NCBI GenBank assembly: GCA_965198105.1
Contig: OZ240240.1
Span: forward strand, 3,187,103 to 3,251,102
Length of the DNA stretch: 64,000 bases
Direction of reading: 5' to 3'
Origin: Dehalococcoidia bacterium
GTDB lineage: Bacteria > Chloroflexota > Dehalococcoidia > Lucifugimonadales > CBDBON01
Made by a program: the position numbers and the translations under genes. Of this stretch, positions 1 through 64,000 are shown one piece after another. Positions within the stretch are counted from its first letter, which is position 1. Each line of letters begins with the position of its first letter. A model generated the notes under the pieces. The model saw only the letters and a program-made list of their open reading frames with translations. It was not told the origin of the DNA and made no database searches.

Positions 1-1347
1 GCCTTCTGTGAGACGACGGACCGGATGATAGAGGCCCTGGGACTGCGGACAGGCAAGCAGCGCCTGGACTCGACGCATGTCATGAGCAATATCGCGGTGT
101 TGACGCGGTTGGGTCTGTTCTGCGAGACGGTCCGGGTGTTCCTGCTGGCGGTGAGCCGTGAGCACCCCGGTCTGGGAGAAGGGATTGGGGATGGTCTGGC
201 ACAGCGGTACCTGAAGGAGACCGGAGAAGCATCGAGGTACGAGGACGCACGTTCAGGTGAGGGGCGTCGCCGGCTGTCGGTGTGTGCGCGAGACGTGTAC
301 CGGCTGGTGGATAGGTTCCGCGGGACGGCGGTGGCGGATATGGAGGAGTACGGTCTGTTGGAGAGGCTTTTGCATGAGCAGTGCCGCGTGGGCCGTCACA
401 GGGACGGTCGTCCCAGCGCCGATGACGACGATGCGGCAGAGGGGAAGGTGCCGATCGCGCTGAAGGAGGCGAAGGAGGTGCGGTCGAGCTCTATGCAGAC
501 GCCGCACGACCCGGCGGTGACCTACAGCGGACACAAGGGGAAGGGGTACGAGGTGCAGGTGTCTGAGACGTGCGAAGAGGGGAACGCCGTGCAGATGATC
601 ACCCACGTGGAGGTCACGCCATCGAGCGATGGCGACGCCGGTGTGACGGTGGGGGTGATCGATGAGTTGAGAGAGCGAGGGATAGGCCCTTCGGAGCTGT
701 GGTGCGACACGTCGTATGGTTCTGGCCGGAACGGATGGGAGGCGGAGCGCAGGGGGACGGAGTTGGTGAGCCCTGTCGGGGGCCGGGCGCCAGCGGAGGC
801 CGATGAGAATGATGGGCTGGTCAGGCTGACGGCTGCTGACTTTGACATCGACGTTACGGCAAGGAGGGCTGCGGTGTGTCCTGCGGGACATGAGGCCGTG
901 TCCGAGTACGAGGATGAAGAGGCTCCCGAGCGAGTGGAGATGCACTTCGCCCGGGAGGTGTGTGAGCCCTGTTCGCTGCGTTCCCGGTGTCCTGTGAGGT
1001 GGCGTCGTCGCCCTGAGCTCGGGGGAGAGTGGTCGCCGAGTGGAGCCTACGTGCTGAGTGCGGACCTCGCCAGGGTGAACATCGGACGTAGGCGGCGGGC
1101 CGAGTCGGATGGACAATGGCGTAAACGGTACGGGTTGCGTGCGGGGATAGAGGGTACGAACTCAGAGTTGAAACGGCGCCATGGTCTTGGCCGCCTACGA
1201 GTACGTGGAGGAGAGAGGGTCCGGCTCGCCGTCTACCTCAAGGCCCTGGCGTGTAACATCAAGCGAATGGTCCGGGCACGGCTGACCGAGATGGACGAGA
1301 TGTTGGTCCCACCGGCTGCCTTGGCGCCCGATCCCACCGCTGCATGA
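1..1347 (+). CDS. IS1182/IS5-like DDE transposase; 5' end runs off the window
   Basis: ORF 25..1347 stays open back to base 1. The C-terminal half carries FAREVCEPCSLRSRCP and RAGIEGTNSELKRRHGLGRLRVRG, typical of IS1182-type DDE transposases. Confidence 0.75.
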   Translation, partial: AFCETTDRMIEALGLRTGKQRLDSTHVMSNIAVLTRLGLFCETVRVFLLAVSREHPGLGEGIGDGLAQRYLKETGEASRYEDARSGEGRRRLSVCARDVYRLVDRFRGTAVADMEEYGLLERLLHEQCRVGRHRDGRPSADDDDAAEGKVPIALKEAKEVRSSSMQTPHDPAVTYSGHKGKGYEVQVSETCEEGNAVQMITHVEVTPSSDGDAGVTVGVIDELRERGIGPSELWCDTSYGSGRNGWEAERRGTELVSPVGGRAPAEADENDGLVRLTAADFDIDVTARRAAVCPAGHEAVSEYEDEEAPERVEMHFAREVCEPCSLRSRCPVRWRRRPELGGEWSPSGAYVLSADLARVNIGRRRRAESDGQWRKRYGLRAGIEGTNSELKRRHGLGRLRVRGGERVRLAVYLKALACNIKRMVRARLTEMDEMLVPPAALAPDPTAA

Positions 1348-1472
1348 GGCTACAGGAGCCGTTGCGAGCCCGCTGATGCCTACCAGGACGGGGTATGGCG
1401 CACCACAACTACCTCATCGGCCGCAACACAAGCCCCGACCGGAACAAAACCAAATCCCTCGCCTAACCGCCC

Positions 1473-4333
1473 TCACGCCGCAGAACCAACCCGAAAGGCC
1501 CTTGTTACGAGGGAATCAACTATAGCGTCATCGTCGCTAAGCAAAGCCGCAGTCGGTTCTCCTGATTTGGTGTAAACAACTCGGACCGCTCTAGCGCCTG
1601 GATTTCGTTGCCATTCAAGCTGCGACGATAATTCCCGGTGATAGTCCAGCCGCCCCAGCAGGTTTAGCCTGTTGGCATCCGCCTTGTGTTCTTCCCACAA
1701 ACCGCTGATCGTTTGCCAGCGACGCCGCATCCGTTGTTCCAGACTACCGACGTGGATTCCACCTACTCCCTCTTTGTCGGAGGGAATCTCGCTGTCGCCG
1801 CTCTTCAGCGGCAGGAGCGCCTTGAGCGGATCAAGGATGGCATAGGGAACGACGGTCTCGCCAAGGTGTACATAGAAGAGGTGAGCGTTCTCTATGGTCC
1901 GGCCAGTGATGGTGGTTAGGTCTAGGCTGCGCCAGGGGTCCTTGTCTTGTGAGCCACGTCTTGGATTCACTGTGATTGTCTGGCCGGCCTGAACGATGGC
2001 GGGGTTCTCCGTCTCTTCCACGAAGAAGAGACGGCGCGGGACCACCGTGGCTCCCTGCCGGGCATAATCAGAGTAGGTTGATTGACCGTTCTCCGAGGTA
2101 TCAGTGATGCCGACGCTCGCCCGCCGCACGTCTACCGAGCCCGCCTTGCCCAGCCAGCGCTCGATCTTGCCCGCAAGAGGGGCCGCCTTGCCGTCATAGC
2201 CGACGCGCCGGGCGAAGATGACCGACGCGGGAATAGGGAAGAAGGTGTTGGGGTCCAGTCTCTCCAGATCCCATGCCGTCTTGTGATCGAAATCGACCGC
2301 CAGGACGCGGCCCGGCGTGCGCTTTCTGCCTCTACCGCTGGCTTTCGCCCGCCATTCTCCGGTTCGCCACTTGGAGTGTTGGCCCGTCTGTAGAGCGCTG
2401 TGAGGCATCACCATGCCGATCACGCCGCCGTCCTTCAGGTAGAGGTCGACGCTGCGACTGAAGAACAAACCGGCAACGTCCTGGTGGGTGGCGTATCTGC
2501 CGCCCGTCCAGATGCCGTACAGGTCCTTGCTCTGCCGCTCCAGCTCCGTGCGCAGCGTGCTGACAGTCTGGTTGTAGTTGATCCACGGCGGGTTGCCGAC
2601 TATCACGTCCACCTTGCTGCGGGAGAGGGCGACGGGGCGTACGAGGTTGCGGGTGTAGTAGGCCCAGATGTGGTCGCGTCCCTCGCCGTGCAGCATCCGC
2701 AGGGAGGCGATGGTCCGCTCCAGGGCTAGCCGCTCGCCGGGGTGGGCGATGCCGTGGTCGACGAGGGCGAAGCTCGGATCCTCGCCGCTCTCGATGGCCT
2801 CGGCGACGTCGCCCATGAAGGCGTCGAAGGTCTCGGCCCGCTCCACGAGGCTCACTGGAAACACGAGCTCGGTGTTCCACTCGTCCCCCACCTGCACCGT
2901 GACGTCGTGCTGGGCGAACATGTCTTCGGTGTGGAACCGGAGCTGGAGCGCGTCCCCAAGGTAGATGGGAACGGTGATGTCGGCGGCGGGGCGGTGGTCG
3001 ACGGCGGCCTGTATCGCGGGTTGTGCGGCCAGGACCCGGGTTGTGCGGCCAGGACCCAGGCGGACCGGGCCAGGTGCACCGCCACCGGGTGTACGTCGAT
3101 GCCCGCGACGGCTGTGCGAAGCCTGTCCAGGACGTCTTCGGGGTAGAGGTAGGCGTCGTTCGAGGCGGCCTCGATGAAGTGGGTAACCGCCTCTGCGACG
3201 AAGGTCCCCGAGCCGCAGGCGGGGTCGAGCACGCGCTGCTCCAGCGGGTCGGTCACCAACTCCCGCACGATGATACGCGCCAGCCAGTCCGGGGTGTAGT
3301 ACTCGCCCAGCTGTCGTCGCTCGTCGGGCGGGATGACGGTCTGGTAAAGGATGGCGGCGACGTCGTTGGGGGCTTCCTGCCAGTCGAACCGGGCGACGCG
3401 GCGGGCCAGCGTCCTGAGCATGGGCAGGCCGCCCACCTCCGTCGGCCAGGCGAAGAAGTCGGACTCCACGATGCCCTGCAGGCCCGTCTTGCTGCGGAAC
3501 TCGCGGCCGTGGAGCAGGTCCTCTGCATGGGTCTCCGCCAGCGCGTATATGTCGATGCCGAAGGAGGCCTGAACAGCCATTCCGACGACCGCGGTAAGGT
3601 AGGTGTGGCGGACGAACAGGTCGTCCATCTCTTCGGGGCTGCCGGCGATCTCGCCCAGCGCCGCCTTGAGCAGGTTCTCCCAGAGCTGCCGCTTGACCCT
3701 GATGGTGCTGTAGCCGGCGTACTCGTCGTACAGGGCCTTGAGGACGGCTATGTCGCGCTGGTAGGAGGGGCTGTCGGGCCCGAAGTGCTCGGCGACGGAG
3801 TCGCGGGAGGGCTGCTTGTCCTCCTCCGCTGAGAGGGCGTGGTCCCGGAGCCACTCGTAGAGGGTGAACCACCGGTCCGGGTCGCCGAGGGTGAAGGCGT
3901 AGGGCGGCTCGGCCCTGACGGGTCCGGCGTTGGGCCAGCGCAGCAGCCAGTACCTGCCGTCGGTCAGGATGCCCATGCGAACGCGGCCCTGCCTCTGCGA
4001 CTGCTCCAGGTAGTCGTCGAGCTGCTCTACGTACTCGGGGTTGGGGTCGAGGCCGCCGGTCGAGCCTATCCTCCGCTTCGACTCGATGAAGGTGTCCAGC
4101 GCAGTAAGGTCCACCGCGCGGCGGGAGCCCTGGGCGGGTGGGTTCTCCTCGACGATCTCATCGCTCCTGGCGAGGCGGGTGGCGATGAGGAAGTCGCGCA
4201 CGGCGCTGGTGATGTTCGCCTCGGGCTCGCCGAGATCGTGCCGACGCAGCATCTCGGCGGCGGCTCCGGCGCACGCGGGGTCGTTGTAATCTATGTGGGG
4301 CGCCATAGCTGTATGGTGGTAAGCATGTGACAA
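1473..4333 (-). pseudogene. Fused Type IIG/IIL-like restriction endonuclease / N6-adenine DNA methyltransferase, frameshifted by a 20-bp tandem duplication
   Basis: ORF 2852..4333 has a D-x8-ExK nuclease-like motif (VDLTALDTFIESK) and SAM motif I (VLDPACGSGTFV). The frame of ORF 1473..3872 continues with motif IV (VGNPPW) and a long C-terminal domain. Both frames encode VLAAQP at the junction. Removing one repeat copy gives a single 946-aa ORF. Confidence 0.75.
3018..3057. repeat. Perfect tandem duplication, 2 x 20 bp (gggttgtgcggccaggaccc)
   Basis: Read directly: 3018..3037 equals 3038..3057. Its length is not a multiple of 3 and it sits at the frame switch of the methylase gene. Confidence 0.95.
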
Positions 4334-4356
4334 GTCAACCTTCCCGTCAACTCGTG

Positions 4357-4484
4357 ACTGTCAGACTCCGTGAGATGCAAGTCCGTTCGCCCCCGTATCG
4401 AGTACGGGGCAAGCTCTGAGCCTGTCGAAGGGCGCGCCCTAAAGTCGATGCCCGTTATGGTTCGACAAGCTCACCACGAACGGG
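4357..4484. repeat. Composite intergenic REP-like block (families C and B)
   Basis: actgtcagactccgtgag... recurs at 5917 and 6925. ctgagcctgtcgaagg...cccgttatggttcgacaagctcaccacgaacggg recurs at 56756..56812. An internal hairpin ccccgta/tacgggg is present. Confidence 0.8.
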
Positions 4485-4526
4485 CTGGGTTCCCCCTCTG
4501 CTCTGAACAGTTTCCCGGAAGAGCTC

Positions 4527-5801
4527 TCACGGACGGCTGACGTCCGGGGCGATGCGGCGCCGCAGCGACGGCATCAGCAGGCCGACCACGCATACCAGGA
4601 CGAGACCGGCGCCCGACATGACGGCGACGGCCTCGGTCGGGCCGAGCGCGGTGCCGAGCCCTCCGACCAGCAGCGCGCCCAACGGGCTCGCGCCGATCGC
4701 CAGGCTCATCACGCCCAGCGACCGTCCGCGCATATCCTCGCGCGCGACTAGGATTACGATGGTGGCCTGCATCGTCCCGAACCCGGACGTGCCCAGTCCG
4801 GCTATCAGCAGGATGGGAAGGGACAGCCCGTAGAGGCCGGACGCCGAGAACGCCAGTATCGCCAGGAGCGACAGGACCGACCCGCCCAGAAAGTAGCGGC
4901 CGTGGTACGTGATGTTCGGTGTCGACGCTATGCCCACCGCGCCTATGAGAGCTCCGAACCCCTCCGTCGCCAGGAGCAGCCCCATGAGAGTCGGCCCCAC
5001 CTCCAGGACGTTCTTGGCGATGACCGGCACCATCTGCTGGTACGGAAAGAGCAGCAGGTTCATCAGGACCGTGACGACCACCGCCGCCAGGATGGCGCGC
5101 TGTCCCGCCACGTACCGGAAGCCCTCGGCCAGGTTTCTGACGACGCCGGCCGACCTGATGAGCTCGGAGGGGACCCGGCGCTCCGGCAGCCTGAACAGCC
5201 CGATGAGCGTGAGCGTTATCAGGTGGAAGCCGGTGACGACCACGTAGGCGCCCGAGACGTCGACCGTCGAGATCAGGAGACCGGCGAGCGCGGGCCCTAC
5301 CATCCGGCTGGTGTGCATCCCTATGGAGTCTACGGCGATCGCGTTGGTGACGCCCGAGCGCCCCATCAGGTCGTGGACGATCGAGCGCCGCGAGGGGAAG
5401 TCGAGCGCCCAGCCGGTTCCGTTGGCAAGGATGACTATGTAGGCGTGCCAGAACTCGACCCTGCCGGTGAAGAGGACGACCGTCATCACCAGGGTGACGA
5501 TCAGGTTCGCTGCCTGCGTGATCGTCAGCAGCCGCTTCCGGTCGACCCGGTCGGCGAGCAGGCCGCCGATCGCGCCGAGCATCAGCGTCGGGGCGAATCC
5601 GCAGGCCCCGACGAGCGAGACCCTCCAGGGCGATCCGGTCAGCTCGAGGACCAGCCACGCCAGGAGGGTCATCTGGCTCCATCGTGAGATGTGGCTGAAC
5701 AGATTCGCCGGCCACAGCAGCCGGAACTGGCGGTTGTGGAAGGCCTGAAAGGTGCGCAGAGAGCGCACCCTGCTGGGTACCGATCGTCCTGTAACGGCCA
5801 T
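4527..5801 (-). CDS. MFS transporter
   Basis: 424-aa ORF, hydrophobic throughout with about 12 predicted TM stretches. The N-terminus FRLLWPANLFSHISRWSQMTLLAWLVLELTGSP is typical of the MFS_3/EntS-like group. Confidence 0.85.
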   Translation of the reverse strand: MAVTGRSVPSRVRSLRTFQAFHNRQFRLLWPANLFSHISRWSQMTLLAWLVLELTGSPWRVSLVGACGFAPTLMLGAIGGLLADRVDRKRLLTITQAANLIVTLVMTVVLFTGRVEFWHAYIVILANGTGWALDFPSRRSIVHDLMGRSGVTNAIAVDSIGMHTSRMVGPALAGLLISTVDVSGAYVVVTGFHLITLTLIGLFRLPERRVPSELIRSAGVVRNLAEGFRYVAGQRAILAAVVVTVLMNLLLFPYQQMVPVIAKNVLEVGPTLMGLLLATEGFGALIGAVGIASTPNITYHGRYFLGGSVLSLLAILAFSASGLYGLSLPILLIAGLGTSGFGTMQATIVILVAREDMRGRSLGVMSLAIGASPLGALLVGGLGTALGPTEAVAVMSGAGLVLVCVVGLLMPSLRRRIAPDVSRP

Positions 5802-5916
5802 CTGGTGGGCGGGGCAAGAGCCGCGGGATGAGTCTATGGACGGAGCCTCCCGGGCTCCGCGTCAGACGACCGTACAGAACGGCCCGGATGATTGTCTAGC
5901 TGTTTACGGGCGCCGT

Positions 5917-6015
5917 CACTGCTCAGACTCCGTGAGTAATGCGGTCAATTGGCGGGGTGGAGAGGAGGCTCTTACCTCTTCCCCCGGCCCCCGCGGGGGA
6001 AGATTGAGATGGGGG
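5917..6015. repeat. About 97-bp composite REP element (family C + inverted family A)
   Basis: Nearly the same element occurs at 6925..7021. It ends in cttacctcttccccc...cgcgggggaagattgagatggggg, the reverse complement of the family A unit. Confidence 0.85.
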
Positions 6016-6264
6016 TTCTCCGCCTGATTCGGACGCGCGGCGGAACGAGCGGCTTCATGAATCATGATGCTGCACCCCGCTGGTGAGCATTCGCAGTAGG
6101 GTGATCGATGTCGTCCCGAGCGCAGCGAGGGACCTGGGGAGGGGTCTTTGACTCTGGCTTCGTGCCGAACGCCCTGCCGCCCCAGACTCTTCGCTTCGCT
6201 CAGGGCGACAGTCCAGGCGGGGAAACTGGGGCTACATGGAAGTCCCCTGTTACGAGGGAATCAG

Positions 6265-6273
6265 TGGTATAAT
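6265..6273 (+). promoter_or_regulatory. Possible extended -10 promoter (TGgTATAAT) for the RRM protein gene
   Basis: tggtataat sits about 115 nt upstream of ATG 6387. No convincing -35 was found. Confidence 0.25.
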
Positions 6274-6386
6274 ACGGAATATTCCAGACCGGTTAGCAAT
6301 GTCGTTCCGCTTCCTGCGTTACTGTCACAGCACAAATCGCATGCGACGCTTGCCACGGATCCGGAGAATTGAAGAAGGAGTGTTGC

Positions 6387-6677
6387 ATGAACATCTATGT
6401 AGGCAACTTGCCATTTGAGGTTACCGAGGACCAGCTGCACGTCGCCTTCACCCAGCACGGTGAGGTTACGAGCGCCAGGGTCATTACCGATCGGATGACG
6501 GGCCGTGCCCGGGGCTTCGGCTTCGTGGAGATGCCCAACAACAACGAGGCGGAGTCCGCCATAAGGGCTCTGAACGGCCAGGACTTCCACGGCCGTCCCC
6601 TTACGGTCAACGAGGCGCGGCCCCGTGAGAACGGTGGACGCCGCCAAGATGGCGGCGGATATCGTCCCCGCTACTAG
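6387..6677 (+). CDS. RRM-type RNA-binding protein with Gly/Arg-rich tail
   Basis: MNIYVGNLPFEV (RNP2) and RGFGFVEM (RNP1). AAGGAG lies 6 nt upstream of ATG 6387. The TTG at 6369 in the ORF track is unlikely to be the start. Confidence 0.9.
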   Translation: MNIYVGNLPFEVTEDQLHVAFTQHGEVTSARVITDRMTGRARGFGFVEMPNNNEAESAIRALNGQDFHGRPLTVNEARPRENGGRRQDGGGYRPRY

Positions 6678-6693
6678 AAGCTGACTAGCTGCT

Positions 6694-6733
6694 CTTCCCC
6701 GCGCCCTGGTAGAAGCGGTACGGCGCGGGGGAG
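6694..6733 (+). terminator. GC-rich hairpin downstream of the RRM gene (possible terminator)
   Basis: cttccccgcgcc ... ggcgcgggggag forms a stem of about 12 bp with one G-U pair. There is no clear U-tract. Confidence 0.3.
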
Positions 6734-6924
6734 ACGGCTAGAAGAGCGCACCATGGCCACTAATCCGATCCACATGCTGCGAACTGCCTTTTTGGGCAGG
6801 CAAATCTGCCGGATTGAGCGGGCATCCTTACGACGATCCTGACCCCTGCCAGATAGGGGAAACGGCAGAATTCATGAAAATACGACACTTTTCCCCAACT
6901 GGACTCCCCTCAATCCTGAACGGT

Positions 6925-7021
6925 AACTGTTCAGACTCCATGAGTAATGCGGTCGGTTGGTGGGTGGAGAGGGGGCTCTTACCTCTTCTCCCGTCCGCGG
7001 GGGAAGATTGAGATGGGGGTC
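6925..7021. repeat. About 97-bp composite REP element (family C + inverted family A)
   Basis: Second copy of the element at 5917..6015. Confidence 0.85.
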
Positions 7022-7032
7022 CCCCGCGCCCG

Positions 7033-7617
7033 TCAGCTCTGCCGGGCGAAGGCGAGGCCCCACACCGACCCGGCCCCGGCCTCCTTCAGAGCGGCGGCGC
7101 AGGCGGACATAGTGCTGCCGGTGGTAACGACGTCGTCTATCAGCAGGACCGACTCGCCGCTCAGGCCGGTCGGGCACGCGAAGGAGCCCTCGATGTTGGA
7201 CCTCCGCTCCTCGTAGTTCTCGATCGAGACCTGCGGGAGCGTGTTCCGCACGCGGCGGACGATGCCGGGCCTCACCGGGAGACCGGCCCTCCTCCCGACC
7301 GTCCGGGCCAGAAGCTCCGACTGGTTGTATCCCCGTCTCCTCTCCCGCCGCGGGTGGAGAGGCACCGGCGCGATCACCTCTCCCGGAACCTCGTGCGCTC
7401 CGAGGAAGTCGGCAAGCAGCCGCGCCATGTCGGGGGCAACGGCCCTGAAGTTGGCGTACTTGAGGCTGTGGACCAGCCGCCGCGCGGCGGCATCGAACAG
7501 GCATACGGCCCTGACGCCGGCGGAGACGAGGCGCACGCCTCGCACCGCCTGCCGGCGCCGGGATGGGCGCACCGCGGACAGTAGGGCCTGTCGAGTCTGG
7601 AGAGCGACGCCTCGCAC
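7033..7617 (-). CDS. comF: ComF-family phosphoribosyltransferase-like protein (Zn-finger N-terminus is in another frame)
   Basis: The PRTase signature LLIDDVVTTGSTM and the ComF core LKYANFRAVA are present. ORF 7374..7688 in another frame encodes the expected CxxC...CxxC...CPRC...CEAC N-terminus. Confidence 0.7.
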   Translation of the reverse strand: MRGVALQTRQALLSAVRPSRRRQAVRGVRLVSAGVRAVCLFDAAARRLVHSLKYANFRAVAPDMARLLADFLGAHEVPGEVIAPVPLHPRRERRRGYNQSELLARTVGRRAGLPVRPGIVRRVRNTLPQVSIENYEERRSNIEGSFACPTGLSGESVLLIDDVVTTGSTMSACAAALKEAGAGSVWGLAFARQS

Positions 7618-7767
7618 GGTTCGCAGAGGAAGCTGCCTCCCCGGCCGCAGGCCGCGCAGCTCGGCGGCAGGACCAGATCGACCGCCATGCGGGCGAGTCT
7701 GGAGGCCGTCCGTACGGCGCGCGGAGCCAGCCGGGAACGTGGGGCCGGGCGCGGCTTCGCGGGCAGG

Positions 7768-8634
7768 CTACACCCGCCGGAACTTGGAGACGCGCCGGCT
7801 CTCGCCGATCTCCGTGACGTAGATGCTCCCCTCCGAGTCGACGCAGATTCCGTGGCCGTCCATCACCGTGCCCTTGCCCGCCCCCTCGTCGCCGTACCAA
7901 CGGGCGATAGGCGCGCCGTCCAGGGTCCAGATGCTGACGCCCGACCCCGGCCCCTGCTCGACGACGTAGACCGTGTCGTTCGCGATCCAGAGGTCGCCCG
8001 GCATCCGCAGGCCGGTCCACTCCTCCAGGAATCCGCCCTCTCCGTCGAAGAGCTGCAGCCGGTTGTTCTCCCGGTCGCAGATGAAGACCCGGCCGTGCCT
8101 GTCGACCCAGATGTTGTGCAGCAGCGCGAACTCCCCCGGCCCGTCTCCGCGGCTTCCCCAGGAGAGCAGCAGCTCGCCTTCGGCGCTGAACTTGTGCACC
8201 CGGTGTCCGCCGTAGCCGTCCGACACGAAGACCTCGCCGCTGGGCGCGACCGCCAGCCCCGACGGCAGGTTGAAGGGCCTCCCGTAGTAGGTCGGCGACG
8301 GCACCCCCCTCTCTCCGAGCCTCCTGAGCACGGCCCCGCCGGAGGTGTACTCCGTCGCGATGTGGAAGTCGCGGTCGACCAGCCAGACGTTGTCGTTCGG
8401 CGCTATGTATATCCCGTGCGGGTTCGCCGAGAAGGTGCCCTCTCCCCAGGACGAGATGAATGTCCCGTCGGGACGCCAGACCGTCAGCGGATGGTGCCCC
8501 CTGCTGAAGATGTAGACCTCGTCCTTGGAGTTGACCGCCCCGTCCGAGGCCAGCCCGAACTCCCAGTCTCTCGGCATCTCCGGCCAGCTATCGACCCGTT
8601 CGTAGCGGTGGTCTCCGGATCCTACGACTGCCAC
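7768..8634 (-). CDS. NHL-repeat six-bladed beta-propeller protein (peptidylamidoglycolate-lyase-like)
   Basis: Repeated motifs are seen: P.G(I/L)A(V)...G.(V/I)(Y/F)V.D, for example GLAVAPSGEVFVSDGYGGHRVHKF and VDRHGRVFICDRENNRLQLF. Confidence 0.8.
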   Translation of the reverse strand: MAVVGSGDHRYERVDSWPEMPRDWEFGLASDGAVNSKDEVYIFSRGHHPLTVWRPDGTFISSWGEGTFSANPHGIYIAPNDNVWLVDRDFHIATEYTSGGAVLRRLGERGVPSPTYYGRPFNLPSGLAVAPSGEVFVSDGYGGHRVHKFSAEGELLLSWGSRGDGPGEFALLHNIWVDRHGRVFICDRENNRLQLFDGEGGFLEEWTGLRMPGDLWIANDTVYVVEQGPGSGVSIWTLDGAPIARWYGDEGAGKGTVMDGHGICVDSEGSIYVTEIGESRRVSKFRRV

Positions 8635-8675
8635 TTGATCGCCTCCTCGTCAGGATGGTCCTAATTCTCCGCTCT

Positions 8676-8708
8676 CCGTCATACCGGCGAAGACCGGTAT
8701 CCAGGGGG
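8676..8708. repeat. REP family D hairpin (ccgtcataccggcgaagaccggtatccaggggg)
   Basis: A related copy lies at 15833..15895. The stem is taccgg/ccggta. Confidence 0.7.
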
Positions 8709-8893
8709 AGGCGGTAGATTTGAGGGAGTTGAACGGTGCGATTGTAAGACGGCGCCTTTCAGCGGTCAACAGACCGCCGCGGCGGTCATGTTAGAATGGC
8801 CCGACATTCTAGGCGGCGCGTCTGCTCCTTATTTCCCCGGCGGGAGAAGGCTGGGATGAGGGGCACCGAACGCCGGCTCCCTGAGGAGAGAAA

Positions 8894-9475
8894 ATGATCG
8901 CGATGCGTGACGCCATGCGTGCAGTGAAGCGCCACGACCGGGGGGACGTCGTGCTCACCACAGAGACGGCGATCTGGGCGTGGGAGGATGTCCTCGACGA
9001 CCTTGACCGCCATCTGCCGATACCGGCCATGAGCAAGGGCTCCTCCGTCGCGCTGGGGGTCGCGCTGGCCCATCCCGAACGGCGCGTCGTCCTGTGGGAC
9101 GGCGACGGGGGCCTGCTGATGAACCTCGGAGGGCTCGTGACCGTCGCCGGAGCGTCGCCCAGGAACCTGTACCACGTCGTCCTCGACAACGGCGTGTACG
9201 CCATGACCGGCGGCCAGCCCACGCCCAACGCCGACCGGCTGAGCTACGCGGAGATGGGGCAGGGCGCCGGCTACGCCAGCACCTTCGAGTTCGACGACCT
9301 GGAGGAGTGGACCACCCGGATCGGAGAGGTGCTCGAAGAGGAGGGGCCGGTGCTCATCGTGATGAAGACCGATTCGGAGATCACCGACTGGCGGAACGCG
9401 CCTCCCACACGCAAGAGCCGGCACATGAGGGAAGCCGCACCCGCGGCAAGAGCCCTTCTCGCGAGCCGGACCTAG
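8894..9475 (+). CDS. Thiamine-diphosphate-binding protein (sulfopyruvate/phosphonopyruvate decarboxylase beta-subunit-like)
   Basis: TPP-binding motif GDGGLLMNLGGLVTV...NGVYAMTGGQ. No alpha-subunit gene is adjacent. Confidence 0.7.
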   Translation: MIAMRDAMRAVKRHDRGDVVLTTETAIWAWEDVLDDLDRHLPIPAMSKGSSVALGVALAHPERRVVLWDGDGGLLMNLGGLVTVAGASPRNLYHVVLDNGVYAMTGGQPTPNADRLSYAEMGQGAGYASTFEFDDLEEWTTRIGEVLEEEGPVLIVMKTDSEITDWRNAPPTRKSRHMREAAPAARALLASRT

Positions 9476-9509
9476 CGCGCCGGTTCGCGACCTACGAGCC
9501 AGGCCACAG

Positions 9510-10925
9510 ATGGAGCAGGCCCCCATCCACTACGCGACGGTCGCGGAGCAGGCCGCGCTGCTCCGTTCGAAGGCGGTCTCCCCCGTCGAGCTGACGAGTG
9601 CATACCTGGACCGGATCGACCGTTTCGACAGCCGACTCCGGGCCTTCATCACCGTCCTGTCCGACTCCGCCCTCCGCCAAGCGGAGGAGGCCGGGCGCGA
9701 GATAGCGTCGGGGCAGTACAGGGGGCCACTCCACGGAATCCCCATCGCCCTCAAGGACATCATTCACGTCGGCGGCGTCCCCACCACCGCCGGATCGCGC
9801 GTGATGGCAGGCTTCGTGCCCAGCGAGGACTCGATCATCGTCCGGCGCCTGCGCGGCTCGGGCGCCGTCGTCCTGGGCAAGGCGAACCTGAGCGAGTTCG
9901 CGATGGGCGGGACGGTCGACCACCCGTACGGCACGCCCCGCAATCCCTGGAACACCGCCATGACGCCCGGAGCGTCCAGCAGCGGCTCGGGAGTGGCGGT
10001 TGTCGCGGGCCTCTGCTCCGCCGCGCTGGGATCGGACACCGGCGGCTCGATCAGGGGCCCCGCCTTCTTCTGCGGCATCGTCGGCCTCCGTCCGACGTAC
10101 GGCCGAGTCACCCGTCAAGGCGTCGTGCCGATGTGCTGGTCGATGGACACCGTGGGGCCGATGGCCCGGAGCGTCGAGGACTGCGCCATCCTGCTGTCGG
10201 CCATCGCCGGCCCGGATCCAGCCGATCCGTCGACCGTCCGGTCTCCCGTGCCGGACTATCGCGGGTCTATTGAAGACGGCGTCCGTGGACTCAGGATCGG
10301 CGTCCCGCACGAGATGATCGACTTCGACGGGATGGACGGCGAAGTGCGCGACGCGGTCGCCGTCGCGGCCTCCCGTCTCCGTGAGATGGGAGGCTCGGTA
10401 GAAGATGCGTCGCTCCCGTCGGCCTCCAACAGCGGCGGGGCCTTCGTGGCAATCGCCGACACGGAGGCGGCCGCCTTCCACGCCCGCTGGCTCAGGGACC
10501 GGAGGGACGACTACGACTCCGGCAGCCGCGCTCGGCTGGAGGCGGCCTCGATGCTGCCCGCTGTCGACTACATCAAGGCGCAGCGGGCAAGGAGCGTGGT
10601 CAAGAGGGAGTTGGAGGAGCTTCTGGATCGCTTCGACGCGCTCCTGGCGCCGGCGAGCAACGCGCCCGCCCAGCCCGTCGAGTCGGCCACGGGAGCGCCC
10701 GGAGGAAGCTATCGCGGGTCGGCGGACATGGCGCGCCGCCGTCTGACCAGCCCCGCCTCCCTGGCCGGCCTTCCAGCCCTCTCCGTGCCCTGCGGCTTCA
10801 CCCGGTCCGGCCTCCCCGTAGGGCTCCAGCTCATCGGCAGACCCTTCGGCGAGGCGACCCTGTTCAGGATCGGCCGCGCCTACGAGCGCGCGACCGACTG
10901 GCGCCGCATGCGCCCGGAGCTTTAG
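9510..10925 (+). CDS. Amidase (GatA-like amidase-signature family)
   Basis: Amidase signature GASSSGSGVAVVAGLCSAALGSDTGGSIRGPA. Confidence 0.9.
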   Translation: MEQAPIHYATVAEQAALLRSKAVSPVELTSAYLDRIDRFDSRLRAFITVLSDSALRQAEEAGREIASGQYRGPLHGIPIALKDIIHVGGVPTTAGSRVMAGFVPSEDSIIVRRLRGSGAVVLGKANLSEFAMGGTVDHPYGTPRNPWNTAMTPGASSSGSGVAVVAGLCSAALGSDTGGSIRGPAFFCGIVGLRPTYGRVTRQGVVPMCWSMDTVGPMARSVEDCAILLSAIAGPDPADPSTVRSPVPDYRGSIEDGVRGLRIGVPHEMIDFDGMDGEVRDAVAVAASRLREMGGSVEDASLPSASNSGGAFVAIADTEAAAFHARWLRDRRDDYDSGSRARLEAASMLPAVDYIKAQRARSVVKRELEELLDRFDALLAPASNAPAQPVESATGAPGGSYRGSADMARRRLTSPASLAGLPALSVPCGFTRSGLPVGLQLIGRPFGEATLFRIGRAYERATDWRRMRPEL

Positions 10926-10947
10926 ACTGCCGACACCGGAATCGGGC

Positions 10948-11715
10948 ATGACATCGGGACCTCTCCCAAGCCAGAGCCACGGGACATTCGACGTCTTCGG
11001 ACAGCAGATATACGACCATCACCGCGGTCTCCTCGCAGACGACTTCCGCGAGGTCGGCGAGCGCGATGACGGCGTCCTCCAAGTCTACGATCATCCGAGA
11101 TGGTACTTCGCTCCATTTGATGAGTGGTACCCGCATCTTCAGAAGGCGGTGGAGTATGTTCAAGGGCGGACCCTCGACATCGGATGCGGCGCCGGACGCG
11201 TAACACTCCATCTGCAACAGATTGGGGTAGATGTCACAGGAATCGACCACTCGCCCCTGGCCGTTCGGACATGCCGGGAAAGAGGCGTCAACGACGCCAG
11301 GCTCCTTTCGATTACCCAGGTCAGCGCAAATAGGCTGGGCGTGTTCGACACAATCGTGATGACAGGCAACAACTTCGGGCTGTTCGGGAGCCCGGAGCGC
11401 GCCCGCCGACTCCTGCGACGCCTTCACCGGATGACGACCGATCAGGGACGGATCGTAGCTGAGACCACCGATCCCTACGCTACCGAGGACCCTGTTCACC
11501 TCGACTACCAGGAACGGAATCGAGCACGAGGAAAGACGGGAGGACAGTACCGTCACCGTGAGCGCTATCGGAATCTCAAGGGCCCCTGGTTCGACTGGCT
11601 GTTCGCATCGAGGGATGAGATGCGGGAGATCGTCGATGGGACCGGATGGGTAGTTGGCAAGTTCATTGAACCTGAGGGAGACCAGTACGTCGGGATCATC
11701 GAAAAGGAGGGCTAG
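10948..11715 (+). CDS. Class I SAM-dependent methyltransferase
   Basis: Motif I LDIGCGAGRVTLHL followed by a Rossmann-like fold pattern. Confidence 0.8.
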   Translation: MTSGPLPSQSHGTFDVFGQQIYDHHRGLLADDFREVGERDDGVLQVYDHPRWYFAPFDEWYPHLQKAVEYVQGRTLDIGCGAGRVTLHLQQIGVDVTGIDHSPLAVRTCRERGVNDARLLSITQVSANRLGVFDTIVMTGNNFGLFGSPERARRLLRRLHRMTTDQGRIVAETTDPYATEDPVHLDYQERNRARGKTGGQYRHRERYRNLKGPWFDWLFASRDEMREIVDGTGWVVGKFIEPEGDQYVGIIEKEG

Positions 11716-11787
11716 AGGTGGAAACTGAGGGGTGAGACTGCGAATCCGCCCAACTGCCTTGCACGACGAGCTTCGGAGTCGGGAGAC

Positions 11788-13044
11788 TCACACCCGGTGC
11801 GAACGCAGTTCGGCGCGCCAGGCGGCAGGCTTGCGCCGTCCGTACCTGACGCGCGAGGCGCCGAGGAAGCGCGCCAGGTCGTCCACGGCGCGGGCGAGCG
11901 GCTCGGCGATCGAGGCGTCGGCTCTAACGCCCTCCTCGGCGTAGACGGCGTTTACGATCAGGACCCCGGCCTTCCGGTCCATCTTCGGGTCGATGCGTCC
12001 GACCAGCCTGTCGCCGTGTAGGATCGGCATCACGTAGTAGCCGTACTTCCGGCGGCTCTTCGGCACGTATATCTCGATCGTGAAGTCGAACCCCCACATG
12101 GCGAGCGTCCTGGCGCGGTCGCAGATCAGGTTGTCGAAAGGGGAGAGCAGCACCGTGCGGGGCGACCACTCGGAGTCGAGCGACTCGATCAGCGGGATGT
12201 CGTCCCGGTGAACGTACCACTCGCCGCGCCAGGGACCGTCTTCCCCCACGACTCGCGCGGAGACGATCAGCCCCTCACTCAGAAGGTCCTTCAGCGCCCG
12301 GCCGACTCCTTCGTAGTGCCCGCGCACGAAGTGGTTGCGTATGTGGGTCTGCGTGCCCACACCCAGCGCCTTCAGCGATATCTGCGCCGCACGCCGGACA
12401 GCCTCGGCTCGCGGCAGCGGCTCGCTGTCCGTCCACTCGGGCAGCCATCGCTCAGTCAGCCTCCAGTACCTCCGGAGCCCTTCGCGTGCGGCGACCGTCA
12501 CCTCGCCGCTGGTCCATAGGTAATACAGCATCCAGCCGACGTCGTCTCCCGTGCGCCAGCCGGTGACCGGTCGTCTGGGGCCCGCGGCCGGAGTGAGCTT
12601 AGCAAGCTGGTCGGAGGTCATCGGCGGGTTGTCGCGGAGGCCTGCAATCACCTGCTCCCGCAGCTCCGCATGCTCCTTCAGCCACTCGCGGACCCGGACG
12701 TCCCGCTTGGTTTCACCGGCGTACGCCTCCCTCATCTGGGAGCTGTGTATCGGGAAGTTCTCCGCCGCGACGATGGAGGCCGCGTGCGCCCAGTACTCGA
12801 ACAGCAGTCTGTCCTTCCACAGGGCCGTGTGAAGATGTCCGGGGTCATACCGGCCCAGTCTGCTCCAGAGCACCAGATACTGAGTGCGCTCCACGGCCCT
12901 GATCGGGTCGATCTGAAGGCAGCCCAGGTCTCGAACGAGGTCGACGATGCCCTCGGGCGTGGCGTCGGGACGCGGCTCCGCGAGCCTCTGCTTCGTCACG
13001 GCCAGCCGGCGGGCCTGGGTGGGAGTAAGCTCGATTGTGCTCAT
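11788..13044 (-). CDS. Winged-helix DNA-binding protein of the YcaQ/DUF1006 (interstrand-crosslink glycosylase) type
   Basis: C-terminal KYGYYVMPILHGDRLVGRIDPKMDRKAGVL is typical of this family. I prefer the start at ATG 13044 (MSTIELTP) over 13116. Confidence 0.75.
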   Translation of the reverse strand: MSTIELTPTQARRLAVTKQRLAEPRPDATPEGIVDLVRDLGCLQIDPIRAVERTQYLVLWSRLGRYDPGHLHTALWKDRLLFEYWAHAASIVAAENFPIHSSQMREAYAGETKRDVRVREWLKEHAELREQVIAGLRDNPPMTSDQLAKLTPAAGPRRPVTGWRTGDDVGWMLYYLWTSGEVTVAAREGLRRYWRLTERWLPEWTDSEPLPRAEAVRRAAQISLKALGVGTQTHIRNHFVRGHYEGVGRALKDLLSEGLIVSARVVGEDGPWRGEWYVHRDDIPLIESLDSEWSPRTVLLSPFDNLICDRARTLAMWGFDFTIEIYVPKSRRKYGYYVMPILHGDRLVGRIDPKMDRKAGVLIVNAVYAEEGVRADASIAEPLARAVDDLARFLGASRVRYGRRKPAAWRAELRSHRV

Positions 13045-13135
13045 CGCTGCGCGGGAATGGTACTGTTCGCCTCCCCCGCGCTTCAAGGGATGACGGCTTG
13101 CGGGCTCCGTACCCACCCCGTATCATCACTGCGGG

Positions 13136-13298
13136 GACCCCCATCTCAATCTTCCCCCGCGGACGGGGGAAGAGGTAAGAGAGGATATCCCCCCGCCTTC
13201 CCCCGCGGACGGGGGAAGAGGTAAGAGAGGATATCCCCCCGCGGACGGGGTGCTCCTGACCTTCCACCGGCTCGGCGGGGGAAGGTCAGGATGGGGGC
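13136..13298. repeat. MITE-like element: family A unit, partial A unit, inverted B unit
   Basis: gacccccatctcaatcttcccccgcggacgggggaagaggtaagag ... cggctcggcgggggaaggtcaggatggggg. The ends are imperfect inverted repeats and each carries a 9-10 bp hairpin. Confidence 0.85.
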
Positions 13299-13328
13299 AC
13301 TCCCTGCGGGCGAACAGGAGAAGGACGA

Positions 13329-13403
13329 CGGGGTGTGGCGCAGCGGTAGCGCGCCTGCTTTGGGAGCAGGAGGTCGCCGGTTCGATCCCGGCCGCCCCGA
13401 CCA
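13329..13403 (+). tRNA. tRNA-Pro (anticodon TGG), CCA encoded
   Basis: Manual cloverleaf: acceptor cggggtg/cgccccg, anticodon arm cctgc-ttTGGga-gcagg, T arm gccgg-ttcgatc-ccggc. Confidence 0.9.
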
Positions 13404-13445
13404 CCGGAACACGCGGAGACCGCCCGCGCCCTGGAGGAGAGCAGG

Positions 13446-15821
13446 ATGCCAATCGACGACAGAGCGATGCTTCGACGCCTGGGAGCCGGGGACTCTATCG
13501 ACGCAGTCTGCGAAGAGGCGGGGCTGACGCGCGGGGAGTTCGATGCCTGGTGGAGACGGCAGCTCGAATCGCGGCTCCCGGAGATGCACGGGGCCAGAAG
13601 GCTGGACGGCGTCGGCAGGGTCGAGATTCTCAGGGACGAGCTCGGCACTCCCCACGTCTACGCCGACAACGACGCCGACCTCTTCTTCGGCTACGGCTTC
13701 GCGACCGGGCAGGACCGCCTCTGGCAGCTCGACTACCTGCGACGGAAGGCGACCGGCCGCCTCTCGGAGGTGCTCGGCCCGAGCGGGGTCGAGCTGGACA
13801 TGATAGCGCGCACCGTGGGGGTCCCCGGGATCGCGGCGGCCGAGGCCAACCGTCTCCCCGACCTCACGCTGCGGCGCCTCGAGGCGTTCGCAGCCGGGAT
13901 CAACGGTGCGATGGAGGAGGCCCGGGGACGGCTTCCGGTCGAGTTCGCCCTTCTCGACTACGAGCCTGAGCCCTGGTCCCACGTCGACTCGCTGGCGCTC
14001 TGGGCCGAGCTGAGATGGTACCTGACGGGCCGCCTGCCGGTCATCGTCATCCCGGAGCTGGCCAAGCGCCATCTGGGAGAGGGGAGCCTATACCGGGCGT
14101 TCCTGCTGGGCGAGGCGGACGAAGAGAGCATCGTGCCTCCCGGTCACTACGAGATGAGGCGCACCGGGACGGTCAGGGTTGGCGAGACGGTCAGCAGCCC
14201 GGACGAGGGCATGGGAAGCAACAACTGGGTAGTCGGCGCGAGCCTGTCCGAGTCGGGCGGGCCGCTGGTCGCCAGCGACCCGCACATAGCCTTCGGCAGC
14301 GTCTCTTGCTGGTATCAGGTCCACCTGTCCGGGGCCGGCTTCAACTGCACCGGATCGGGATACGTCGGCGTGCCCGGCGTCATCTTCGGGCGAAACGACC
14401 GCGTGGCGTGGGGCGTCACGAACAACATATGCGCCCAGCGGGACCTCTACCAGGAGAGGGAGCACCCGGACAGGCCCGGGTTTTTTCTGTATGACGGCAA
14501 GTGGGAGCGCTCCGAGGAGGTCGTCGAGTCGATAGAGGTCAGGGGCGCTGCTCCCGTAACCATGCGGGTGCGGAAGACTCGCAACGGTCCCATCGTGGAC
14601 GGGATCATACCGGAGGCGGCTAGGGAGACGGGGCCCGTCTCCTTCCGGTGGATGGGCCACGAGGCCTGCGATGAGATTACCGGCCTCCTTCAGGCCAACG
14701 CCGCGGACAGCGCCGCCGAGTTCAGGGAGGCGCTGCGCGACTGGGTCGTGCCTACGTGGAGCTTCGGCTTCGCCGACGTCGACGGACACATCGGGTATCA
14801 GTGCATCGGGAGGATTCCCGTCAAGGAGAGCTGGGACCGAGGCTACCGCCCCGGATGGGACCCCGAGCACCAGTGGCGCGGTTCGGTTCCCTTCGACGCG
14901 CTCCCGCACATGGAGGATCCGGAGCAGGACTGGATAAGGTCGGCCAACAACCGCACCGCGCCCGAAGATTTTCCGTACCCTCTGGCAGGGGTCTGGAGCA
15001 GCGGGCACAGGGCGCTCCGCATCCGGCAGATGATCGAGGAGCGCTCCAGGATCGACCGGGAGTATCTGGCCGCGATGCAGAGCGACTCGCTGTCGCTGCG
15101 AGCGGTCGAGGGCCTGCCCGGACTGCTGGGGACGCTCGACGGGGCGGGCGACGAGCGCATTGGAGAGGCGGCGGCCCACCTGCGGGCCTGGGACGGCAGG
15201 ATGGAGACCGACCGGGTGGGGGCCGCGATATTCGAGAGCTTCTTCTACCAGTGGGAGATGGAGGTGGCCTCCGAGCGGTTCGAGGGTGAGACGGCACGGC
15301 TGCTCGGCCCGGCGTGCGGCGGGCTCGCGCTCAGCCTGCTCGATGGGGACGCCCACGACTGGTTCGCGGACGACGGACGGGAGCGGGCGGTGCTGAGAGC
15401 GATGAGTCGGACCCTCGAGGACATGGAGACGCGGCTCGGCCCCGACATGACCGGCTGGACGTGGGGCGCCGTCCACAAGATCCAGTTGAGCCACCACCTT
15501 TCCGACCGCGGCGACATCTTCCGCGCGCTCGACCGCGGAGGCGACCCGGTGCGGGGCAACGGCGTGACCGTCTGCAACACCGGCTTCGACCCGAACTATC
15601 TGGCGGCGATGGGCGCTAACTACCGCATCAACGCCGACCTGGGAGAGGAGCCGCCCGGACTGTGGGCCGTCGACGCGGCCGGCCAGTCGGGCAATCCCGG
15701 CAGCCCGAACTACTGCGACCAGCTGCCGACTTGGCTCGAAGGCCGCCACCACTACATCCCGATCGACAGGGAGCGGGTGGAGAGGAGCGCGAAGACGAGG
15801 CTGAAGCTGACGGGAGCGTGA
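13446..15821 (+). CDS. Penicillin acylase-family Ntn hydrolase (possible acyl-homoserine-lactone/penicillin amidase)
   Basis: 791 aa. The autoprocessing/nucleophile site GSNNWVV is followed by SDPH. Confidence 0.9.
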   Translation: MPIDDRAMLRRLGAGDSIDAVCEEAGLTRGEFDAWWRRQLESRLPEMHGARRLDGVGRVEILRDELGTPHVYADNDADLFFGYGFATGQDRLWQLDYLRRKATGRLSEVLGPSGVELDMIARTVGVPGIAAAEANRLPDLTLRRLEAFAAGINGAMEEARGRLPVEFALLDYEPEPWSHVDSLALWAELRWYLTGRLPVIVIPELAKRHLGEGSLYRAFLLGEADEESIVPPGHYEMRRTGTVRVGETVSSPDEGMGSNNWVVGASLSESGGPLVASDPHIAFGSVSCWYQVHLSGAGFNCTGSGYVGVPGVIFGRNDRVAWGVTNNICAQRDLYQEREHPDRPGFFLYDGKWERSEEVVESIEVRGAAPVTMRVRKTRNGPIVDGIIPEAARETGPVSFRWMGHEACDEITGLLQANAADSAAEFREALRDWVVPTWSFGFADVDGHIGYQCIGRIPVKESWDRGYRPGWDPEHQWRGSVPFDALPHMEDPEQDWIRSANNRTAPEDFPYPLAGVWSSGHRALRIRQMIEERSRIDREYLAAMQSDSLSLRAVEGLPGLLGTLDGAGDERIGEAAAHLRAWDGRMETDRVGAAIFESFFYQWEMEVASERFEGETARLLGPACGGLALSLLDGDAHDWFADDGRERAVLRAMSRTLEDMETRLGPDMTGWTWGAVHKIQLSHHLSDRGDIFRALDRGGDPVRGNGVTVCNTGFDPNYLAAMGANYRINADLGEEPPGLWAVDAAGQSGNPGSPNYCDQLPTWLEGRHHYIPIDRERVERSAKTRLKLTGA

Positions 15822-15832
15822 CGGTTTTCCTT

Positions 15833-15895
15833 CCGTCATTCCGGCCTCCGAGCCGGAATCCAGGGAGTGGATTCCCGCTTTCGCGGGAAGGACGG
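15833..15895. repeat. REP family D (two hairpins)
   Basis: ccgtcattccggcctccgagccggaatccaggg plus attcccgctttcgcgggaag. Related to 8676..8708. Confidence 0.7.
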
Positions 15896-15916
15896 GTCTC
15901 CTGAGGAGCAGGGAAA

Positions 15917-16132
15917 ATGTGCAGGAGCATCAGGCGTCTCCGGGTCGGGGACCAGACGGCGGGCGACGAGGAGGTCCGCGCAGCCGCGCTCCAGTTCGTC
16001 AGGAAGATCAGCGGCTACCGGACCCCCTCCAGGGCGAACGCGGAGAGCTTCGATGCCGCCGTGGATGAGATATCGTCGGCGTCGAAGAGGCTCCTCGCCG
16101 CCCTCAGACCCGGGGCCCGGGCTCGTGGATGA
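15917..16132 (+). CDS. Small DUF2277-like protein
   Basis: MCRSIRRLR...DEEVRAAALQFVRKISGY matches my recollection of the DUF2277 N-terminus. The 3' end overlaps the convergent RNB gene by 29 nt. Confidence 0.6.
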   Translation: MCRSIRRLRVGDQTAGDEEVRAAALQFVRKISGYRTPSRANAESFDAAVDEISSASKRLLAALRPGARARG

Positions 16133-18131
16133 GCTGGGCGACGCGCCTCCACAGGTCGACGTCCTTCAGGCACGTCGCGACCGTATCCCCGTCCGGGACG
16201 TCCAACGGCAGGCGTGACCGGAACCGGAAGGGATAGTCCGACAGCTCCATGAGAGCGGGCCTCCCCGGCCCGTTCTCCAGGACGACCGCCGGCAAGAGCG
16301 GCCCCTCTCCGTCCGAGGCGTCGAGCTGCTGCTGGAGATACTTGAGGAACCAGTAGCGGCGGCGCTCGTTTTCGATGCCAGACAGCTCTCTGAGCTGGAA
16401 GTCGGCCCGATGACAGACCGAGGCGACCTCGTCGGCGGAGTAGCAGGCCTCGCCCGTCCGCAGGTGGTGGCTGATCTGCCGCTGCATGACGAGGTCGGGG
16501 TATCGCCTCAGGGGCGAGGTGGCCTGGATGTACTCCTCTACTCCCAGCCCGCCATGCGAGTCCGGTGTGAGGGAGAGGACCGCCGGCTGCAGGCGACGGA
16601 ACAGGTGGAACCTCTTGAACGGGCCGTCCGGGATGTCGGGGAGACCGGTCAGGTCAGGCGCGGGCTGGGACCTGTACGCGGCTGGAAGCCGGTTCTCACG
16701 GGAGTACCGGGCCAGCAGGGAGTTGCACAGTATCATCAGCTCCGTCACCATCGAACGGGCCGGGGTGGACCTGGCAGCCACTCTCACCTCCACCTCGCCC
16801 GACTCGGCGATGGTGATCCGCATCTCCGGCGAGTCGACGGTCACGGCGTTTCTTTTTTCTCTCTTTCGCCTGAGTCCGGCGGCGATGCCGTGCATGATCG
16901 AGAGAGCGCCGCTCCATGGGCCGTTTCCGTCCCGGATCGCCGCGTCGGCTTCGTCATAGGTCAGGGCCTCGCGGCACCTGATCGCCGAAGGGATTATCTT
17001 CCAGGCCGCCACCTCGCTTCCGGCTGTTACTTCGACGATCAGACTGAGCGCGCCCCGGCGCTCTCCGGCCAGGAGGCTTCCCGTGCCGCCGGACACCTCC
17101 GCCGGCAGCATCGGCAGTCTGCGGTCGGGAGTGTACAGGGCGGCCATGCGCCGGTCCGCCTCCCCGTCCATCGCCCCCCCGGAGGTCACCAGCGCGCCGG
17201 CGTCTGCGATGTGGATGCCGAGCCTGTACACCCCGTCTCCGGCGGGCTCCACCGAGAGGGCGTCGTCCCGGTCTTCGGCGCCGGCGTCGTCGATCGTCAG
17301 CGCCGCCAGGGCGGTCAGGTCCTCCCGAGGCGACCGGGCCAGGGCGGCGTCGAGGTCTATAGAGGCCGCTTCTGCGATCACCTCCGCGGGGAACTCCTCC
17401 GCAATACCTGCCCGTTCGAACTCGAGGGGCTCGTCCGGGTCCAGTAGACCGACCGCCGTCAGGAGATCGAACGCGGTCCGTTGAAGGTCGCCGCGCCTTC
17501 CGATCCGGGCCAGCATCTCCCTCGTCGGCGCCGCCCGCGTGTAGCTGTCTCCGTGGACGGCGTACCCCTTCAGGTGCTCGAGGAGGCCCCTCTGGTAGGG
17601 GGACATCGCATCGGGCAGGAGGCCGCGGGAGAGCGCGTCGATCAACGCTTCCGTCTGCCGAGCGTTCTCCGCCTTCCGCCGCCTCCGCTCCAACATCTCT
17701 GCGACCTGCTCCGGCGGCCTGGGCGAGAAATCTTCCGCCTCGCGGGAGAAGTGGAGCGGGTCCCTCTCCAGGTGGAGCAGAAGGGCGACCCGCTGAGACG
17801 GGGAGGGGGGGCCGTTCCAGTAGAGCTCGGCGATGTCGTCGAGCCCCATGGGAGCGACGGCCTCCGCGGCGACCTCCCACACCTCGGACAGGTCGATCCG
17901 GGACGCCAACGCCTCGCACTCCCGGACGAACGAGTCGGCCTCCGCCTCATCGGACGCGACGAGGCCCGTGGCGATCACGATCCTCTCCCGCGGAAGGGTC
18001 CGGTCTCTGCCCCGGCCTACACCGATCTTCACGCGCGGATCGGGACCCCGGCCGGGCGGCGTCAGGCAGCGCCCTACCGCCAGCCCGCCCTTGAAGCGGA
18101 CGACGATCATCTCTCCGGTCTGGATGGTCAA
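16104..18131 (-). CDS. RNB-domain exoribonuclease (RNase II/R family)
   Basis: 675 aa with RNB-domain motifs (DDAGAEDRDDALSVE, SPLRRYPDLVMQRQ). Confidence 0.9.
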   Translation of the reverse strand: MTIQTGEMIVVRFKGGLAVGRCLTPPGRGPDPRVKIGVGRGRDRTLPRERIVIATGLVASDEAEADSFVRECEALASRIDLSEVWEVAAEAVAPMGLDDIAELYWNGPPSPSQRVALLLHLERDPLHFSREAEDFSPRPPEQVAEMLERRRRKAENARQTEALIDALSRGLLPDAMSPYQRGLLEHLKGYAVHGDSYTRAAPTREMLARIGRRGDLQRTAFDLLTAVGLLDPDEPLEFERAGIAEEFPAEVIAEAASIDLDAALARSPREDLTALAALTIDDAGAEDRDDALSVEPAGDGVYRLGIHIADAGALVTSGGAMDGEADRRMAALYTPDRRLPMLPAEVSGGTGSLLAGERRGALSLIVEVTAGSEVAAWKIIPSAIRCREALTYDEADAAIRDGNGPWSGALSIMHGIAAGLRRKREKRNAVTVDSPEMRITIAESGEVEVRVAARSTPARSMVTELMILCNSLLARYSRENRLPAAYRSQPAPDLTGLPDIPDGPFKRFHLFRRLQPAVLSLTPDSHGGLGVEEYIQATSPLRRYPDLVMQRQISHHLRTGEACYSADEVASVCHRADFQLRELSGIENERRRYWFLKYLQQQLDASDGEGPLLPAVVLENGPGRPALMELSDYPFRFRSRLPLDVPDGDTVATCLKDVDLWRRVAQLIHEPGPRV

Positions 18132-18245
18132 AGCTCCTGTGAGGCTCCGTCTTCACAGGCGACGGAGTTCAGTCGAGTGTAAAGTCAGGGCCCGTCCAAG
18201 GACAAGCCGGTTGTGCGCCGACGATCACGCTGCTACTCTGCTGGC

Positions 18246-19394
18246 ATGACGGAAGGCTTGGACATGAGCCCTGCGGACGAGCGGGCGGTGGAGTTGCTGC
18301 GCGAGCTGGGACGGCGGCCCGCTGCGCCCTTCTTCGAACAGGGTGCGGCGGAGTATATCTTCGGGGCGCTGTCGCGCCTGGGCCTGAACCCGGCGCGCGA
18401 CGCCTGGGGCAACGTGGTGGCCCGCTACCGCAACCTGCCCTCCGGCGCCGAACAGCCGCCCATCGCCTTCGCGGCGCACATGGACCATCCCGGCTTCGAG
18501 ATCGTGGACACGGGGAGTGATCCCGCCCTCGCAAAGGCGCTCGGCGGCATCCCCGCGGCCTCTCTGGCGCAGGCGACGCCGGTGCTGATACTGGCCTCCG
18601 ACGGGAGCCGGGTCCCGGCCGAGACGGTCCCCATGGACGGCGGGGTGTCGAGGAGGGAGACGGGCGTCCGTCTGCCGGGCGGGATGTCGATGGAGCCGCC
18701 CGTCCCGGTGGTGTTCGACCTGCCCGACTTCGTGCTGGACGGCGACACGCTGAGGATGCGGGCGCTGGACGATCTGGCCGGCTGCGCCGCGATCCTGGCG
18801 GCGACCGAGCGGCTGGTCCAGGAGGGGGCCGAGACAGACGTCTTCGCCGTCTTCACGAGGGCCGAAGAGGCCGGCCTCTTCGGGGCGCGGCTAATGGCGG
18901 AGGCGCAGACGCTGCCGATGGAGACGCTCGTCGTCTCTATCGAGTCGAGTCCGGTCATCCCCGGCGTGGCGCAGGGCGACGGGCCGGTGATACGCACCGG
19001 AGACGCGGCCTTCACCTTCGATGCAGACGCCGAGCAGGTCCTCGCGGCCGCCCGTGAGAGTATCAGGAGCCGGGAACCCGGGTACAGGTGCCAGCGGCAG
19101 CTTATGAGCGGAGGGGTGTGCGAGGCGACGGCGTTCGCCGTCTTCGGCTACCAAGCCACCGGCATCGCCTTCCCGCTAGGCAACTACCACAACGGCACGA
19201 AGGGACTCCGCGACCCGGAGGGAGGAGTGGACGCGGAGTACATCCGCCTGTCCGACTTCCTCGGCGGAGTTGAGCTGGTCCATGAGGCCGCCAAGAGCGT
19301 GGGACTGCGCGGCGAGTCGCCGACACGCCGCCGGATGAGGGAGGTGCCGGAGGAGGTGCGGGCGCGTCTGGTGGGTTCACGCGGGCGGAACTGA
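18246..19394 (+). CDS. M42/M20-like metallopeptidase
   Basis: IAFAAHMDHPGFEIV and ALDDLAGCAA resemble M42 aminopeptidase metal-site motifs. The start is uncertain (18213, 18246 or 18264). Confidence 0.6.
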   Translation: MTEGLDMSPADERAVELLRELGRRPAAPFFEQGAAEYIFGALSRLGLNPARDAWGNVVARYRNLPSGAEQPPIAFAAHMDHPGFEIVDTGSDPALAKALGGIPAASLAQATPVLILASDGSRVPAETVPMDGGVSRRETGVRLPGGMSMEPPVPVVFDLPDFVLDGDTLRMRALDDLAGCAAILAATERLVQEGAETDVFAVFTRAEEAGLFGARLMAEAQTLPMETLVVSIESSPVIPGVAQGDGPVIRTGDAAFTFDADAEQVLAAARESIRSREPGYRCQRQLMSGGVCEATAFAVFGYQATGIAFPLGNYHNGTKGLRDPEGGVDAEYIRLSDFLGGVELVHEAAKSVGLRGESPTRRRMREVPEEVRARLVGSRGRN

Positions 19395-19406
19395 AGAGCC
19401 TGTTAC

Positions 19407-19446
19407 GTCACCCTCACCCTAGCCCTCTCCTTTGAAGGGAGAGAGG
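19407..19446. repeat. REP family E hairpin (caccctcaccctagccctctcc-n6-gggagagg)
   Basis: A second copy lies at 20167..20207. Confidence 0.75.
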
Positions 19447-19511
19447 ACCTGCTGTCTTTCCATCAGAGAGAGGGATTCCCTGTCCGGTGGATCTATCGGC
19501 GCGACGGACGG

Positions 19512-20165
19512 CTAGGGCTCGCTGGTGTCCCATCCGTCGAGGGTCCAGTATCCCACGCGCGGCACCCGGACGACCGTGTGAAGGCCCTGCGCCCTCTTCA
19601 GCCGCTGGATGTTGTACAGGTGGGTCGTCTCCTCGAAATAGATGTGCCTCATCGTCGCCTCCAGCGTCATGAGGGCCTTGCCGGGCTCCGGCGAGGGGGA
19701 GACGCCGGTCGGATGGGCCTCGATCATCAGGGGCCACTGCGCCCTCCAGTCCATCAGGTAGGTGTTGGACCTGAGGAAGGCGACGCTCCGCTCCCTCAAC
19801 ACGCGCAGGGCGAGGTTTATGCCTCCTTCAAGCTGCCGCAGCACGACGGGCAACTCCCAGTACCGGTCCTCGTCCATGCGGCGGTCGAACCGGGAATCGG
19901 CCAGGCCGGGGACATCCTCCACGCCGTGGTCTCCGCCGGGGAAGAGCGTGTCGCCCCAGCGGAATATCAGCCAGCGGTAGATCAACGAGGACATGTGGCT
20001 CAGCTGGCGGCGGACGCTCCACTCGGCCCACTCCCAGCGGGACGAGTCGAAGTCGAGCTCCTCGTCGGAGAGGCCGGCCACCTCGGAAGCGATCAGGTCG
20101 TAGAGCGACTCGTACTCGGGGAAGATGGCTATCCCCGGAGACGCGCCGGTTACGTGGCGTGTCAT
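19512..20165 (-). CDS. Hypothetical protein (possibly DinB-like four-helix bundle)
   Basis: 217-aa ORF in good coding context. No motif that I can name with certainty. Confidence 0.5.
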   Translation of the reverse strand: MTRHVTGASPGIAIFPEYESLYDLIASEVAGLSDEELDFDSSRWEWAEWSVRRQLSHMSSLIYRWLIFRWGDTLFPGGDHGVEDVPGLADSRFDRRMDEDRYWELPVVLRQLEGGINLALRVLRERSVAFLRSNTYLMDWRAQWPLMIEAHPTGVSPSPEPGKALMTLEATMRHIYFEETTHLYNIQRLKRAQGLHTVVRVPRVGYWTLDGWDTSEP

Positions 20166-20166
20166 T

Positions 20167-20207
20167 TCACCCTCACCCTAGCCCTCTCCCGTCAAGGGAG
20201 AGGGAGG
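20167..20207. repeat. REP family E hairpin
   Basis: tcaccctcaccctagccctctcccgtcaagggagaggg. It supplies the last codons and the stop of the gene at 20173..21174. Confidence 0.75.
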
Positions 20208-21174
20208 GGGCGGTGTCCAGGGCGGCCTTCAGCTGAGGAACCGAGACGTTCCCGCCGCTCATCACGAGGGCGATTTTCTTCCCCTGCAGACGCTCCCTGA
20301 GCTTCAGCGCGCCGGCCAATGAGGCGGCGCCGGCGTGCTCCGTCAGGTTGTGGGTCTTTTCGAGGTGCAGCACTATCGCCTGTTCGAGCTCAGCGTCGGT
20401 CACGAGGACGAAATCGTCCAGCAGATCGCTCAGGATGCCGTTCGTCAGCTCATAGCTGGAGCCTGTCGCGAGGCCCTCGGCAATCGTCCCCATGGGCGAG
20501 TCGACGATCCGACCCTCCTTCCACGACAGGTAGACGGCCTGGGCCTGTGCGGACTGGACGCCGTAGACGCGGATGTCGGGGTTGACCGCCTTGGCGACGA
20601 TGCAGGCCCCGCAAGCGCCGCTGCCGCCGCCGACGGGGGTCACGATGACGTCCACCTCCGGGAGGTCTTCGAGGATCTCCAGTGCGATCGTGCCGACGCC
20701 GGCGATCAGACGGGGCTCGTTGGCGGAGTGGATGAAGCGGTACCCCTCCTCGCGCGCAAGCCGCTCGGCGTAGGCGAGACAGTCGTCGAAGACCTCGCCG
20801 TGGAAGATGACGTTGGCGCCCAGGTTCTGCATCGACTCGACCTTGCCCGGGTTGGCGCCTTCGGGCACGACTATGGCGGCTTCGACCCCGAAGACTCCGG
20901 CGGCGTAGGCGATCGACTGTCCGTGGTTGCCCGTGGACGCCGCGGTTACGCCGCGACGCTTCTCATCATCGGAGAGCTGAGATATGAGGTTGACGCCGCC
21001 GCGCATCTTGAAGGCCCCCAGACGCTGGTGGTTCTCGTGTTTGACGTAGACCTCGGCGTCGAGGAGGCGGTCCAGGGAGAGGTAGCGGTGGAGCGGGGTC
21101 CTCGTAACGTAGGGGGCGATACGGCGGCTCGCGCCGATGACGTCCTGCAATGTGGGTCGCTCGAACATGTCCAT
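20173..21174 (-). CDS. PLP-dependent threonine/serine ammonia-lyase (threonine dehydratase family)
   Basis: PLP-lysine region KHENHQRLGAFKMRGG and the glycine loop GGGSGACGA. Confidence 0.85.
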   Translation of the reverse strand: MDMFERPTLQDVIGASRRIAPYVTRTPLHRYLSLDRLLDAEVYVKHENHQRLGAFKMRGGVNLISQLSDDEKRRGVTAASTGNHGQSIAYAAGVFGVEAAIVVPEGANPGKVESMQNLGANVIFHGEVFDDCLAYAERLAREEGYRFIHSANEPRLIAGVGTIALEILEDLPEVDVIVTPVGGGSGACGACIVAKAVNPDIRVYGVQSAQAQAVYLSWKEGRIVDSPMGTIAEGLATGSSYELTNGILSDLLDDFVLVTDAELEQAIVLHLEKTHNLTEHAGAASLAGALKLRERLQGKKIALVMSGGNVSVPQLKAALDTAPSLSLDGRGLG

Positions 21175-21264
21175 CTCCTGACAGGCTGCGGAAGGCGCCT
21201 TGAAATATCGGCTGGTTGTGTACGGTGGTTTCTTGGAAGGAGAGTGCGAAGGGCGGGGAACGGA

Positions 21265-21657
21265 CTACGCGCCCCCGGTCATATCGACGGTTTCCAGCGC
21301 CATCCAGGTGATGAAGGACTTGCGCGTCATGCCCCGGCGCTTGGCTTCCTGGTCTATGAGATGGGCCACATCCTCGTCCAGCGTGAGACTGAGCCGTCTG
21401 TGACGACCAGACCGACGAATCAACGGCACGGTTGCCAAGACGTTGCCCGGCGGCACCTGGATCGAATCACACGGAGTCGGGTCGGGAAGCACAGCTCCCT
21501 TGCCGGTAATGATCTCCACGAAATCCCTCAACATGTCCGCAGCATTCCGCAAAGCATCGTCCACGGTGTTTCCCATGGCTCCCGCACCCGGCAGATCGGG
21601 GAACACAACGCCGTAGGCTCCAGGCTCCCCGTCTATCAGCACTGGATACCGGACCAT
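21265..21657 (-). CDS. hicB: HicB-family antitoxin with C-terminal RHH domain
   Basis: MVRYPVLIDGEPGAYGVVFPDLPGAGAMGNTVDDAL is the HicB N-domain. The C-terminal LSLTLDEDVAHLIDQEAKRRGMTRKSF is RHH-like. Confidence 0.85.
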   Translation of the reverse strand: MVRYPVLIDGEPGAYGVVFPDLPGAGAMGNTVDDALRNAADMLRDFVEIITGKGAVLPDPTPCDSIQVPPGNVLATVPLIRRSGRHRRLSLTLDEDVAHLIDQEAKRRGMTRKSFITWMALETVDMTGGA

Positions 21658-21666
21658 GGCATTCTC

Positions 21667-21861
21667 CTACCTCGTCCAGCCCGCCTTCTTCGCTACCTCG
21701 TGAGCCATGCCTGAGGACAGTGTTCGGTGTCGGGGAACGGCGATGGCCTCCCCCGGCCGGCCGGGATGTTCGTGGATATCATGGTTGCCGCCGTGCCGTG
21801 CAAGCTGCCAGCCGTCCGCAGGAGTCGCCCGTGTAACCCGCTGGGTGTTTGTCTCCGGCAT
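21667..21861 (-). CDS. hicA: HicA-family mRNA interferase toxin
   Basis: 64 aa with ...GGNHDIHEHPGRPGEAIAVPRHRTLSSGMAHEVAKKAGW. It lies immediately upstream of hicB. Confidence 0.8.
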   Translation of the reverse strand: MPETNTQRVTRATPADGWQLARHGGNHDIHEHPGRPGEAIAVPRHRTLSSGMAHEVAKKAGWTR

Positions 21862-21933
21862 GTGAATATACTATACCATGATGGTCTGGGGGCTCTTTTA
21901 TGCTTGGATAAGCCCCGCCGCCGGAGATGAGCG

Positions 21934-23715
21934 ATGGACTCTGGTCAGCAGGTAGTGAGCAGCGCAAGAGGCGGAGCGATCCGGCTGCTGCCCGCCGACG
22001 TGTCGTCGAAGATTGCGGCGGGCGAGGTGGTGGAGCGGCCCGCGTCGGTCGTGAAGGAGCTGGTCGAGAACTCCCTGGACTCCGGAGCGACCGAGATAAC
22101 GGTGGAGATTGCCGGCGGAGGCGCGGATCGCATCCTCGTGGTCGACAACGGCCGCGGCATCCCGTCCGACGAGATCGAGCTCGCTTTCGAGAGGTTTGCC
22201 ACGAGCAAGGTTGCCGACCAGGGCGATCTGGAGGGAATATCCACGCTCGGATTCCGCGGGGAGGCGCTGCCCAGCATCGCCGCCGTCTCCACGGTCGTGA
22301 TGACGAGCAAGACCTCTGCCGAGGAGTCCGGGGCGCGACTTCGCGTGGTGGAGGGCCGGCCGGCCGGACGGGAGCGGGCCGGAGCTCCGAATGGCACGTC
22401 GGTATCCGTCTCGCACCTCTTCAGGAACTTCCCGGCCCGGCGCAAGTTCCTGCGCTCGGCGGCCACCGAGACGTCGCGGATCCAGGCGCTCATGGTCCGG
22501 TATGCGCTGGCGTACCCGGAAGTAAGGTTCCGGCTCTCCGTCGCCGGGAGCGAGGCGCTGGCGACCATGGGCTCCGGCGATCTGCGCGAGGCGGTGGCCG
22601 CCGTATATGGGCTGGACACGGCCCAAGGGATGCTTGAGATAGTGCGGGAGCCGGACGGTCCCGGACCGGCGCAGGTGGAGATCACGGGCATGGTCGGCTC
22701 GGCCTCTCTACACCGCGCCAACCGGAACCGCGTCAGCCTGTTCGTCAACCGGCGCTGGGTACAGGTCCGATCCTTGGGCTACGCGGTGGAGCAGGCCTAT
22801 CACGGCTTTCTGATGGAGCGGCGGTTCCCGGTCGCGGTGGTCAACGTAAACCTGCCTCCCGAAGAGGTGGACGTGAACGTGCATCCGGCGAAGACGGAGG
22901 TGCGGTTCAGACGGGAGGGCGCGGTGTTCGCGGCGCTCCAACAGGCGGTCCGCCAGACGGTCATGACCGACTCTCCGGTACCCGAGATCGGGCGTCGCGG
23001 AACGGGAAGTCCCGGCCACGAGGCCGCGCCGGACCCAGGCGTCTTCTGGCCGTCCGGGCCGTTTGGGTCGGCGGAGTCCCGGCGCGAGGGCCCAATCCGC
23101 GGCGGCGGGCGGGCGGCGCCCGCGTCGCACCCTCCGAAGGAGGCTCTGCCGACTCTCAGGGTGCTGGGACAGGTCCAGAACACCTATGTCGCCGCCGAGG
23201 GGCCGGACGGCATCTACCTGATCGACCAGCACGCGGCGCACGAGCGGATCGTCTTCGAGCGGGTGCGGTCCGCGCTGGCCTCGGCGCTCCCGGACGTCCA
23301 GAGCCTGCTGGAGCCGGTGACGGTGGAGCTCGACCCGGAGCAGGAGGAGCTCCTGACGACGCAGCAGGAGCTGGTCGGCCGTCTGGGATTCCTGGTGGAG
23401 CCGTTCGGAGGCCGCGCCTATCTGCTGAGAGGGGTGCCGGGGCTCCTGTCCCACCGCGATCCCGGCGGCGCCCTGTCAGACGTCTTGGACTCGATGGCGG
23501 AGGGTGGAGGGATGGAGTCGTGGGAGGACCGGGCGGCCTACTCGATCGCCTGCCACACGGCGATCAGAGCCGGGAAGAGGCTGTCACAGGAGGAGATGAG
23601 CGAGCTTACGCGTCAACTGGAGCGGTGCCGCCAGCCGAACACCTGCCCCCACGGGCGTCCGACGATGGTCCACCTAAGCTCAGGTCAGCTGGAGCGCGAG
23701 TTCGGACGCCGCTGA
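21934..23715 (+). CDS. mutL: DNA mismatch repair protein MutL
   Basis: IRLLPADVSSKIAAGEVVERPASVVKELVENSLDSGA (GHKL ATPase) and the C-terminal dimerisation domain ending CPHGRPT. Confidence 0.95.
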   Translation: MDSGQQVVSSARGGAIRLLPADVSSKIAAGEVVERPASVVKELVENSLDSGATEITVEIAGGGADRILVVDNGRGIPSDEIELAFERFATSKVADQGDLEGISTLGFRGEALPSIAAVSTVVMTSKTSAEESGARLRVVEGRPAGRERAGAPNGTSVSVSHLFRNFPARRKFLRSAATETSRIQALMVRYALAYPEVRFRLSVAGSEALATMGSGDLREAVAAVYGLDTAQGMLEIVREPDGPGPAQVEITGMVGSASLHRANRNRVSLFVNRRWVQVRSLGYAVEQAYHGFLMERRFPVAVVNVNLPPEEVDVNVHPAKTEVRFRREGAVFAALQQAVRQTVMTDSPVPEIGRRGTGSPGHEAAPDPGVFWPSGPFGSAESRREGPIRGGGRAAPASHPPKEALPTLRVLGQVQNTYVAAEGPDGIYLIDQHAAHERIVFERVRSALASALPDVQSLLEPVTVELDPEQEELLTTQQELVGRLGFLVEPFGGRAYLLRGVPGLLSHRDPGGALSDVLDSMAEGGGMESWEDRAAYSIACHTAIRAGKRLSQEEMSELTRQLERCRQPNTCPHGRPTMVHLSSGQLEREFGRR

Positions 23716-23719
23716 GCGG

Positions 23720-24058
23720 CTACCATTTCAGCAGATCGGGCTTCTGGGCCCTCCAGCCCTCGTCCGACGGGAAGACGGTCCTCATCACGATCCGCTGCGG
23801 CTCGCCGTCGAACCAGTCCTGGACGGTCTCCCGCCAGCGCTTGAAGTGCGGCGCCTCTCTGTGCGCGGCGAGGGCCGCGTCGTCGGCGTAGACCTCGTAC
23901 AGGTGAAATCTGTTTGGGTCGGAGGCGTCTTCGAGCACGTCGAAGCGGAAGCATCCGGGCTCATCTCTGACCGAGCCCTGCGCGTCTCCGAGACTGGCCT
24001 CGGCGAACTGCTCCCGGGACCCCGGCTTGATCTGAATAGTCACGAAGATGGCGTGCAT
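23720..24058 (-). CDS. ABM-domain (antibiotic biosynthesis monooxygenase-like) protein
   Basis: 112 aa with the ferredoxin-like pattern FHLYEVYADDAALAAHREAPHFKRW. Confidence 0.75.
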   Translation of the reverse strand: MHAIFVTIQIKPGSREQFAEASLGDAQGSVRDEPGCFRFDVLEDASDPNRFHLYEVYADDAALAAHREAPHFKRWRETVQDWFDGEPQRIVMRTVFPSDEGWRAQKPDLLKW

Positions 24059-24077
24059 TGTTCCTCCTCCGGGAGAC

Positions 24078-25559
24078 CTATCCGCTGGTCGGAGAGTGCT
24101 GCAAAACTCTTTGAGCGATGATGCGGCCCATCTCGATCACGTCGTCGGGAGCGATCCCCTCGTACGGGCCCGCGACGATAAGCTGGGCCGACACCCGTCC
24201 GATCGAGAAGAAGAGCATGACGAAGTCCACCCGGGGGACGAGGGCGTCGAGACTGACCTCGAAGACCACCGCCGTGTCCCCCAGGTCAGGAAGCTCCGGC
24301 CTGTGGACGGTCATGGCGTCGCCGCCCTGCTCCCCGAACGACGGAAGGAAGGTCGCTCCCACGAGCTCTTTGAAGGCGTCGTGAGAGATAGTCTGGAGCA
24401 CCCTTATGGGTCCCTGGGCTTCCTCGACGGTCGGAAACAGGGATACCGTCTGCGAGACATCAGAGACGGTAGAGGCGGCCTCCTTCAGCGGGCCCCGGAG
24501 CGATATCTGTCTCTGGTAGACGGGCAGGCCACCGCCCACGGGAACGAAGCCCTCACCTCCGATGGCTGCATCGTCCGCTAGGTCTTCGGGCCTGAGGAGC
24601 ATGGCCGGCAGATCGTAGCCTTCGACGAGCGCGGCCCTGTCTGCGGCGCGTCCGGCGCTCCCCAGCGCCGGGTCGGAGACGACCGGGGTGGCCGATATCT
24701 CCCCAGCGAACACCCCGTCGATGCGCCGGTCCATCCTCCTGGCGAGCGCCTCCGCGACAGGGCCGAGGTCGCCGAGGCCGACCGTGACGAGCAGCACCCT
24801 CGCGACCACGGGCCCTCTCACCCACATGACGAAGGCGCCGGTCGACTCCACCTCGTATTGAACCAGGAGCTGGTTCATCCTGCCGATCACGCCGCTCTCG
24901 CCGATGTCCGGGAGATCGGCGTGATAGACGTCGGTGATCATCACCCCGTCAATGTCCTGACCCTCGAACCTGACCAGCTCCACCATCGACCGCCCCACGG
25001 AGGCGATCGCCTCCTCGTTCGATTCGTAGAGATCGACGACGGAGAGGACGATGTGCGGCTTGGTGACCATGGGGTCGGTCTCGAAGAAGGCGCGCGGGTT
25101 CGTGAACTCGTGGTCGTAGCCATCGATGCGTCCCTGGGCGGCGAGATTTGCGGCGGTATCCTCCGGGTCCAGCGTGCTCCTGGCGGCGGCCGCGTTGTCG
25201 CGGTACCCGCTTCTTTCGAGATCGAGCTGCAGCTCGGGGAAATTCTCCTGGACGGCTTCGAGCGTCAGCACCATACCAGCCAGATCCTCGCGGGTGACCA
25301 CGGGTTCCGGCTCGACCGCAGGAGTGGCAGTGGGCGGCACCGCGGGAACGGGCGTCGCCGTCGGGCTTGGGAGCGGAGTGGCCGTAGGGCTTCTGACCGG
25401 CACCGGGACGGTCGGGACGGGGGGCTCGCCTCCGCCGCAGGCGGCGACTGGGGACGACAGGAGCAGGAACAGCGCGGCGGCGGCCCACAGGACGCGGCGC
25501 CTCGGTCCGCCGGGGAGGGCGGAGGTGCGGGCGGCAGGCAGTTGCTCTTCTCGTCTCAT
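24078..25559 (-). CDS. Putative lipoprotein with Pro/Thr-rich linker, function unknown
   Basis: Starting from ATG 25559, the signal peptide ends in the lipobox-like VAAC, followed by PTATP repeats. No recognisable catalytic motif. Confidence 0.55.
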   Translation of the reverse strand: MRREEQLPAARTSALPGGPRRRVLWAAAALFLLLSSPVAACGGGEPPVPTVPVPVRSPTATPLPSPTATPVPAVPPTATPAVEPEPVVTREDLAGMVLTLEAVQENFPELQLDLERSGYRDNAAAARSTLDPEDTAANLAAQGRIDGYDHEFTNPRAFFETDPMVTKPHIVLSVVDLYESNEEAIASVGRSMVELVRFEGQDIDGVMITDVYHADLPDIGESGVIGRMNQLLVQYEVESTGAFVMWVRGPVVARVLLVTVGLGDLGPVAEALARRMDRRIDGVFAGEISATPVVSDPALGSAGRAADRAALVEGYDLPAMLLRPEDLADDAAIGGEGFVPVGGGLPVYQRQISLRGPLKEAASTVSDVSQTVSLFPTVEEAQGPIRVLQTISHDAFKELVGATFLPSFGEQGGDAMTVHRPELPDLGDTAVVFEVSLDALVPRVDFVMLFFSIGRVSAQLIVAGPYEGIAPDDVIEMGRIIAQRVLQHSPTSG

Positions 25560-25689
25560 GTTGGTCTGCTCTCTCAAGGGCATTGTACCGCAGACGCCCG
25601 CGCCGCACCCTACCTCCATGACGCAGGTTTTTCTTGACCGCGCTAATGGCCATCCTTATGATTCACTCGGCTCGCATGGGGGACTGAGC

Positions 25690-26202
25690 GTGGAGCTGAA
25701 GGAGTACATCAGAGACATCCCGGACTTTCCGACGCCCGGTATACTGTTCCGTGACATCACGCCGCTACTGAAGGACCCGGCCGCGTTCGCGGAGACGATA
25801 TCCGCCCTGGCCGCCCGGTACAGCCTCCTGGATATCGATGCGGTCGTCGGTATCGACGCACGGGGGTTTCTCCTGGCTGCGCCGGTGGCGCTTCGCATGG
25901 AGAGACCTATCATACCGGTCCGCAAGCAGGGCAAGCTGCCGTACGAGACGCACGGCGTCACGTATCAGCTAGAGTACGGGGAGGACAGCCTGGAGATGCA
26001 CCGGGACGCGATCATGCCCGGCGACCGCGTGCTGATAGTAGACGATCTGCTGGCGACCGGCGGGACGCTGGCGGCGGCGGCCGAGCTGGTGGAGCGGGCC
26101 GGAGGGCTCGTGGCGGGCCTCGCGGTCCTCATCGAACTGACGGCGCTGAACGGGAGGGCCCGGCTGGCAGGCTACGACCTGCACGCTCTCGTCCGCTACT
26201 GA
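25690..26202 (+). CDS. apt: Adenine phosphoribosyltransferase
   Basis: LKEYIRDIPDFPTPGILFRDITPLL and VLIVDDLLATGGT. GTG 25690 follows GGGGGA and gives the usual 170 aa. ATG 25618 is an alternative start. Confidence 0.85.
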   Translation: MELKEYIRDIPDFPTPGILFRDITPLLKDPAAFAETISALAARYSLLDIDAVVGIDARGFLLAAPVALRMERPIIPVRKQGKLPYETHGVTYQLEYGEDSLEMHRDAIMPGDRVLIVDDLLATGGTLAAAAELVERAGGLVAGLAVLIELTALNGRARLAGYDLHALVRY

Positions 26203-26356
26203 GTCCCTTCTTAACTCATGACGGAAAATACGTGATAGGCCTTTCATGTTTCATGATACCGTGCCTGACGACCGTCAGCTCTTCGAAAACAGGTGTGAAT
26301 GCCAGCACAATCTTGACAGAACCGTGAGCCTCTGAAAGCATGGAAAGACGATAGGA

Positions 26357-26848
26357 GTGCGCAGGCCTTCCCGGCCTTCGCGAGGTGGTGCGGTGGTATA
26401 TCGGGTTGCTCCCAGCCATACCGTCCAGTTTCTGGAGAGCGTGGACATCTTCCGTGGGCTCACAGGCCCCGACCTGGAGCGGGTCGCGGCGATCTGTCAG
26501 GAGTGGAATTTCAGAGTCGGGGACTCGCTCGGTGCTCAGAATGAGCCGGGCAGTCTCCTCTACATAGTACGAAGGGGCGAGGTGACAGCCACTCACGAGT
26601 CGTCTGAGAAGAGTGTGGTGGTCAGGACGATGAGGCCGCGCGAGGCCTTTCCCGTCGCGGTGCTCTTCGACCCGCCCGTTCTGGTGACCACGACCCACGC
26701 GGCGACGGACGGGGACGGCTTCGTGATCCCCGGCTCCCAGCTGAGGGAGCTGTTCGACCTCGAGCCCAGGGTTGGGATGCACGTCTACAGGACAGTGTGC
26801 GGCATCCTTGCCGGCAGGTACCGGCGAACGTTGGAGAGGTTCGCCTGA
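26357..26848 (+). CDS. Cyclic-nucleotide-binding domain protein
   Basis: FLESVDIFRGLTGPDLERVA...GDSLGAQNEPGSLLYIVRRGEV is the cNMP-binding fold. The start is uncertain; GTG 26393 after GAGGTGG is plausible. Confidence 0.7.
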   Translation: MRRPSRPSRGGAVVYRVAPSHTVQFLESVDIFRGLTGPDLERVAAICQEWNFRVGDSLGAQNEPGSLLYIVRRGEVTATHESSEKSVVVRTMRPREAFPVAVLFDPPVLVTTTHAATDGDGFVIPGSQLRELFDLEPRVGMHVYRTVCGILAGRYRRTLERFA

Positions 26849-26902
26849 GCCTGGAGAGGACGGCCGCGACCGCCGCTCGTCGACGCGATATGGAGGTGCT
26901 CC

Positions 26903-27640
26903 TTGGCAGTCATAGCAGTAGGCGGTCTCTCGGGAGGAGGCGGCAGGAAGCTGGGCCCCCTGGTGGCAGAGAGGCTCGACGCCGACTATGTTGACAGGCT
27001 GATACTCACAGACGTGGCCCGCCACGCCGGAGCCACCGTCGAGGCTCTCCAGCAGAGGGAGGAGCGGCCCCCAACCAGGGGAGAGCGGTTCTCCCGAATC
27101 CTGCAGCGCGTGCTGGAGCGGTCGGCGGTCACGGGAGCGGGGGGAGACCCCTACTTCGGTCCGGGAGTCGCCGCATACCTGACCCAGGAGTTCGAAGACC
27201 TGCCGCAGCCCACCATCACGAGGGGGCACGAGCTGGAGGACGAGAAGTACTTCGAGGCGGTTAGCAAGACGATTCACGACCTCGCGGAGGTCGGCAACGT
27301 CGTTATCGTCGGCCGGGGCGGCTACATCATTCTCAGGGACATGCCCGGCGTGCTGAGAGTCGGAGCCGTCGCCAGCCTGGAAGACCGGATACAGACGATA
27401 GTGGAACGTGAGCGCGTCAGCCACGATGCGGCCGCGCGCACGGTTGAGGAGCGGGACAAGGCCCGCGTCGGCTTCTTCAAGCGCTTCTTCGACATCGACC
27501 AGCCGGACAGCCCCGAGCTGTACGATCTGGTCGTGAACACCAGCGACGTTGATCTCGATTACGCGGTCGACCTGGTCGTTGGAGCGTCGGTGGCGTTGGC
27601 GGAGGGCAGGCTCCGGCCCGGAGTGACGGCGGGCGGCTAA
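26903..27640 (+). CDS. Cytidylate-kinase-like family protein
   Basis: N-terminal IAVGGLSGGGGRKLGPLVAERL is P-loop-like. The TTG start is preceded by GGAGGTG. Confidence 0.7.
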   Translation: MAVIAVGGLSGGGGRKLGPLVAERLDADYVDRLILTDVARHAGATVEALQQREERPPTRGERFSRILQRVLERSAVTGAGGDPYFGPGVAAYLTQEFEDLPQPTITRGHELEDEKYFEAVSKTIHDLAEVGNVVIVGRGGYIILRDMPGVLRVGAVASLEDRIQTIVERERVSHDAAARTVEERDKARVGFFKRFFDIDQPDSPELYDLVVNTSDVDLDYAVDLVVGASVALAEGRLRPGVTAGG

Positions 27641-27862
27641 GAGGCTGCCTCGGTTCGCGCTTCTCCCGTCGAGACTCACATGTGATGGGAGGGAGCCAGG
27701 GCTGCGGAGGATGGGTTGCGCTCCTTTAGATTATCCACTAGAATATGCCGGCTATTCGGGATGTAGTGTCCGGGAAGGCCCTCGATAGGCCTGACTGGAC
27801 ACGCGCAGCGATCGTCTGGGCATGGGAGTTCGGGCGGCGTATCCGTTTTGAGAGGGAGCCAA

Positions 27863-28864
27863 ATGGCGAATCTACTCGAAATCAATGACCTGGCGACATA
27901 CTTCTTCACACACGACGGAATCGTGAAGGCCGTCGACGGGGTCAGCTACTCGCTCGCAGAGGGCGAGATCATGGGCATCGTCGGCGAGAGCGGCTGCGGC
28001 AAGAGCGTCAGCGCGCTGTCGGTGATGGGCCTCGTCGCAAGCCCTCCCGGCCGGATAGTCAACGGCAGCGTACTCTTCGAGGGGGACAACCTCCTTGAGA
28101 TGGATGCCTCGGAGATGAGGCGCATCCGGGGAAACCGGATGGCGATGGTCTTCCAGGAGCCGATGACCTCCCTCAACCCCGTCCTCACCATTGAGAGGCA
28201 GCTCACGGAGACGCTCGAGCTGCATCAGGGGATGGGGAAGCAGGAGGCGCGGGAGCGCGCCGCCGAGCTGCTCAGGCTCGTCGGCATTCCCGACTCCGAA
28301 CGACGTGTGAAGGACTACCCACACCAGTTCAGCGGCGGGATGCGACAGCGCGTCATGATCGCTATGGCCCTGAGCTGCAACCCGCGGCTCATCATCGCGG
28401 ACGAGCCCACGACCGCCCTCGACGTCACGATCCAGGCCCAGATCCTCGACCTCATGTCCAACCTCGCCCAGGAGTTCGGCACCGCGCTCATCATCATCAC
28501 GCACAACCTTGGCGTCGTAGCCAGGTACGCGAGGAACGTGATCGTCATGTACGCCGGCAAGATCATCGAGTCCGGCAGCGCCGAGGAGATATACCACAAT
28601 CCGAGGCACCCCTACACGCTGGGCCTGCTGGCCTCGGTGCCGAGACTCGACGAGAACGTCCGCACCAAGCTGGACCCGATCGAAGGGCTGCCGCCCGACC
28701 TCGTCGACCTTCCGGTCGGATGCTCCTTCGCCCCGAGATGCAAGTTCGCCTACGACCGGTGCATCCAAGAGACACCGTACCTGATGACCACGAACGACGG
28801 ACACGAATCGGCCTGCTGGAGGCACGGAGAGATCGCCGAGCTGAACGCGGCGGCAGGAGACTAG
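27863..28864 (+). CDS. Oligopeptide/dipeptide ABC transporter ATP-binding protein (OppD/DppD type)
   Basis: Walker A GESGCGKS, signature FSGGMRQR, Walker [13 protein letters not shown], and the C-terminal oligopeptide-type extension (CSFAPRC). Confidence 0.9.
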
Positions 28865-28878
28865 GGAGACAACGAACG

Positions 28879-29916
28879 ATGGTTGAGGCGCAGACTCGAG
28901 AAGAGAGCAACGGCCGCGGCGACGTCCTCGTCGAGGTCAACGACCTCCAGATGTACTTCCCGGTCACCTCGGGGATCATCCTGCAGAGGAAGGTGGCCGA
29001 GATCAAGGCCGTGGACGGCGTCTCGTTCTTCATCAGAAAGGGCGAGACTCTGGGTCTGGTTGGAGAGAGCGGCTGCGGCAAGACGACGACGGGCCGGTGC
29101 ATCCTGCGCCTGTACGAGCCCACCGGCGGGCAGGTCATGTACGAGGGGCGCAATCTCCAGGAGCTCGACTCCGGTGAGATGCGCGCGATGCGCCGCCAGA
29201 TGCAGATCATCTTCCAGGACCCTTACGGCTCCCTGAATCCCAGGATGACGTGCGGGGACATCGTAGGGGAGCCGCTGATCGTCCACAAGCTGACATCGGG
29301 GAAGGGCGAGTACCGTGACCGGGTGACGGAGCTGCTGCAGGTCGTCGGGCTGAACCCGTACATGGCCGACCGGTATCCCCACGAGTTCAGCGGCGGGCAG
29401 AGGCAGCGCATCGGCATCGCGCGGGCGCTTGCGGTCAACCCCGGCTTCATAGTCTGCGACGAGCCGGTGTCGGCGCTCGACGTCTCGATTCAGGCGCAGG
29501 TGATCAATCTGCTCGAGGAGCTGCAGGAGACGTTCGGACTAACCTACCTCTTCATCGCCCACGACCTGTCCGTGGTGAGGCATATCAGCGACCGCGTCGC
29601 GGTGATGTACTTGGGCCACATCGTCGAGATCGCCGACCGGACGGAGCTGTACGAAAACCCGCTGCACCCCTACACGAAGGCGCTCCTATCGGCGATCCCG
29701 ATTCCGGACCCGCTCATCGAGGCCCAGCGCGAGAGGATCATCCTAGAGGGCGACGTGCCGAGCCCACTGAACCCCCCGCCGGGATGCGTGTTCCACACGC
29801 GTTGTCCCATCGCCATCGACGACTGCCAGCTGGAGGTTCCGGGGCTGCGCGAGGTGAGCCCCGACCACTGGGTCGCCTGCATCAGGGTCGACGGATACGC
29901 GGAAGCGCGGTCATAG
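28879..29916 (+). CDS. Oligopeptide/dipeptide ABC transporter ATP-binding protein (OppF/DppF type)
   Basis: Walker [10 protein letters not shown], signature FSGGQRQR, Walker [13 protein letters not shown], and C-terminal [12 protein letters not shown]. Confidence 0.9.
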
Positions 29917-39869: not shown

Positions 39870-40851
39870 ATGATAGGAGTTTTGGATCGTGAAGGTAGTC
39901 ATGCTGTTCAGATTGTCATCGGAGTCGACACTCACCGGGATCAGCATGTGGCGGTGGCCATTGACCGGCAAGGTATCCGCCTTGGCCAGCATCACGCGCC
40001 GGCAACCACGTTCGGGTATGGGGAGCTTGAACGGTGGTCCCGGAGCCTGGGAGAGATTCGCGCGTTCGGGATCGAAGGCACCGGTTCCTACGGCGCTGGT
40101 GTCGCCCGCTTCCTGACCGGTCGGGGTCATACCGTCGTCGAGGTCAATCGTCCTGATCGGTCAACCCGCTATCGGAAGGGGAAGAGCGACCCCACCGACG
40201 CGGAGATGGCAGCGCGTGCCGTGCTTGCCGGAGTAGCCGGCGCCACTCCCAAATCAGGCGAGGGCGAAGTCGAGTTGATCCGCATGCTCAAGAGTGCAAA
40301 GGACTCGGCCGTCAAGGCTCGCACCCAGGCCATCAACCAGATGAAGGCTCTGGTTGTCACGGCCCCGGCCGAGCTTCGCGAAACGCTCGATGGTCTCACC
40401 GCCGGCGCCCTGGTCACACGCTGCAAGAGCTTCCGTACAGGTCGTCTGGACGGTCCCATGGCAGCGGCCAGGTACGCACTTCGCTCTCTTGCCTGCCGCC
40501 ACCATCAGCTCAGCAAGGAGGTTCACGACCTCGAGGCCGAGCTCGATCGACTCACTCGGATGGCCGCTCCAGCCCTGGTCGGTATCTTCGGCATAGGACC
40601 CGACTCGGCGGCCAACCTCTTGATCGCTGCCGGCAGTAACTCTGAACGCCTCCAGTCCGACGCCGCGTTCGCCTCGCTGTGCGGTGTAAGTCCCATACCT
40701 GCTTCCTCCGGCAAGACTGTGAATAACCAGGGTCTTTAGGACAGAGAAGGGCGATTTAACCAGAGTCATTAGGACAGATAACCAGAGTCATTAGGACACT
40801 CTGAACGTCTGATTGGCGACCATTGCTGCAACCTGGATGTAAGGAGCAGCG

Positions 40852-42441
40852 ATGGCGTACAGGGAGGTGTTCAGAGTGGAGATCGCAGAAGTCATCCGGC
40901 GCTGGCAGGCAGGTGAGAGCCGGCGCCACATAGCCTCAGGTACGGGGCTGTCGAAAGACACGGTAGGCAAGTACATCGCGTCGGCGGAACGTCTGGGCGT
41001 AGTCCGGAACGGACCGGCCCCCAGCGATGAGCAGCTGGGCCGTCTGGCGACGATCAGCCGCCCTGGTCCAAGGCAGGCGTCGACGCCCATTGAGGCCAAG
41101 CTGGCTCCCTGGGCCGACCAGATCTACCAGTGGCTCACCGGCGACCGACTGCAAATGACCCGCATTCAGGAGTTGCTCAGGGAGCGAGACTGCCGGGTGT
41201 CCTACACCTCCCTGCACCGCTTTGTAGCGCGGCGCAACTGGCAGGGCCGCAACCGCAGGACGATGCGGATGGAGGAGAGCCCTCCGGGCGAGGTGGCGGA
41301 GCTGGACTTCGGTCGCCTGGGGCTGATGGAGGATCCTGAGACGGGCCGTCGCCGGACCGTGTGGGCGCTGATCGTGGTGCTGGCCTACTCCCGGCACAGC
41401 TTCGTCTGGCCCACCTTCAGCCAGAAGCTGGAGGACGTGGTGGCCGGGCTGGAAGCGGCCTGGGCCTTCTTCGGCGGTATCCCCAAGTACCTGGTCGTCG
41501 ACAACTTCCCGGCGGCGGTGGCCGGGGCCGACGCGCTGCACCCCCGTCTGACCCGCGGCTTCCTGGAGTACTCCCAGCACCGGGGCTTCATCACCGACCC
41601 GGCCCGGGTGCGCCGCCCCAAGGACAAGCCCAAGGTGGAGCGAGGCGTCCAGTACGTGAGGGAGCGCTTCTTCAAGGGCGGTGTCTTCAGGGACCTGCTT
41701 CATCTGAGGGCGGAAGCGACACGCTGGTGTCATGAAGTCGCTGGACAGCGCATCCACGGCACGACCCGGCGCAAGCCCTTGGAGGTCTTCGACGAGAAGG
41801 AGCGCCAGGAGCTGCTGGCCTGGGACGGCGAGCCCTACGAGATCACCCACTGGCGCAGGGCTAAGGTCCACCCCGACCACCACGTGTCCTGCCAGTACGC
41901 CCTCTACTCGGTGCCGTCGGTCCTGTGCCCGCCGGGTCAGCAGGTGGAGATCAGACTGGGCAGCAAGCTGGTGCGCATCTATCACCGGGGCCAGCTGATC
42001 AAGGTCCATCCCCGTCAGCCCAGGGGCGGCCGCTCCACCGATCCCGACGACTACCCGGCGGAGCTGACGGCCTACACCACGCGGACATCGGACAAGATCA
42101 AGCGCGGCGCGGTGGAGCAGGGGGAGGCGGTGGCCGCCTTCGCCGACCGGCTCTTCGAAGGCCCCCTGCCCTGGGCCAAGGTAAGGCAGGGACAGAAGCT
42201 TCTCCGGCTAGGCCAGCGCTACACCCCGGACCTGCTGGACGCCGCCTGCCGCAAGGCCCTGGACGTGGACCTGATCGACGTGAAGCGCGTGGAGCGCATC
42301 CTGACCGAAGCCCTGGAGCAGCAGGATGCGACGCTACATCCCGACCCCATGCCGCCGGGACGCTTCGCCAGACCCGGCTCCGTCTTCGCCCTGGCCAACG
42401 GCCACAGACCCAACTCAACACAACAAGGAGATCAGACATGA
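40852..42441 (+). CDS. istA: IS21-family transposase IstA
   Basis: 529 aa with an N-terminal HTH (RHIASGTGLSKDTVGKYI) and a DDE core (VAELDFG...VVDNF...KPKVERGV). Confidence 0.9.
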   Translation: MAYREVFRVEIAEVIRRWQAGESRRHIASGTGLSKDTVGKYIASAERLGVVRNGPAPSDEQLGRLATISRPGPRQASTPIEAKLAPWADQIYQWLTGDRLQMTRIQELLRERDCRVSYTSLHRFVARRNWQGRNRRTMRMEESPPGEVAELDFGRLGLMEDPETGRRRTVWALIVVLAYSRHSFVWPTFSQKLEDVVAGLEAAWAFFGGIPKYLVVDNFPAAVAGADALHPRLTRGFLEYSQHRGFITDPARVRRPKDKPKVERGVQYVRERFFKGGVFRDLLHLRAEATRWCHEVAGQRIHGTTRRKPLEVFDEKERQELLAWDGEPYEITHWRRAKVHPDHHVSCQYALYSVPSVLCPPGQQVEIRLGSKLVRIYHRGQLIKVHPRQPRGGRSTDPDDYPAELTAYTTRTSDKIKRGAVEQGEAVAAFADRLFEGPLPWAKVRQGQKLLRLGQRYTPDLLDAACRKALDVDLIDVKRVERILTEALEQQDATLHPDPMPPGRFARPGSVFALANGHRPNSTQQGDQT

Positions 42442-43223
42442 CCCGCAACGCCGACCTGGCCCCGCTACTCAAGGCCCTCAAGCTGAGCCCCATGCTGGAC
42501 ACCCTGCCCGAGCGCATAGCCCTAGCCCGAAGGGACCAGTTGGACTACGCATCCTTCCTGGAGATCATCCTGACCGACGAGGTCAGCCGAAGAGAGCACC
42601 GGCGCATCGACAACCGGCTGAACCGGGCCGGCTTCGAGGAGACCAGCCGCCTGGAAGACTTCGACTGGACGGCCAAGATCACCCTGGACCGCCGGCTCCT
42701 CGACGCCGCCTTCTCCCTGGACTTCATCGCCAAGCATGAGCACGTCCTGCTGATGGGACCGGCGGGCGTGGGCAAGAGCTTCATGGCTCAGGCCCTGGGC
42801 TACGTCGCCGTCAGAGCCGGATACGCTGTCCGCTTCATCCATGCCGACGACTTCTTCAAGGCCATGAGCCAGGCCAGGGTCGACAACTCGGTGGACAAGA
42901 CCTTCCGCTCCTTCCTCACACCCGACCTGCTGATCCTCGACGATCTGGGCCTTCACCGCCTCACCGCCCAGCAATCGGATGACTTCCACCAACTGGTTAT
43001 CGGCAAGCACAGGGCTTCCAGCTTCGTCATCACCTCCAACCGCGCCATCGAAGAGTGGCTCGGCCTCTTCAACGATCCCATCCTGGGCAACAGCGCACTG
43101 GACCGCCTGGCCAACGCCAGCTACCAGATCGTCATCGAGGGAACCAGCTACCGTCAGAGGCTTTCCCCTCACCGCGCCCTACTCGGCGAGGTGCCCACAA
43201 GTCCGACGAAGGGAGGTGATTGA
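42438..43223 (+). CDS. istB: IS21-family helper ATPase IstB
   Basis: Walker A GPAGVGKS and Walker B LLILDDLG. The start overlaps the istA stop (ATGA). Confidence 0.9.
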   Translation: MTRNADLAPLLKALKLSPMLDTLPERIALARRDQLDYASFLEIILTDEVSRREHRRIDNRLNRAGFEETSRLEDFDWTAKITLDRRLLDAAFSLDFIAKHEHVLLMGPAGVGKSFMAQALGYVAVRAGYAVRFIHADDFFKAMSQARVDNSVDKTFRSFLTPDLLILDDLGLHRLTAQQSDDFHQLVIGKHRASSFVITSNRAIEEWLGLFNDPILGNSALDRLANASYQIVIEGTSYRQRLSPHRALLGEVPTSPTKGGD

Positions 43224-43543
43224 CCCAACAACGGCAACCTGACAGAATCCGAATCATCGGCGTTCAGGGTGTCCTAATGTTCGTGGTTAACCCTGTCCTA
43301 ATGATACTGGTTAACGACACAAGACCAACCGCCATCGGCTCAACCGCGGTGGCGACCGTCAGGCCAATGCGGCTCTCTATCGCATCGTTGTGGTCAGACT
43401 CCGCCATGACCTCAGGACCCAAGCATACATGCGACGTCGAACCGCTGAGGGAATGAGTAAGCGTGACGTCATCCGCTGTCTCAAGCGCTATGTTGCCCGA
43501 GAAGTCTACTCCGCCATCCAGAAACCTGCTCAGATACTCGATG

Positions 43544-43623
43544 GGTTCCGTTTGCTTGCGGAGTACGTCGCTTGAAAGTCCTATGAACTAATGGGGGGGC
43601 GATACACCCAAAGGAAACGGAAC
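43544..43623. repeat. Left arm of the 80/79-bp inverted repeat flanking the CAP-domain gene
   Basis: ggttccgtttgcttgcggagtacgtcgcttgaaagtcctatgaactaatgggggggcgatacacccaaaggaaacggaac. It covers the last codons and right end of IS110 copy B plus 31 nt of flank. Confidence 0.9.
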
Positions 43624-43631
43624 CCAACGCC

Positions 43632-45035
43632 CTATTCCCCCTCGTAGAACAGAGAGTATTCGGATATGACTGCAACCTTGTCATCCACATGACCTTTTAG
43701 CACGATGGTATAGACTCCATCGCCATAGGTTGCCAGCAATCTGTACAGGTCTGCTTCTACATAGAACAGATTCCCGACTAGCCAAGTGGACGCTGTGAGG
43801 AAGGGTATCGGCACTGTTGTGTCTGGCAGGTTCTGACTCTCATTGTACGACTTGTGCCAGTATTCCAACGCCTCTGCATAGGACTCGGGCGCAGGTGCGC
43901 TTACGGGGATGTCGTAAGGGTCAGGACAGGGCTTATACGTTACTGTGGCTTCCTTTGTGCTGAAGTGACTGGCTGCGAGTGCTGAACGCAAAACGCCAAT
44001 AGGACGGCCGTGATCATAGCAGTGAGTCCTCGCCAACTGCCCTCTGTTGAGCGATGCAGGTGGTGGGTCATAGTAGATGTGAATCTTGTCGAATTCATCA
44101 AACTGTACGCCGTGACTGAAACTGCCGGAGAGAGTGAGCCAGCTATCCTCTAGCCTCGGTAGATGGTCGTAGGTGATGTGGTCGCCCTCGAATAGCTGGT
44201 AGGAAGTGAAGTTGTACCTATCCCAAGCTAGACCTATGTTGACCTTCCTATACGTCGGGTCGAGTATGGTGCTGCGGTGACCTGGACTATTCATCCACGC
44301 CTCCATCGCCCGTTCTATCTCCCTTTCTATGCTTTGAATGACAGGACGGCCATCGGAAGGCGTGATGCAGTAGTTCAGCCCTACTCCGTTCTCTTGGTTT
44401 GATTGATAGCCTCCGGCAAGGCTGTATCTCATGTAAGGCTGTAAGCCGCTTGCTGACCAATGGGACAAGAAACAGCCTTCGAGAGAAGCCTCAGCATGAA
44501 GCTGCGCCGCTCCGTTCTCACCCAGCACCATGGGGTCAAGTTCATCTTCCAGTCGTACAAGGTTGACTAACTCCAACATATAGAGCCGTGCTTCTGCAAG
44601 GTCAAACTCTGTTTGGGGGATTGGGGTAGCCGTCGGATTAGGAGTTGGTGGTATGACAGTGGGAAGGGGAGTGACTGTAGGCGTGGGAGTGACTGTAGGC
44701 TCAGGCGTAGATGTAGGGGACGGCGTAGGGGTGAAAGTGTAACCGCCACCTAATACGGGCGGAACCTCGGGGGTCTCGGCAGGAATGGGCGTGGGTATGA
44801 GAATCACCGGCACAACAGTAGGAGTGGGAGTAGGGGTTGCAGTCGCCACCACTACGGGAGGGGTGACTGCAATGACTACGGGCGTAGGTGTCCGTAGAGG
44901 CGTAGACGTGGCTGTGCCATTCCTACTGATCGTCGGTACATCCAGAGTAATCGTCGTATCCCCATATTGACTGCCAATGGCGAAGACGACAATGACCAGG
45001 GCGATTAGACCAATGACGATGAGTAGCTTTCCCAT
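43632..45035 (-). CDS. Membrane-anchored CAP/SCP (PR-1-like) domain protein with Pro/Thr-rich linker
   Basis: N-terminal TM helix LLIVIGLIALVIVVFAI, a PTPTP linker, and the CAP signature EAWMNSPGHRSTIL. G+C is visibly lower than in the surrounding sequence. Confidence 0.8.
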   Translation of the reverse strand: MGKLLIVIGLIALVIVVFAIGSQYGDTTITLDVPTISRNGTATSTPLRTPTPVVIAVTPPVVVATATPTPTPTVVPVILIPTPIPAETPEVPPVLGGGYTFTPTPSPTSTPEPTVTPTPTVTPLPTVIPPTPNPTATPIPQTEFDLAEARLYMLELVNLVRLEDELDPMVLGENGAAQLHAEASLEGCFLSHWSASGLQPYMRYSLAGGYQSNQENGVGLNYCITPSDGRPVIQSIEREIERAMEAWMNSPGHRSTILDPTYRKVNIGLAWDRYNFTSYQLFEGDHITYDHLPRLEDSWLTLSGSFSHGVQFDEFDKIHIYYDPPPASLNRGQLARTHCYDHGRPIGVLRSALAASHFSTKEATVTYKPCPDPYDIPVSAPAPESYAEALEYWHKSYNESQNLPDTTVPIPFLTASTWLVGNLFYVEADLYRLLATYGDGVYTIVLKGHVDDKVAVISEYSLFYEGE

Positions 45036-45102
45036 ACATCCCTTCCCGCCTCTATGGACTTATCACGCATGGGCAGGGTTGTCAATGCGCCATAGAACAT
45101 CA

Positions 45103-45181
45103 GTTCCGTTTCCTTTGGGTGTATCGCCCCCCATTAGTTCATAGGACTTTCAAGCGACGTACTCCGCAAGCAAACGGAACC
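45103..45181. repeat. Right arm of the 80/79-bp inverted repeat
   Basis: Exact reverse complement of 43544..43623, except for 6 C here versus 7 G in the homopolymer. Confidence 0.9.
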
Positions 45182-45477
45182 ACTCGATGAAGCCGCTTGA
45201 CAGTTAGCGAGGACATAATCGCTGAGCAGTTACAGAAAACGTATCTGAAATTACCCGCGCCCACCTACGCGCCCACCTTTCAGGCGGTCATGTCGAAAGG
45301 GAGTCTCCAGGCTTCAGAAGTGTAATACCCTGTAACCCACTGTGCTGCAACTGCCCTTATGCACGCGCGGGGGGTAGGGACTTGTTGCACGACACCCTAC
45401 AGTCTATTACACTTAGGGCATTCAGCTACGAATCACTGGAAAAGAGAAGGGCCAGCGTCCTGAGAAACCGGCCCTAA

Positions 45478-47895
45478 ATGCACCAGGAGAGTAAGTCCGT
45501 GATGCCTAACGAGCATAGCACTCCCGGTCTGAGCTTCCAACCCCCCCGCATCTCGCTGATGGATGCAGTCAACGCGCTCGGCAGCTACATGCTCGGCGCG
45601 AATTTCGACGGCATCAAGACCAGATGGGAGATCGACGCTCAGGATATGCGGACCGACTGCCCCATCTGCCGCCAAGAGTTTGCCGTGCAGCTGCTACCGC
45701 AGACGAACGGCAGTATCAAGGCAGAGTGTCTCTCTGATGCTGGGTGCAAGAAGCGCGACCTTGAGCGCCGTCTCAAAGAGGATCGGGGCCTCGGCCTCCG
45801 CCGTCGCAAAGGGAGTAAGCCCCGCGCCCCGAAGGACCTGACGGTCGACACGCCGATCTACGAGGACTCTGTGACGGGAGACGGCTGGCGGCTACTCTGG
45901 GAGCACGGCCCCCGCCTCTTGCTAGTCTGGCGCCTCGGACAGCTCGGAGACGTTTACGTGCTCGATCTGGACTCCGGGACGTGGCGGGCCGACCGCAACG
46001 AACTTGGACACCTACATGAACGTGCCGCACGACAATACGCCGTCAACATGGCGCTCCGCGCCCAGCAGGGCGAGGCCGAGATGAACAAGGCCCTCGCCTT
46101 TCAACGTTGGGCCAGGCGGACGCAATCGAGCGCGGGCCTAGAGAATGTCATCAAGTGGGCGGGTGTGGCCTACAAGGCCATGGATGAGGAGGGGCTCGGC
46201 TCAAAGGTTGGAAGAGTCGCCCAGGCGCACGAATTGGATGCCGACCGGCACTATCTCGGCTGCGCCAACGGTGTCCTCGATCTGACCGACGGTCGACTCC
46301 TCGGCCCGGACGAGGCGCAGAAACACCTAGTCACCCGGTCGACCGGCATCGGCTATGACCCGGACGCGCACCATGACTACGTTGACGAGCTGCTTTACCA
46401 CCTAGCCACCGTCGAGGCGGACTACATCCTCGACAGCGCGGCCTACGCTTTGCGCGGGAATCCCGGCCGGCGCTGGCATCTGCTCGTGGGCGAGAAGGGG
46501 GGCGGCAAGACGACGTTCCTGAACGCGATCCGCGCGGCCGTCGGAGATGCGGACGCCTATGGCTACGGGTTCGGACTCAAACCGGGCCTACTCCTGAAGG
46601 ACCGCAACCCGTCGCGCGAGGGACACACCGAATCGCTGAAGCATTTCCCGGTGGGCCGCATCGCCACAGCCGCAGAGCTCCCGGACATGAGTAAGCGATT
46701 CGATGACGACTTACTCAAGATGTTGACGGGCGGCGACCCGATACCCATCCGCGAGATTTACGGCCGCATGGGGGCGAGTCGACCATGCTCGGCTACCATC
46801 TTCCAAGCGATCAACCCGGGCCAGTTGGCGCGGCTATCTCTCATCGACGATGCCCTTGCCGATCGCACGTCGATTCTACGCTGGCCGACTCTCCCGTCGG
46901 GCACGAAACGCGACAGCGACCGGGTAACGGACGTTATGGTCCCGGACGTAACTAGGGCGATGCTGGCCGAACTGGTGCGCCGTGCCGTTAAGCTGAAGCA
47001 GCCGCCGCCCATGCCGGAGAACGTGAAGGACTACGTAGAGCAGAAGCGCCGGGGCGACTTGGGAGAGGTCGGGGCTTGGTTCCTGGTCAACATCGAGATC
47101 ACCGACTCGCCGAAGGATGTAGTGACGCCGGAGCAGATTTGGGATGCCGCGATTGATGCCGTGGGGCCGCTCGACGACAAGGAGAAGCTGCACGGAATGG
47201 ACCGCAAGGAGACGCTGGGGCTACTCCGGGAAGCGAAACCGGGCCTGCCGGCGCAACGGTCGAAGCGCATCGACGGCAAGGTGCGGAATGCCTATGTCGG
47301 AGTCCGGCTACTGGACGTCGTATACCAATGTTCTATCTGCTTCAAGGACATGAACGACAAGACTGACCTGAAAGACCTAGCCGGTCGCGGGCCGGTGTGT
47401 CCCGACTGCCGAGCCCCCCACGACCTGGGCGATCCTCCGGTCGCGCCGCCTACGGCGGCGCCCGGCGGCCCGCACACACAGGCCCGGTTCGCGGGATCCC
47501 CGCCCCCGCCACTCCACACGGCGCTACTCACCCGTATGGAAACCTTGCGGGCCGCGCTCCACTTCCCCGATCCCGACGCCTATGATACCCCTGCCCAGCT
47601 TAAGGCGGCGCTCCGCGGACTGGCGAAGCTGTACGAGGCCCGACCGTGGGACGTGCTGGGGCCGCGCCATGTAGAGGCCCTCGGCGGGGCTGACCTAATG
47701 GTCAGCATCGTTGCGGGCGCATGGGCGGATAATGCCGCCGAAACCGCGCCGCTGGAAGCGGCGGACTGGAATTGGTACCTGAACGATCTTCGCCGGTACG
47801 TCGACGACCGCGAGGCCGACCAGCGCGAGGCCGGAGCCGCTCGGGTCCGGGAGTTACCGTCTCGGATGCTGTCTCGGCAGATGCCACTGAGCTAG
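45478..47895 (+). CDS. Phage/plasmid primase-helicase, P4/D5 family
   Basis: 805 aa with an N-terminal Zn-finger CPICRQEF, a D5_N-like middle region, the P-loop GEKGGGKTTF, and a second CSIC...CPDC finger. Confidence 0.8.
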   Translation: MHQESKSVMPNEHSTPGLSFQPPRISLMDAVNALGSYMLGANFDGIKTRWEIDAQDMRTDCPICRQEFAVQLLPQTNGSIKAECLSDAGCKKRDLERRLKEDRGLGLRRRKGSKPRAPKDLTVDTPIYEDSVTGDGWRLLWEHGPRLLLVWRLGQLGDVYVLDLDSGTWRADRNELGHLHERAARQYAVNMALRAQQGEAEMNKALAFQRWARRTQSSAGLENVIKWAGVAYKAMDEEGLGSKVGRVAQAHELDADRHYLGCANGVLDLTDGRLLGPDEAQKHLVTRSTGIGYDPDAHHDYVDELLYHLATVEADYILDSAAYALRGNPGRRWHLLVGEKGGGKTTFLNAIRAAVGDADAYGYGFGLKPGLLLKDRNPSREGHTESLKHFPVGRIATAAELPDMSKRFDDDLLKMLTGGDPIPIREIYGRMGASRPCSATIFQAINPGQLARLSLIDDALADRTSILRWPTLPSGTKRDSDRVTDVMVPDVTRAMLAELVRRAVKLKQPPPMPENVKDYVEQKRRGDLGEVGAWFLVNIEITDSPKDVVTPEQIWDAAIDAVGPLDDKEKLHGMDRKETLGLLREAKPGLPAQRSKRIDGKVRNAYVGVRLLDVVYQCSICFKDMNDKTDLKDLAGRGPVCPDCRAPHDLGDPPVAPPTAAPGGPHTQARFAGSPPPPLHTALLTRMETLRAALHFPDPDAYDTPAQLKAALRGLAKLYEARPWDVLGPRHVEALGGADLMVSIVAGAWADNAAETAPLEAADWNWYLNDLRRYVDDREADQREAGAARVRELPSRMLSRQMPLS

Positions 47896-48204
47896 ACCGC
47901 GAGGTGACAGGTGGGCCAGCGCAGCTGGCCCGCCACAGCAGGGGGACATTGACTAGCACTCGGCACTATCATCTCTGGGCGCCTCCGGCAGCTGACGGTG
48001 AAGTGCGGACACTCCGCAAGGATTCGCGGCGATTCCCGTCGCGCTCCGAGGCGAACGCGGCGGCGCGGGAGTCGGAGCGCCGGGGAACTCGAGTCTTGAT
48101 CTGCCGCGACGCTGCTTGTCCGCCCCCGGCGCGACGGCTCCCCGGCCAATCGCCGTTCTGAGGCGGCGGGACGGAGCCGAACGAACGGAGATCGAGGAGA
48201 CACG

Positions 48205-48438
48205 ATGACCCACCACGAACCTGCAGGCTGCGAGATCGAGGGCTGCGGCCGCTGTGACGATTACGGACTCGGCTACTCGGCTGGCAAATCAAAGATGCTA
48301 TTCGAGATCGGCGCGACCGTCACGGGCGGCCATCCTGCCGACTGCACGTGTTCCACGTGCGGCCAGCTGCGCGGGGAGATAGCCCGCCAGCGGGCGGATA
48401 TGTTCGCCGATGCAATATCCGAGCTGGCGGGGGTGTAA
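48205..48438 (+). CDS. Small Cys-rich protein, HPxxCxCxxC family member 1
   Basis: GAGGAG lies 7 nt upstream. CEIEGCGRCDDYGLGYSAGKSKMLFEI...GGHPADCTCSTCGQL is a clear paralogue of the ORF at 48885. Confidence 0.65.
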   Translation: MTHHEPAGCEIEGCGRCDDYGLGYSAGKSKMLFEIGATVTGGHPADCTCSTCGQLRGEIARQRADMFADAISELAGV

Positions 48439-48478
48439 CGATGCCTAGGGCTGGTGGAATCCTAATTCTCACAGAGCT

Positions 48479-48694
48479 TTGAGGGCGCGCGCAGCCCGTC
48501 TGGGGATCACGTTGAAGGGTAGACTCGGCTACTTCCATCTGGTGAACGGCCAGGGCGAAGTGCTGACCGACCGGAAGTTGCGGGAACCGGAGATTCTCAT
48601 ATGGCTGGACGTCGCCGCCGAGCAGCACCGCGCCGACTGTGTCTGCGCTCCATGCTCGAACTTCCGCGCGGTCCGGGCGCGGTCGAGGGGCTGA
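48479..48694 (+). CDS. Small protein with C-terminal HRxxCxCxxC motif (start uncertain)
   Basis: EQHRADCVCAPCSNF. Its stop lies 2 nt before the next start. TTG start with no clear RBS. Confidence 0.4.
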   Translation: MRARAARLGITLKGRLGYFHLVNGQGEVLTDRKLREPEILIWLDVAAEQHRADCVCAPCSNFRAVRARSRG

Positions 48695-48696
48695 CT

Positions 48697-48888
48697 ATGG
48701 AGCGCATGGCGGGCGAGTGCATGACAAAGCTACGATTCAAGACGGGCTACGGCGCGAGGGCGGCCCCCGACCGGCTGAATTCAAGGGCGGACACGTTCGG
48801 GGTGCTCGAGGTCTATCGCTGCCGGAGCTGCGGGCTGTACCACCTGGCGACGGCCCGGCCCAGGGTGAGAAGGAAGGTGGCAAGATGA
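48697..48888 (+). CDS. Small CxxC protein
   Basis: GAGGGG upstream. EVYRCRSCGLYHLA. The stop overlaps the next ATG (ATGA). Confidence 0.5.
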   Translation: MERMAGECMTKLRFKTGYGARAAPDRLNSRADTFGVLEVYRCRSCGLYHLATARPRVRRKVAR

Positions 48889-49163
48889 TCAGGCTACACG
48901 ATTATTCGGCCTGCCGATTGAACCTCTGTGAGCGCTGCCATGACTTCGCCACGGGCTGGGCCTCTGGCAAGGAGAAGCAACTGACCGAGATCGCCTCGAC
49001 GATAGCGGAGCAACACCCCAAAGGCTGCCATTGTTCCCCGTGCGCGGCTCTCCAAAGCGAGGTCGAGGCGCTGAGCAGACTGAGCGGCGGAAAGTATGCC
49101 AGTCTGGCTAGGCTGCTTCCCCGTCGGCGGGCGGTAGCGGCCGCCGACGGGGAAGCCCAATGA
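48885..49163 (+). CDS. Small Cys-rich protein, HPxxCxCxxC family member 2
   Basis: CRLNLCERCHDFATGWASGKEKQLTEI...EQHPKGCHCSPCAAL. ATGA overlaps on both sides. Confidence 0.65.
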   Translation: MIRLHDYSACRLNLCERCHDFATGWASGKEKQLTEIASTIAEQHPKGCHCSPCAALQSEVEALSRLSGGKYASLARLLPRRRAVAAADGEAQ

Positions 49164-49408
49164 CCGGCCACCCAGACGATTGCGACTGCTGGCATTGTGA
49201 GGTTCGACCCGTCTTCGAGGCGGGCTTCCGGCTGGGCTTGAGGCGAGGCCGGGATAGTGGCTGGCGGCGCGGCTTCGAGGCGGCGGGTCATTTCAGGCGG
49301 GCCGAGGCCCAGGTCGCCGCCGTCCGTCACCACCCGGAGGCCTGCCCTTGTGGGGAGTGCGTGGAGGCCAGGGCCGCCTTTTACCGGTGGATGGAGATCG
49401 GCGGCTAG
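49160..49408 (+). CDS. Small protein with two HPxxCxCxxC motifs
   Basis: GHPDDCDCWHC and HHPEACPCGEC. It is translationally coupled to the previous ORF. Confidence 0.6.
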   Translation: MTGHPDDCDCWHCEVRPVFEAGFRLGLRRGRDSGWRRGFEAAGHFRRAEAQVAAVRHHPEACPCGECVEARAAFYRWMEIGG

Positions 49409-49529
49409 CCCCGGCAGACCCACCCCCGCGCGCACGCGCACGTCACGGAGTGGCGGGGGGTCAAAATCCTGTCCCTATATATATAATATGAACGGGCTTT
49501 TCGACTCATACATGCATGGGCGTGACAGC

Positions 49530-49934
49530 TCATGCGGTATTCCCCCGGTTGAGCGGCGTGCCCGGGAAGCGCGTGGGCACGTTCTTGATCGTGACATGAA
49601 CGGGCGTGGGCGGGGGAGCGGGCCTGGCTTTGACTCGCGGCGGGCCGTCCGGCAGCACGATTTTCATTAGCTCGTCAAGCTCTTCCTCGTGGGTCATTAC
49701 CGGCTTAGTAGACGGCTTGGGGGGCTGCTGTCTGAATTGGCCCGCAAGCTGCACGTATCGTCCCGGGCCGTGTCTGCTGGTCTCCATCTGGGGCTGCTCG
49801 CTTTCAGCCTCTTCGGCCTTCCGCTGCTCGTAGAGCGCTTGTCGGTGAGCGGGAGAGCACGTCTTCGAGGTCGAGCGGGAGTACCGGTACTGGTTGCCGC
49901 AGTAGTCACAGCGTCGCCGTCTCGTCTTTGCCAT
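49530..49934 (-). CDS. Hypothetical Zn-ribbon protein
   Basis: N-terminal RRRCDYCGNQYRY...CSPAHRQALYEQRK. It is divergent from the iteron region. Confidence 0.5.
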   Translation of the reverse strand: MAKTRRRRCDYCGNQYRYSRSTSKTCSPAHRQALYEQRKAEEAESEQPQMETSRHGPGRYVQLAGQFRQQPPKPSTKPVMTHEEELDELMKIVLPDGPPRVKARPAPPPTPVHVTIKNVPTRFPGTPLNRGNTA

Positions 49935-49949
49935 AAAACCGCCCTCCCC

Positions 49950-50033
49950 TTACCGTCAGATTAGCGTCAGTCGCTCGTATCTGTTAGCGTCAGCCTTACC
50001 GTCAGCTTATCGTCAGTCGCGGTCTGACGGTAA
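49950..50033. promoter_or_regulatory. Iteron array: five direct TTA[CGT]CGTCAG repeats plus one inverted copy
   Basis: Direct copies at 49950, 49961, 49984, 49996 and 50007. Inverted ctgacggtaa at 50024. Spacing is mostly 11-12 bp. Confidence 0.7.
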
Positions 50034-50179
50034 CTTGGCCTACAATCCGCCCCTTTCGAGAGCCGTCCATTCACATTTTACCAGCTCCCACCAGTGGACA
50101 GAGGGGCCGATTTGACGGGGCTAACCCCCGGAGCGCAAGATCGTGGCGCTGGTGCCGCCGGAGAAGGGGAAGCGAACCG

Positions 50180-50203
50180 ACTTGTCAACCCAAGTTGACA
50201 AGT
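50180..50203. promoter_or_regulatory. Perfect 10-bp inverted repeat ACTTGTCAAC-ccaa-GTTGACAAGT (candidate operator overlapping a TTGACA box)
   Basis: Read directly. It lies in the divergent region between 49934 and the downstream plus-strand ORFs. Confidence 0.45.
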
Positions 50204-50589
50204 TACCGATCTTCCGCCAGGTACTCGCTCTGATGCGTCGGGCGTATGAGTACGTGAGCGACGAGCGGTTCGCGGAATTGAAGGCGGCCGCCATCAAGAC
50301 CGGGACCCACTTGACGCGGGCGGCAGTCAGCAAAGAGAGTGCCGCCGGAGAGACGATTCCACTAGAGAGGTTTGGCCCGTTTTCGGCCCTTCGTCCCGAA
50401 GGTCGGCGACAAAGTCGTAGGTGATGAGTCCGCCTTGGCGAAGGAATTCGGGACACTTCCCCCTGTTCTGTCCCCCCCTAACGGCTCCAAGGTACGCTAG
50501 ACTCCCCTGCTGGATTCCGGCAGCGTAATGTCTTTTGCGGTACGCCGCCGCAGAATACTTCGGCCGCAAGACCAACCCCCCCTACCATC

Positions 50590-50766
50590 ATGCGATGGGT
50601 ACACGACTTCGCCGACCGTGCCCGTGGCATTGTCTGCGAGACGAAGATTCGCACTGGGCCGGAGTGGGTAGCGGATGAGATAGTCGTTCGGGTCGGCGGC
50701 CGCAAATATCGGCTTTTCAACGTTATGGACTTCGAGAAGCGTCCTCGCGGCCTACCTGTCGCCTGA
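50590..50766 (+). pseudogene. Short fragment of a DDE transposase (IS6-like core)
   Basis: 58-aa ORF with WVADEIVVRVGGRKYRLFNVMD, which resembles the W.vDEt.v.v.G...yL..a.D block. No remainder of the gene is present. Confidence 0.35.
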
Positions 50767-50823
50767 GCGAACGGCCAGAGTAGTCGGGACCGCCATGAGC
50801 CTGGCGCAACCATTGACAGCGCG

Positions 50824-51126
50824 TTGCGGTCGGTGGGGTTCGAGGTTCTGGAGACACGGGACCTAGCGGTACAGACCGGTCCTTCGGTTCCCTGGTACCA
50901 GCCCCTGGTCGGCGAAGGCCTCTCTTTCGCCTCTTTTCGCAGCTCTAGGATCGGACGCTGGGTCACGCGAAGCTCGCTGAGGGCGATGGAGACGCTCCAC
51001 ATTGCACCGCAGGGCTCGGTCCGGGTAGCGGAGACTCTGGACCTGTGCGCGGACGTCATGGCGGAGGCGGGCCGGCTCGGTATCTTCACGCCGATGTACT
51101 TCATCCACGCCCGCGAGCCGGAGTAG
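50824..51126 (+). pseudogene. C-terminal fragment of a SAM-dependent (sterol/CFA-type) methyltransferase
   Basis: GFEVLETRDLA...PWYQPL.G...GIFTPMYFIHAREP resembles the Sterol_MT_C-type C-terminus. The SAM-binding N-terminal part is absent. Confidence 0.45.
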
Positions 51127-51219
51127 CGCAAGTTAGCCGTCGCGCTCCAGGAAACCTCTGCACCCGACGTCATTCCCGCACGGGTAGACCCCTGCAGCAT
51201 CGTTACTCCCCATCAAGTT

Positions 51220-51251
51220 GTGAACGGCGGAGCAATAATGGACCGTGCTGG
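51220..51251 (+). repeat. Short copy of the GTGAACGGCGGAGCAATAATGGRCCGTGC repeat
   Basis: Direct repeat of 53801..53832, matching 30 of 32 nt. Confidence 0.8.
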
Positions 51252-51530
51252 TGCATGAACCGTGATCGGGTCGTATAGGAGCCATCTGGTATCATCGGGA
51301 GCAATTCGAGTGACATTTCCGCTGGCCACTTAGCCGGACATTGTATCTTTGGCTGCGTGGACCACTTCTGTAACCAGCATGGTCCCTTGGGTGCGGCAGA
51401 CCGGTCGGACATTGGTCGTAGGAGGCCGTCGAAAAGCGAGGGTCGCCCCACTCATTCCGTTAGAGCCCGAACGGTTGCCTGGGCTAACCAAGCCCGTATC
51501 TTGCAAGGCCGGGCCAATACCATACGGGAG

Positions 51531-52484
<954 letters not shown>

Positions 52485-52715
52485 CAGAGAAGACGGTTGC
52501 TTTTCGCTGACCATCGACACAAGTCCACCAGGGCGGCCCTGTGCCGAAGGGAGGCTGCTGAGGCGACCGACGGCTATCGGATGGTGAAAGGGAAAGGGCA
52601 GGAGGGCGAGCCTTCAACCCTACAGAGCCAAGGGCCACCTAGAGCAGGTTTGTCGGAGTGGGAGCGAACACCATCATCGACTGTGATATCCGATGCCAGA
52701 TGGGCGGCATAGCGA

Positions 52716-53804
52716 ATGAGTGCTCCAATGTCAGGCCTATGGGTGCCTGATCGCCGAAAAGGTGAAGTCGGTAGACGGATTGAGCCTCTCAAAAGAGCTG
52801 AGGGTCGTAAAGGTCGCTGCCTTTTCGTGATTGATGAAGATGGACACACTTGCGGGAATCCCATTTACAACAATTGTCACGTCATCCCCGAATCGACAGT
52901 CCTGGATGACCTAAAGGACGTAAGCTCGGGGAAGGTCTATGAATTTCGGTGGGGGGTATCTCAGTGGGGACATTTCTTCTCCAAGAGCAGCGAGGCCAAT
53001 CCCATCAACTTGACCGACGTAGACGCGTTTGAGCCACAATCTGTAGGCACCGGTGATGCATGTGTCGGATGGTTCGCCTGCAAGCAGGATGATACGGATC
53101 ACGACGGCGAGTTCAGTGCCATAGATGTCAAAGAGCCGGACTTCGACGATCCAGTTATACGATTTCTGTCTGCTTATCGTGCTTTTCTCTACGAAGTGGA
53201 CATGTCTAGGAGAGTAAAGGATCTAGTGAATGACTGGAACAATAGGGCTCGAGCACACCCCCAGAGAGATATTCGTGTCGAATGGAGCAGACTTCGGGGA
53301 ATCTGGAGGAATAGGACTCCGAGGGCAGAAGCAACCGCAAGCCGGTTAAGCAAGGTTTGGTACCGTTGGAAGACACATGGAGGGTTCGATTCTGACACAG
53401 TTTCTGGACAATTGGTGAGCTTTCGCTCCAAGCTGAAATTTGCTGCATGTGGGCTCTACGGAGGCGTCGTTGTGACCGTGTCCCCGGAAGGAGAGGATGG
53501 GCACAAGATGGGCATCCTGCATCTATCCGAAGATGCTGATTCCGCCAAAGAGGACAAAGAAAAGCTGGTCCGACTAGCGGAAGTCTCTAGAGCATCGGAC
53601 AACTACGGCGTAGGCGTAGTAGAAGAATTGATGACCAACGGTTGGGGTGCAGTAGCGGCGTCGCCGGAGTCTTACAGTGGATTGCATATTGAGGAGAAGC
53701 GGACGATGCGGAGTTTCGTGGCCCGCAATTCGTCTGCCAACACCATGGCGAAGGCCCTTGCATCCCCGCGGCCAGAGTTGAAGGGTTGGAGGGGCAGACT
53801 GTGA
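52716..53804 (+). CDS. Orphan 362-aa protein with an N-terminal Cys/His cluster (possible His-Me/HNH-like nuclease)
   Basis: Long ORF in a lower-G+C segment. GRCLFVIDEDGHTCGNPIYNNCHVIPES. No other recognisable domain. Confidence 0.55.
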   Translation: MSAPMSGLWVPDRRKGEVGRRIEPLKRAEGRKGRCLFVIDEDGHTCGNPIYNNCHVIPESTVLDDLKDVSSGKVYEFRWGVSQWGHFFSKSSEANPINLTDVDAFEPQSVGTGDACVGWFACKQDDTDHDGEFSAIDVKEPDFDDPVIRFLSAYRAFLYEVDMSRRVKDLVNDWNNRARAHPQRDIRVEWSRLRGIWRNRTPRAEATASRLSKVWYRWKTHGGFDSDTVSGQLVSFRSKLKFAACGLYGGVVVTVSPEGEDGHKMGILHLSEDADSAKEDKEKLVRLAEVSRASDNYGVGVVEELMTNGWGAVAASPESYSGLHIEEKRTMRSFVARNSSANTMAKALASPRPELKGWRGRL

Positions 53805-53848
53805 ACGGCGGAGCAATAATGGGCCGTGCCGGCGGGGTCGAGTGCTGA
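53801..53848 (+). repeat. Longest copy of the GTGAACGGCGGAGCAATAATGGGCCGTGCCGGCGGGGTCGAGTGCTGA repeat
   Basis: It starts inside the stop codon of the ORF at 52716..53804. Related copies lie at 51220 (direct) and 36637 (inverted). Confidence 0.8.
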
Positions 53849-53936
53849 TCAGGGGTGTCGATGGTCAGGATAAATGTCCGGCTAAGTGGCCAGCATAAAT
53901 GTCACTGGTATTGGTGGCGATGAAAACAGATGTCTC

Positions 53937-54640
53937 CTATACGACCCGATCGCGCTTGATGGGTGGGCTGACGGCTTCCATGTACTTCTTCGCCGTGTCC
54001 CGGTGGATGCCCAGCTCCCGTGCTACCCCTCTAATCGACAGACCCCTGCGCTTCGCCTTCTGAACGGGGTTCCACCTTGCCGTCTGAAGTGGAGTGGGCT
54101 TCCTGCGTTGCATGGCAGGCGCCTTGCGGACTCTGACGGCGCCGTTGTCGTCAGCATCGCGGGCGTCCATCTCTGCGTCGAGTGCTGCCAGGACCGCCTC
54201 CCAGCGCCTGCCCAGACCGTTGAGGTTCGGACGTGGGCCCGATTTGTGCGAGGAAGAGCCGTTGAAGCTTCTGAGTATGCTCGGACGGGATGGCGCCTCC
54301 TGGCTGGCGATGATCTCTCCCCGGTAACGCACAGCCATCTGGCCGTCTAGGTCTTCCAGCACATCTACCACCGCTCCCTCCCCGGCAGCAGCTGAAGCGT
54401 ACGCCACCTGTACTTCACAGTGTTGTCCCTGGCCACCCTGCGGCTGTGTCTGAAGCAGAGCACCCTATCGAGGCATACTCCCGGTCCCAACGGGCGGTAG
54501 GCTGTCTCAGGATGCTGTGCCGCCACTCCAAAGCGTTCGTTGAAGCAACCCTGGTCGCTACTCGCTTCAACCCAGTGATCAGGTCCTTCTATACTCGGCT
54601 GTGCGGTCGGTGTAGAGGGCGATGGGTATGCCGTACCTGC
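53937..54640 (-). pseudogene. Degenerate second copy of the ISNCY-like transposase gene (internal deletion and frameshifts)
   Basis: ORF 53937..54407 parallels the C-terminus of copy 1 (ASQEAP...RKPTPLQTARW...GLSIRGVARELGIHRDT). Upstream, NERFGV...RDNTVKYRWRTLQLLP and GIPIALYTDR are found in other frames. Confidence 0.65.
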
Positions 54641-54725
54641 GGTCTCCTAGACCAAGGATGGACCGATCTGTCACGCCCCTCCAAAGATACAAGGATGGGG
54701 GATTCTTCTCGGCGAGGGAGAGTAA

Positions 54726-55070
54726 GACCCCCATCTCAATCTTCCCCCGCGGACGGGGGAAGAGGTAAGAGGGGGCAGGGGTAAGAGGGAGCGGGGGGAA
54801 CCTCTCTTGTCCCTTCCCCCGGCTTTGCGGGGGAAGGTTAGGATGGGGGCTTTCTTTGCGGCGAGGGAGAGTAAGACCCCCATCTCAGTCTTCCCCCGCG
54901 GACGGGGGAAGAGGAAGAGGGAGGACGGGGGAAGAGGAAGAGGGAGCGGGGGAAGAGGTAGGAAAAGAGGGGAGGGGCGCGTTTGCGCCCCTCCCTGTTG
55001 CTTCCTGTGGGTCCCTGTGTCCGGGGACCCCCATCTCAATCTTCCCCCGCGGACGGGGGAAGAGGTAAGA
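54726..55070. repeat. Cluster of family A/B MITE-like units (A, inverted B, degenerate A, A)
   Basis: Units start at 54726, 54811 (inverted), 54875 and 55026. This is the first host-type repeat after the island. Confidence 0.85.
54961..54994 (-). terminator. Hairpin ggaggggcgc-aaac-gcgcccctcc followed by CCTCTTTTCC (candidate terminator of the LPXTG gene)
   Basis: Perfect 10-bp GC stem about 80 nt downstream of the stop at 55072, on the minus strand. Confidence 0.45.
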
Positions 55071-55071
55071 C

Positions 55072-56682
55072 CTAGGCCCGGATCCTCCTGAGGACCAGGA
55101 CTCCGGTGGGTATCATCGCCGCGCCCGCGAGGGCGAGGAAGAGCATCAGCCAGCTCGGGGGCGTCACGCCGCCGGTCGATGGCAGCAGCGCCCTGTCGAG
55201 CGTCACCGCCACGTCGCCGAACGCGGTGATCGAGGTGGTGAGGGTCACGCTTCCGTCCTCGCCGAAGGCGGCCTCGGCTTCGAGAGCCGTCCACCCGTCG
55301 GCGGAGCCGGCGTAGACCATCACACCGCCGGCCTCGTCCAGCGCGGCGAGCGTCTCGGACCCGCCCAGCTCAGCCACCTGCTCCGCGGTCAGCGTGAGGG
55401 TGAGCGCCGAGGGGGCGTCGAGGGAGAATCCCACGATCTCGCCGCCCTGGGCGTCCCACGCGTCGACCGTGGCGCAGAGCGCCACCTCGGCGTCCTCCGG
55501 CCCGCCCTCGCAGCCCTCGACGATCCTGCCCTTGAAGTAGGCCGACTGCGCGTCGGGGGTGATCGTCAGCATGACGTTTCCGCCGTCCGACGTGACCACC
55601 GTGCTTCCGACCGCGATGGAGGCAGCGCCGCCGATCGACGCCGACGCCCGCACGTCGTTGACCGCCTCGCCCGAGAGGGCGTGGCCGCCCTCGGTGCCGG
55701 ACGCGGTGACCGTATAGGTGAAGCTATCATCTCTCAGGATCGTGAAGGTGAGCATCCCGTCCGCGCTCGCGACCTGGTCGTCGGGCAGGCTGCTCGCCAC
55801 GTAGGCGAAGCCCTCGGGCAGAGTCTCCCGGACCTGGCCGAAGCCGCCGAGGCCCGCCAGGTCGATCGTCACCACCACCTCGGCGCCGGCCTCGACCCGC
55901 GAGTCGACGGACCTGGTCGCGCTGTGCGACGCGGTCGCGGCCTGCACCGTCACCGTGGAGTCTCCTCCTATGGCCGTCTCCATCCGGCCCTCGTCCTTCG
56001 CGACGCCGGAGAACTCATGAGAGCCCAGCGTCCTGGACGCCGTCACCGTATAGGTGAAGCTCTCCTCGCCGAACAGGGAGAACCCGAGCATCTGGCCACT
56101 GACCCACGGGGGGTCGGGCAGGCTGGTCGACACGTAGCCGAAGCCGGCCGGCAGCGTCTCCACCACCTGGCCGAACTGGCCGTAGTCGGCGGCGGTGATC
56201 GTCACCGTCAGCTCGCCGCCCGCGTCGACGGTCGACGCGGAGAACGACCGGGAGGCCTCCAGCCCGGAGGCCATGACCATCACGTCCGAGTCGCCGCCGA
56301 CCTCGTTGCTGTCCAGTGCGTTGTCCTTCACGACGCCGTGGAAGGTGTGCGCGCCCAGCGCGTCGGGGGCGCGGACGGTGTAGCTGAACGAGTCCTCATC
56401 GAGCAGGGCGAAGGTCACATCCTGCCCGTCGATCACCGGCTCGTCCGCCAGCGTGGTCGACACGTAGCTGAAGCCGTCGGGCAGCGTCTCCACCACCCCG
56501 CCGAAGCCGCCCAGGTCGGCGACCTCGATCGTCACCTCCACAGTGCCGCCCGCGATCACACTGGTTGCGGAGAAGGACCTCGTCGCGCTGTGGCCTGTCG
56601 CGTCCACGGGACCCGGGCTGAGCAGCCCGGCCGCTCCCACCGCCGCAACGATCATCATCAGCGTCAACGCTCTTTTGAACAA
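55072..56682 (-). CDS. LPXTG-anchored surface protein with three tandem ~125-aa beta-sandwich-like repeats
   Basis: Signal peptide MFKRALTLMMIVAAVGAAGLL. The module SATRS...VETLP.GF.YVS...SF.YTV occurs three times. The C-terminal LPSTGG is followed by a TM segment and RRIRA. Confidence 0.8.
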   Translation of the reverse strand: MFKRALTLMMIVAAVGAAGLLSPGPVDATGHSATRSFSATSVIAGGTVEVTIEVADLGGFGGVVETLPDGFSYVSTTLADEPVIDGQDVTFALLDEDSFSYTVRAPDALGAHTFHGVVKDNALDSNEVGGDSDVMVMASGLEASRSFSASTVDAGGELTVTITAADYGQFGQVVETLPAGFGYVSTSLPDPPWVSGQMLGFSLFGEESFTYTVTASRTLGSHEFSGVAKDEGRMETAIGGDSTVTVQAATASHSATRSVDSRVEAGAEVVVTIDLAGLGGFGQVRETLPEGFAYVASSLPDDQVASADGMLTFTILRDDSFTYTVTASGTEGGHALSGEAVNDVRASASIGGAASIAVGSTVVTSDGGNVMLTITPDAQSAYFKGRIVEGCEGGPEDAEVALCATVDAWDAQGGEIVGFSLDAPSALTLTLTAEQVAELGGSETLAALDEAGGVMVYAGSADGWTALEAEAAFGEDGSVTLTTSITAFGDVAVTLDRALLPSTGGVTPPSWLMLFLALAGAAMIPTGVLVLRRIRA

Positions 56683-56755
56683 GCGTCCTCCTCCTTATTC
56701 TCCGTGAGGCCCTGGTCGTTCGCCCCGACCCGTCAAAGAGTCCCAGCCGTTCGTC

Positions 56756-56812
56756 CTGAGCCTATCAAAGGAGGGCGCCCGTTCATGGTTCGACAAGCTC
56801 ACCACGAACGGG
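56756..56812. repeat. REP family B
   Basis: ctgagcctatcaaagg...cccgttcatggttcgacaagctcaccacgaacggg. A copy lies at 4416..4484. Confidence 0.8.
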
Positions 56813-56834
56813 TTGGCCCCCCTCGATCTTTGCC

Positions 56835-59800
56835 TTATCCGCCGTTTCCGAAGTAGAGGCGGATGAGCGCCGTAACCTCACTCCTCTCGATATTGCCGGC
56901 CAGGTAGTCCTGTATCGCGGCAATGACCTCGTCTCTCTCGATGGTCCCGTCCTCGTTCAGGTCGTACGCGTTGTCCAGACCCTCGTCGGTGACCATGATC
57001 GTCACCGTGGTCATGGCGTCAACCTCGTCGGCCTTGCCGGAGGAGGCGGTGACCGTCACCGTGTAGCTCATCTGCGTCTCGTAGTCGAGCGCGGCGCTGG
57101 TCATCAGCTGGCCGGTCGCCGGGTCGATGCCGAAGGAGCCGGCGTCGTCGCCCCACAACGTGTAGGTCAGCGCGTCGCCGTCCTCGTCGGTCGCCGCGAC
57201 CGGGTCGCCGATCGCCATGCCGGCGGCCGTGTTCTCGGCCACGCTCCGGGTCATCTCCTCCGCCGCGAAGGCGGGGGCGTTGCCCGTGAGCAGTATCACC
57301 GTCGCGTCGTCGTCCGCGTCTGTGACGGTGATGTTCACCGTGATCGACGCGCTCGCCAGCGACGGGTCGGTCGCCGTCACCGTTATCGTGTAGCTCGACT
57401 TCGTCTCGTAGTCCAGCTTCACCTTAGTCTGGATCTGCCCGGAGTTGTCCACCTTGAACGATCCCGCATCGTCTCCACTCAGCGTGTAGATCAGCGGATC
57501 GCCGGGGTCGGTGGCCGCCACCGGCTCGCCCACGCCCGCATTCTTCACGTTCTCACTCACGCTCCTGGCCACGGGGTCCTCGTCGACGAACCTGGGGCGG
57601 GCGTTGGCGTTGGGCCTCTCCACCGCCGTCTGCTCCGATACCGCCGAGGCGACATCACCATCGTCCTTGCCGTCCTTCGCATCAAACGTATCATCGTCAT
57701 CAGGATCAGCGTTCAGAAGTTTGTCCGTGGCGAAGCCGTCTACGTAGCTCGCCCTCACCTGCAGCTTCTTGCCGTCGTCATCCGCCACCGGTGTGTAGGT
57801 GGACGACGTGGCGTTGTTTATAGCACAGGTGATTGAAGGTGTGCCGGTCTCGAGAGTGCAGTTCGTCACTACACTGTCGGTATCATTTATCTCGCTGTTG
57901 GCGCCGCCGTCATCAGTTGCATCCGTCGGGGTTCCATTGTCATTGACCCTTAACGTCGACACCGTCTGCTTACTTGTGGTGGAGTCGGTTTCGATGAAGG
58001 TGCCTATGGCGACATCCCCCCTGTACCACTGCCACTTGGTGTCAGTTATGTTGCCGTCAGGGTCGCTGAGCCGGGCGGTTATCGCTATGCCCTCCTGCGG
58101 CCTGCGCTGCGTCAGGGTTATCTCCCCGGGCTCTTCCTTGTTCGTCACCGTGACGAACACGTCCTTGGAGCTGCGCGCCACGCCGTCGGAGACCGTCACC
58201 GTCACCTCGTACACGTTGTCCCCATCCGCCGAGTCCATGTCCTCGAAACTGGGACCGTAGGGCGCAGGCCCCTTCCACCGGAGCGACGCCTGCGCCTGGG
58301 GCGCGAGGATCGCGGCGGTGGTATCGTCGCCGTCGTGGTTGTAGGTCGCTCCAGCAGCGATCACGAGCGGCACGATGTTAAAGCGCCCGGCGTCGACACC
58401 GCTCACCGTCCAGGTCAGGTCGTCCTCGTCAGCACCGGGGCTATCACCCTCATCTATAGCGTTGTTCCCATTGACATCTATCAGCGGATTTTCCGGATCT
58501 TCCGCATAGAAGACGGGGAGACCCTCACCAGCGTTGGCGGCACTGGGGTCGGCCGCCGGATCCAACTGAATCTGCTCCTCCGTGCTTATCCTGAAACGGT
58601 CCGCGCCAGCCGATGCGATGGGTGTATCAGCAGTCAAATCCACGTCCAGCCGCTTAATCCCAGGCGCCTCGTCCACCTTCGCGACCTTGATGGTCACCGT
58701 GACCGACTTATCCGCACCCGACGGGTCCGTAGCCGTTACCAGAACATCGTAGGCTAACGGCGTAGGAGGAGTAGTAGCCGCTGGGGCATAGAGTCCCGGC
58801 GTAGTCTCCGATTCGCTAAACGGTAATATTGAGGAGTGCACGTCAATGTTCAGGTATGCCAACTCCTCTTTACCCGCGTCACCCCTCACCGAGATCTGTC
58901 CAGTCTTGGGGTCAATCCTGAATAGGGTCGTAACGTCAACGGTAGTGTCGGCGTCGTCCCCGGTCCCGCCCACCGCATCATCATCACCAAGGTCAATGAT
59001 GACGACATCAGTGGTATCGTCGGCGTTGTCCCCGGTCCCGCCTAACGCACTATCATCACCAAGGCCAGTGACGTACGTGACCTTGCCCAGCTTGTAGAGC
59101 AGAGGGTCGTTGTCGGCATCCGTCGCCACCACCGGCGCACCTATCCCAGAACCTGCCTTCGCAGTCTCCTTCACCGTCCGGCTCACCTGGACGCCCCTCT
59201 TCGCCGCATCCTCGTCCTGAACTCCGAACGACGGCGCAAAGTTCGCCGGGGGCCTTATCTCCACCGGGAAGGCCGTCTCCGCGCTCGCAGTATCACGCTC
59301 ATCACCAAGGCCGTCACTGTAGCTGGCCGAAGCACGCAGGTAGTAGCCGTCATCCTCTTCCTGAGGCGTGTACGCCGAGGAAGTGGCTCCAACTATGTCC
59401 TCCCACTCGGACATGTCCATCGACCTCGACCACTGCCACGTCGTGGCAACGGGGTCGCCGTCCGTGTCCGAAACCTTGGCGCTTATCGACTGACCGGCCC
59501 CAGCCTGCGGCTGCAGGTCATCAATCGTCACCTTCCCGGCCTCGTCCTCGTTCGTCACCGTCACAGCCACCGACGTCGAGCCGCCAGCGGCGTTCACCAT
59601 CACCATGTACACGTTGTCGCCGTCCGCGTCACCCGCGGACTCAAAGTCCGGCGAGCTCTTGAAGCTGAGCACACCGCCCTCGGAGATCTCGAACTTCGCC
59701 GCGTCCGGCCCGCTCAACGAGAAGACGATCGGGTCACCGTCCGCGTCCGTCGCATCGAAGGTCCCCACCGGGTCCGTCCCGTTCTCCGCATACTCAACGG

Positions 59801-62420
59801 AACCGTTGTCCGCGAGCAGCGTCACCGTTGCCGGGTCGTCCGCGTCGGTGACGGTGATGTCCACCGTGATCGACGCGCTCGCCAGCGACGGGTCGGTCGC
59901 CGTCACCGTTATCGTGTAGCTCGACTTCGTCTCGTAGTCCAGCTTCACCTTAGTCTGGATCTGCCCAGAGTCGTCCACCTTGAACGATCCCGCATCGTCT
60001 CCACTCAGCGTGTAGATCAGCGGATCGCCGGGGTCGGTGGCCGCCACCGGCTCGCCCACGCCCGCATTCTTCACGTTCTCACTCACGCTCCGGGCCGCGG
60101 GATCCTCGTCAACGAACCTGGGGCGGGCGTTGGCGTTGGGCCTCTCCACCGCCGTCTGCTCCGATACCGCCGAGGCGACATCACCATCGTCCTTGCCGTC
60201 GGTCTTGTCATCAGTCGGGTCACCGGCAGTATTAAGACCTTCGGCCAGAAGTTTGTCCGTGGCGAAGCCGTCCACGTAGCTCGCCCTCACCTGCAGCTTC
60301 TTGCCGTCGTCATCCGCCACCGGTGTGTAGGTGGACGACGTGGCGTTGTTTATGGCACAGGTGCTCGAGGGCGTGCCGGTCTCGAGAGTGCAGTTCGTCA
60401 CTACTGTAGTGTCGTCAGTGTCTATTTCGCCATCTACACCGCCGCCCTGGCCTGTAGTGTCACTATCGATTCTTAACGTCGACACCCTCTGCTTACCATC
60501 GTCGTTGGGGTCGGCCTCGATGAAGGTGCCTATGAGGTCATCTCCCCTGTACCACTGCCACTTGGTGTCAGTTATGTTGCCGTCAGGGTCGCTGAGCCGG
60601 GCGGTTATCGCTATGCCCTCCTGCGGCCTGCGCTGCGTCAGGGTTATCTTCCCGGGCTCTTCCTTGTTCGTCACCGTGACGAACACGTCCTTGGAGCTGC
60701 GCGCCACGCCGTCGGAGACCGTCACCGTCACCTCGTACACGTTGTCCCCATCCGCCGAGTCCATGTCCTCGAAGCTCGGACCGAAGGGAGCGGGCCCCTT
60801 CCACCGGAGCGACGCCTGCGCCTGGGGCAGGGGGCTAGTAGCGGTGAGGGGACCGTCGCCGTCGGGGTCGGAAATGGCAGGACTGATGTCGGTTCCATCG
60901 CCGTCGGGGTCCTCGTAGGTCGCACCCGCAACGATCACGAGCGGCACGATGTTAAAGCGCTTGGCGTCGACACCGCTCACCGTCCAGGTCAGGTCGCTCT
61001 CGTCGGCGGCGGCATTCTCCGGATCGGTCGCATAGAAGACGGGGAGACCCGCACCGGCGTTGGTGGCGCTGGGGTCGGCCGCCGGATCCAACTGAATCTG
61101 CTCCTCCGTGCTTATTCTGAAGCGGTCCGCGCCAGCCGATGCGATACCTAAATCCTCACCCAAATCCGTTTCCAACCGCTTAATTCCAGGCGCCTCGTCC
61201 ACCTTCACGACCTTGATGGTCACCGTGACCGACTTATCCGCACCCGACGGGTCCGTAGCCGTTACCAGAACATCGTAGGCTAACGGCGTAGTCTCCGTAG
61301 TAGGATCATTACCACCATCAGAAATGTCATCCATTACAACTGTGGTGTTGGGGTACACGTCAATATTCAGGTATGCCAACTCCTCCTTACCCGCGTCACC
61401 CCTCACCGAGATCTGTCCAGTCTTGGCGTCAATCCCGAATAGGGTCGTAACGTCAACGGTAGTGTCGGCGTCGTCCCCGGTCCCGCCTACCGCATTATCA
61501 TCACCAAGGTCAATGATGACGACATCAGTGGTATCGTCGGCGTTGTCCCCGGTCCCGCCTACCGCATTATCATTACCAAGGTCAGTTATGACTGTGACCT
61601 TGCCCAGCTTGTAGAGCAGAGGGTCGTTGTCGGCATCCGTCGCCACCACCGGCGCACCTATCCCAGAACCTGCCTTCGCAGTCTCCTTCACCGTCCGGCT
61701 CACCTGGACGCCTCTGACCGCCGCATCCTCGTCCTGAACTCCGAACGACGGCGCAAAGTTCGCCGGGGGCCTTATCTCCACCGGGAAGGCCGTCTCCGTG
61801 CTCGCAGTGTCGCGCTCATCACCAAGGCCGTCGCTGTAGCTCGCCGCAGCACGCAGGTAGTAGCCATCATCCTCTTCCTGAGGCGTGTAGGCCGAGGAAG
61901 TGGCTCCAACTATGTCCTCCCACGAGGTCATGTCCATCGACCTGGACCACTGCCACGTCGTAGCGACGGGGTCGCCGTCCGTGTCCGAAACCTTGGCGCT
62001 TATCGACTGACCGGCCCCAGCCTGCGGCTGCAGGTCATCAATCGTCACCTTCCCGGCCTCGTCCTCGTTCGTCACCGTCACAGCCACCGACGTCGAGCCG
62101 CCAGCGGCGTTCACCGTCACCATGTACACGTTGTCGCCGTCCGCGTCACCCGCGGACTCGAAGTCCGGCGTGCTCTTGAAGCTGAGCGCACCGCCCTCGG
62201 AGATCTCGAACTTCGCCGCGTCAGGACCGCTCAACGAGAAGACGATCGCGTCGCCGTCCGGGTCCGTCGCCGAGAAGCTCGCCACCGGCTCCGTGCCGTT
62301 CTCGGGGTAGTCTATCTCCGAGTCCTGGGCGAAGACCGCAGGCGCGGCCATCACCAGTGCCAGCAGCGCGGCAACAGCCACGAAACGGGCGATTAGGCGG
62401 TTGGATATCCTATTCATCAT
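56835..62420 (-). CDS. Giant secreted cadherin-like repeat adhesin (1861 aa) with C-terminal EF-hand/dockerin-like module
   Basis: Signal peptide ...APAVFAQ. Repeated cadherin-type modules (ATDPDGD..VFSLSG.DA..F.I...G.L......DFE....Y.V.V.A......S..V.VTV.N.DE). C-terminal DLNEDGTIERDE is a canonical Ca-binding loop. Confidence 0.9.
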   Translation of the reverse strand: MMNRISNRLIARFVAVAALLALVMAAPAVFAQDSEIDYPENGTEPVASFSATDPDGDAIVFSLSGPDAAKFEISEGGALSFKSTPDFESAGDADGDNVYMVTVNAAGGSTSVAVTVTNEDEAGKVTIDDLQPQAGAGQSISAKVSDTDGDPVATTWQWSRSMDMTSWEDIVGATSSAYTPQEEDDGYYLRAAASYSDGLGDERDTASTETAFPVEIRPPANFAPSFGVQDEDAAVRGVQVSRTVKETAKAGSGIGAPVVATDADNDPLLYKLGKVTVITDLGNDNAVGGTGDNADDTTDVVIIDLGDDNAVGGTGDDADTTVDVTTLFGIDAKTGQISVRGDAGKEELAYLNIDVYPNTTVVMDDISDGGNDPTTETTPLAYDVLVTATDPSGADKSVTVTIKVVKVDEAPGIKRLETDLGEDLGIASAGADRFRISTEEQIQLDPAADPSATNAGAGLPVFYATDPENAAADESDLTWTVSGVDAKRFNIVPLVIVAGATYEDPDGDGTDISPAISDPDGDGPLTATSPLPQAQASLRWKGPAPFGPSFEDMDSADGDNVYEVTVTVSDGVARSSKDVFVTVTNKEEPGKITLTQRRPQEGIAITARLSDPDGNITDTKWQWYRGDDLIGTFIEADPNDDGKQRVSTLRIDSDTTGQGGGVDGEIDTDDTTVVTNCTLETGTPSSTCAINNATSSTYTPVADDDGKKLQVRASYVDGFATDKLLAEGLNTAGDPTDDKTDGKDDGDVASAVSEQTAVERPNANARPRFVDEDPAARSVSENVKNAGVGEPVAATDPGDPLIYTLSGDDAGSFKVDDSGQIQTKVKLDYETKSSYTITVTATDPSLASASITVDITVTDADDPATVTLLADNGSVEYAENGTDPVGTFDATDADGDPIVFSLSGPDAAKFEISEGGVLSFKSSPDFESAGDADGDNVYMVMVNAAGGSTSVAVTVTNEDEAGKVTIDDLQPQAGAGQSISAKVSDTDGDPVATTWQWSRSMDMSEWEDIVGATSSAYTPQEEDDGYYLRASASYSDGLGDERDTASAETAFPVEIRPPANFAPSFGVQDEDAAKRGVQVSRTVKETAKAGSGIGAPVVATDADNDPLLYKLGKVTYVTGLGDDSALGGTGDNADDTTDVVIIDLGDDDAVGGTGDDADTTVDVTTLFRIDPKTGQISVRGDAGKEELAYLNIDVHSSILPFSESETTPGLYAPAATTPPTPLAYDVLVTATDPSGADKSVTVTIKVAKVDEAPGIKRLDVDLTADTPIASAGADRFRISTEEQIQLDPAADPSAANAGEGLPVFYAEDPENPLIDVNGNNAIDEGDSPGADEDDLTWTVSGVDAGRFNIVPLVIAAGATYNHDGDDTTAAILAPQAQASLRWKGPAPYGPSFEDMDSADGDNVYEVTVTVSDGVARSSKDVFVTVTNKEEPGEITLTQRRPQEGIAITARLSDPDGNITDTKWQWYRGDVAIGTFIETDSTTSKQTVSTLRVNDNGTPTDATDDGGANSEINDTDSVVTNCTLETGTPSITCAINNATSSTYTPVADDDGKKLQVRASYVDGFATDKLLNADPDDDDTFDAKDGKDDGDVASAVSEQTAVERPNANARPRFVDEDPVARSVSENVKNAGVGEPVAATDPGDPLIYTLSGDDAGSFKVDNSGQIQTKVKLDYETKSSYTITVTATDPSLASASITVNITVTDADDDATVILLTGNAPAFAAEEMTRSVAENTAAGMAIGDPVAATDEDGDALTYTLWGDDAGSFGIDPATGQLMTSAALDYETQMSYTVTVTASSGKADEVDAMTTVTIMVTDEGLDNAYDLNEDGTIERDEVIAAIQDYLAGNIERSEVTALIRLYFGNGG
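57279..62321. repeat. Intragenic tandem duplication, 2 units of 2523 and 2520 bp
   Basis: Unit boundaries are at SVEYAENGT (59801) and SEIDYPENGT (62321). Shadow ORF pairs recur at offsets of 2478-2532 bp, for example 57511/60037, 57799/60331 and 58846/61324. Confidence 0.9.
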
Positions 62421-62586
62421 GCAAATGCCTCACTTTGCCAGGTCTTGGATGACGCAAATTCTCCGTCTCGGACAGATACACGGCGTGGATAGTAGCACCG
62501 TGGACGGTGCGTGTCAATAGTCCCCGCGTACTGGGAATGTGTGATTGTGGGTGTTGCATTGGGAATCGGGAAATAGAGGTAGGAGG

Positions 62587-62637
62587 ATAAAAGAAGAAGG
62601 CCCGATTGACTGTGTGGGCAGTCGTTCGGGCCTCTTC
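62587..62637 (-). terminator. Candidate rho-independent terminator downstream of tRNA-Asp
   Basis: On the minus strand, the stem gaagaggcccga...tcgggccttcttc is followed by TTTTAT. Confidence 0.4.
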
Positions 62638-62731
62638 CAAGGCCGGTGGAACCGACCCCTACACTCAGAAGGACTGAGCGCCTTGTCACGGCATTGTCAT
62701 GCTAACGCCATGCGGTAACGCTGTCAAGCAG

Positions 62732-62805
62732 CCCCCTGGGGAGGAGACGAACCTCCAACCTCTGCCGTGACAAGGCAGCGCTCTGACCTGCTGAGCTACC
62801 AGGGG
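62732..62805 (-). tRNA. tRNA-Asp (anticodon GTC), CCA not encoded
   Basis: Manual cloverleaf: acceptor cccctgg/ccagggg, D arm gctc-agcaggtca-gagc, anticodon arm ctgcc-ttGTCac-ggcag, T arm ggagg-ttcgtct-cctcc, discriminator G. Confidence 0.85.
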
Positions 62806-62880
62806 GCCGGCATAATATGGGGCGCGAAAGGCAAAGTGTCAACTCCATGCGACTCAGACTGATGCACTACCCCGGAGAAA

Positions 62881-63028
62881 GACCCCCATCTCAATCTTCC
62901 CCCGCGGACGGGGGAAGAGGTAAGAGGCGCGGCGGGGGAGAGGGCGCGGCGGAACCGGGAGGCAAGAGGCGGCGGCGGAACCTTCTTTCCCTTCCCCCGG
63001 CTCGGCGGGAGAAGGTCAGGATGGGGGC
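62881..63028. repeat. About 148-bp MITE-like element (A unit ... inverted B unit)
   Basis: Nearly the same element, including its internal sequence, occurs at 63699..63852. Confidence 0.85.
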
Positions 63029-63074
63029 TCTTCGACGCGGCCCGGCAGGGAACCCCGCGGATGGGGGAGGGAAA

Positions 63075-63120
63075 GACCCCCATCTCAATCTTCCCCCGCG
63101 GACGAGGGAAGAGGTAAGAG
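63075..63120. repeat. Solo family A unit
   Basis: gacccccatctcaatcttcccccgcggacgagggaagaggtaagag. One stem mismatch. Confidence 0.8.
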
Positions 63121-63145
63121 CGGACGGGGGCTGGTCTCATGGTCT

Positions 63146-63406
63146 TCACATGCGATAGGTGGTTTCGCCGCGCAAGGCGACCCTCAGTACCACCAGGAGC
63201 ATGTCCGGATGCACTTCGTAGACGATCCTGAATCGCCCGACGCGGATGCGCCAGGTGTTGTCCTCGCCTCTCAGCTTGATGCTCCCGCGAGGATACGGGT
63301 CGTCGGCCAAGCGATAGAGGGCGCGCTCAATGCGGTCTCGGAGCTGAGGGGCGGTTCGCCGGAGGTGTCTCTGTGCTGCGGGAGAGATCTCGACGCGATG
63401 GGTTAT
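63146..63406 (-). CDS. RelE/ParE-family toxin lacking a canonical start codon (ATA at the expected ATG position)
   Basis: Manual translation: (ATA)THRVEISPAAQRHLRR...RIERALYRLADDPYPRGSIKLRGEDNTWRIRVGRFRIVYEVHPDMLLVVLRVALRGETTYRM. It is not in the ORF track because it has no ATG, GTG or TTG start. Confidence 0.6.
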   Translation of the reverse strand: MTHRVEISPAAQRHLRRTAPQLRDRIERALYRLADDPYPRGSIKLRGEDNTWRIRVGRFRIVYEVHPDMLLVVLRVALRGETTYRM

Positions 63407-63657
63407 GCGTCGATGCGGGACTCCTCGTCACGGAGGTCGTCGAAGAAGGCGCGGGCTTCGATGCCTCCCTCCTGGGCCCACTCCCGGCGGGCCGCGGCCA
63501 GCTCGGCGCGCTCATCGGCGTCCGGCTCGGAGTCGGCCTGCCACTGCCGCAGGGCGTGGACGACTATCTCGGCCACGGTGCGGCCGGTGGTCCGGGCCTC
63601 GGTCTCGACCGCCGCGTAGAGCGCCTCGTCTTCGAGGAGGAGGGTGAGTCGTTTCAT
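63403..63657 (-). CDS. RHH-type antitoxin
   Basis: 84 aa. MKRLTLLLEDEALYAAVETEARTTGRTVAEIVVHAL has a beta-strand/helix-helix pattern. It lies directly upstream of the toxin and overlaps it. Confidence 0.7.
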   Translation of the reverse strand: MKRLTLLLEDEALYAAVETEARTTGRTVAEIVVHALRQWQADSEPDADERAELAAARREWAQEGGIEARAFFDDLRDEESRIDA

Positions 63658-63698
63658 GTCTGGGGCATGTTACCACGGACGTCGGCGGGGAAGAGGGG

Positions 63699-63852
63699 GA
63701 CCCCCATCTCAATCTTCCCCCGGGGACGGGGGAAGAGGTAGGAGAGCGGCGGGGGAGAGGCGGGAGGGCACGGCGGAACCGGGAGGCAAGAGGCGGCGGG
63801 GGAACCTTCTTTCCCTTCCCCCGGCTCGGCGGGGGAAGGTCAGGATGGGGGC
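63699..63852. repeat. About 154-bp MITE-like element (A unit ... inverted B unit)
   Basis: Sister copy of 62881..63028. Its right end provides the stop codon of the DUF559-like gene. Confidence 0.85.
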
Positions 63853-64000
63853 TCTTCCAGGGCCTGGCGTATTACCTCGGCGACGCTTCCCACGTCGCGC
63901 AGGACGTCGTTGTTCCAGAAGCGCAGGACCCTGTAGCCCTGTGACCGGAGCCACTTCGTCCGGTCGTGGTCGTAGCTGGCCTGCGCGGCGCCGTGCTGTC
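63840..64000 (-). CDS. DUF559 (Vsr-like endonuclease fold) domain protein; only the 3' end is in the window
   Basis: Manual translation: ...SYDHDRTKWLRSQGYRVLRFWNNDVLRDVGSVAEVIRQALEEPPS*. The frame is open to the window edge. Confidence 0.7.
   Translation of the reverse strand, partial: QHGAAQASYDHDRTKWLRSQGYRVLRFWNNDVLRDVGSVAEVIRQALEEPPS

Follow-up and report, generated by a model that had tools for sequence, protein, structure and literature searches.

The segment at positions 43544-45181 of the stretch of DNA analysed here (the window, 64,000 nucleotides from the genome of a Dehalococcoidia bacterium) is in all likelihood a non-autonomous mobile insertion cassette derived from IS6-type elements, in which two MITE units in inverted orientation enclose a single gene for an exported CAP protein. 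That the cassette has moved is evident from two observations: its removal restores the empty site in an IS110-family element, and a second copy lies between different flanks elsewhere in the genome. The general kind of element is known, but its family is barely documented, and the present cases add to its record a set of IS6-derived miniature elements, along with cassettes of one gene each, from uncultured Dehalococcoidia.

The repeat units and the gene between them

The two arms of the cassette, at 43544-43623 and 45103-45181, form a perfect inverted repeat save for a run of seven G at 43593-43599 against six C at 45127-45132, just as the earlier note had described for its arms of 80 and 79 bp. 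Neither the inner 30-mer (43594-43623 on the + strand and 45103-45132 on the - strand) nor the outer 49-mer (43544-43592, + strand; 45133-45181, - strand) contains a mismatch, and none of 100 shuffled controls was positive for such a match. The earlier note had divided each arm into 49 nt of IS110 sequence and 30 nt of its flank; instead, both parts belong to one palindromic unit of 79-81 nt, which is dispersed through the 3.6-Mb genome in about 25 copies, partial ones included (22 full-length matches in this genome, G000). The inner repeat, for which a genome-wide search had been proposed as a check, is part of this dispersed unit, and all 16 genome sites that carry the first 25 nt of the outer 49-mer are repeat units as well. 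As delimited by unit alignments, the left arm is an 81-nt copy (43544-43624, + strand) and the right arm an inverted 80-nt copy (45102-45181, - strand), whose inner end at 45102 reads AGTTCC, with one mismatch. Since the arms are two copies of a dispersed repeat, no local inverted duplication need be invoked, and the recombination event once suggested as its source becomes superfluous.

Each arm is a hairpin by itself, with the ends GGTTCCGTTT...AAACGGAACC (DNA fold z = -3.6), and the unit is composed of two terminal repeats of ~22 nt (GGTTCCGTTTNCTTNNGGNGT) placed back to back. A search of the genome for the terminal motif gave 48 occurrences, against 0 for its reversed control. On the + strand, the left arm comprises the outer terminal repeat GGTTCCGTTTGCTTGCGGAGTA, a spacer with the G7 tract, and the inner terminal repeat TACACCCAAAGGAAACGGAACC. 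The poly-G tract differs in length among units (G6, G7 and G10), and these homopolymer differences may be long-read errors. Some flanks are common to several unit copies in this genome, and four units elsewhere in it lie within IS110-family elements, each at exactly 36 nt from the left end. Metagenome scans with the inner 24-mer and the outer 22-mer returned 0 matches each. No Rfam family was matched between 43300 and 45400 at E <= 1, and a scan of the arms and adjoining DNA for consensus promoters and terminators found none, nor any terminator-like T-run.

Between the arms there is no transposase gene, and the only substantial ORF is the cargo gene itself (43632-45035, - strand), which encodes a protein of 467 aa. 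The CAP (SCP/PR-1-like) domain and the low G+C content noted earlier both held up: the domain matches Pfam PF00188 with E 1.5e-5, and the G+C fraction over 43001-45000 is 0.545-0.555, as against 0.636 for the genome. The protein begins with a membrane anchor, followed by a Thr/Pro-rich linker, the CAP domain and a C-terminal region of ~190 aa for which there was no family match. A pattern-based scan of the genome collection for this protein gave a single weak match, of 35% identity, in a Clostridia MAG; a genome of the same genus (G001) contains CAP homologues at 42-48% identity, which are without flanking repeats. The upstream region of the gene (45036-45101, - strand) also lies within the cassette and contains a TTGACA hexamer and a purine-rich, putative ribosome-binding stretch, and a consensus promoter scan of this region found no site.

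Given these features, one might regard the 1.5-kb segment as an invertible switch, with recombination between the arms flipping the CAP gene relative to signals outside. Perfect inverted repeats of 80 bp would indeed be a substrate for homologous recombination, and the variable poly-G tracts resemble phase-variable sequence. This proposal is nevertheless left without support, because neither the ORFs nor the Pfam matches in or beside the segment include an invertase or other site-specific recombinase, and because the upstream region of the CAP gene travels within the segment. Moreover, the arms belong, like any other copy, to a dispersed repeat family, and transposition alone accounts for the target duplication and second copy described below. 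We hence consider such a switch highly improbable, and favor the interpretation of the segment as a transposed cassette.

Insertion into an IS110-family element and copies elsewhere

The host of the cassette is an IS110-family element, called copy B (39796-45206, + strand), which is broken by two nested insertions. The window segments 39796-40717, 43320-43543 and 45182-45206 are collinear with an intact IS110 copy (genome 1798006-1799162) at 96-98% identity, and the N-terminal ORF of copy B matches the Pfam families DEDD_Tnp_IS110 and Transposase_20. The first interruption is an IS21-family element (40718-43319, + strand) with istA at 40852-42441 (rve, Mu-transpos_C_2) and istB at 42438-43223 (IstB_IS21, E 6.6e-56); it is bounded by a 6-bp duplication, in that reference bases 1798922-1798927 are found on each side. 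The second is the cassette, a 1638-bp unit of arm, CAP gene and arm, immediately outside of which stand the two copies of the 8-bp target duplication ACTCGATG (43536-43543 and 45182-45189), a sequence that the intact IS110 copy contains only once. When the flanks are joined without the cassette, they read through as the 3' end of intact IS110 copies without a break (query 1-218, 97.7%, genome 1798945-1799162). This reconstruction and the 8-bp duplication together identify IS110 as the target and the cassette as the inserted party. The insertion point is ~17-20 nt from the right end of copy B, which is truly located at ~45203-45206 and not within the left arm. Thus, the local map is corrected, with copy B spanning 39796 to ~45206 and interrupted twice, and the CAP gene is the cargo of its own cassette, belonging neither to IS110 nor to the ISNCY-like element next to it.

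These results bear upon a different account, in which IS110-type elements target the 30-nt terminal repeats of the cassette at a fixed offset, with one IS having been deleted later to leave a 49-nt stub at the right. IS110 sequence does adjoin the left arm, and the four units lying 36 nt inside IS110-family left ends speak for some association between both types of element. However, the outer 49 nt, earlier read as the last codons and right terminus of IS110, are absent from every intact IS110 copy, the intact copies reading ...CAGATACTCGATGAAGCCGCTTGACAG; the ORF of copy B instead runs into the inserted DNA, its tail being ...ILDGFRLLAEYVA* in place of ...ILDEAA*. The right side was thought to retain only the 49-nt fragment, whereas IS110 sequence resumes just outside the right arm, at 45182-45206. 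The 16 sites with the first 25 nt of the 49-mer, all of them repeat units, and the 8-bp duplication that marks the cassette as the inserted party are also against this account, which is already refuted by the empty-site alignment and to which we assign next to no probability. What survives of it is that the CAP gene resides in a small mobile element with terminal inverted repeats, while the targeting is reversed: it was the cassette that entered IS110. Neither the 8-bp direct repeat nor the dispersal of the whole arm through the genome had been mentioned in the earlier note.

The second CAP cassette is found 341 kb away (genome 3571611-3573252) and differs from the first by 3 substitutions and in homopolymer length. 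Homology between the two breaks off precisely where the arms end on the outside, and the second copy has its own duplication, TTGGCAAC. The CAP gene is intact in both, with products that differ by 2 amino acids. A further duplicated cassette in this genome carries a gene of the SBP_bac_3 family, and its flanking 8-mers are inverted rather than direct. Around most solo 79-nt units in this genome, a direct 8-bp duplication is absent; together with the inverted 8-mers of the SBP_bac_3 cassette, this means that simple MITE-style insertion fails to account for every copy. The inverted flanking 8-mers and certain element ends that are exactly 8 bp apart offer indirect hints at a possible route through cointegrates. 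Beyond this genome, G001 has 3 units but lacks the CAP cassette and likewise the empty site for the second copy of that cassette, and four further MAGs share the 79-nt unit (1-3 units each), none of them with the CAP cassette.

The scarcity of duplications at solo copies, the flanks common to some copies and the strength of the hairpin might together suggest that the 79-nt units are REP-like or structured-RNA elements (a terminator, insulator or small RNA), and that the cassette was duplicated by ordinary segmental recombination. Against this stand the lack of an Rfam family and of a terminator-like T-run; furthermore, recombination between dispersed repeats does not leave two sites of unrelated sequence each with a direct 8-bp target duplication, and the ends of the units belong to transposase-bearing elements. 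There is accordingly very little chance that this alternative is correct, and we return to transposition by an IS6-type enzyme as the preferred explanation.

Autonomous relatives and the proposed transposase

The link to the IS6 family is provided by autonomous elements in other Dehalococcoidia MAGs, which possess the same terminal repeats and 8-bp duplications. Two of these (L126 and L127) are identical 2716-bp elements, with duplications GCTCGTGG and CCCCGCTT, and a third (L130) is 1983 bp long, with the duplication GGTAGCTG; over their first 13-14 nt, the ends of the arms match those of all three without a difference. The autonomous transposase combines the Pfam domain DDE_Tnp_IS240 (PF13610, E 1.9e-23) with an N-terminal Zn_ribbon_InsA domain. 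Two such proteins score 138.6 and 135.9 bits against the NCBIfam equivalog NF033587 ('IS6 family transposase'), and a third, with 123.8 bits, falls just under the cut-off of 125 bits. The transposase gene lies between or beside GGTTCCGTTT ends in these three elements and at 6 more loci, a terminal repeat being present 30-600 nt past its 3' end in 9 of 10 transposase loci. The autonomous elements also bear passenger ORFs.

Perfect 8/8 duplications were observed for 15 among 149 candidate end pairs, and besides the two CAP cassettes, 8-bp duplications surround the 3 autonomous and 8 other non-autonomous elements. Cassettes of unit, cargo and unit with a perfect 8-bp duplication are present in L014, L044, L056 and L120; L066, L080 and L090 hold simple cassettes. 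In the cassettes of other Dehalococcoidia MAGs the cargo consists mostly of exported proteins, and in one case of another CAP protein.

In this genome, the cognate transposase is represented by broken pieces without terminal repeats nearby, and no intact version or resident autonomous element was found. One piece, of 57 residues, lies in the window itself (50572-50742, + strand) and aligns to residues ~86-145 of the autonomous transposases (tblastn, 47% identity, E 1e-8; also E 7e-10). Another, at genome 2177489-2178097, has an internal stop and truncations, and closely resembles the window remnant. As only such broken copies remain, the cassettes are probably stranded in this genome. Likewise, G001 has no cognate transposase. 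The two CAP cassette copies are nearly identical, even though no intact transposase was found in their genome, which counts against the IS6 reading.

This state of affairs invites the proposal that some other resident transposase which duplicates 8 bp, chiefly of the IS256 family, mobilises the cassette, its IS6-like ends being coincidental. The IS256-family element is present in ~20 copies of 1369 bp with numerous intact transposase genes, and several copies have perfect 8-bp duplications, so that the genome does hold an active 8-bp-staggering enzyme while the IS6-type one is broken. Its ends, GAGGTACCCTCAAAAGGTGTGTAAACG and GAGGTTGCGTCAATAGTGGTGTAAACG, nonetheless do not align with the terminal repeat GGTTCCGTTTGCTT, those of a second IS256-type element differ too, and in other genomes it is to an IS6-type gene that the GGTTCCGTTT ends are physically linked. 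An IS256-type driver is thus very unlikely, and as a parent IS256 was rejected, its elements being abundant but unrelated in their ends. Other candidate parents were also set aside: the genome contains no ISL3 transposase, and the single IS1-like gene (genome 1481951-1482769) has no matching ends. An IS630 copy in another bracketed segment (genome 644946-646115) proved to be an independent 1171-bp multi-copy insertion and not a driver.

Under the favored IS6 scenario, the MITE unit would represent two IS terminal repeats of ~22 bp joined back to back. A DDE transposase of the IS6 type, bearing a zinc ribbon at its N-terminus and acting in trans, would bind the outermost terminal repeat at each end, make an 8-bp staggered cut in the target, and thereby move the entire 1.6-kb unit. 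This unit has landed close to the right end of an IS110 copy and again at a site 341 kb away. The route may have been the replicative one typical of IS6, namely formation of a cointegrate followed by its resolution through homologous recombination. Intramolecular replicative transposition of IS6 elements yields a second copy in inverted orientation, and the inverted pair of units could possibly have originated from a single unit in this manner.

A broader proposition, which we put forward tentatively and on balance doubt, is that in some Dehalococcoidia the hairpin-ended cassettes serve, across the lineage, to shuttle genes for exported proteins, with an IS6-type transposase routinely making single genes portable. 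An inverted second module of 70-80 nt with a double repeat would be set beyond a gene by intramolecular replicative transposition, and the cargo would encompass CAP domains, solute-binding proteins, peptidases and small lipoproteins. If true, there would be a cassette pool with a role comparable to that of integron cassettes; and the apparent preference for exported proteins, if upheld, would suggest transposon-driven turnover of the cell-surface repertoire.

Comparison with known systems

Fixed-position insertion by IS110-family elements is known from IS4321 and IS5075 (IS1111 group), which insert into the 38-bp ends of Tn21-family transposons and served as the analogy in the earlier note. 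In those cases too an IS110-family element directly adjoins a transposon end, but in the window the transposon end sits inside IS110, the duplication is ascribed to the mechanism of the cassette itself, and the arms contain no IS110 sequence.

Segments bracketed by miniature elements have precedents in integron mobilisation units and in the MITE pairs that flank class 1 integrons in Acinetobacter. In Pseudomonas, composite elements are similarly built from two MITEs, namely TIMEs (Szuplewska et al. 2014, PMC4133298). As in the CAP cassette, a pair of miniature, transposase-less elements brackets a segment that moves as one and acquires a single target duplication. These composites have Tn3-family or other parents, duplicate 5-6 bp and were captured on plasmids, whereas the CAP cassette is IS6-type, duplicates 8 bp and carries a chromosomal gene for an exported protein in an uncultured lineage of Chloroflexota.

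The term mobile insertion cassette recalls MIC231 of Bacillus cereus, in which Chen and co-workers (writing in Mol Microbiol in 1999) are said to have found IS231 ends around a passenger gene and to have mobilised it in trans experimentally. Such cassettes share with ours the IS-type ends, the one passenger gene, the lack of a transposase, the target duplication and the presence of more than one copy. The parent of MIC231 is of the IS4 family rather than IS6, the duplication differs in length, and the ends are simple, as opposed to the hairpin-doubled ends seen here; mobilisation in trans, experimental for MIC231, is for the CAP cassette a deduction from sequence. The same term has also been applied to the qnrS2 cassette of the Aeromonas plasmid pAC3 (PMC5444012).

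The nearest relatives are IS6/IS26, especially their long zinc-finger members and ISDsp3 (Varani et al. 2021, PMC7986276; Harmer and Hall 2019, PMC6807381). The autonomous relatives share with them the type of transposase, and the GGTTC start of the ends and the 8-bp duplication are further common features. The family is characterized by 8-bp target duplications and the terminal-repeat consensus GGTTCTGTTGCAAA (PMC7986276, PMC6807381). The terminal repeat GGTTCCGTTTGCTT agrees with this consensus, which is that of short bacterial members and not of the long zinc-finger clade, at 9 of 14 positions; within the first 9 it agrees at 8, the invariant GG among them, and past position 9 it diverges. 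In the published IS6 inventory there are only two MITEs and a single member that carries a passenger, the latter from Dehalococcoides (PMC7986276); ISDsp3 of Dehalococcoides sp. BAV1, by its description, resembles the autonomous relatives in bearing passenger ORFs. The window cassette departs from IS6 elements in having no transposase, and in ends that are double-repeat hairpin modules of ~80 nt instead of repeats of 14-36 bp. Finally, classical IS6 compound transposons have their ends in direct repeat, and pseudo-compound ones are described as always doing so (PMC7986276), while the two modules of the cassette are inverted, a departure from the rule that counts against the IS6 reading and also makes the cassette a test substrate for the choice of ends by zinc-finger IS6 transposases.

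The arms as copies of a dispersed repeat unit

The CAP cassette is a 1638-bp segment (43544-45181) in which two inverted arms enclose a minus-strand ORF of 467 aa (43632-45035) with a CAP domain detected by Pfam. As an earlier note had described from the sequence, 43544-43623 and 45103-45181 are exact reverse complements of each other except for a homopolymer, which is G7 at 43593-43599 versus C6 at 45127-45132, and the DNA of the CAP gene is indeed low in G+C (0.545-0.555 versus 0.636 for the genome). At 45102 the right arm's inner end reads AGTTCC, with one mismatch. The inner 30-mer and outer 49-mer of the arms were absent from all 100 shuffles.

The same note interpreted each arm as the end of an IS110 element plus a flank; this had to be abandoned, as the arms proved to be copies of one dispersed 79-nt unit, for which GGTTCCGTTTGCTTGCGGAGTACGTCGCTTGAAAGTCCCTATGACTATTGGGGGCGATACACCCAAAGGAAACGGAACC was derived from aligned copies. 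The genome holding the window is a single contig of 3.645 Mb, and a genome-wide search recovered the inner 24-mer of the arm at 21 sites, in dispersed units; the first 25 nt of the supposed outer part occur 16 times. BLAST finds about 25 copies of the unit, and the genome search 22 full-length matches. As members of this host-wide family, the arms at 43544-43624 and 45102-45181 show that the integrative island at window 34718-54700 is not free of host repeats. Its ends are imperfect inverted copies of a single motif of about 22 nt, GGTTCCGTTTNCTTNNGGNGT, which is also present at further sites with other interiors; the genome contains 72 such ends at ≤2 mismatches, and 48 exact matches versus none for the reversed control.

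Folded as DNA, each arm forms a long imperfect hairpin (z = -3.6), with GGTTCCGTTT at its start and AAACGGAACC at its end. A REP-like or RNA role for these hairpins is not supported, and would not account for the 8-bp duplications described below. We found no positive support for an invertible switch, in which the 1.5-kb segment between the arms flips.

Insertion of the cassette into an IS110 element

The arms are directly flanked by an 8-bp direct repeat, ACTCGATG (43536-43543 and 45182-45189). When the flanks are joined with a single octamer, they give an unbroken alignment to intact IS110 copies, with 97.7% identity between query positions 1-218 and genome 1798945-1799162, and 85.8% to genome 2478290-2478073. 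Judged from these sequences, the cassette was inserted into IS110, and not IS110 into the cassette, and the empty-site alignment thereby refutes the earlier suggestion of IS4321/IS5075-type targeting of the cassette ends. The intact IS110 copy reads ...CAGATACTCGATGAAGCCGCTTGACAG, with the transposase C-terminus ...AQILDEAA*, whereas the window IS110 ORF continues into the arm and ends ...AQILDGFRLLAEYVA*, which explains why the arm had seemed to contain the last IS110 codons.

With the intact 1157-bp copy at genome 1798006-1799162 as reference, the broken host element, copy B, aligns collinearly over 39796-40717, 43320-43543 and 45182-45206; the two interruptions are an IS21 element (40718-43319, with a 6-bp duplication) and the cassette. 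The right boundary of copy B is ambiguous (45194-45206), because the last ~9 nt of IS110 are identical to the target sequence. The DNA just past copy B (GCTTGACAGTTAGCGAGGACATAATCGCTGAGCAG...; window 45194-45234 and 36755-36800) forms the terminal repeat of a different multi-copy element, with further occurrences at genome 135742, 1397102 and elsewhere. Copy B lies inside the end of this element, which places the CAP gene at the third level of nested insertions; the gene is thus no original passenger of the ISNCY-like element.

A second copy of the cassette, oriented oppositely on the chromosome, occupies genome 3571611-3573252. The copies are separated by 3 substitutions, of which two alter amino acids (T406I and P409T), and the homopolymers of the second copy are G10 and G7. 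Homology between the copies breaks off precisely at the outer arm ends, and the second copy has its own 8-bp duplication, TTGGCAAC. Simple insertion of the complete arm-gene-arm unit is thus documented twice, independently.

A probable IS6-type parent

The insertion-sequence content of the genome is unusually high, including a 1171-bp IS630-family element (~7 copies) and a 1369-bp IS256-family element (~20 copies, e.g. 2744002-2745370), several of the latter with perfect 8-bp duplications. As candidate parents, the abundant IS256 family also makes 8-bp duplications but has unrelated ends (GAGGTACCCTC...), and no ISL3 gene was found in the genome.

A collection-wide scan with the terminal motif returned at least 112 stretches; among the matches listed, most are from Dehalococcoidia MAGs, and many are 68-79-nt double-repeat units resembling that of the window. 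At one such locus the motif adjoins a 363-aa ORF with a Pfam DDE_Tnp_IS240 domain (E 1.9e-23) and an InsA-type zinc ribbon; the ORF also scores above the NCBIfam cut-off for the IS6-family equivalog. We fetched ten loci coding for relatives of this protein: in nine the motif lies 30-600 nt past the 3' end of the transposase gene, and three are complete elements, with both ends present and perfect duplications of 8 bp, namely two identical 2716-bp copies (L126 and L127; GCTCGTGG and CCCCGCTT) and one of 1983 bp (L130; GGTAGCTG). Defining traits of the IS6 family are 8-bp duplications and the end consensus GGTTCTGTTGCAAA (PMC7986276, PMC6807381), which the cassette ends match at 8 of the 9 first positions. 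The autonomous element at L126 1353-4068 (= L127) has extra ORFs beyond the transposase, including a small lipoprotein-like one with a Thr/Pro repeat downstream of it; hence passenger genes occur in the autonomous form too.

All copies of the cognate transposase that we found in this genome are broken. One, at genome 2177489-2178097, is truncated at both ends, has one internal stop and shares 44-46% identity with the transposases of autonomous relatives. The other is a 57-residue fragment at window 50572-50742 (~residues 86-145, ~47% identity to the autonomous relatives) with nearly the sequence of the first, so that the parent IS was once present here in at least two copies. The same-genus genome G001 has three units, and no transposase was found in it. 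Near-identical 79-nt units, 1-3 per genome, also occur in four other MAGs; the CAP cassette is absent from all four, and one has an intact transposase gene. The exact terminal motif occurred once, in one of 200 evenly sampled other genomes of the class; the family is thus patchy and expanded in this genome. Metagenome scans for the arm sequence (inner 24-mer, outer 22-mer) gave 0 matches.

Recurrent cargo, mode of movement and known analogues

Of 149 candidate end pairs, drawn from this genome and the fetched loci, 15 show flanks that match perfectly (8/8); these include autonomous elements, four further unit-cargo-unit composites (L014, L044, L056, L120) and three simple cassettes (L066, L080, L090). 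Read directly from the sequences, the cargo mostly has an N-terminal signal, lipobox or membrane anchor, giving the impression, in a small sample, of a bias to exported proteins. By Pfam, L056 carries a Peptidase_MA_2 protein, and unit-bracketed segments of this genome an SBP_bac_3 and an Excalibur/GmrSD_C protein. CAP proteins are a recurring cargo: the cassette at L120 710-2696, from an unrelated MAG, carries a CAP-domain gene. At genome 708970-710958, adjoining two terminal-repeat ends (710901, 710958), lies the gene of a further exported CAP-domain protein of 305 aa (PF00188, E 9.6e-18), and after it that of a collagen-like repeat protein. In G001, a CAP homologue of 42% identity is part of a duplicated segment of at least 3.5 kb, with two inverted copies of 99.9% identity (L144 and L145) and no GGTTCCGTTT ends.

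The CAP cassette is best read as a non-autonomous IS6 derivative, moved in trans via its two outermost terminal repeats. The known IS6 route is replicative, with a cointegrate resolved by homologous recombination, and intramolecular events yield an inverted second copy and an inverted target duplication (PMC7986276); such an intramolecular route would be a natural origin for the inverted unit pair around the gene.

Simple insertion does not account for several observations. Solo units in this genome mostly lack direct 8-bp duplications. The SBP_bac_3 cassette, with solute-binding cargo, is itself duplicated (genome 650143-651238 and 2257785-2258880, 99.3% identical, homology ending at the outer ends of the units), and its flanking 8-mers are inverted, not direct (GCCTGGGG ... 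CCCCAGGC). Neighbouring element ends lie exactly 8 bp apart at genome 651238/651247 and 695477/695486 and at L120 2696/2705; in L120 the octamer GAATAGTT is found three times around a pair of abutting elements, suggesting that one target was hit more than once. Finally, four 79-nt units are situated exactly 36 nt inside the left ends (AGCAACTGTCTTGAAAGTCAAG...) of IS110-family elements of three sequence variants (genome 650107, 2841908, 1403234, 2259640), and the remainder of the IS110 left end does not resume beyond the units; these may reflect target preference or rearrangement breakpoints. All four misfits may stem from intramolecular rearrangements of the IS6 type or from a target preference.

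The CAP cassette is a real mobile element and belongs to a known kind, that of MITE-flanked composites or mobile insertion cassettes. Such derivatives of its IS6-type lineage have hardly been recorded before: the published IS6 inventory lists only two MITEs and one passenger-carrying member, ISDsp3, from a Dehalococcoides (PMC7986276). Its closest experimentally studied analogues are the TIME composites (PMC4133298) and MIC231.

Follow-up and report, generated by a model that had tools for sequence, protein, structure and literature searches.

Two of the five small co-directional genes at positions 48,205 to 49,408 of the window, the 64,000-nucleotide stretch of a Dehalococcoidia genome analysed here, encode members of a conserved and unnamed family of mini-proteins of about 55-60 residues, which is known so far only from mobile elements of Dehalococcoidia (Chloroflexota). 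These two proteins, O1 and O4, are accompanied by a divergent member of the same family (O5) and by an ORF carrying the relic tail of a third member (O2). The pattern of their Cys and His residues makes the family proteins probable zinc binders, and as the best explanation of the whole we tentatively propose, at somewhat less than even confidence, that they are zinc-stapled adaptors directed at a host or a helper. All five ORFs (63-92 codons) are present as the first-pass annotation described them, together with a mini-ORF that we read from the sequence:

O1, 48205..48438, + strand, 77 aa: full family member (Hx4Cx4Cx2C, GYSAGKSKMLFE, Hx3CxCx2C)
Mini-ORF, 48441..48482, + strand, 13 codons: between O1 and O2
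O2, 48479..48694, + strand, 71 aa, TTG start: chimeric ORF
O3, 48697..48888, + strand, 63 aa: small CxxC zinc-ribbon-like protein of a different family
O4, 48885..49163, + strand, 92 aa: full family member, paralogue of O1
O5, 49160..49408, + strand, 82 aa: divergent two-motif member

The cluster had been described as tightly coupled and as following a primase gene, which is true only in part. O2 and O3 are separated by a 2-nt gap, and O3/O4 and O4/O5 overlap in ATGA, but O1 and O2 lie 40 nt apart, a space bridged only by the 13-codon mini-ORF, whose ATG (48441) stands 2 nt past the O1 stop (TAA-cg-ATG) and whose TGA overlaps the TTG of O2 at 48479. The mini-ORF would couple the stop of O1 to the start of O2, before which no Shine-Dalgarno sequence is visible; the ATG of O1 is preceded by GAGGAG, 5 nt upstream. 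The helicase gene on the 5' side ends at 47895, which is 309 nt before O1, so that O1 is uncoupled from it. A sixth ORF (47949-48161) resembles a 52-aa gene located upstream of the family gene in locus L017 (pairwise E 3e-7), but it was set aside because its GC3 is flat and its E value at database scale is 0.25. Scans of the 45-50.3 kb region for promoters, terminators and Rfam families gave nothing above chance.

The small ORFs look coding and constrained, and the non-coding reading is ruled out by GC3, conservation and dN/dS (0.27 for O4). GC3 amounts to 0.72-0.84 in O1-O5 and exceeds GC1 and GC2 in every one, while GC2 is the lowest in four of them, GC1 being marginally lower in O3; long host ORFs present the same codon-position pattern. 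All five reported instances of the H[PR]xxCxCxxC motif were found again in the cluster, and the whole 3.6-Mb genome, that is 7.29 million residues in six frames, holds only six: five within this 1.2 kb and one in a second island (island 2). Four ORFs had been said to bear the motif, and they do contain it, but O2 is a chimera made by deletion and not an independent motif-bearing gene.

The history of O2 and of its neighbours emerged from comparison with a sister island, L032. The N-terminal part of O2 is orthologous to a 97-aa gene of L032, as seen by blastn, MAFFT and three-frame translations. Compared with L032, an in-frame TAG has cut off the start of the ORF, and a deletion of ~173 nt has brought in the tail of a third family paralogue as its last ~26 aa (AAEQHRADCVCAPCSNFRAVRARSRG). 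The orthologue of O3 is 75% identical (dN/dS 0.53), and that of O4 has 54% identity with every Cys and His kept (dN/dS 0.27). The orthologue of O5 is 93% identical with both motifs intact, its dN/dS of 0.61 resting on only 12 substitutions. A 134-aa zinc-ribbon protein encoded next to the cluster is 65% identical in L032 (dN/dS 0.27), and the helicase gene shows ~92% nucleotide identity over its first 2 kb followed by a different C-terminus. O1 is missing from the corresponding position of L032, where an unrelated gene stands beside the same helicase. This cassette replacement, together with the tandem paralogues, suggests a fast turnover.

The proposed paralogy of O1 and O4 was borne out (36% identity, BLASTP E = 2e-17), and the residues H, C, C, C, K, E, H, C, C, C are invariant across these two proteins and two further paralogues elsewhere in the genome. 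Relatives with the conserved motif exist in more than 100 sequence clusters; phmmer found 111 relatives for O1, and the profile search yielded 106. They were recovered by an exhaustive phmmer search; a word-index search was insufficient, returning for O4 only O4 itself. As the full alignment is very diverse, related loci were retrieved with narrow sub-alignments. O1 and O4 match the full family profile (4e-29 and 1.4e-28), the match of O2 is confined to residues 45-69 of its tail, and O5 matches weakly with both motifs (3e-4 and 9e-6, with a search space of five sequences), is colinear with the family in the MAFFT alignment and has a second Hx3CxCx2C in place of the N-terminal cluster.

The family core reads xYxxGYxxGKxKAxFE, then 6-12 residues, then H-x3-C-x-C-x-P-C-xx[IV]R, and its relaxed form, xYxxG[YW]xxGKxKxxxE followed by H-x3-C-x-C-x2-C, is found in both O1 and O4. 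A variable Cys/His cluster, which in O1 and O4 reads H-x4-C-x4-C-x2-C, usually stands before it; some members, such as P0162 and P0177, lack this cluster altogether. H43, C47, C49 and C52 (O1 numbering) are invariant or nearly so among family sequences, the basic residues K28, K30 and R56 are conserved, and the core is mildly acidic (median net charge -2, pI 5.8). The H-x3-C-x-C-x2-C motif behaves as a portable unit, since it is tandemly duplicated in P0004, P0006, P0014, P0017 and P0055, occurs without the remaining core in O2, O5 and one frame of L028, and persists in the members devoid of the N-terminal cluster.

The view that no named domain is present was confirmed for O1 and O4, for which we found no Pfam, NCBIfam, PHROG, PADLOC, PDB-sequence or Foldseek match. 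Scans of O1, O2, O4 and O5 against Pfam, NCBIfam, PHROGs and PADLOC gave nothing usable: the PHROG matches of O2 and O5 were weak and limited to the motif, and PADLOC recognized no defence system among the small ORFs; the regulatory, anti-defence or interference module first proposed for them is a guess. The PDB profile search returned only a chance match to ribosomal protein L34 (E 0.12). We found no description of the family in the published literature; a preprint on Dehalococcoides IME1 deals with other elements.

The named sources of family sequences are all Chloroflexi, Dehalococcoidia or SAR202 MAGs. In a sample of 400 other genomes of the phylum no match reached E <= 1e-5, and the occurrence of the family is therefore sporadic; neither a tblastn search of GenBank phages with O1 nor a scan of IMG/VR with P0119 retrieved relatives. 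Family genes have replication or integration genes as neighbours in the window, island 2, L013, L022, L023, L024, L030, L031 and L032, and the examination of these neighbourhoods showed that homologues in other elements are linked to P4-type integrases and helicase-primase genes. The family genes are co-directional with the replication genes, often overlapping them (with helicase-primase genes in ~8 contexts), and frequently come as tandem paralogues. The window and L032 have a D5_N helicase and then small genes. L023 presents the order D5_N helicase, 72-aa gene, family gene, 89-aa gene and NikA-like gene; L030 and L031 have integrase, AlpA, large replication gene, 117-124-aa gene, family gene and an HNH-type Cys/His ORF recognized by eye; island 2 has integrase, AlpA, Toprim primase, AAA_25, 587-aa gene and two family genes.

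AlphaFold2 predicts O1 as a two-helix hairpin (helices 15-40 and 50-75; pLDDT 87.8), and the model of O5, of low confidence (pLDDT 63), places each motif just before a helix. Foldseek with the O1 model gave 0 matches in the PDB at E <= 10 and nothing significant in BFVD. AlphaFold models contain no metals, and zinc binding is read from the ligand pattern. Each H-x3-C-x-C-x2-C unit would bind one Zn(II) through its His and three Cys and would N-cap the following helix, and the N-terminal H/C3 cluster would form a second, dispensable zinc site at the opposite end of helix 1.

Several known systems were compared with this predicted site. ZAS anti-sigma factors (Pfam zf-HC2) are small regulators which bind another protein and have the motif H-x3-C-x2-C. 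They resemble the family in being helical with a His/Cys zinc site starting H-x3-C, but H-x3 is followed by C-x2-C in ZAS and by C-x-C-x2-C in the family; membership was rejected on this spacing and for want of a Pfam match at E <= 1, and the lists of neighbouring ORFs and called genes showed no sigma-factor gene. Ogr/Delta proteins of P2/P4 are ~70-aa zinc-binding activators of late genes, encoded by a phage or a P4-type satellite, with the pattern C-x2-C-x22-C-x4-C, and Delta of P4 is a tandem duplication. This recalls the tandem paralogues of the family, as a functional analogy only. Ogr/Delta genes occupy a late-control cluster whereas family genes follow the helicase, and membership was dismissed as O1, O2, O4 and O5 match no annotated Pfam or PHROG family. 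The C4 zinc finger of DksA/TraR (zf-dskA_traR) was likewise discarded, with no Pfam match and no Foldseek match in the PDB. In SV40 small t antigen, each CxCxxC cluster binds one Zn with one upstream ligand (Cys103 or His122), the last two Cys lie at the N-terminal end of a helix in a small all-helical domain, and the motif mediates protein-protein binding (PMC1945078). The unique domain of polyomavirus small t thus resembles H-x3-C-x-C-x2-C in its ligand set of His and three Cys and in the last two Cys at the start of a helix: in the O1 model H43, C47 and C49 lie in the loop, C49 just before helix 2, and C52 in its first turn. The two differ in sequence and fold, which show no similarity by the same PDB search, in the spacing of the His (~x15 versus x3), and in organisms and context, which are unrelated. 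The likeness to small t, drawn from motif and model, is an analogy for the metal site and not homology.

The island around the cluster contains the following features:

tRNA-Glu, 34644-34718: next to the integrase
P4-type tyrosine integrase, 34801..36099, + strand: next to tRNA-Glu, island boundary; Pfam Arm-DNA-bind_3 2e-19, Phage_int_M 1e-19, Phage_integrase 6e-14
Replication protein, 45478..47895, + strand, 805 aa: N-terminal Cys cluster, D5_N, P-loop helicase region (P4-alpha C-terminal type), C-terminal zinc ribbon
Conserved non-coding block, 49440..49535, no strand: CACGTCACGG ... TCAAA ... CCCTATATATATAATATGA ... GCTTT; AT-rich, between the converging O5 and zinc-ribbon genes
NinG-N-type zinc-ribbon protein, 49530..49934, - strand, 134 aa: CxxCG...TCSxxH, conserved C-terminus HVTIKNVPTRFPGTPL
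Iteron array, candidate origin, 49950..50033, no strand: TTA[CGT]CGTCAG, five direct copies and one inverted

The replication protein had been called a primase. It does contain a D5_N domain (Pfam 4e-16) and a P-loop region, but no primase catalytic domain was detected in it: what the P-loop region matches is only the C-terminal part of the profiles for the C-terminus of P4-family primases and for phage 'DNA primase' (phrog_1156, 7e-34, profile positions 328-776 of 855; TIGR01613 primase_Cterm, 5e-14, below the curated cutoff). O3 matches phrog_14788 and phrog_15216 (both 1.3e-5), whose function is unassigned in PHROGs. The block at 49440-49535 could be aligned in three islands, and a 19-mer from it occurs in the whole genome only at the two islands. 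The 134-aa protein matches the N-terminus of Pfam NinG (0.017) and phrog_12986 (1.6e-4), and a 50% identical paralogue stands beside the family genes of island 2. A ribbon of the type found at the N-terminus of lambda NinG/Rap (CxxCG...[YT]CSxxC) is common to this protein and to small ORFs upstream of the family gene in L013 and L024; the likeness concerns the partner genes and not the family, the E values are weak (0.017 and 0.001), and NinG has an HNH nuclease part that is missing here. The window island may be a P4-like or PICI-like satellite: it carries an integrase adjacent to a tRNA, a D5_N helicase and iterons. AlpA was not found in it; island 2 has one.

As adaptors, the family proteins would be made with the early/replication transcript of the element, would bind a target peculiar to the host lineage or a helper phage, for take-over, regulation or counter-defence, and would probably act together with the neighbouring NinG-N-type zinc-ribbon protein, a ribbon that often adjoins family genes or is fused with them. 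A host-directed adaptor is favoured because the family accompanies replication machineries that are unrelated to each other (the D5_N/P-loop type in some elements, Toprim + AAA_25 in another), because its named sources are all Chloroflexi, Dehalococcoidia or SAR202 MAGs, because its core is mildly acidic and because of the fast turnover suggested above. The adaptor step is the weakest of the explanation, and a dedicated cofactor of the enzymes that replicate the element, such as a loader for its helicase or a zinc-binding primase subunit provided in trans, seems less likely. Such a cofactor, which we hold to be improbable, would account for the ~8 contexts shared with helicase-primase genes and for a replication protein devoid of a detectable primase catalytic domain, but the family accompanies two unrelated replication modules, has no replication gene nearby in L017, L021 and L022, and lost O1 to an unrelated gene in L032 while the helicase was retained.

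Some evidence against the adaptors comes from gene fusions, which seem to point to DNA-related work: P0110 joins ParB_N and HTH_ParB to the family domain and two CxxCG...YCSxxC ribbons, and P0020 joins the family domain to the upstream zinc-ribbon ORF. The proteins may then be DNA-binding regulators or accessory factors of partition or origin, acting as a dimerising hairpin, alone or with the NinG-N-type protein, on the iterons, the AT-rich block or promoters, and controlling replication, copy number, segregation or a lysogeny switch. We regard this alternative as rather unlikely, though of some weight. It agrees with a ParB-like ORF (450 aa, by eye) ~2.5 kb from the family gene of L025, with the zinc-ribbon gene found directly upstream (L013, L024) or convergent (window, island 2, L032), with iterons and a conserved non-coding block 40-600 nt away, and with K28, K30 and R56, which could be DNA contacts. 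It accords poorly with the acidic core, with the lack of any HTH, RHH or known DNA-binding fold in Pfam and Foldseek searches, with the single ParB fusion among ~200 sequences, and with most family loci having neither a homologue of the 134-aa protein (ZnRib134) nor the AT-rich block. Finally, the small ORFs of the window may be decaying remnants of a family which is real elsewhere, this copy of the module being inactive. Decay is conceivable because the island is riddled with IS elements, including IS21 and IS110 ORFs, and O2 is a relic, cut by an in-frame stop and fused through a deletion; the 309-nt gap past a helicase gene whose C-terminus was replaced goes in the same direction. We judge it very improbable, as O1, O3, O4 and O5 are intact with every ligand residue kept, O4 is under constraint, O5 is conserved with both its motifs, and the start-stop overlaps are preserved.

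If the adaptors do act on a host or helper factor, they would give access to the biology of elements and hosts in a lineage for which genetic tools are almost lacking; if they are only structural or accessory DNA-binding proteins, the gain is limited to a useful annotation. A broader claim, that H-x3-C-x-C-x2-C is a portable His-Cys3 zinc knuckle and defines a lineage-specific family with which the satellites, small phages and integrative plasmids of Dehalococcoidia/SAR202 take over a host or helper or counter its defences, is unlikely in our estimate, and if true would provide the first molecular handle on element-host conflict in these abundant, largely uncultivated bacteria. Small cysteine-rich proteins are common in mobile elements, but this family is new, with more than 100 clusters and no entry in Pfam, NCBIfam, PHROGs, PADLOC or PDB. 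Its helical hairpin, which is short, probably stapled by zinc and provided with a portable knuckle, is open to structural testing, and GKxKAxFE ... Hx3CxCxPC constitutes a compact marker for integrative or episomal elements in the genomes of Dehalococcoidia/SAR202, a group with a little-explored mobilome. Two elements with a family gene, L013 (~13.1 kb) and L024 (~9.4 kb), are apparently circular.

All five small ORFs (O1-O5) described by the first-pass annotation were found in the window, which covers C1:3187103-3251102 of a 3.65-Mb genome contained in one contig. They belong to an island which begins with a P4-type integrase adjoining tRNA-Glu:

45478-47895 (+), replication gene, 805 aa
48205-48438, O1, 77 aa
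48441-48482, mini-ORF of 13 codons
48479-48694, O2, 71 aa, TTG start
48697-48888, O3, 63 aa
48885-49163, O4, 92 aa
49160-49408, O5, 82 aa
49440-49535, conserved non-coding block
49530-49934 (-), convergent zinc-ribbon gene, NinG-N-type, 134 aa
49950-50033, iteron array

The close junctions described for these ORFs are present between O2 and O3 (2-nt gap), O3 and O4 (ATGA) and O4 and O5 (ATGA), but O1 does not directly follow the replication gene, from whose end (47895) it is separated by 309 nt, and it is not directly joined to O2: their sole bridge is the mini-ORF, which starts 2 nt past the O1 stop and whose TGA overlaps the O2 TTG. In all five ORFs the third codon position is the richest in GC (GC3 of 0.72-0.84) and in four GC2 is the lowest, O3 being the exception with a marginally lower GC1; this pattern is that of the long host ORFs. 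A six-frame translation of the entire genome (7.29 million residues) contains six instances of the motif H[PR]xxCxCxxC, of which five fall within the 1.2 kb of O1-O5 and one in a second island, a concentration far above chance. A possible sixth small ORF (47949-48161, +; about 70 aa, with AGGGGGA ahead of its TTG start) resembles a 52-aa gene overlapping the start of the family gene at locus L017 (pairwise E of 3e-7); its coding status is doubtful, with a GC3 devoid of coding signal and a database-scale E of 0.25.

O1 and O4 are indeed paralogues (alignment E = 2e-17), and two further paralogues adjoin each other at C1:2037.8-2038.3 kb of the same genome. When O1 was compared exhaustively by phmmer with 1.84 billion cluster representatives, 111 proteins matched at E <= 1e-3, and a profile search of a 5.8-billion collection gave 106; in the family, H43, C47, C49 and C52 are fully or almost fully conserved. 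The earlier failure to recognise a named domain was justified: O1 and O4 have no match in Pfam, NCBIfam, PHROG, PADLOC or PDB sequences, none of the 106 proteins has a precomputed Pfam domain, and the only source names given for them are 'hypothetical protein' (one from a Chloroflexi bacterium MAG). Identity with ZAS was rejected (different motif spacing, no zf-HC2 match), as were Ogr/Delta, DksA/TraR and WhiB-like identities (no matches, different Cys patterns). Conserved and under purifying selection, the family is real and previously unnamed, although of a familiar general kind, the small zinc proteins of mobile elements, among which we take the P2/P4 small zinc-finger activators to be its nearest functional analogy, without membership. 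It is distinctive in its portable His-Cys3 knuckle, and it has a narrow host range. When one genome per GTDB species was scanned for the pattern, ten loci came up, each in a MAG with the label Chloroflexi, Dehalococcoidia or SAR202; among 61 genomes searched as relatives of the window, 3 (this genome counted) have the family, and 400 other genomes sampled from the phylum gave no match at E <= 1e-5. Its occurrence within the phylum is sporadic.

The consensus reads [H-x4-C-x4-C-x2-C]-x-x-Y-x-x-G-[YW]-x-x-G-K-x-K-A-x-F-E-(6-12)-H-x3-C-x-C-x-P-C-x-x-[IV]-R, and G23, G27, K28 and E34 are, like the four ligands of the C-terminal motif, invariant or nearly so. The N-terminal cluster is variable, being C-x-C-x3-C-x-C in some members and absent in others (P0162, P0177), and P0004, P0006, P0014, P0017 and P0055 carry two C-terminal motifs in tandem. 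Many members, including P0021, P0057, P0061, P0119, P0114, P0117 and P0156, present an extra tail, H-[IL]-x-D-C-x-G-x-G-C-x-A-S-C-x-C-W-C-H, absent from the window's copies and probably a further metal site.

The AlphaFold2 model of O1, built from an 85-row alignment (mean pLDDT 87.8), is a hairpin of two long helices (15-40 and 50-75). The loop between them holds H43, C47 and C49, and C52 belongs to the opening turn of helix 2; H4, C9 and C14 stand ahead of helix 1, whose opening turn contains C17. Foldseek with this model found no PDB match and nothing significant in BFVD. In O5, a second copy of the C-terminal motif replaces the N-terminal cluster, and its low-confidence model (pLDDT 63) places each motif just ahead of a helix. 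From a C-terminal unit that is portable and an N-terminal cluster that is dispensable, and that O5 replaces by a second C-terminal motif, we infer that there are two zinc sites of the His-Cys3 type, independent of each other, and that each N-caps a helix. The nearest structural logic is that of the polyomavirus small t antigen, with its CxCxxC and His/Cys site, and the SV40 protein is a solved precedent by analogy, not by homology or membership: each CxCxxC cluster binds one zinc with one upstream Cys or His, the final two cysteines stand at a helix N-terminus, and the motif touches a protein partner (PMC1945078). A motif-only frame (...GGHVRTCTCVDCTNRR...) at about 6940-7080 (+) of L028, from another Dehalococcoidia MAG, lies some 1.1 kb upstream of a family gene and echoes the O5 N-terminus, which suggests that stand-alone knuckle ORFs recur.

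Family genes are located in mobile elements, where they and the replication genes point the same way, and the suspected linkage to integrases and helicases or primases was recovered in other elements. An integrase and replication genes accompany them in island 2 of the same genome, L030 and L031, helicase or primase genes in L023, L013 and L024, and an integrase in L022:

Island 2 (C1:2037000-2045000; L005 9077-16991): P4-type integrase, AlpA, Toprim primase, AAA_25 helicase, 587-aa gene, two family genes, convergent zinc-ribbon gene (50% identity to the window's 134-aa protein)
L023: D5_N helicase, 72-aa gene, family gene, 89-aa gene, NikA-like
L030 and L031: integrase, AlpA, large replication gene, 117-124-aa gene, family gene, ORF with an HNH-type Cys/His pattern (read by eye)
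L022: integrase, methyltransferase, family gene, three small genes
L013 (ERZ28763718 ctg34284, about 13.1 kb): zinc-ribbon ORF, family gene, Toprim primase, AAA_25, 574-aa gene
L024 (ENA ERZ28763718 ctg5483, about 9.4 kb): portal, head-completion and AAA_25 helicase genes, zinc-ribbon ORF, two tandem family genes and a truncated third

The L013 and L024 contigs are terminally redundant and therefore apparently circular elements; L024 is possibly a capsid-forming satellite or a very small phage. L013 also carries a PLD nuclease and an Eco57I-type methyltransferase, IS elements flank island 2, and one of the island 2 paralogues bears an extra C-terminal Cys-rich extension. Two fusions were found, P0110 (ParB_N, HTH_ParB, family domain and two CxxCG...YCSxxC ribbons) and P0020 (upstream zinc-ribbon ORF and family domain).

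A sister island, on the 9.8-kb metagenome contig L032, carries an O5 homologue 93-95% identical to that of the window.

Genes of L032 compared with the window (dN/dS, window versus L032)
D5_N helicase, 907 aa: about 92% nucleotide identity in the initial 2 kb, followed by a C-terminus that differs; N-terminal part, dN/dS 0.26
79-aa gene: unrelated to O1
97-aa gene: orthologue of the O2 N-terminal part, dN/dS 0.34
Family-like gene: motif tail in another frame
O3-like gene: 75% identity, dN/dS 0.53
O4-like gene: 54% identity, dN/dS 0.27
O5-like gene: 93% identity, dN/dS 0.61 (only 12 substitutions)
Convergent zinc-ribbon gene: 65% identity, dN/dS 0.27

Every Cys and His ligand of O4 and O5 is retained between the two islands. 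One frame of the family-like gene gives ...DSYLRGKRRMLVELVAG and another the matching tail AEQHAADCGCPPCANRRAVRARSRD*, which could be a real frameshift or a contig error (the contig name suggests about 3x coverage). Exactly at this point some 173 nt are missing in the window, fusing the upstream gene in frame to the motif tail, and upstream, where the L032 frame runs on, the O2 frame has a TAG. This deletion and the TAG mark O2, as read from the alignment, as a chimera that took its motif from a third paralogue, and possibly as a relic. A cassette of about 1 kb is swapped between the islands (window 47460-48459, L032 2024-3039): the C-terminal domain of the helicase and the first of the small genes are wholly different, while both flanks are 75-92% identical. 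Across the loci of the family, its genes tend to be duplicated, their N-terminal cluster to be lost or exchanged, and the genes themselves to be replaced as cassettes.

The replication protein, which had been called a primase, has a D5_N domain and a P-loop region; the latter aligns with profiles of the P4-family primase C-terminus and of phage 'DNA primase', in their C-terminal parts only, and profile searches detected no primase catalytic domain. Beyond the small ORFs and the zinc-ribbon gene, the iterons TTA[CGT]CGTCAG form five direct copies (spacing 11, 23, 12, 11) and one inverted, likely the origin for this D5_N helicase protein.

For the role of the family, we tentatively favour a zinc-stapled, protein-binding adaptor directed at a host-lineage or helper target, because the family stands beside two unrelated replication machineries, is known only from Dehalococcoidia, turns over fast and has a mildly acidic core (median charge -2). 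Its proteins would bind zinc, be made with the element's early/replication transcript and probably act together with the zinc-ribbon protein. A DNA-binding regulator or a partition/origin accessory, which we consider rather unlikely, has support from the ParB fusion, from the iterons close by and from conserved basic residues. That the proteins are dedicated replication cofactors seems improbable, as does decay without present function, a reading confined to the window island.

The non-coding block, of about 75 nt, reads CACGTCACGG ... TCAAA ... CCCTATATATATAATATGA ... GCTTT..GA..CA.ACAT and is shared by three islands, recurring at about 9490-9590 of L005 (reverse strand) and 4150-4250 of L032. 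Candidate roles for it are unwinding of an origin, packaging or recombination, protein binding and antisense transcription as a promoter. It always lies beside the 3' end of the zinc-ribbon gene, its 19-mer occurs in the whole genome only at the two islands, and it is better conserved across the three islands than the flanking genes (50-65% identical).

Follow-up and report, generated by a model that had tools for sequence, protein, structure and literature searches.

Tandem 2.5 kb units in a cadherin-like adhesin gene of a Dehalococcoidia bacterium form a mosaic consistent with partial intragenic gene conversion

The window, 64,000 nucleotides of genomic DNA, carries on its minus strand a gene for a cadherin-like adhesin and, directly downstream, a gene for a putative wall-anchored protein (Table 1). 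The adhesin is built of a signal peptide, two units of 839 residues, one further cadherin domain, and an EF-hand-like tail. The signal peptide is near-identical to those of the paralogs P3610 and P2993. By sequence the adhesin is a cadherin-domain protein, matched by the Pfam Cadherin model (PF00028) over three stretches with 120.5 bits (curated cut-off 28.8, E 4.1e-35), and its phmmer matches include the structures of CELSR1, protocadherin-15, and cadherin-23. Calcium-site motifs of the DxNDxP type, such as DADNDPLLY, are present, and WQW-motif Ig domains, matching the SCAB-Ig and AIR9 A9 models, are interleaved. The C-terminal tail has a single calcium loop and matches the EF-hand Pfam models at E 3.5e-4, below their cut-offs. 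The product is probably a calcium-dependent adhesin that is secreted and tethered to the cell by its LPXTG-anchored partner.

Table 1. Features of the adhesin locus (positions in the window; patches are listed by their unit 1 copy, residues are numbered in the adhesin)
Feature	Position	Strand	Size or residues	Description	Partner copy in unit 2	Basis
Adhesin gene	56835..62420	(-)	1861 aa			ORF list and translation
Sec-type signal peptide	62328..62420	(-)	~1-31	MMNRISNRLIARFVAVAALLALVMAAPAVFA/QD		read from sequence
Unit 1	59796..62312	(-)	37-875	~six beta-sandwich domains		unit alignment, AlphaFold2, Foldseek
Unit 2	57279..59795	(-)	876-1714	87% identical to unit 1		unit alignment
Patch 1	62247..62312	(-)	37-58	5' edge of unit	59730-59795	segmentation
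Patch 2	61560..61592	(-)	277-287	VITDLGNDNAV	59043-59075, YVTGLGDDSAL	
Patch 3	61290..61355	(-)	356-377	YPNTTVVMDDISDGGNDPTTET	58764-58838, HSSILPFSESETTPGLYAPAATTPP	
Patch 4	61146..61172	(-)	417-425		58620-58646	segmentation
Patch 5	60996..61028	(-)	465-475		58422-58502	
Patch 6	60828..60932	(-)	497-531		58302-58358, 15 residues shorter	
Patch 7	60405..60539	(-)	628-672		57873-58013	
Patch 8	60198..60245	(-)	726-741		57675-57713	
Patch 9	59808..59834	(-)	863-871	3' edge of unit	57282-57308	segmentation
EF-hand-like calcium-loop tail	56838..56978	(-)	C-terminal	DLNEDGTIERDE, then two helices		EF-hand Pfam models
Anchor gene	55072..56682	(-)	536 aa	directly downstream gene		translation
3' block common to the P3610 locus	55071..57665	(-)	2599 nt	96.1% identity, longest exact match 1006 nt		

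The AlphaFold2 model of unit 1 has a mean pLDDT of 67.5 and describes a predicted chain of cadherin-type beta-sandwiches. Its Foldseek matches are protocadherin ectodomains (E 2e-21) with low global TM-scores (0.18–0.22), since the inter-domain geometry is unpredicted. The adhesin is like the ectodomains of animal cadherins and protocadherins in its Pfam score, its calcium-site motifs, and its predicted fold. Unlike animal cadherins, it is secreted by a bacterium, has WQW-motif Ig domains in between, lacks both a transmembrane and a cytoplasmic part, and ends in the single EF-hand-like tail.

The anchor protein comprises a signal peptide, three Ig-like modules of ~110 residues, an LPSTG motif (LPSTGG), a membrane helix, and an RRIRA tail. 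Judged by the motif, the hydrophobic helix, the charged tail, and the presence of a sortase in the genome (one PF04203 match, 67.5 bits), it is an LPXTG protein with predicted attachment to the wall. Its AlphaFold2 model has a pLDDT of 76 and the Ig-like domains of PrgB as the best Foldseek match (E 4e-16); a sequence search of the PDB gave no matches. The anchor gene is kept downstream of the adhesin genes of relatives, with a conserved LPXTG-type C-terminus.

The arrangement of a C-terminal calcium-loop-plus-helix module next to a wall-anchored protein of repeated beta-sandwiches resembles the dockerin–cohesin pairs of cellulosomes. Unlike a dockerin, which has two duplicated segments of calcium loop and helix, the adhesin tail has one loop. 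A search of the whole genome with the Dockerin_1 model (PF00404) found nothing at E ≤ 0.01, and cohesin is absent among the top 50 Foldseek matches of the anchor protein, the modules of which match Ig-like and macroglobulin folds. Such a pairing was therefore rejected, and a docking role of the tail is conjectural.

The 3' end of the locus is shared with other DNA of the genome. A stretch of ~1.9 kb, comprising the last ~150 nt of the adhesin gene and the anchor gene, has a near-identical copy 360 kb away in the genome; from position 55071 to ~56990 of the window at most two mismatches separate it from the P3610 locus, and the identity of the block decays into the body of the adhesin gene. Conversion between loci is visible in this block.

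The two units stand in tandem and in frame, and share 87% of their residues (unit-versus-unit identities are from a pairwise aligner). The first-pass annotation had described two units of about 840 residues, and its coordinates agree with ours to within a few bases; the peptides that it quoted are all found as given. When the gene is aligned with itself, two collinear matches appear, one over 1309 nt (91.6%) and one over 1040 nt (90.5%), offset by ~2.52 kb, and a repeat search finds direct repeats of 290–300 nt with a spacing of 2517–2532 nt. The nucleotide identity of the units is ~90%, as against nearly 100% in the relatives P0005, P0027, and P0034, in which it covers the whole unit, loops included. 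Among the 863 columns of the unit alignment, 648 codons are identical, 61 differ synonymously, 103 differ non-synonymously, and 51 are gaps. These differences are not evenly spread. Nine patches, together 206 columns (24%), account for 82 of the 103 non-synonymous codons and for every one of the 51 gap columns, and the longest run of identical nucleotides between the units is 150 nt, longer than in any of 2000 shuffles (mean 60, maximum 124). The clustering of differences described in the first reading is thereby borne out.

Seven patches are indel-rich interior loops, low in complexity and rich in D, T, and G, and the remaining pair forms the unit edges. Among the interior patches, patch 2 lies at the start of a low-confidence loop of the model (residues 242–284), patches 3 and 6 correspond to the loops 323–342 and 466–495 (both with pLDDT below 50), and patch 8 to the loop 686–706. 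Patch 7 is the long loop of the second WQW-motif Ig domain (model loop 596–638, pLDDT below 50), which is also unlike between the units in P3610 and in P0004/P0008. In patch 5 the unit 2 partner has an insertion of 16 residues (PLIDVNGNNAIDEGDS). As for the edges, the junction of patch 9 (TLLADNG.V in unit 1 and ILLTGNAPAF in unit 2) is common to the paralogs, and patch 1 groups by position with other paralogs: its unit 1 copy is nearest to unit 1 of P2993, and its unit 2 copy is nearest to unit 2 of P3610 and P2993 (86% each), with 67% for its own partner. A tree restricted to the initial 45 residues of each unit shows no informative grouping, the stretch being short and partly out of register. 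A tblastn search with every patch found no donor copy of the interior patches in the genome, and their import from other paralogs was rejected. Compensated frameshifts were also considered as a source of the patches; a faint residual similarity is seen in patch 3 only, the others are plain substitutions and indels, and frameshifts therefore do not account for the patches in general.

In the model, the interior patches coincide with segments that are of low confidence and not strands (odds ratio 21.6, p 2.5e-51), as was expected of them from the sequence; given the mean pLDDT of the model, "loop" here stands in part for "not confidently modelled". One long low-confidence loop of 33 residues (model residues 252–284) is conserved between the units, so the loop status alone is not sufficient for divergence. 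The patch columns also differ between the units in 11 of the 19 relatives.

The silent sites follow the same mosaic. At codons for the same residue, silent differences amount to 22.5% beside the patches, 2.3% at a distance of 11–20 codons, and 0 beyond 20 codons (permutation p < 1e-4). In the tracts between the patches dS is 0.084 and dN 0.017, with 43 transitions to 20 transversions. In the patches dS is 0.63 (0.72 for the interior ones), a value that may be inflated because codon homology is shaky inside the indel-rich stretches, and dN is 0.47, with 73 transitions to 97 transversions. Between units of different paralogs dS is ~0.6, on par with the patches.

Four other paralogs of the genome have the two-unit layout with matching boundaries, and so do 15 more complete proteins encoded in assemblies of related Dehalococcoidia. 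Two units are present in 20 of the 21 complete family members; P0086 has a single one. The family is restricted in its distribution: among 40 related species-representative genomes it occurs in the same-genus genome only. Its proteins have conserved ends and variable middles. In three relatives from short contigs (P0051, P0063, and P0075) the sequence breaks off within unit 2 and ends garbled.

The units are more alike within a protein (73–99% identity in 20 of 20 complete two-unit proteins) than between proteins (40–66%), which is the pattern of concerted evolution. Indels specific to one paralog occur in both units of the same gene in the five paralogs of the genome, and in a maximum-likelihood tree of 40 units the two units of one protein are sisters in 16 of the 20 proteins. 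Mosaic tracts with homogenised silent sites and sharp limits are found in the adhesin gene, P0024, P0005, and P0027. The units of P0024 are identical in nucleotides over ~250 consecutive codons and diverged elsewhere; those of P0005 agree at every nucleotide for more than 600 codons, and almost all of their differences lie in the initial ~30 codons.

Other parts of the units group by their position in the gene. In the tree, each unit of the cross-genome pairs P0002/P0012 and P0010/P0011 joins the unit in the same position of the other protein. At sites that differ between the units in both of the compared proteins, the positional pattern outnumbers the crossed one by 384 to 106 overall, and by 25 to 3 in the interior columns of independent sister pairs. 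The loops of P0022/P0024 and of P0004/P0008 also group by position. The duplication is thus older than the divergence of the genes, since positional orthology survives in the unconverted parts, with the signal being weak for the interior patches of the adhesin itself. No close orthologue of the adhesin gene is present in the databases, so that for these patches positional retention is suggested weakly by P0006 (the sole relative with the DLGDD-repeat loop of the adhesin, with a weak positional signal in a four-way comparison) and mainly by analogy with the relatives.

The reading that we prefer, with a probability of about three in four, is that of an ancestral two-unit gene subject to repeated, partial intragenic gene conversion which the loops escape. 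The ancestor of the adhesin would already have had two units, each of about six cadherin/Ig-like domains, and homologous recombination between the units of one gene would have copied stretches repeatedly, in non-reciprocal and partial tracts. Such repeated copying would keep the beta-sandwich cores near-identical, silent sites included, and the nine stretches would have missed the latest rounds and retained old, unit-specific sequence. They likely escape conversion because their divergence and length differences block the formation of heteroduplexes, and selection for unit-specific loops may also be the reason. The same process would act across the lineage-restricted family, and also between loci. 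The first-pass annotation had proposed ongoing gene conversion between the units together with diversification of surface loops. Conversion is upheld by the clustering of silent differences with the patches, by the contrast in dS between tracts and patches, by the family-wide pattern, and by the tracts of the relatives. The word "ongoing" does not suit the adhesin gene, as the dS of its tracts indicates that the last homogenisation was not recent; conversion is demonstrably current in relatives only. Active or adaptive diversification of the loops finds no support in the dN/dS of the patches (0.74), and since their silent divergence equals that between paralogs and the loops of relatives group by position, the loops look old and escaped from homogenisation, not newly diversified.

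The simplest competing explanation is a single recent tandem duplication (at dS of about 0.08) in the lineage of the adhesin itself, with no conversion and with loops that diverged fast by indels, slippage, and relaxed constraint. It accounts for the fairly uniform dS of the tracts (0.06–0.16), for the indel-rich, low-complexity nature of the patches, for their dN/dS, which fits relaxed constraint, and for the interior patches having no donor elsewhere in the genome. We consider it quite unlikely, as the dS of the patches (0.63–0.72) is at the level between paralogs and 7–8 times that of the tracts, the layout and boundaries are identical in the four other paralogs and the 15 relatives, the positional signal is seen across proteins and at the unit edge of the adhesin itself, and the 33-residue loop has been kept alike between the units. 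No better placed is unequal crossing-over as the main homogeniser, in which a unit is lost and the survivor re-duplicated, with partial tracts being minor and the patches diverged since the last cycle. The identity of whole units, including loops, in P0005, P0027, and P0034 and the single unit of P0086 are what it would produce, whereas the partial identical tracts inside the units of P0024, the mosaic of silent divergence in the adhesin gene, and the copy number of two in 20 of 21 complete members are not; moreover, whole-unit replacement would erase the position-specific edges and loops, which survive across proteins.

An assembly artefact, in which the true number of units is different or strain variants were joined in tandem, is very improbable. 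Assembly is difficult for 2.5 kb repeats, and the three incomplete relatives have garbled ends, but the genome is a single closed contig of 3.645 Mb without Ns, the units differ in 10% of their nucleotides and by several indels and yet remain in frame over 5.6 kb, and the architecture recurs in four more genes of the genome and in 15 complete proteins elsewhere. Programmed hypervariation of the patches, by a diversity-generating retroelement or by cassette exchange through a tyrosine integrase, is hardly credible: such an integrase lies divergently upstream of the P3610 paralog, at the genes of two relatives, and at P2993 (there interrupted by an insertion of ~1.7 kb), and the proteins of the family are conserved at the ends and variable in between, but no integrase is found at the adhesin locus or at the loci of two relatives, the interior patches have no donor copies in the genome, and the retroelement is contradicted by a genome without a match to the reverse transcriptase model (RVT_1) and by mismatches without adenine bias (25% from each unit).

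A broader joint reading, speculative and rather unlikely in our estimation, is that the count of two super-units is selected, that recombination keeps the scaffolds matched, and that the loops have been held different for longer than the age of the paralogs. If so, the adhesin would be bivalent, its stalk being symmetric and its loops encoding two distinct specificities, and the integrase, the adhesin, and the LPXTG anchor would make up a mobile adhesion cassette with near-identical ends, copied around the genome, the variable middle of which is exchanged or diversified between copies.

Under partial gene conversion, the identity of repeats should not be taken as a measure of the age of a duplication, and genes of this kind are expected to break short-read or low-coverage assemblies. 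The patches mark the loops that are free to differ in a cadherin-like adhesin, and are obvious candidates for ligand contact. Recombination would shape the set of surface proteins available to this uncultured lineage of Dehalococcoidia.

In general, the family is a clear, though not unprecedented, case of concerted evolution among bacterial adhesins. Concerted evolution by gene conversion has been described for release factors (PMC4530459) and for antigen gene families (PMC4534519). Such cases share with the present one duplicates that resemble each other within a lineage more than orthologues from different lineages do, mosaic tracts, and conversion between dispersed loci, which here is the ~1.9 kb near-identical block. 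Unlike in those duplicated genes, the converting partners here lie within a single open reading frame, as its two halves, and the protein stays internally symmetric. Also in contrast, tblastn searches of the genome give no sign of silent donor cassettes driving antigenic variation.

Recombining intragenic repeats on the Gram-positive surface are known from the Periscope Proteins (Sgo_0707, SasG, and Rib/alpha C) and from the streptococcal M protein (PMC8201768, PMC9704523); the mechanism proposed is that the repeats recombine homologously (PMC9704523). Like the adhesin, these are surface proteins of tandem Ig-like modules; their repeat DNA is highly similar within the gene, next to ~90% identity between the adhesin units. 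An LPXTG-type anchor also belongs to the adhesin system, in which the neighbouring gene encodes it. Unlike the single-domain repeats of the Periscope Proteins, the number of which varies between strains and makes the proteins variable in length, the repeat of the adhesin spans 2.5 kb and about six domains of different kinds, and two units are present in nearly all complete relatives. The identity of the adhesin units is also a mosaic with retained unit-specific loops, in contrast to the Periscope repeats, and the host is an uncultured member of the Dehalococcoidia (Chloroflexota). The adhesin is an unusually clear record of concerted evolution within one reading frame, and one of unusual scale, with a six-domain, 2.5 kb unit the copy number of which stays at two.

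The adhesin matches the Pfam Cadherin model at 120.5 bits (E 4.1e-35), with further matches of two WQW-motif Ig domains to SCAB-Ig and AIR9-A9. The AlphaFold2 model of unit 1 comprises about six beta-sandwich domains (mean pLDDT 67.5) and matches protocadherin ectodomains in Foldseek (E 2e-21). Each unit (59796-62312 for unit 1) appears to have arisen by an older doubling of three domains, cadherin-like, WQW-motif Ig and cadherin, the first half carrying FESAGDADGDNVYMVTV and LQPQAG...WQWSRS and the second echoing it with FEDMDSADGDNVYEVTV and RRPQEG...WQWYRG.

Features of the adhesin locus and of related loci (window positions unless marked as genome)
Feature	Position	Strand	Details
Adhesin gene	56835..62420	(-)	1861 residues
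Sec-type signal peptide	N-terminus of adhesin	(-)	from sequence
Unit 1	aa 37-875, 59796-62312	(-)	839 residues
Unit 2	aa 876-1714, 57279-59795	(-)	839 residues
Extra cadherin domain	after unit 2	(-)	one
Short tail	adhesin C-terminus	(-)	one EF-hand-like calcium loop
Nested 72-nt tandem duplication	61464-61592, 58947-59071		in unit 1 and unit 2; 24 residues, xDLGDDNAVGGTGDxADTTxDV
Anchor gene	55072-56682	(-)	536 residues
Example antisense ORF	55681-56856	(+)	391 aa
~58-nt intergenic repeat	55014-55071, 62869-62926, 63063-63120, 63687-63744		hairpin CTTCCCCCG/CGGGGGAAG
99-nt direct repeat	62935-63033, 63759-63857		95% identical, 824 nt apart
Paralog P3610	genome 3,607,883-3,613,183		1763 aa; unit 1 vs unit 2 92%
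Paralog P2993	genome 2,991,298-2,996,205		1632 aa; unit 1 vs unit 2 74%
Paralog P257			1495 aa; unit 1 vs unit 2 78%
Paralog P178			1433 aa; unit 1 vs unit 2 74%
Tyrosine integrase	genome 3,606,434-3,607,729		upstream of P3610, divergent
Tyrosine integrase	genome 2,988,123-2,991,133		upstream of P2993; split by ~1.7 kb inserted DNA
Tyrosine integrase	L012:2540-3838, L013:2562-3857		two relatives' loci, divergent upstream
Cadherin-repeat protein	genome 2,100,632-2,105,911		1735 aa; similar EF-hand-like tail
Gene following it	genome 2,107,286-2,107,711		modules 45-57% identical to anchor-protein modules

The 2.5 kb tandem duplication described by the first-pass annotation is borne out, and every peptide string that it quoted is found in the adhesin. 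Self-comparison gives two collinear blocks, of 1309 nt (91.6%) and 1040 nt (90.5%), at an offset of ~2.52 kb; direct repeats of 290-300 nt recur at a spacing of 2517-2532 nt, and the unit proteins are 87% identical. The units proper contain 648 identical, 61 synonymous and 103 non-synonymous codons, with 51 gap columns. The differences are clustered, as had also been claimed: identity runs unbroken for up to 150 nt, beyond the shuffled maximum of 124 (mean 60), and the nine patches obtained by simple segmentation of the alignment (206 of 863 columns) hold 82 of the non-synonymous codons and all of the gaps.

Silent differences are unevenly spread as well. Among codons for the same residue, 22.5% differ silently adjacent to a patch, 2.3% at 11-20 codons and none beyond 20 (permutation p < 1e-4); since protein constraint alone should leave them evenly spread, it does not account for the conservation of the tracts. 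By Nei-Gojobori estimates the tracts show dS 0.084 and dN 0.017 (dN/dS 0.20; transitions:transversions 43:20), and the patches dS 0.63 (interior 0.72), possibly inflated by doubtful codon homology in these indel-rich stretches, and dN 0.47 (dN/dS 0.74; 73:97). The transition-rich tract mismatches fit young point mutations, and the patch mismatches look saturated; together with the difference in dS, this makes the tracts ~7-8 times younger than the patches, whose age is close to that of the paralogs (dS about 0.6 between their units).

We favor, with a probability of about 0.75, a history in which the ancestor would already have been a two-unit adhesin, the two halves of the gene would have undergone repeated partial gene conversion, and the indel-rich loops and unit edges would have escaped it. 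A genome search with one unit recovered four further genes of the same two-unit layout (see table). Units from different genes share only 57-66% identity, falling to about 40% in comparisons with the P178/P257 pair, and gene-specific insertions occur in both units of one gene. Within the 20 complete two-unit proteins analysed (this genome's paralogs and database proteins from other assemblies), unit identity is 73-99%, and in a maximum-likelihood tree of 40 units a protein's own units are sisters in 16. The cross-genome pairs P0002/P0012 and P0010/P0011 cluster by position instead, the unit 1 copies together and the unit 2 copies together, each strongly supported, so the two-unit state was inherited across genome divergence. 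At sites that differ between the units in both proteins, positional patterns outnumber crossed ones by 384 to 106 overall, and by 25 to 3 for interior columns of independent sister pairs. The sole alternative to inheritance, independent duplication in at least 16 lineages with identical boundaries, is contradicted by this test. Some loops also group by position: in unit 2, the loop that follows DNDPLLY is TDGDTDLTTDGIQHENDD for P0022 and EDGDTDLTTDGIQHENDD for P0024, while the unit 1 copies of both share another sequence, and the long Ig-domain loop of P0004/P0008 behaves likewise. The usual similarity of units within a gene is secondary. A recent duplication private to this gene, with youth explaining the tracts and fast evolution the loops, is improbable beside this shared layout. 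Among 40 species-representative relatives the family was found solely in the same-genus genome. Three proteins from 15-24 kb contigs of other assemblies (P0051, P0063, P0075) end within unit 2, after a few hundred of its residues, and their last parts look out of frame; they are either real pseudogenes or the product of assembly or frameshift errors in the repeat.

Unit DNA of four relatives was also compared. In P0024, ~250 consecutive codons are nucleotide-identical and the rest diverged (overall dS 0.19); in P0005, more than 600 codons are identical, with differences almost all in the first ~30; P0027 resembles P0005, and the P0006 units differ along their whole length (dS 0.37). Divergence piled at unit edges is predicted by conversion of tandem duplicates, because homology ends there. 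At the start of adhesin unit 2, the first 22 residues share 86% identity with the second units of P3610 and P2993 but only 67% with the adhesin's own unit 1, and the nearest match to the unit 1 edge is unit 1 of P2993. Unit turnover by unequal crossing-over, for which a single-unit relative (P0086) might speak, is equally improbable as the main mechanism beside these partial tracts and position-specific edges. Misassembly is very unlikely; the window (3,187,103-3,251,102 of the 3.645 Mb genome) comes from one contig with 0 Ns. The genome has ~65% G+C, and assemblies of the nearest named relatives bear the label 'MAG: Dehalococcoidia bacterium'.

Conversion, half of what the first-pass annotation had proposed, is well supported by the silent-site mosaic and the relatives' tracts; the other half, diversification of surface loops, is not demonstrated as an adaptive process, as patch dN/dS is below 1. 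In the unit 1 model, interior patches are predicted to fall in low-confidence, irregular segments: their residues coincide with pLDDT <50 (odds ratio 21.6, p 2.5e-51) and with absence of regular secondary structure. In 11 of 19 relatives the units differ at these alignment columns too (odds ratios 3-21), and recently homogenised relatives are identical at patch columns too. Loop position is insufficient for divergence, since one 33-residue low-confidence loop, which carries the 24-residue DLGDDNAVGG repeat, is conserved from one unit to the other. The nested duplication inside this long loop (copies 93% identical within unit 1) occurs in both units, and among relatives inspected only P0006 has the loop as well. 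No donors of interior patches were found elsewhere in the genome. Programmed hypervariation is the least credible explanation, as the genome has no reverse transcriptase and the unit mismatches no adenine bias.

The anchor protein, encoded directly downstream, consists of a signal peptide, three ~110-residue Ig-like modules, an LPSTG motif, a membrane helix and RRIRA, and a single sortase gene is present in the genome. Its model (pLDDT 76) best matches the PrgB Ig-like stalk, and no cohesin is among its best 50 structural matches. No Dockerin_1 was detected across the whole genome, the adhesin tail being EF-hand-like instead; docking of this tail on the anchored partner is conjecture. In the closer paralog group the adhesin is followed by the anchor gene at each of the three loci, as it is in relatives, and the anchor product is identical at the window's adhesin locus and at P3610. 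The two loci share 55071-57665 at 96.1%, with almost all of the 87 mismatches at the adhesin end. From 55071 to ~56990 (~1.9 kb; genome 3,613,030-3,614,947) there are at most 2 mismatches and a longest exact match of 1006 nt; this block covers the adhesin's final ~150 nt, the spacer and the entire anchor gene, and beyond it identity falls stepwise into adhesin bodies that differ at dS ~0.6. We read this near-identity as recent conversion or copying between loci 360 kb apart. A tail-plus-anchor pairing recurs outside the two-unit family, at the 1735-aa protein. Long ORFs antisense to both genes (several of 100-195 aa besides the tabulated one) have no family match and probably arise spuriously from the high G+C.

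Several family members have a 432-aa tyrosine integrase (Arm-DNA-bind_3, Phage_int_M, Phage_integrase) upstream in divergent orientation, at loci surrounded by transposase genes of the IS21, DDE_Tnp_1 and Mu types; the integrase is absent at the window's adhesin locus; integrase, adhesin and anchor may form a mobile module. Copies of the ~58-nt repeat, which looks REP- or MITE-like, flank the adhesin/anchor pair, and its core CCCCCATCTCAATCTTCCCCC has 216 genome copies on both strands (≤2 mismatches). The 99-nt repeat belongs to a stretch upstream of the adhesin that is rich in repeats.

It is well known that recombination keeps repeats within genes for bacterial surface proteins alike (PMC8201768, PMC9704523). 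What is new here is that the unit is so large and composite, that copy number stays fixed at two throughout a diversified family, and that loops specific to each unit are retained.
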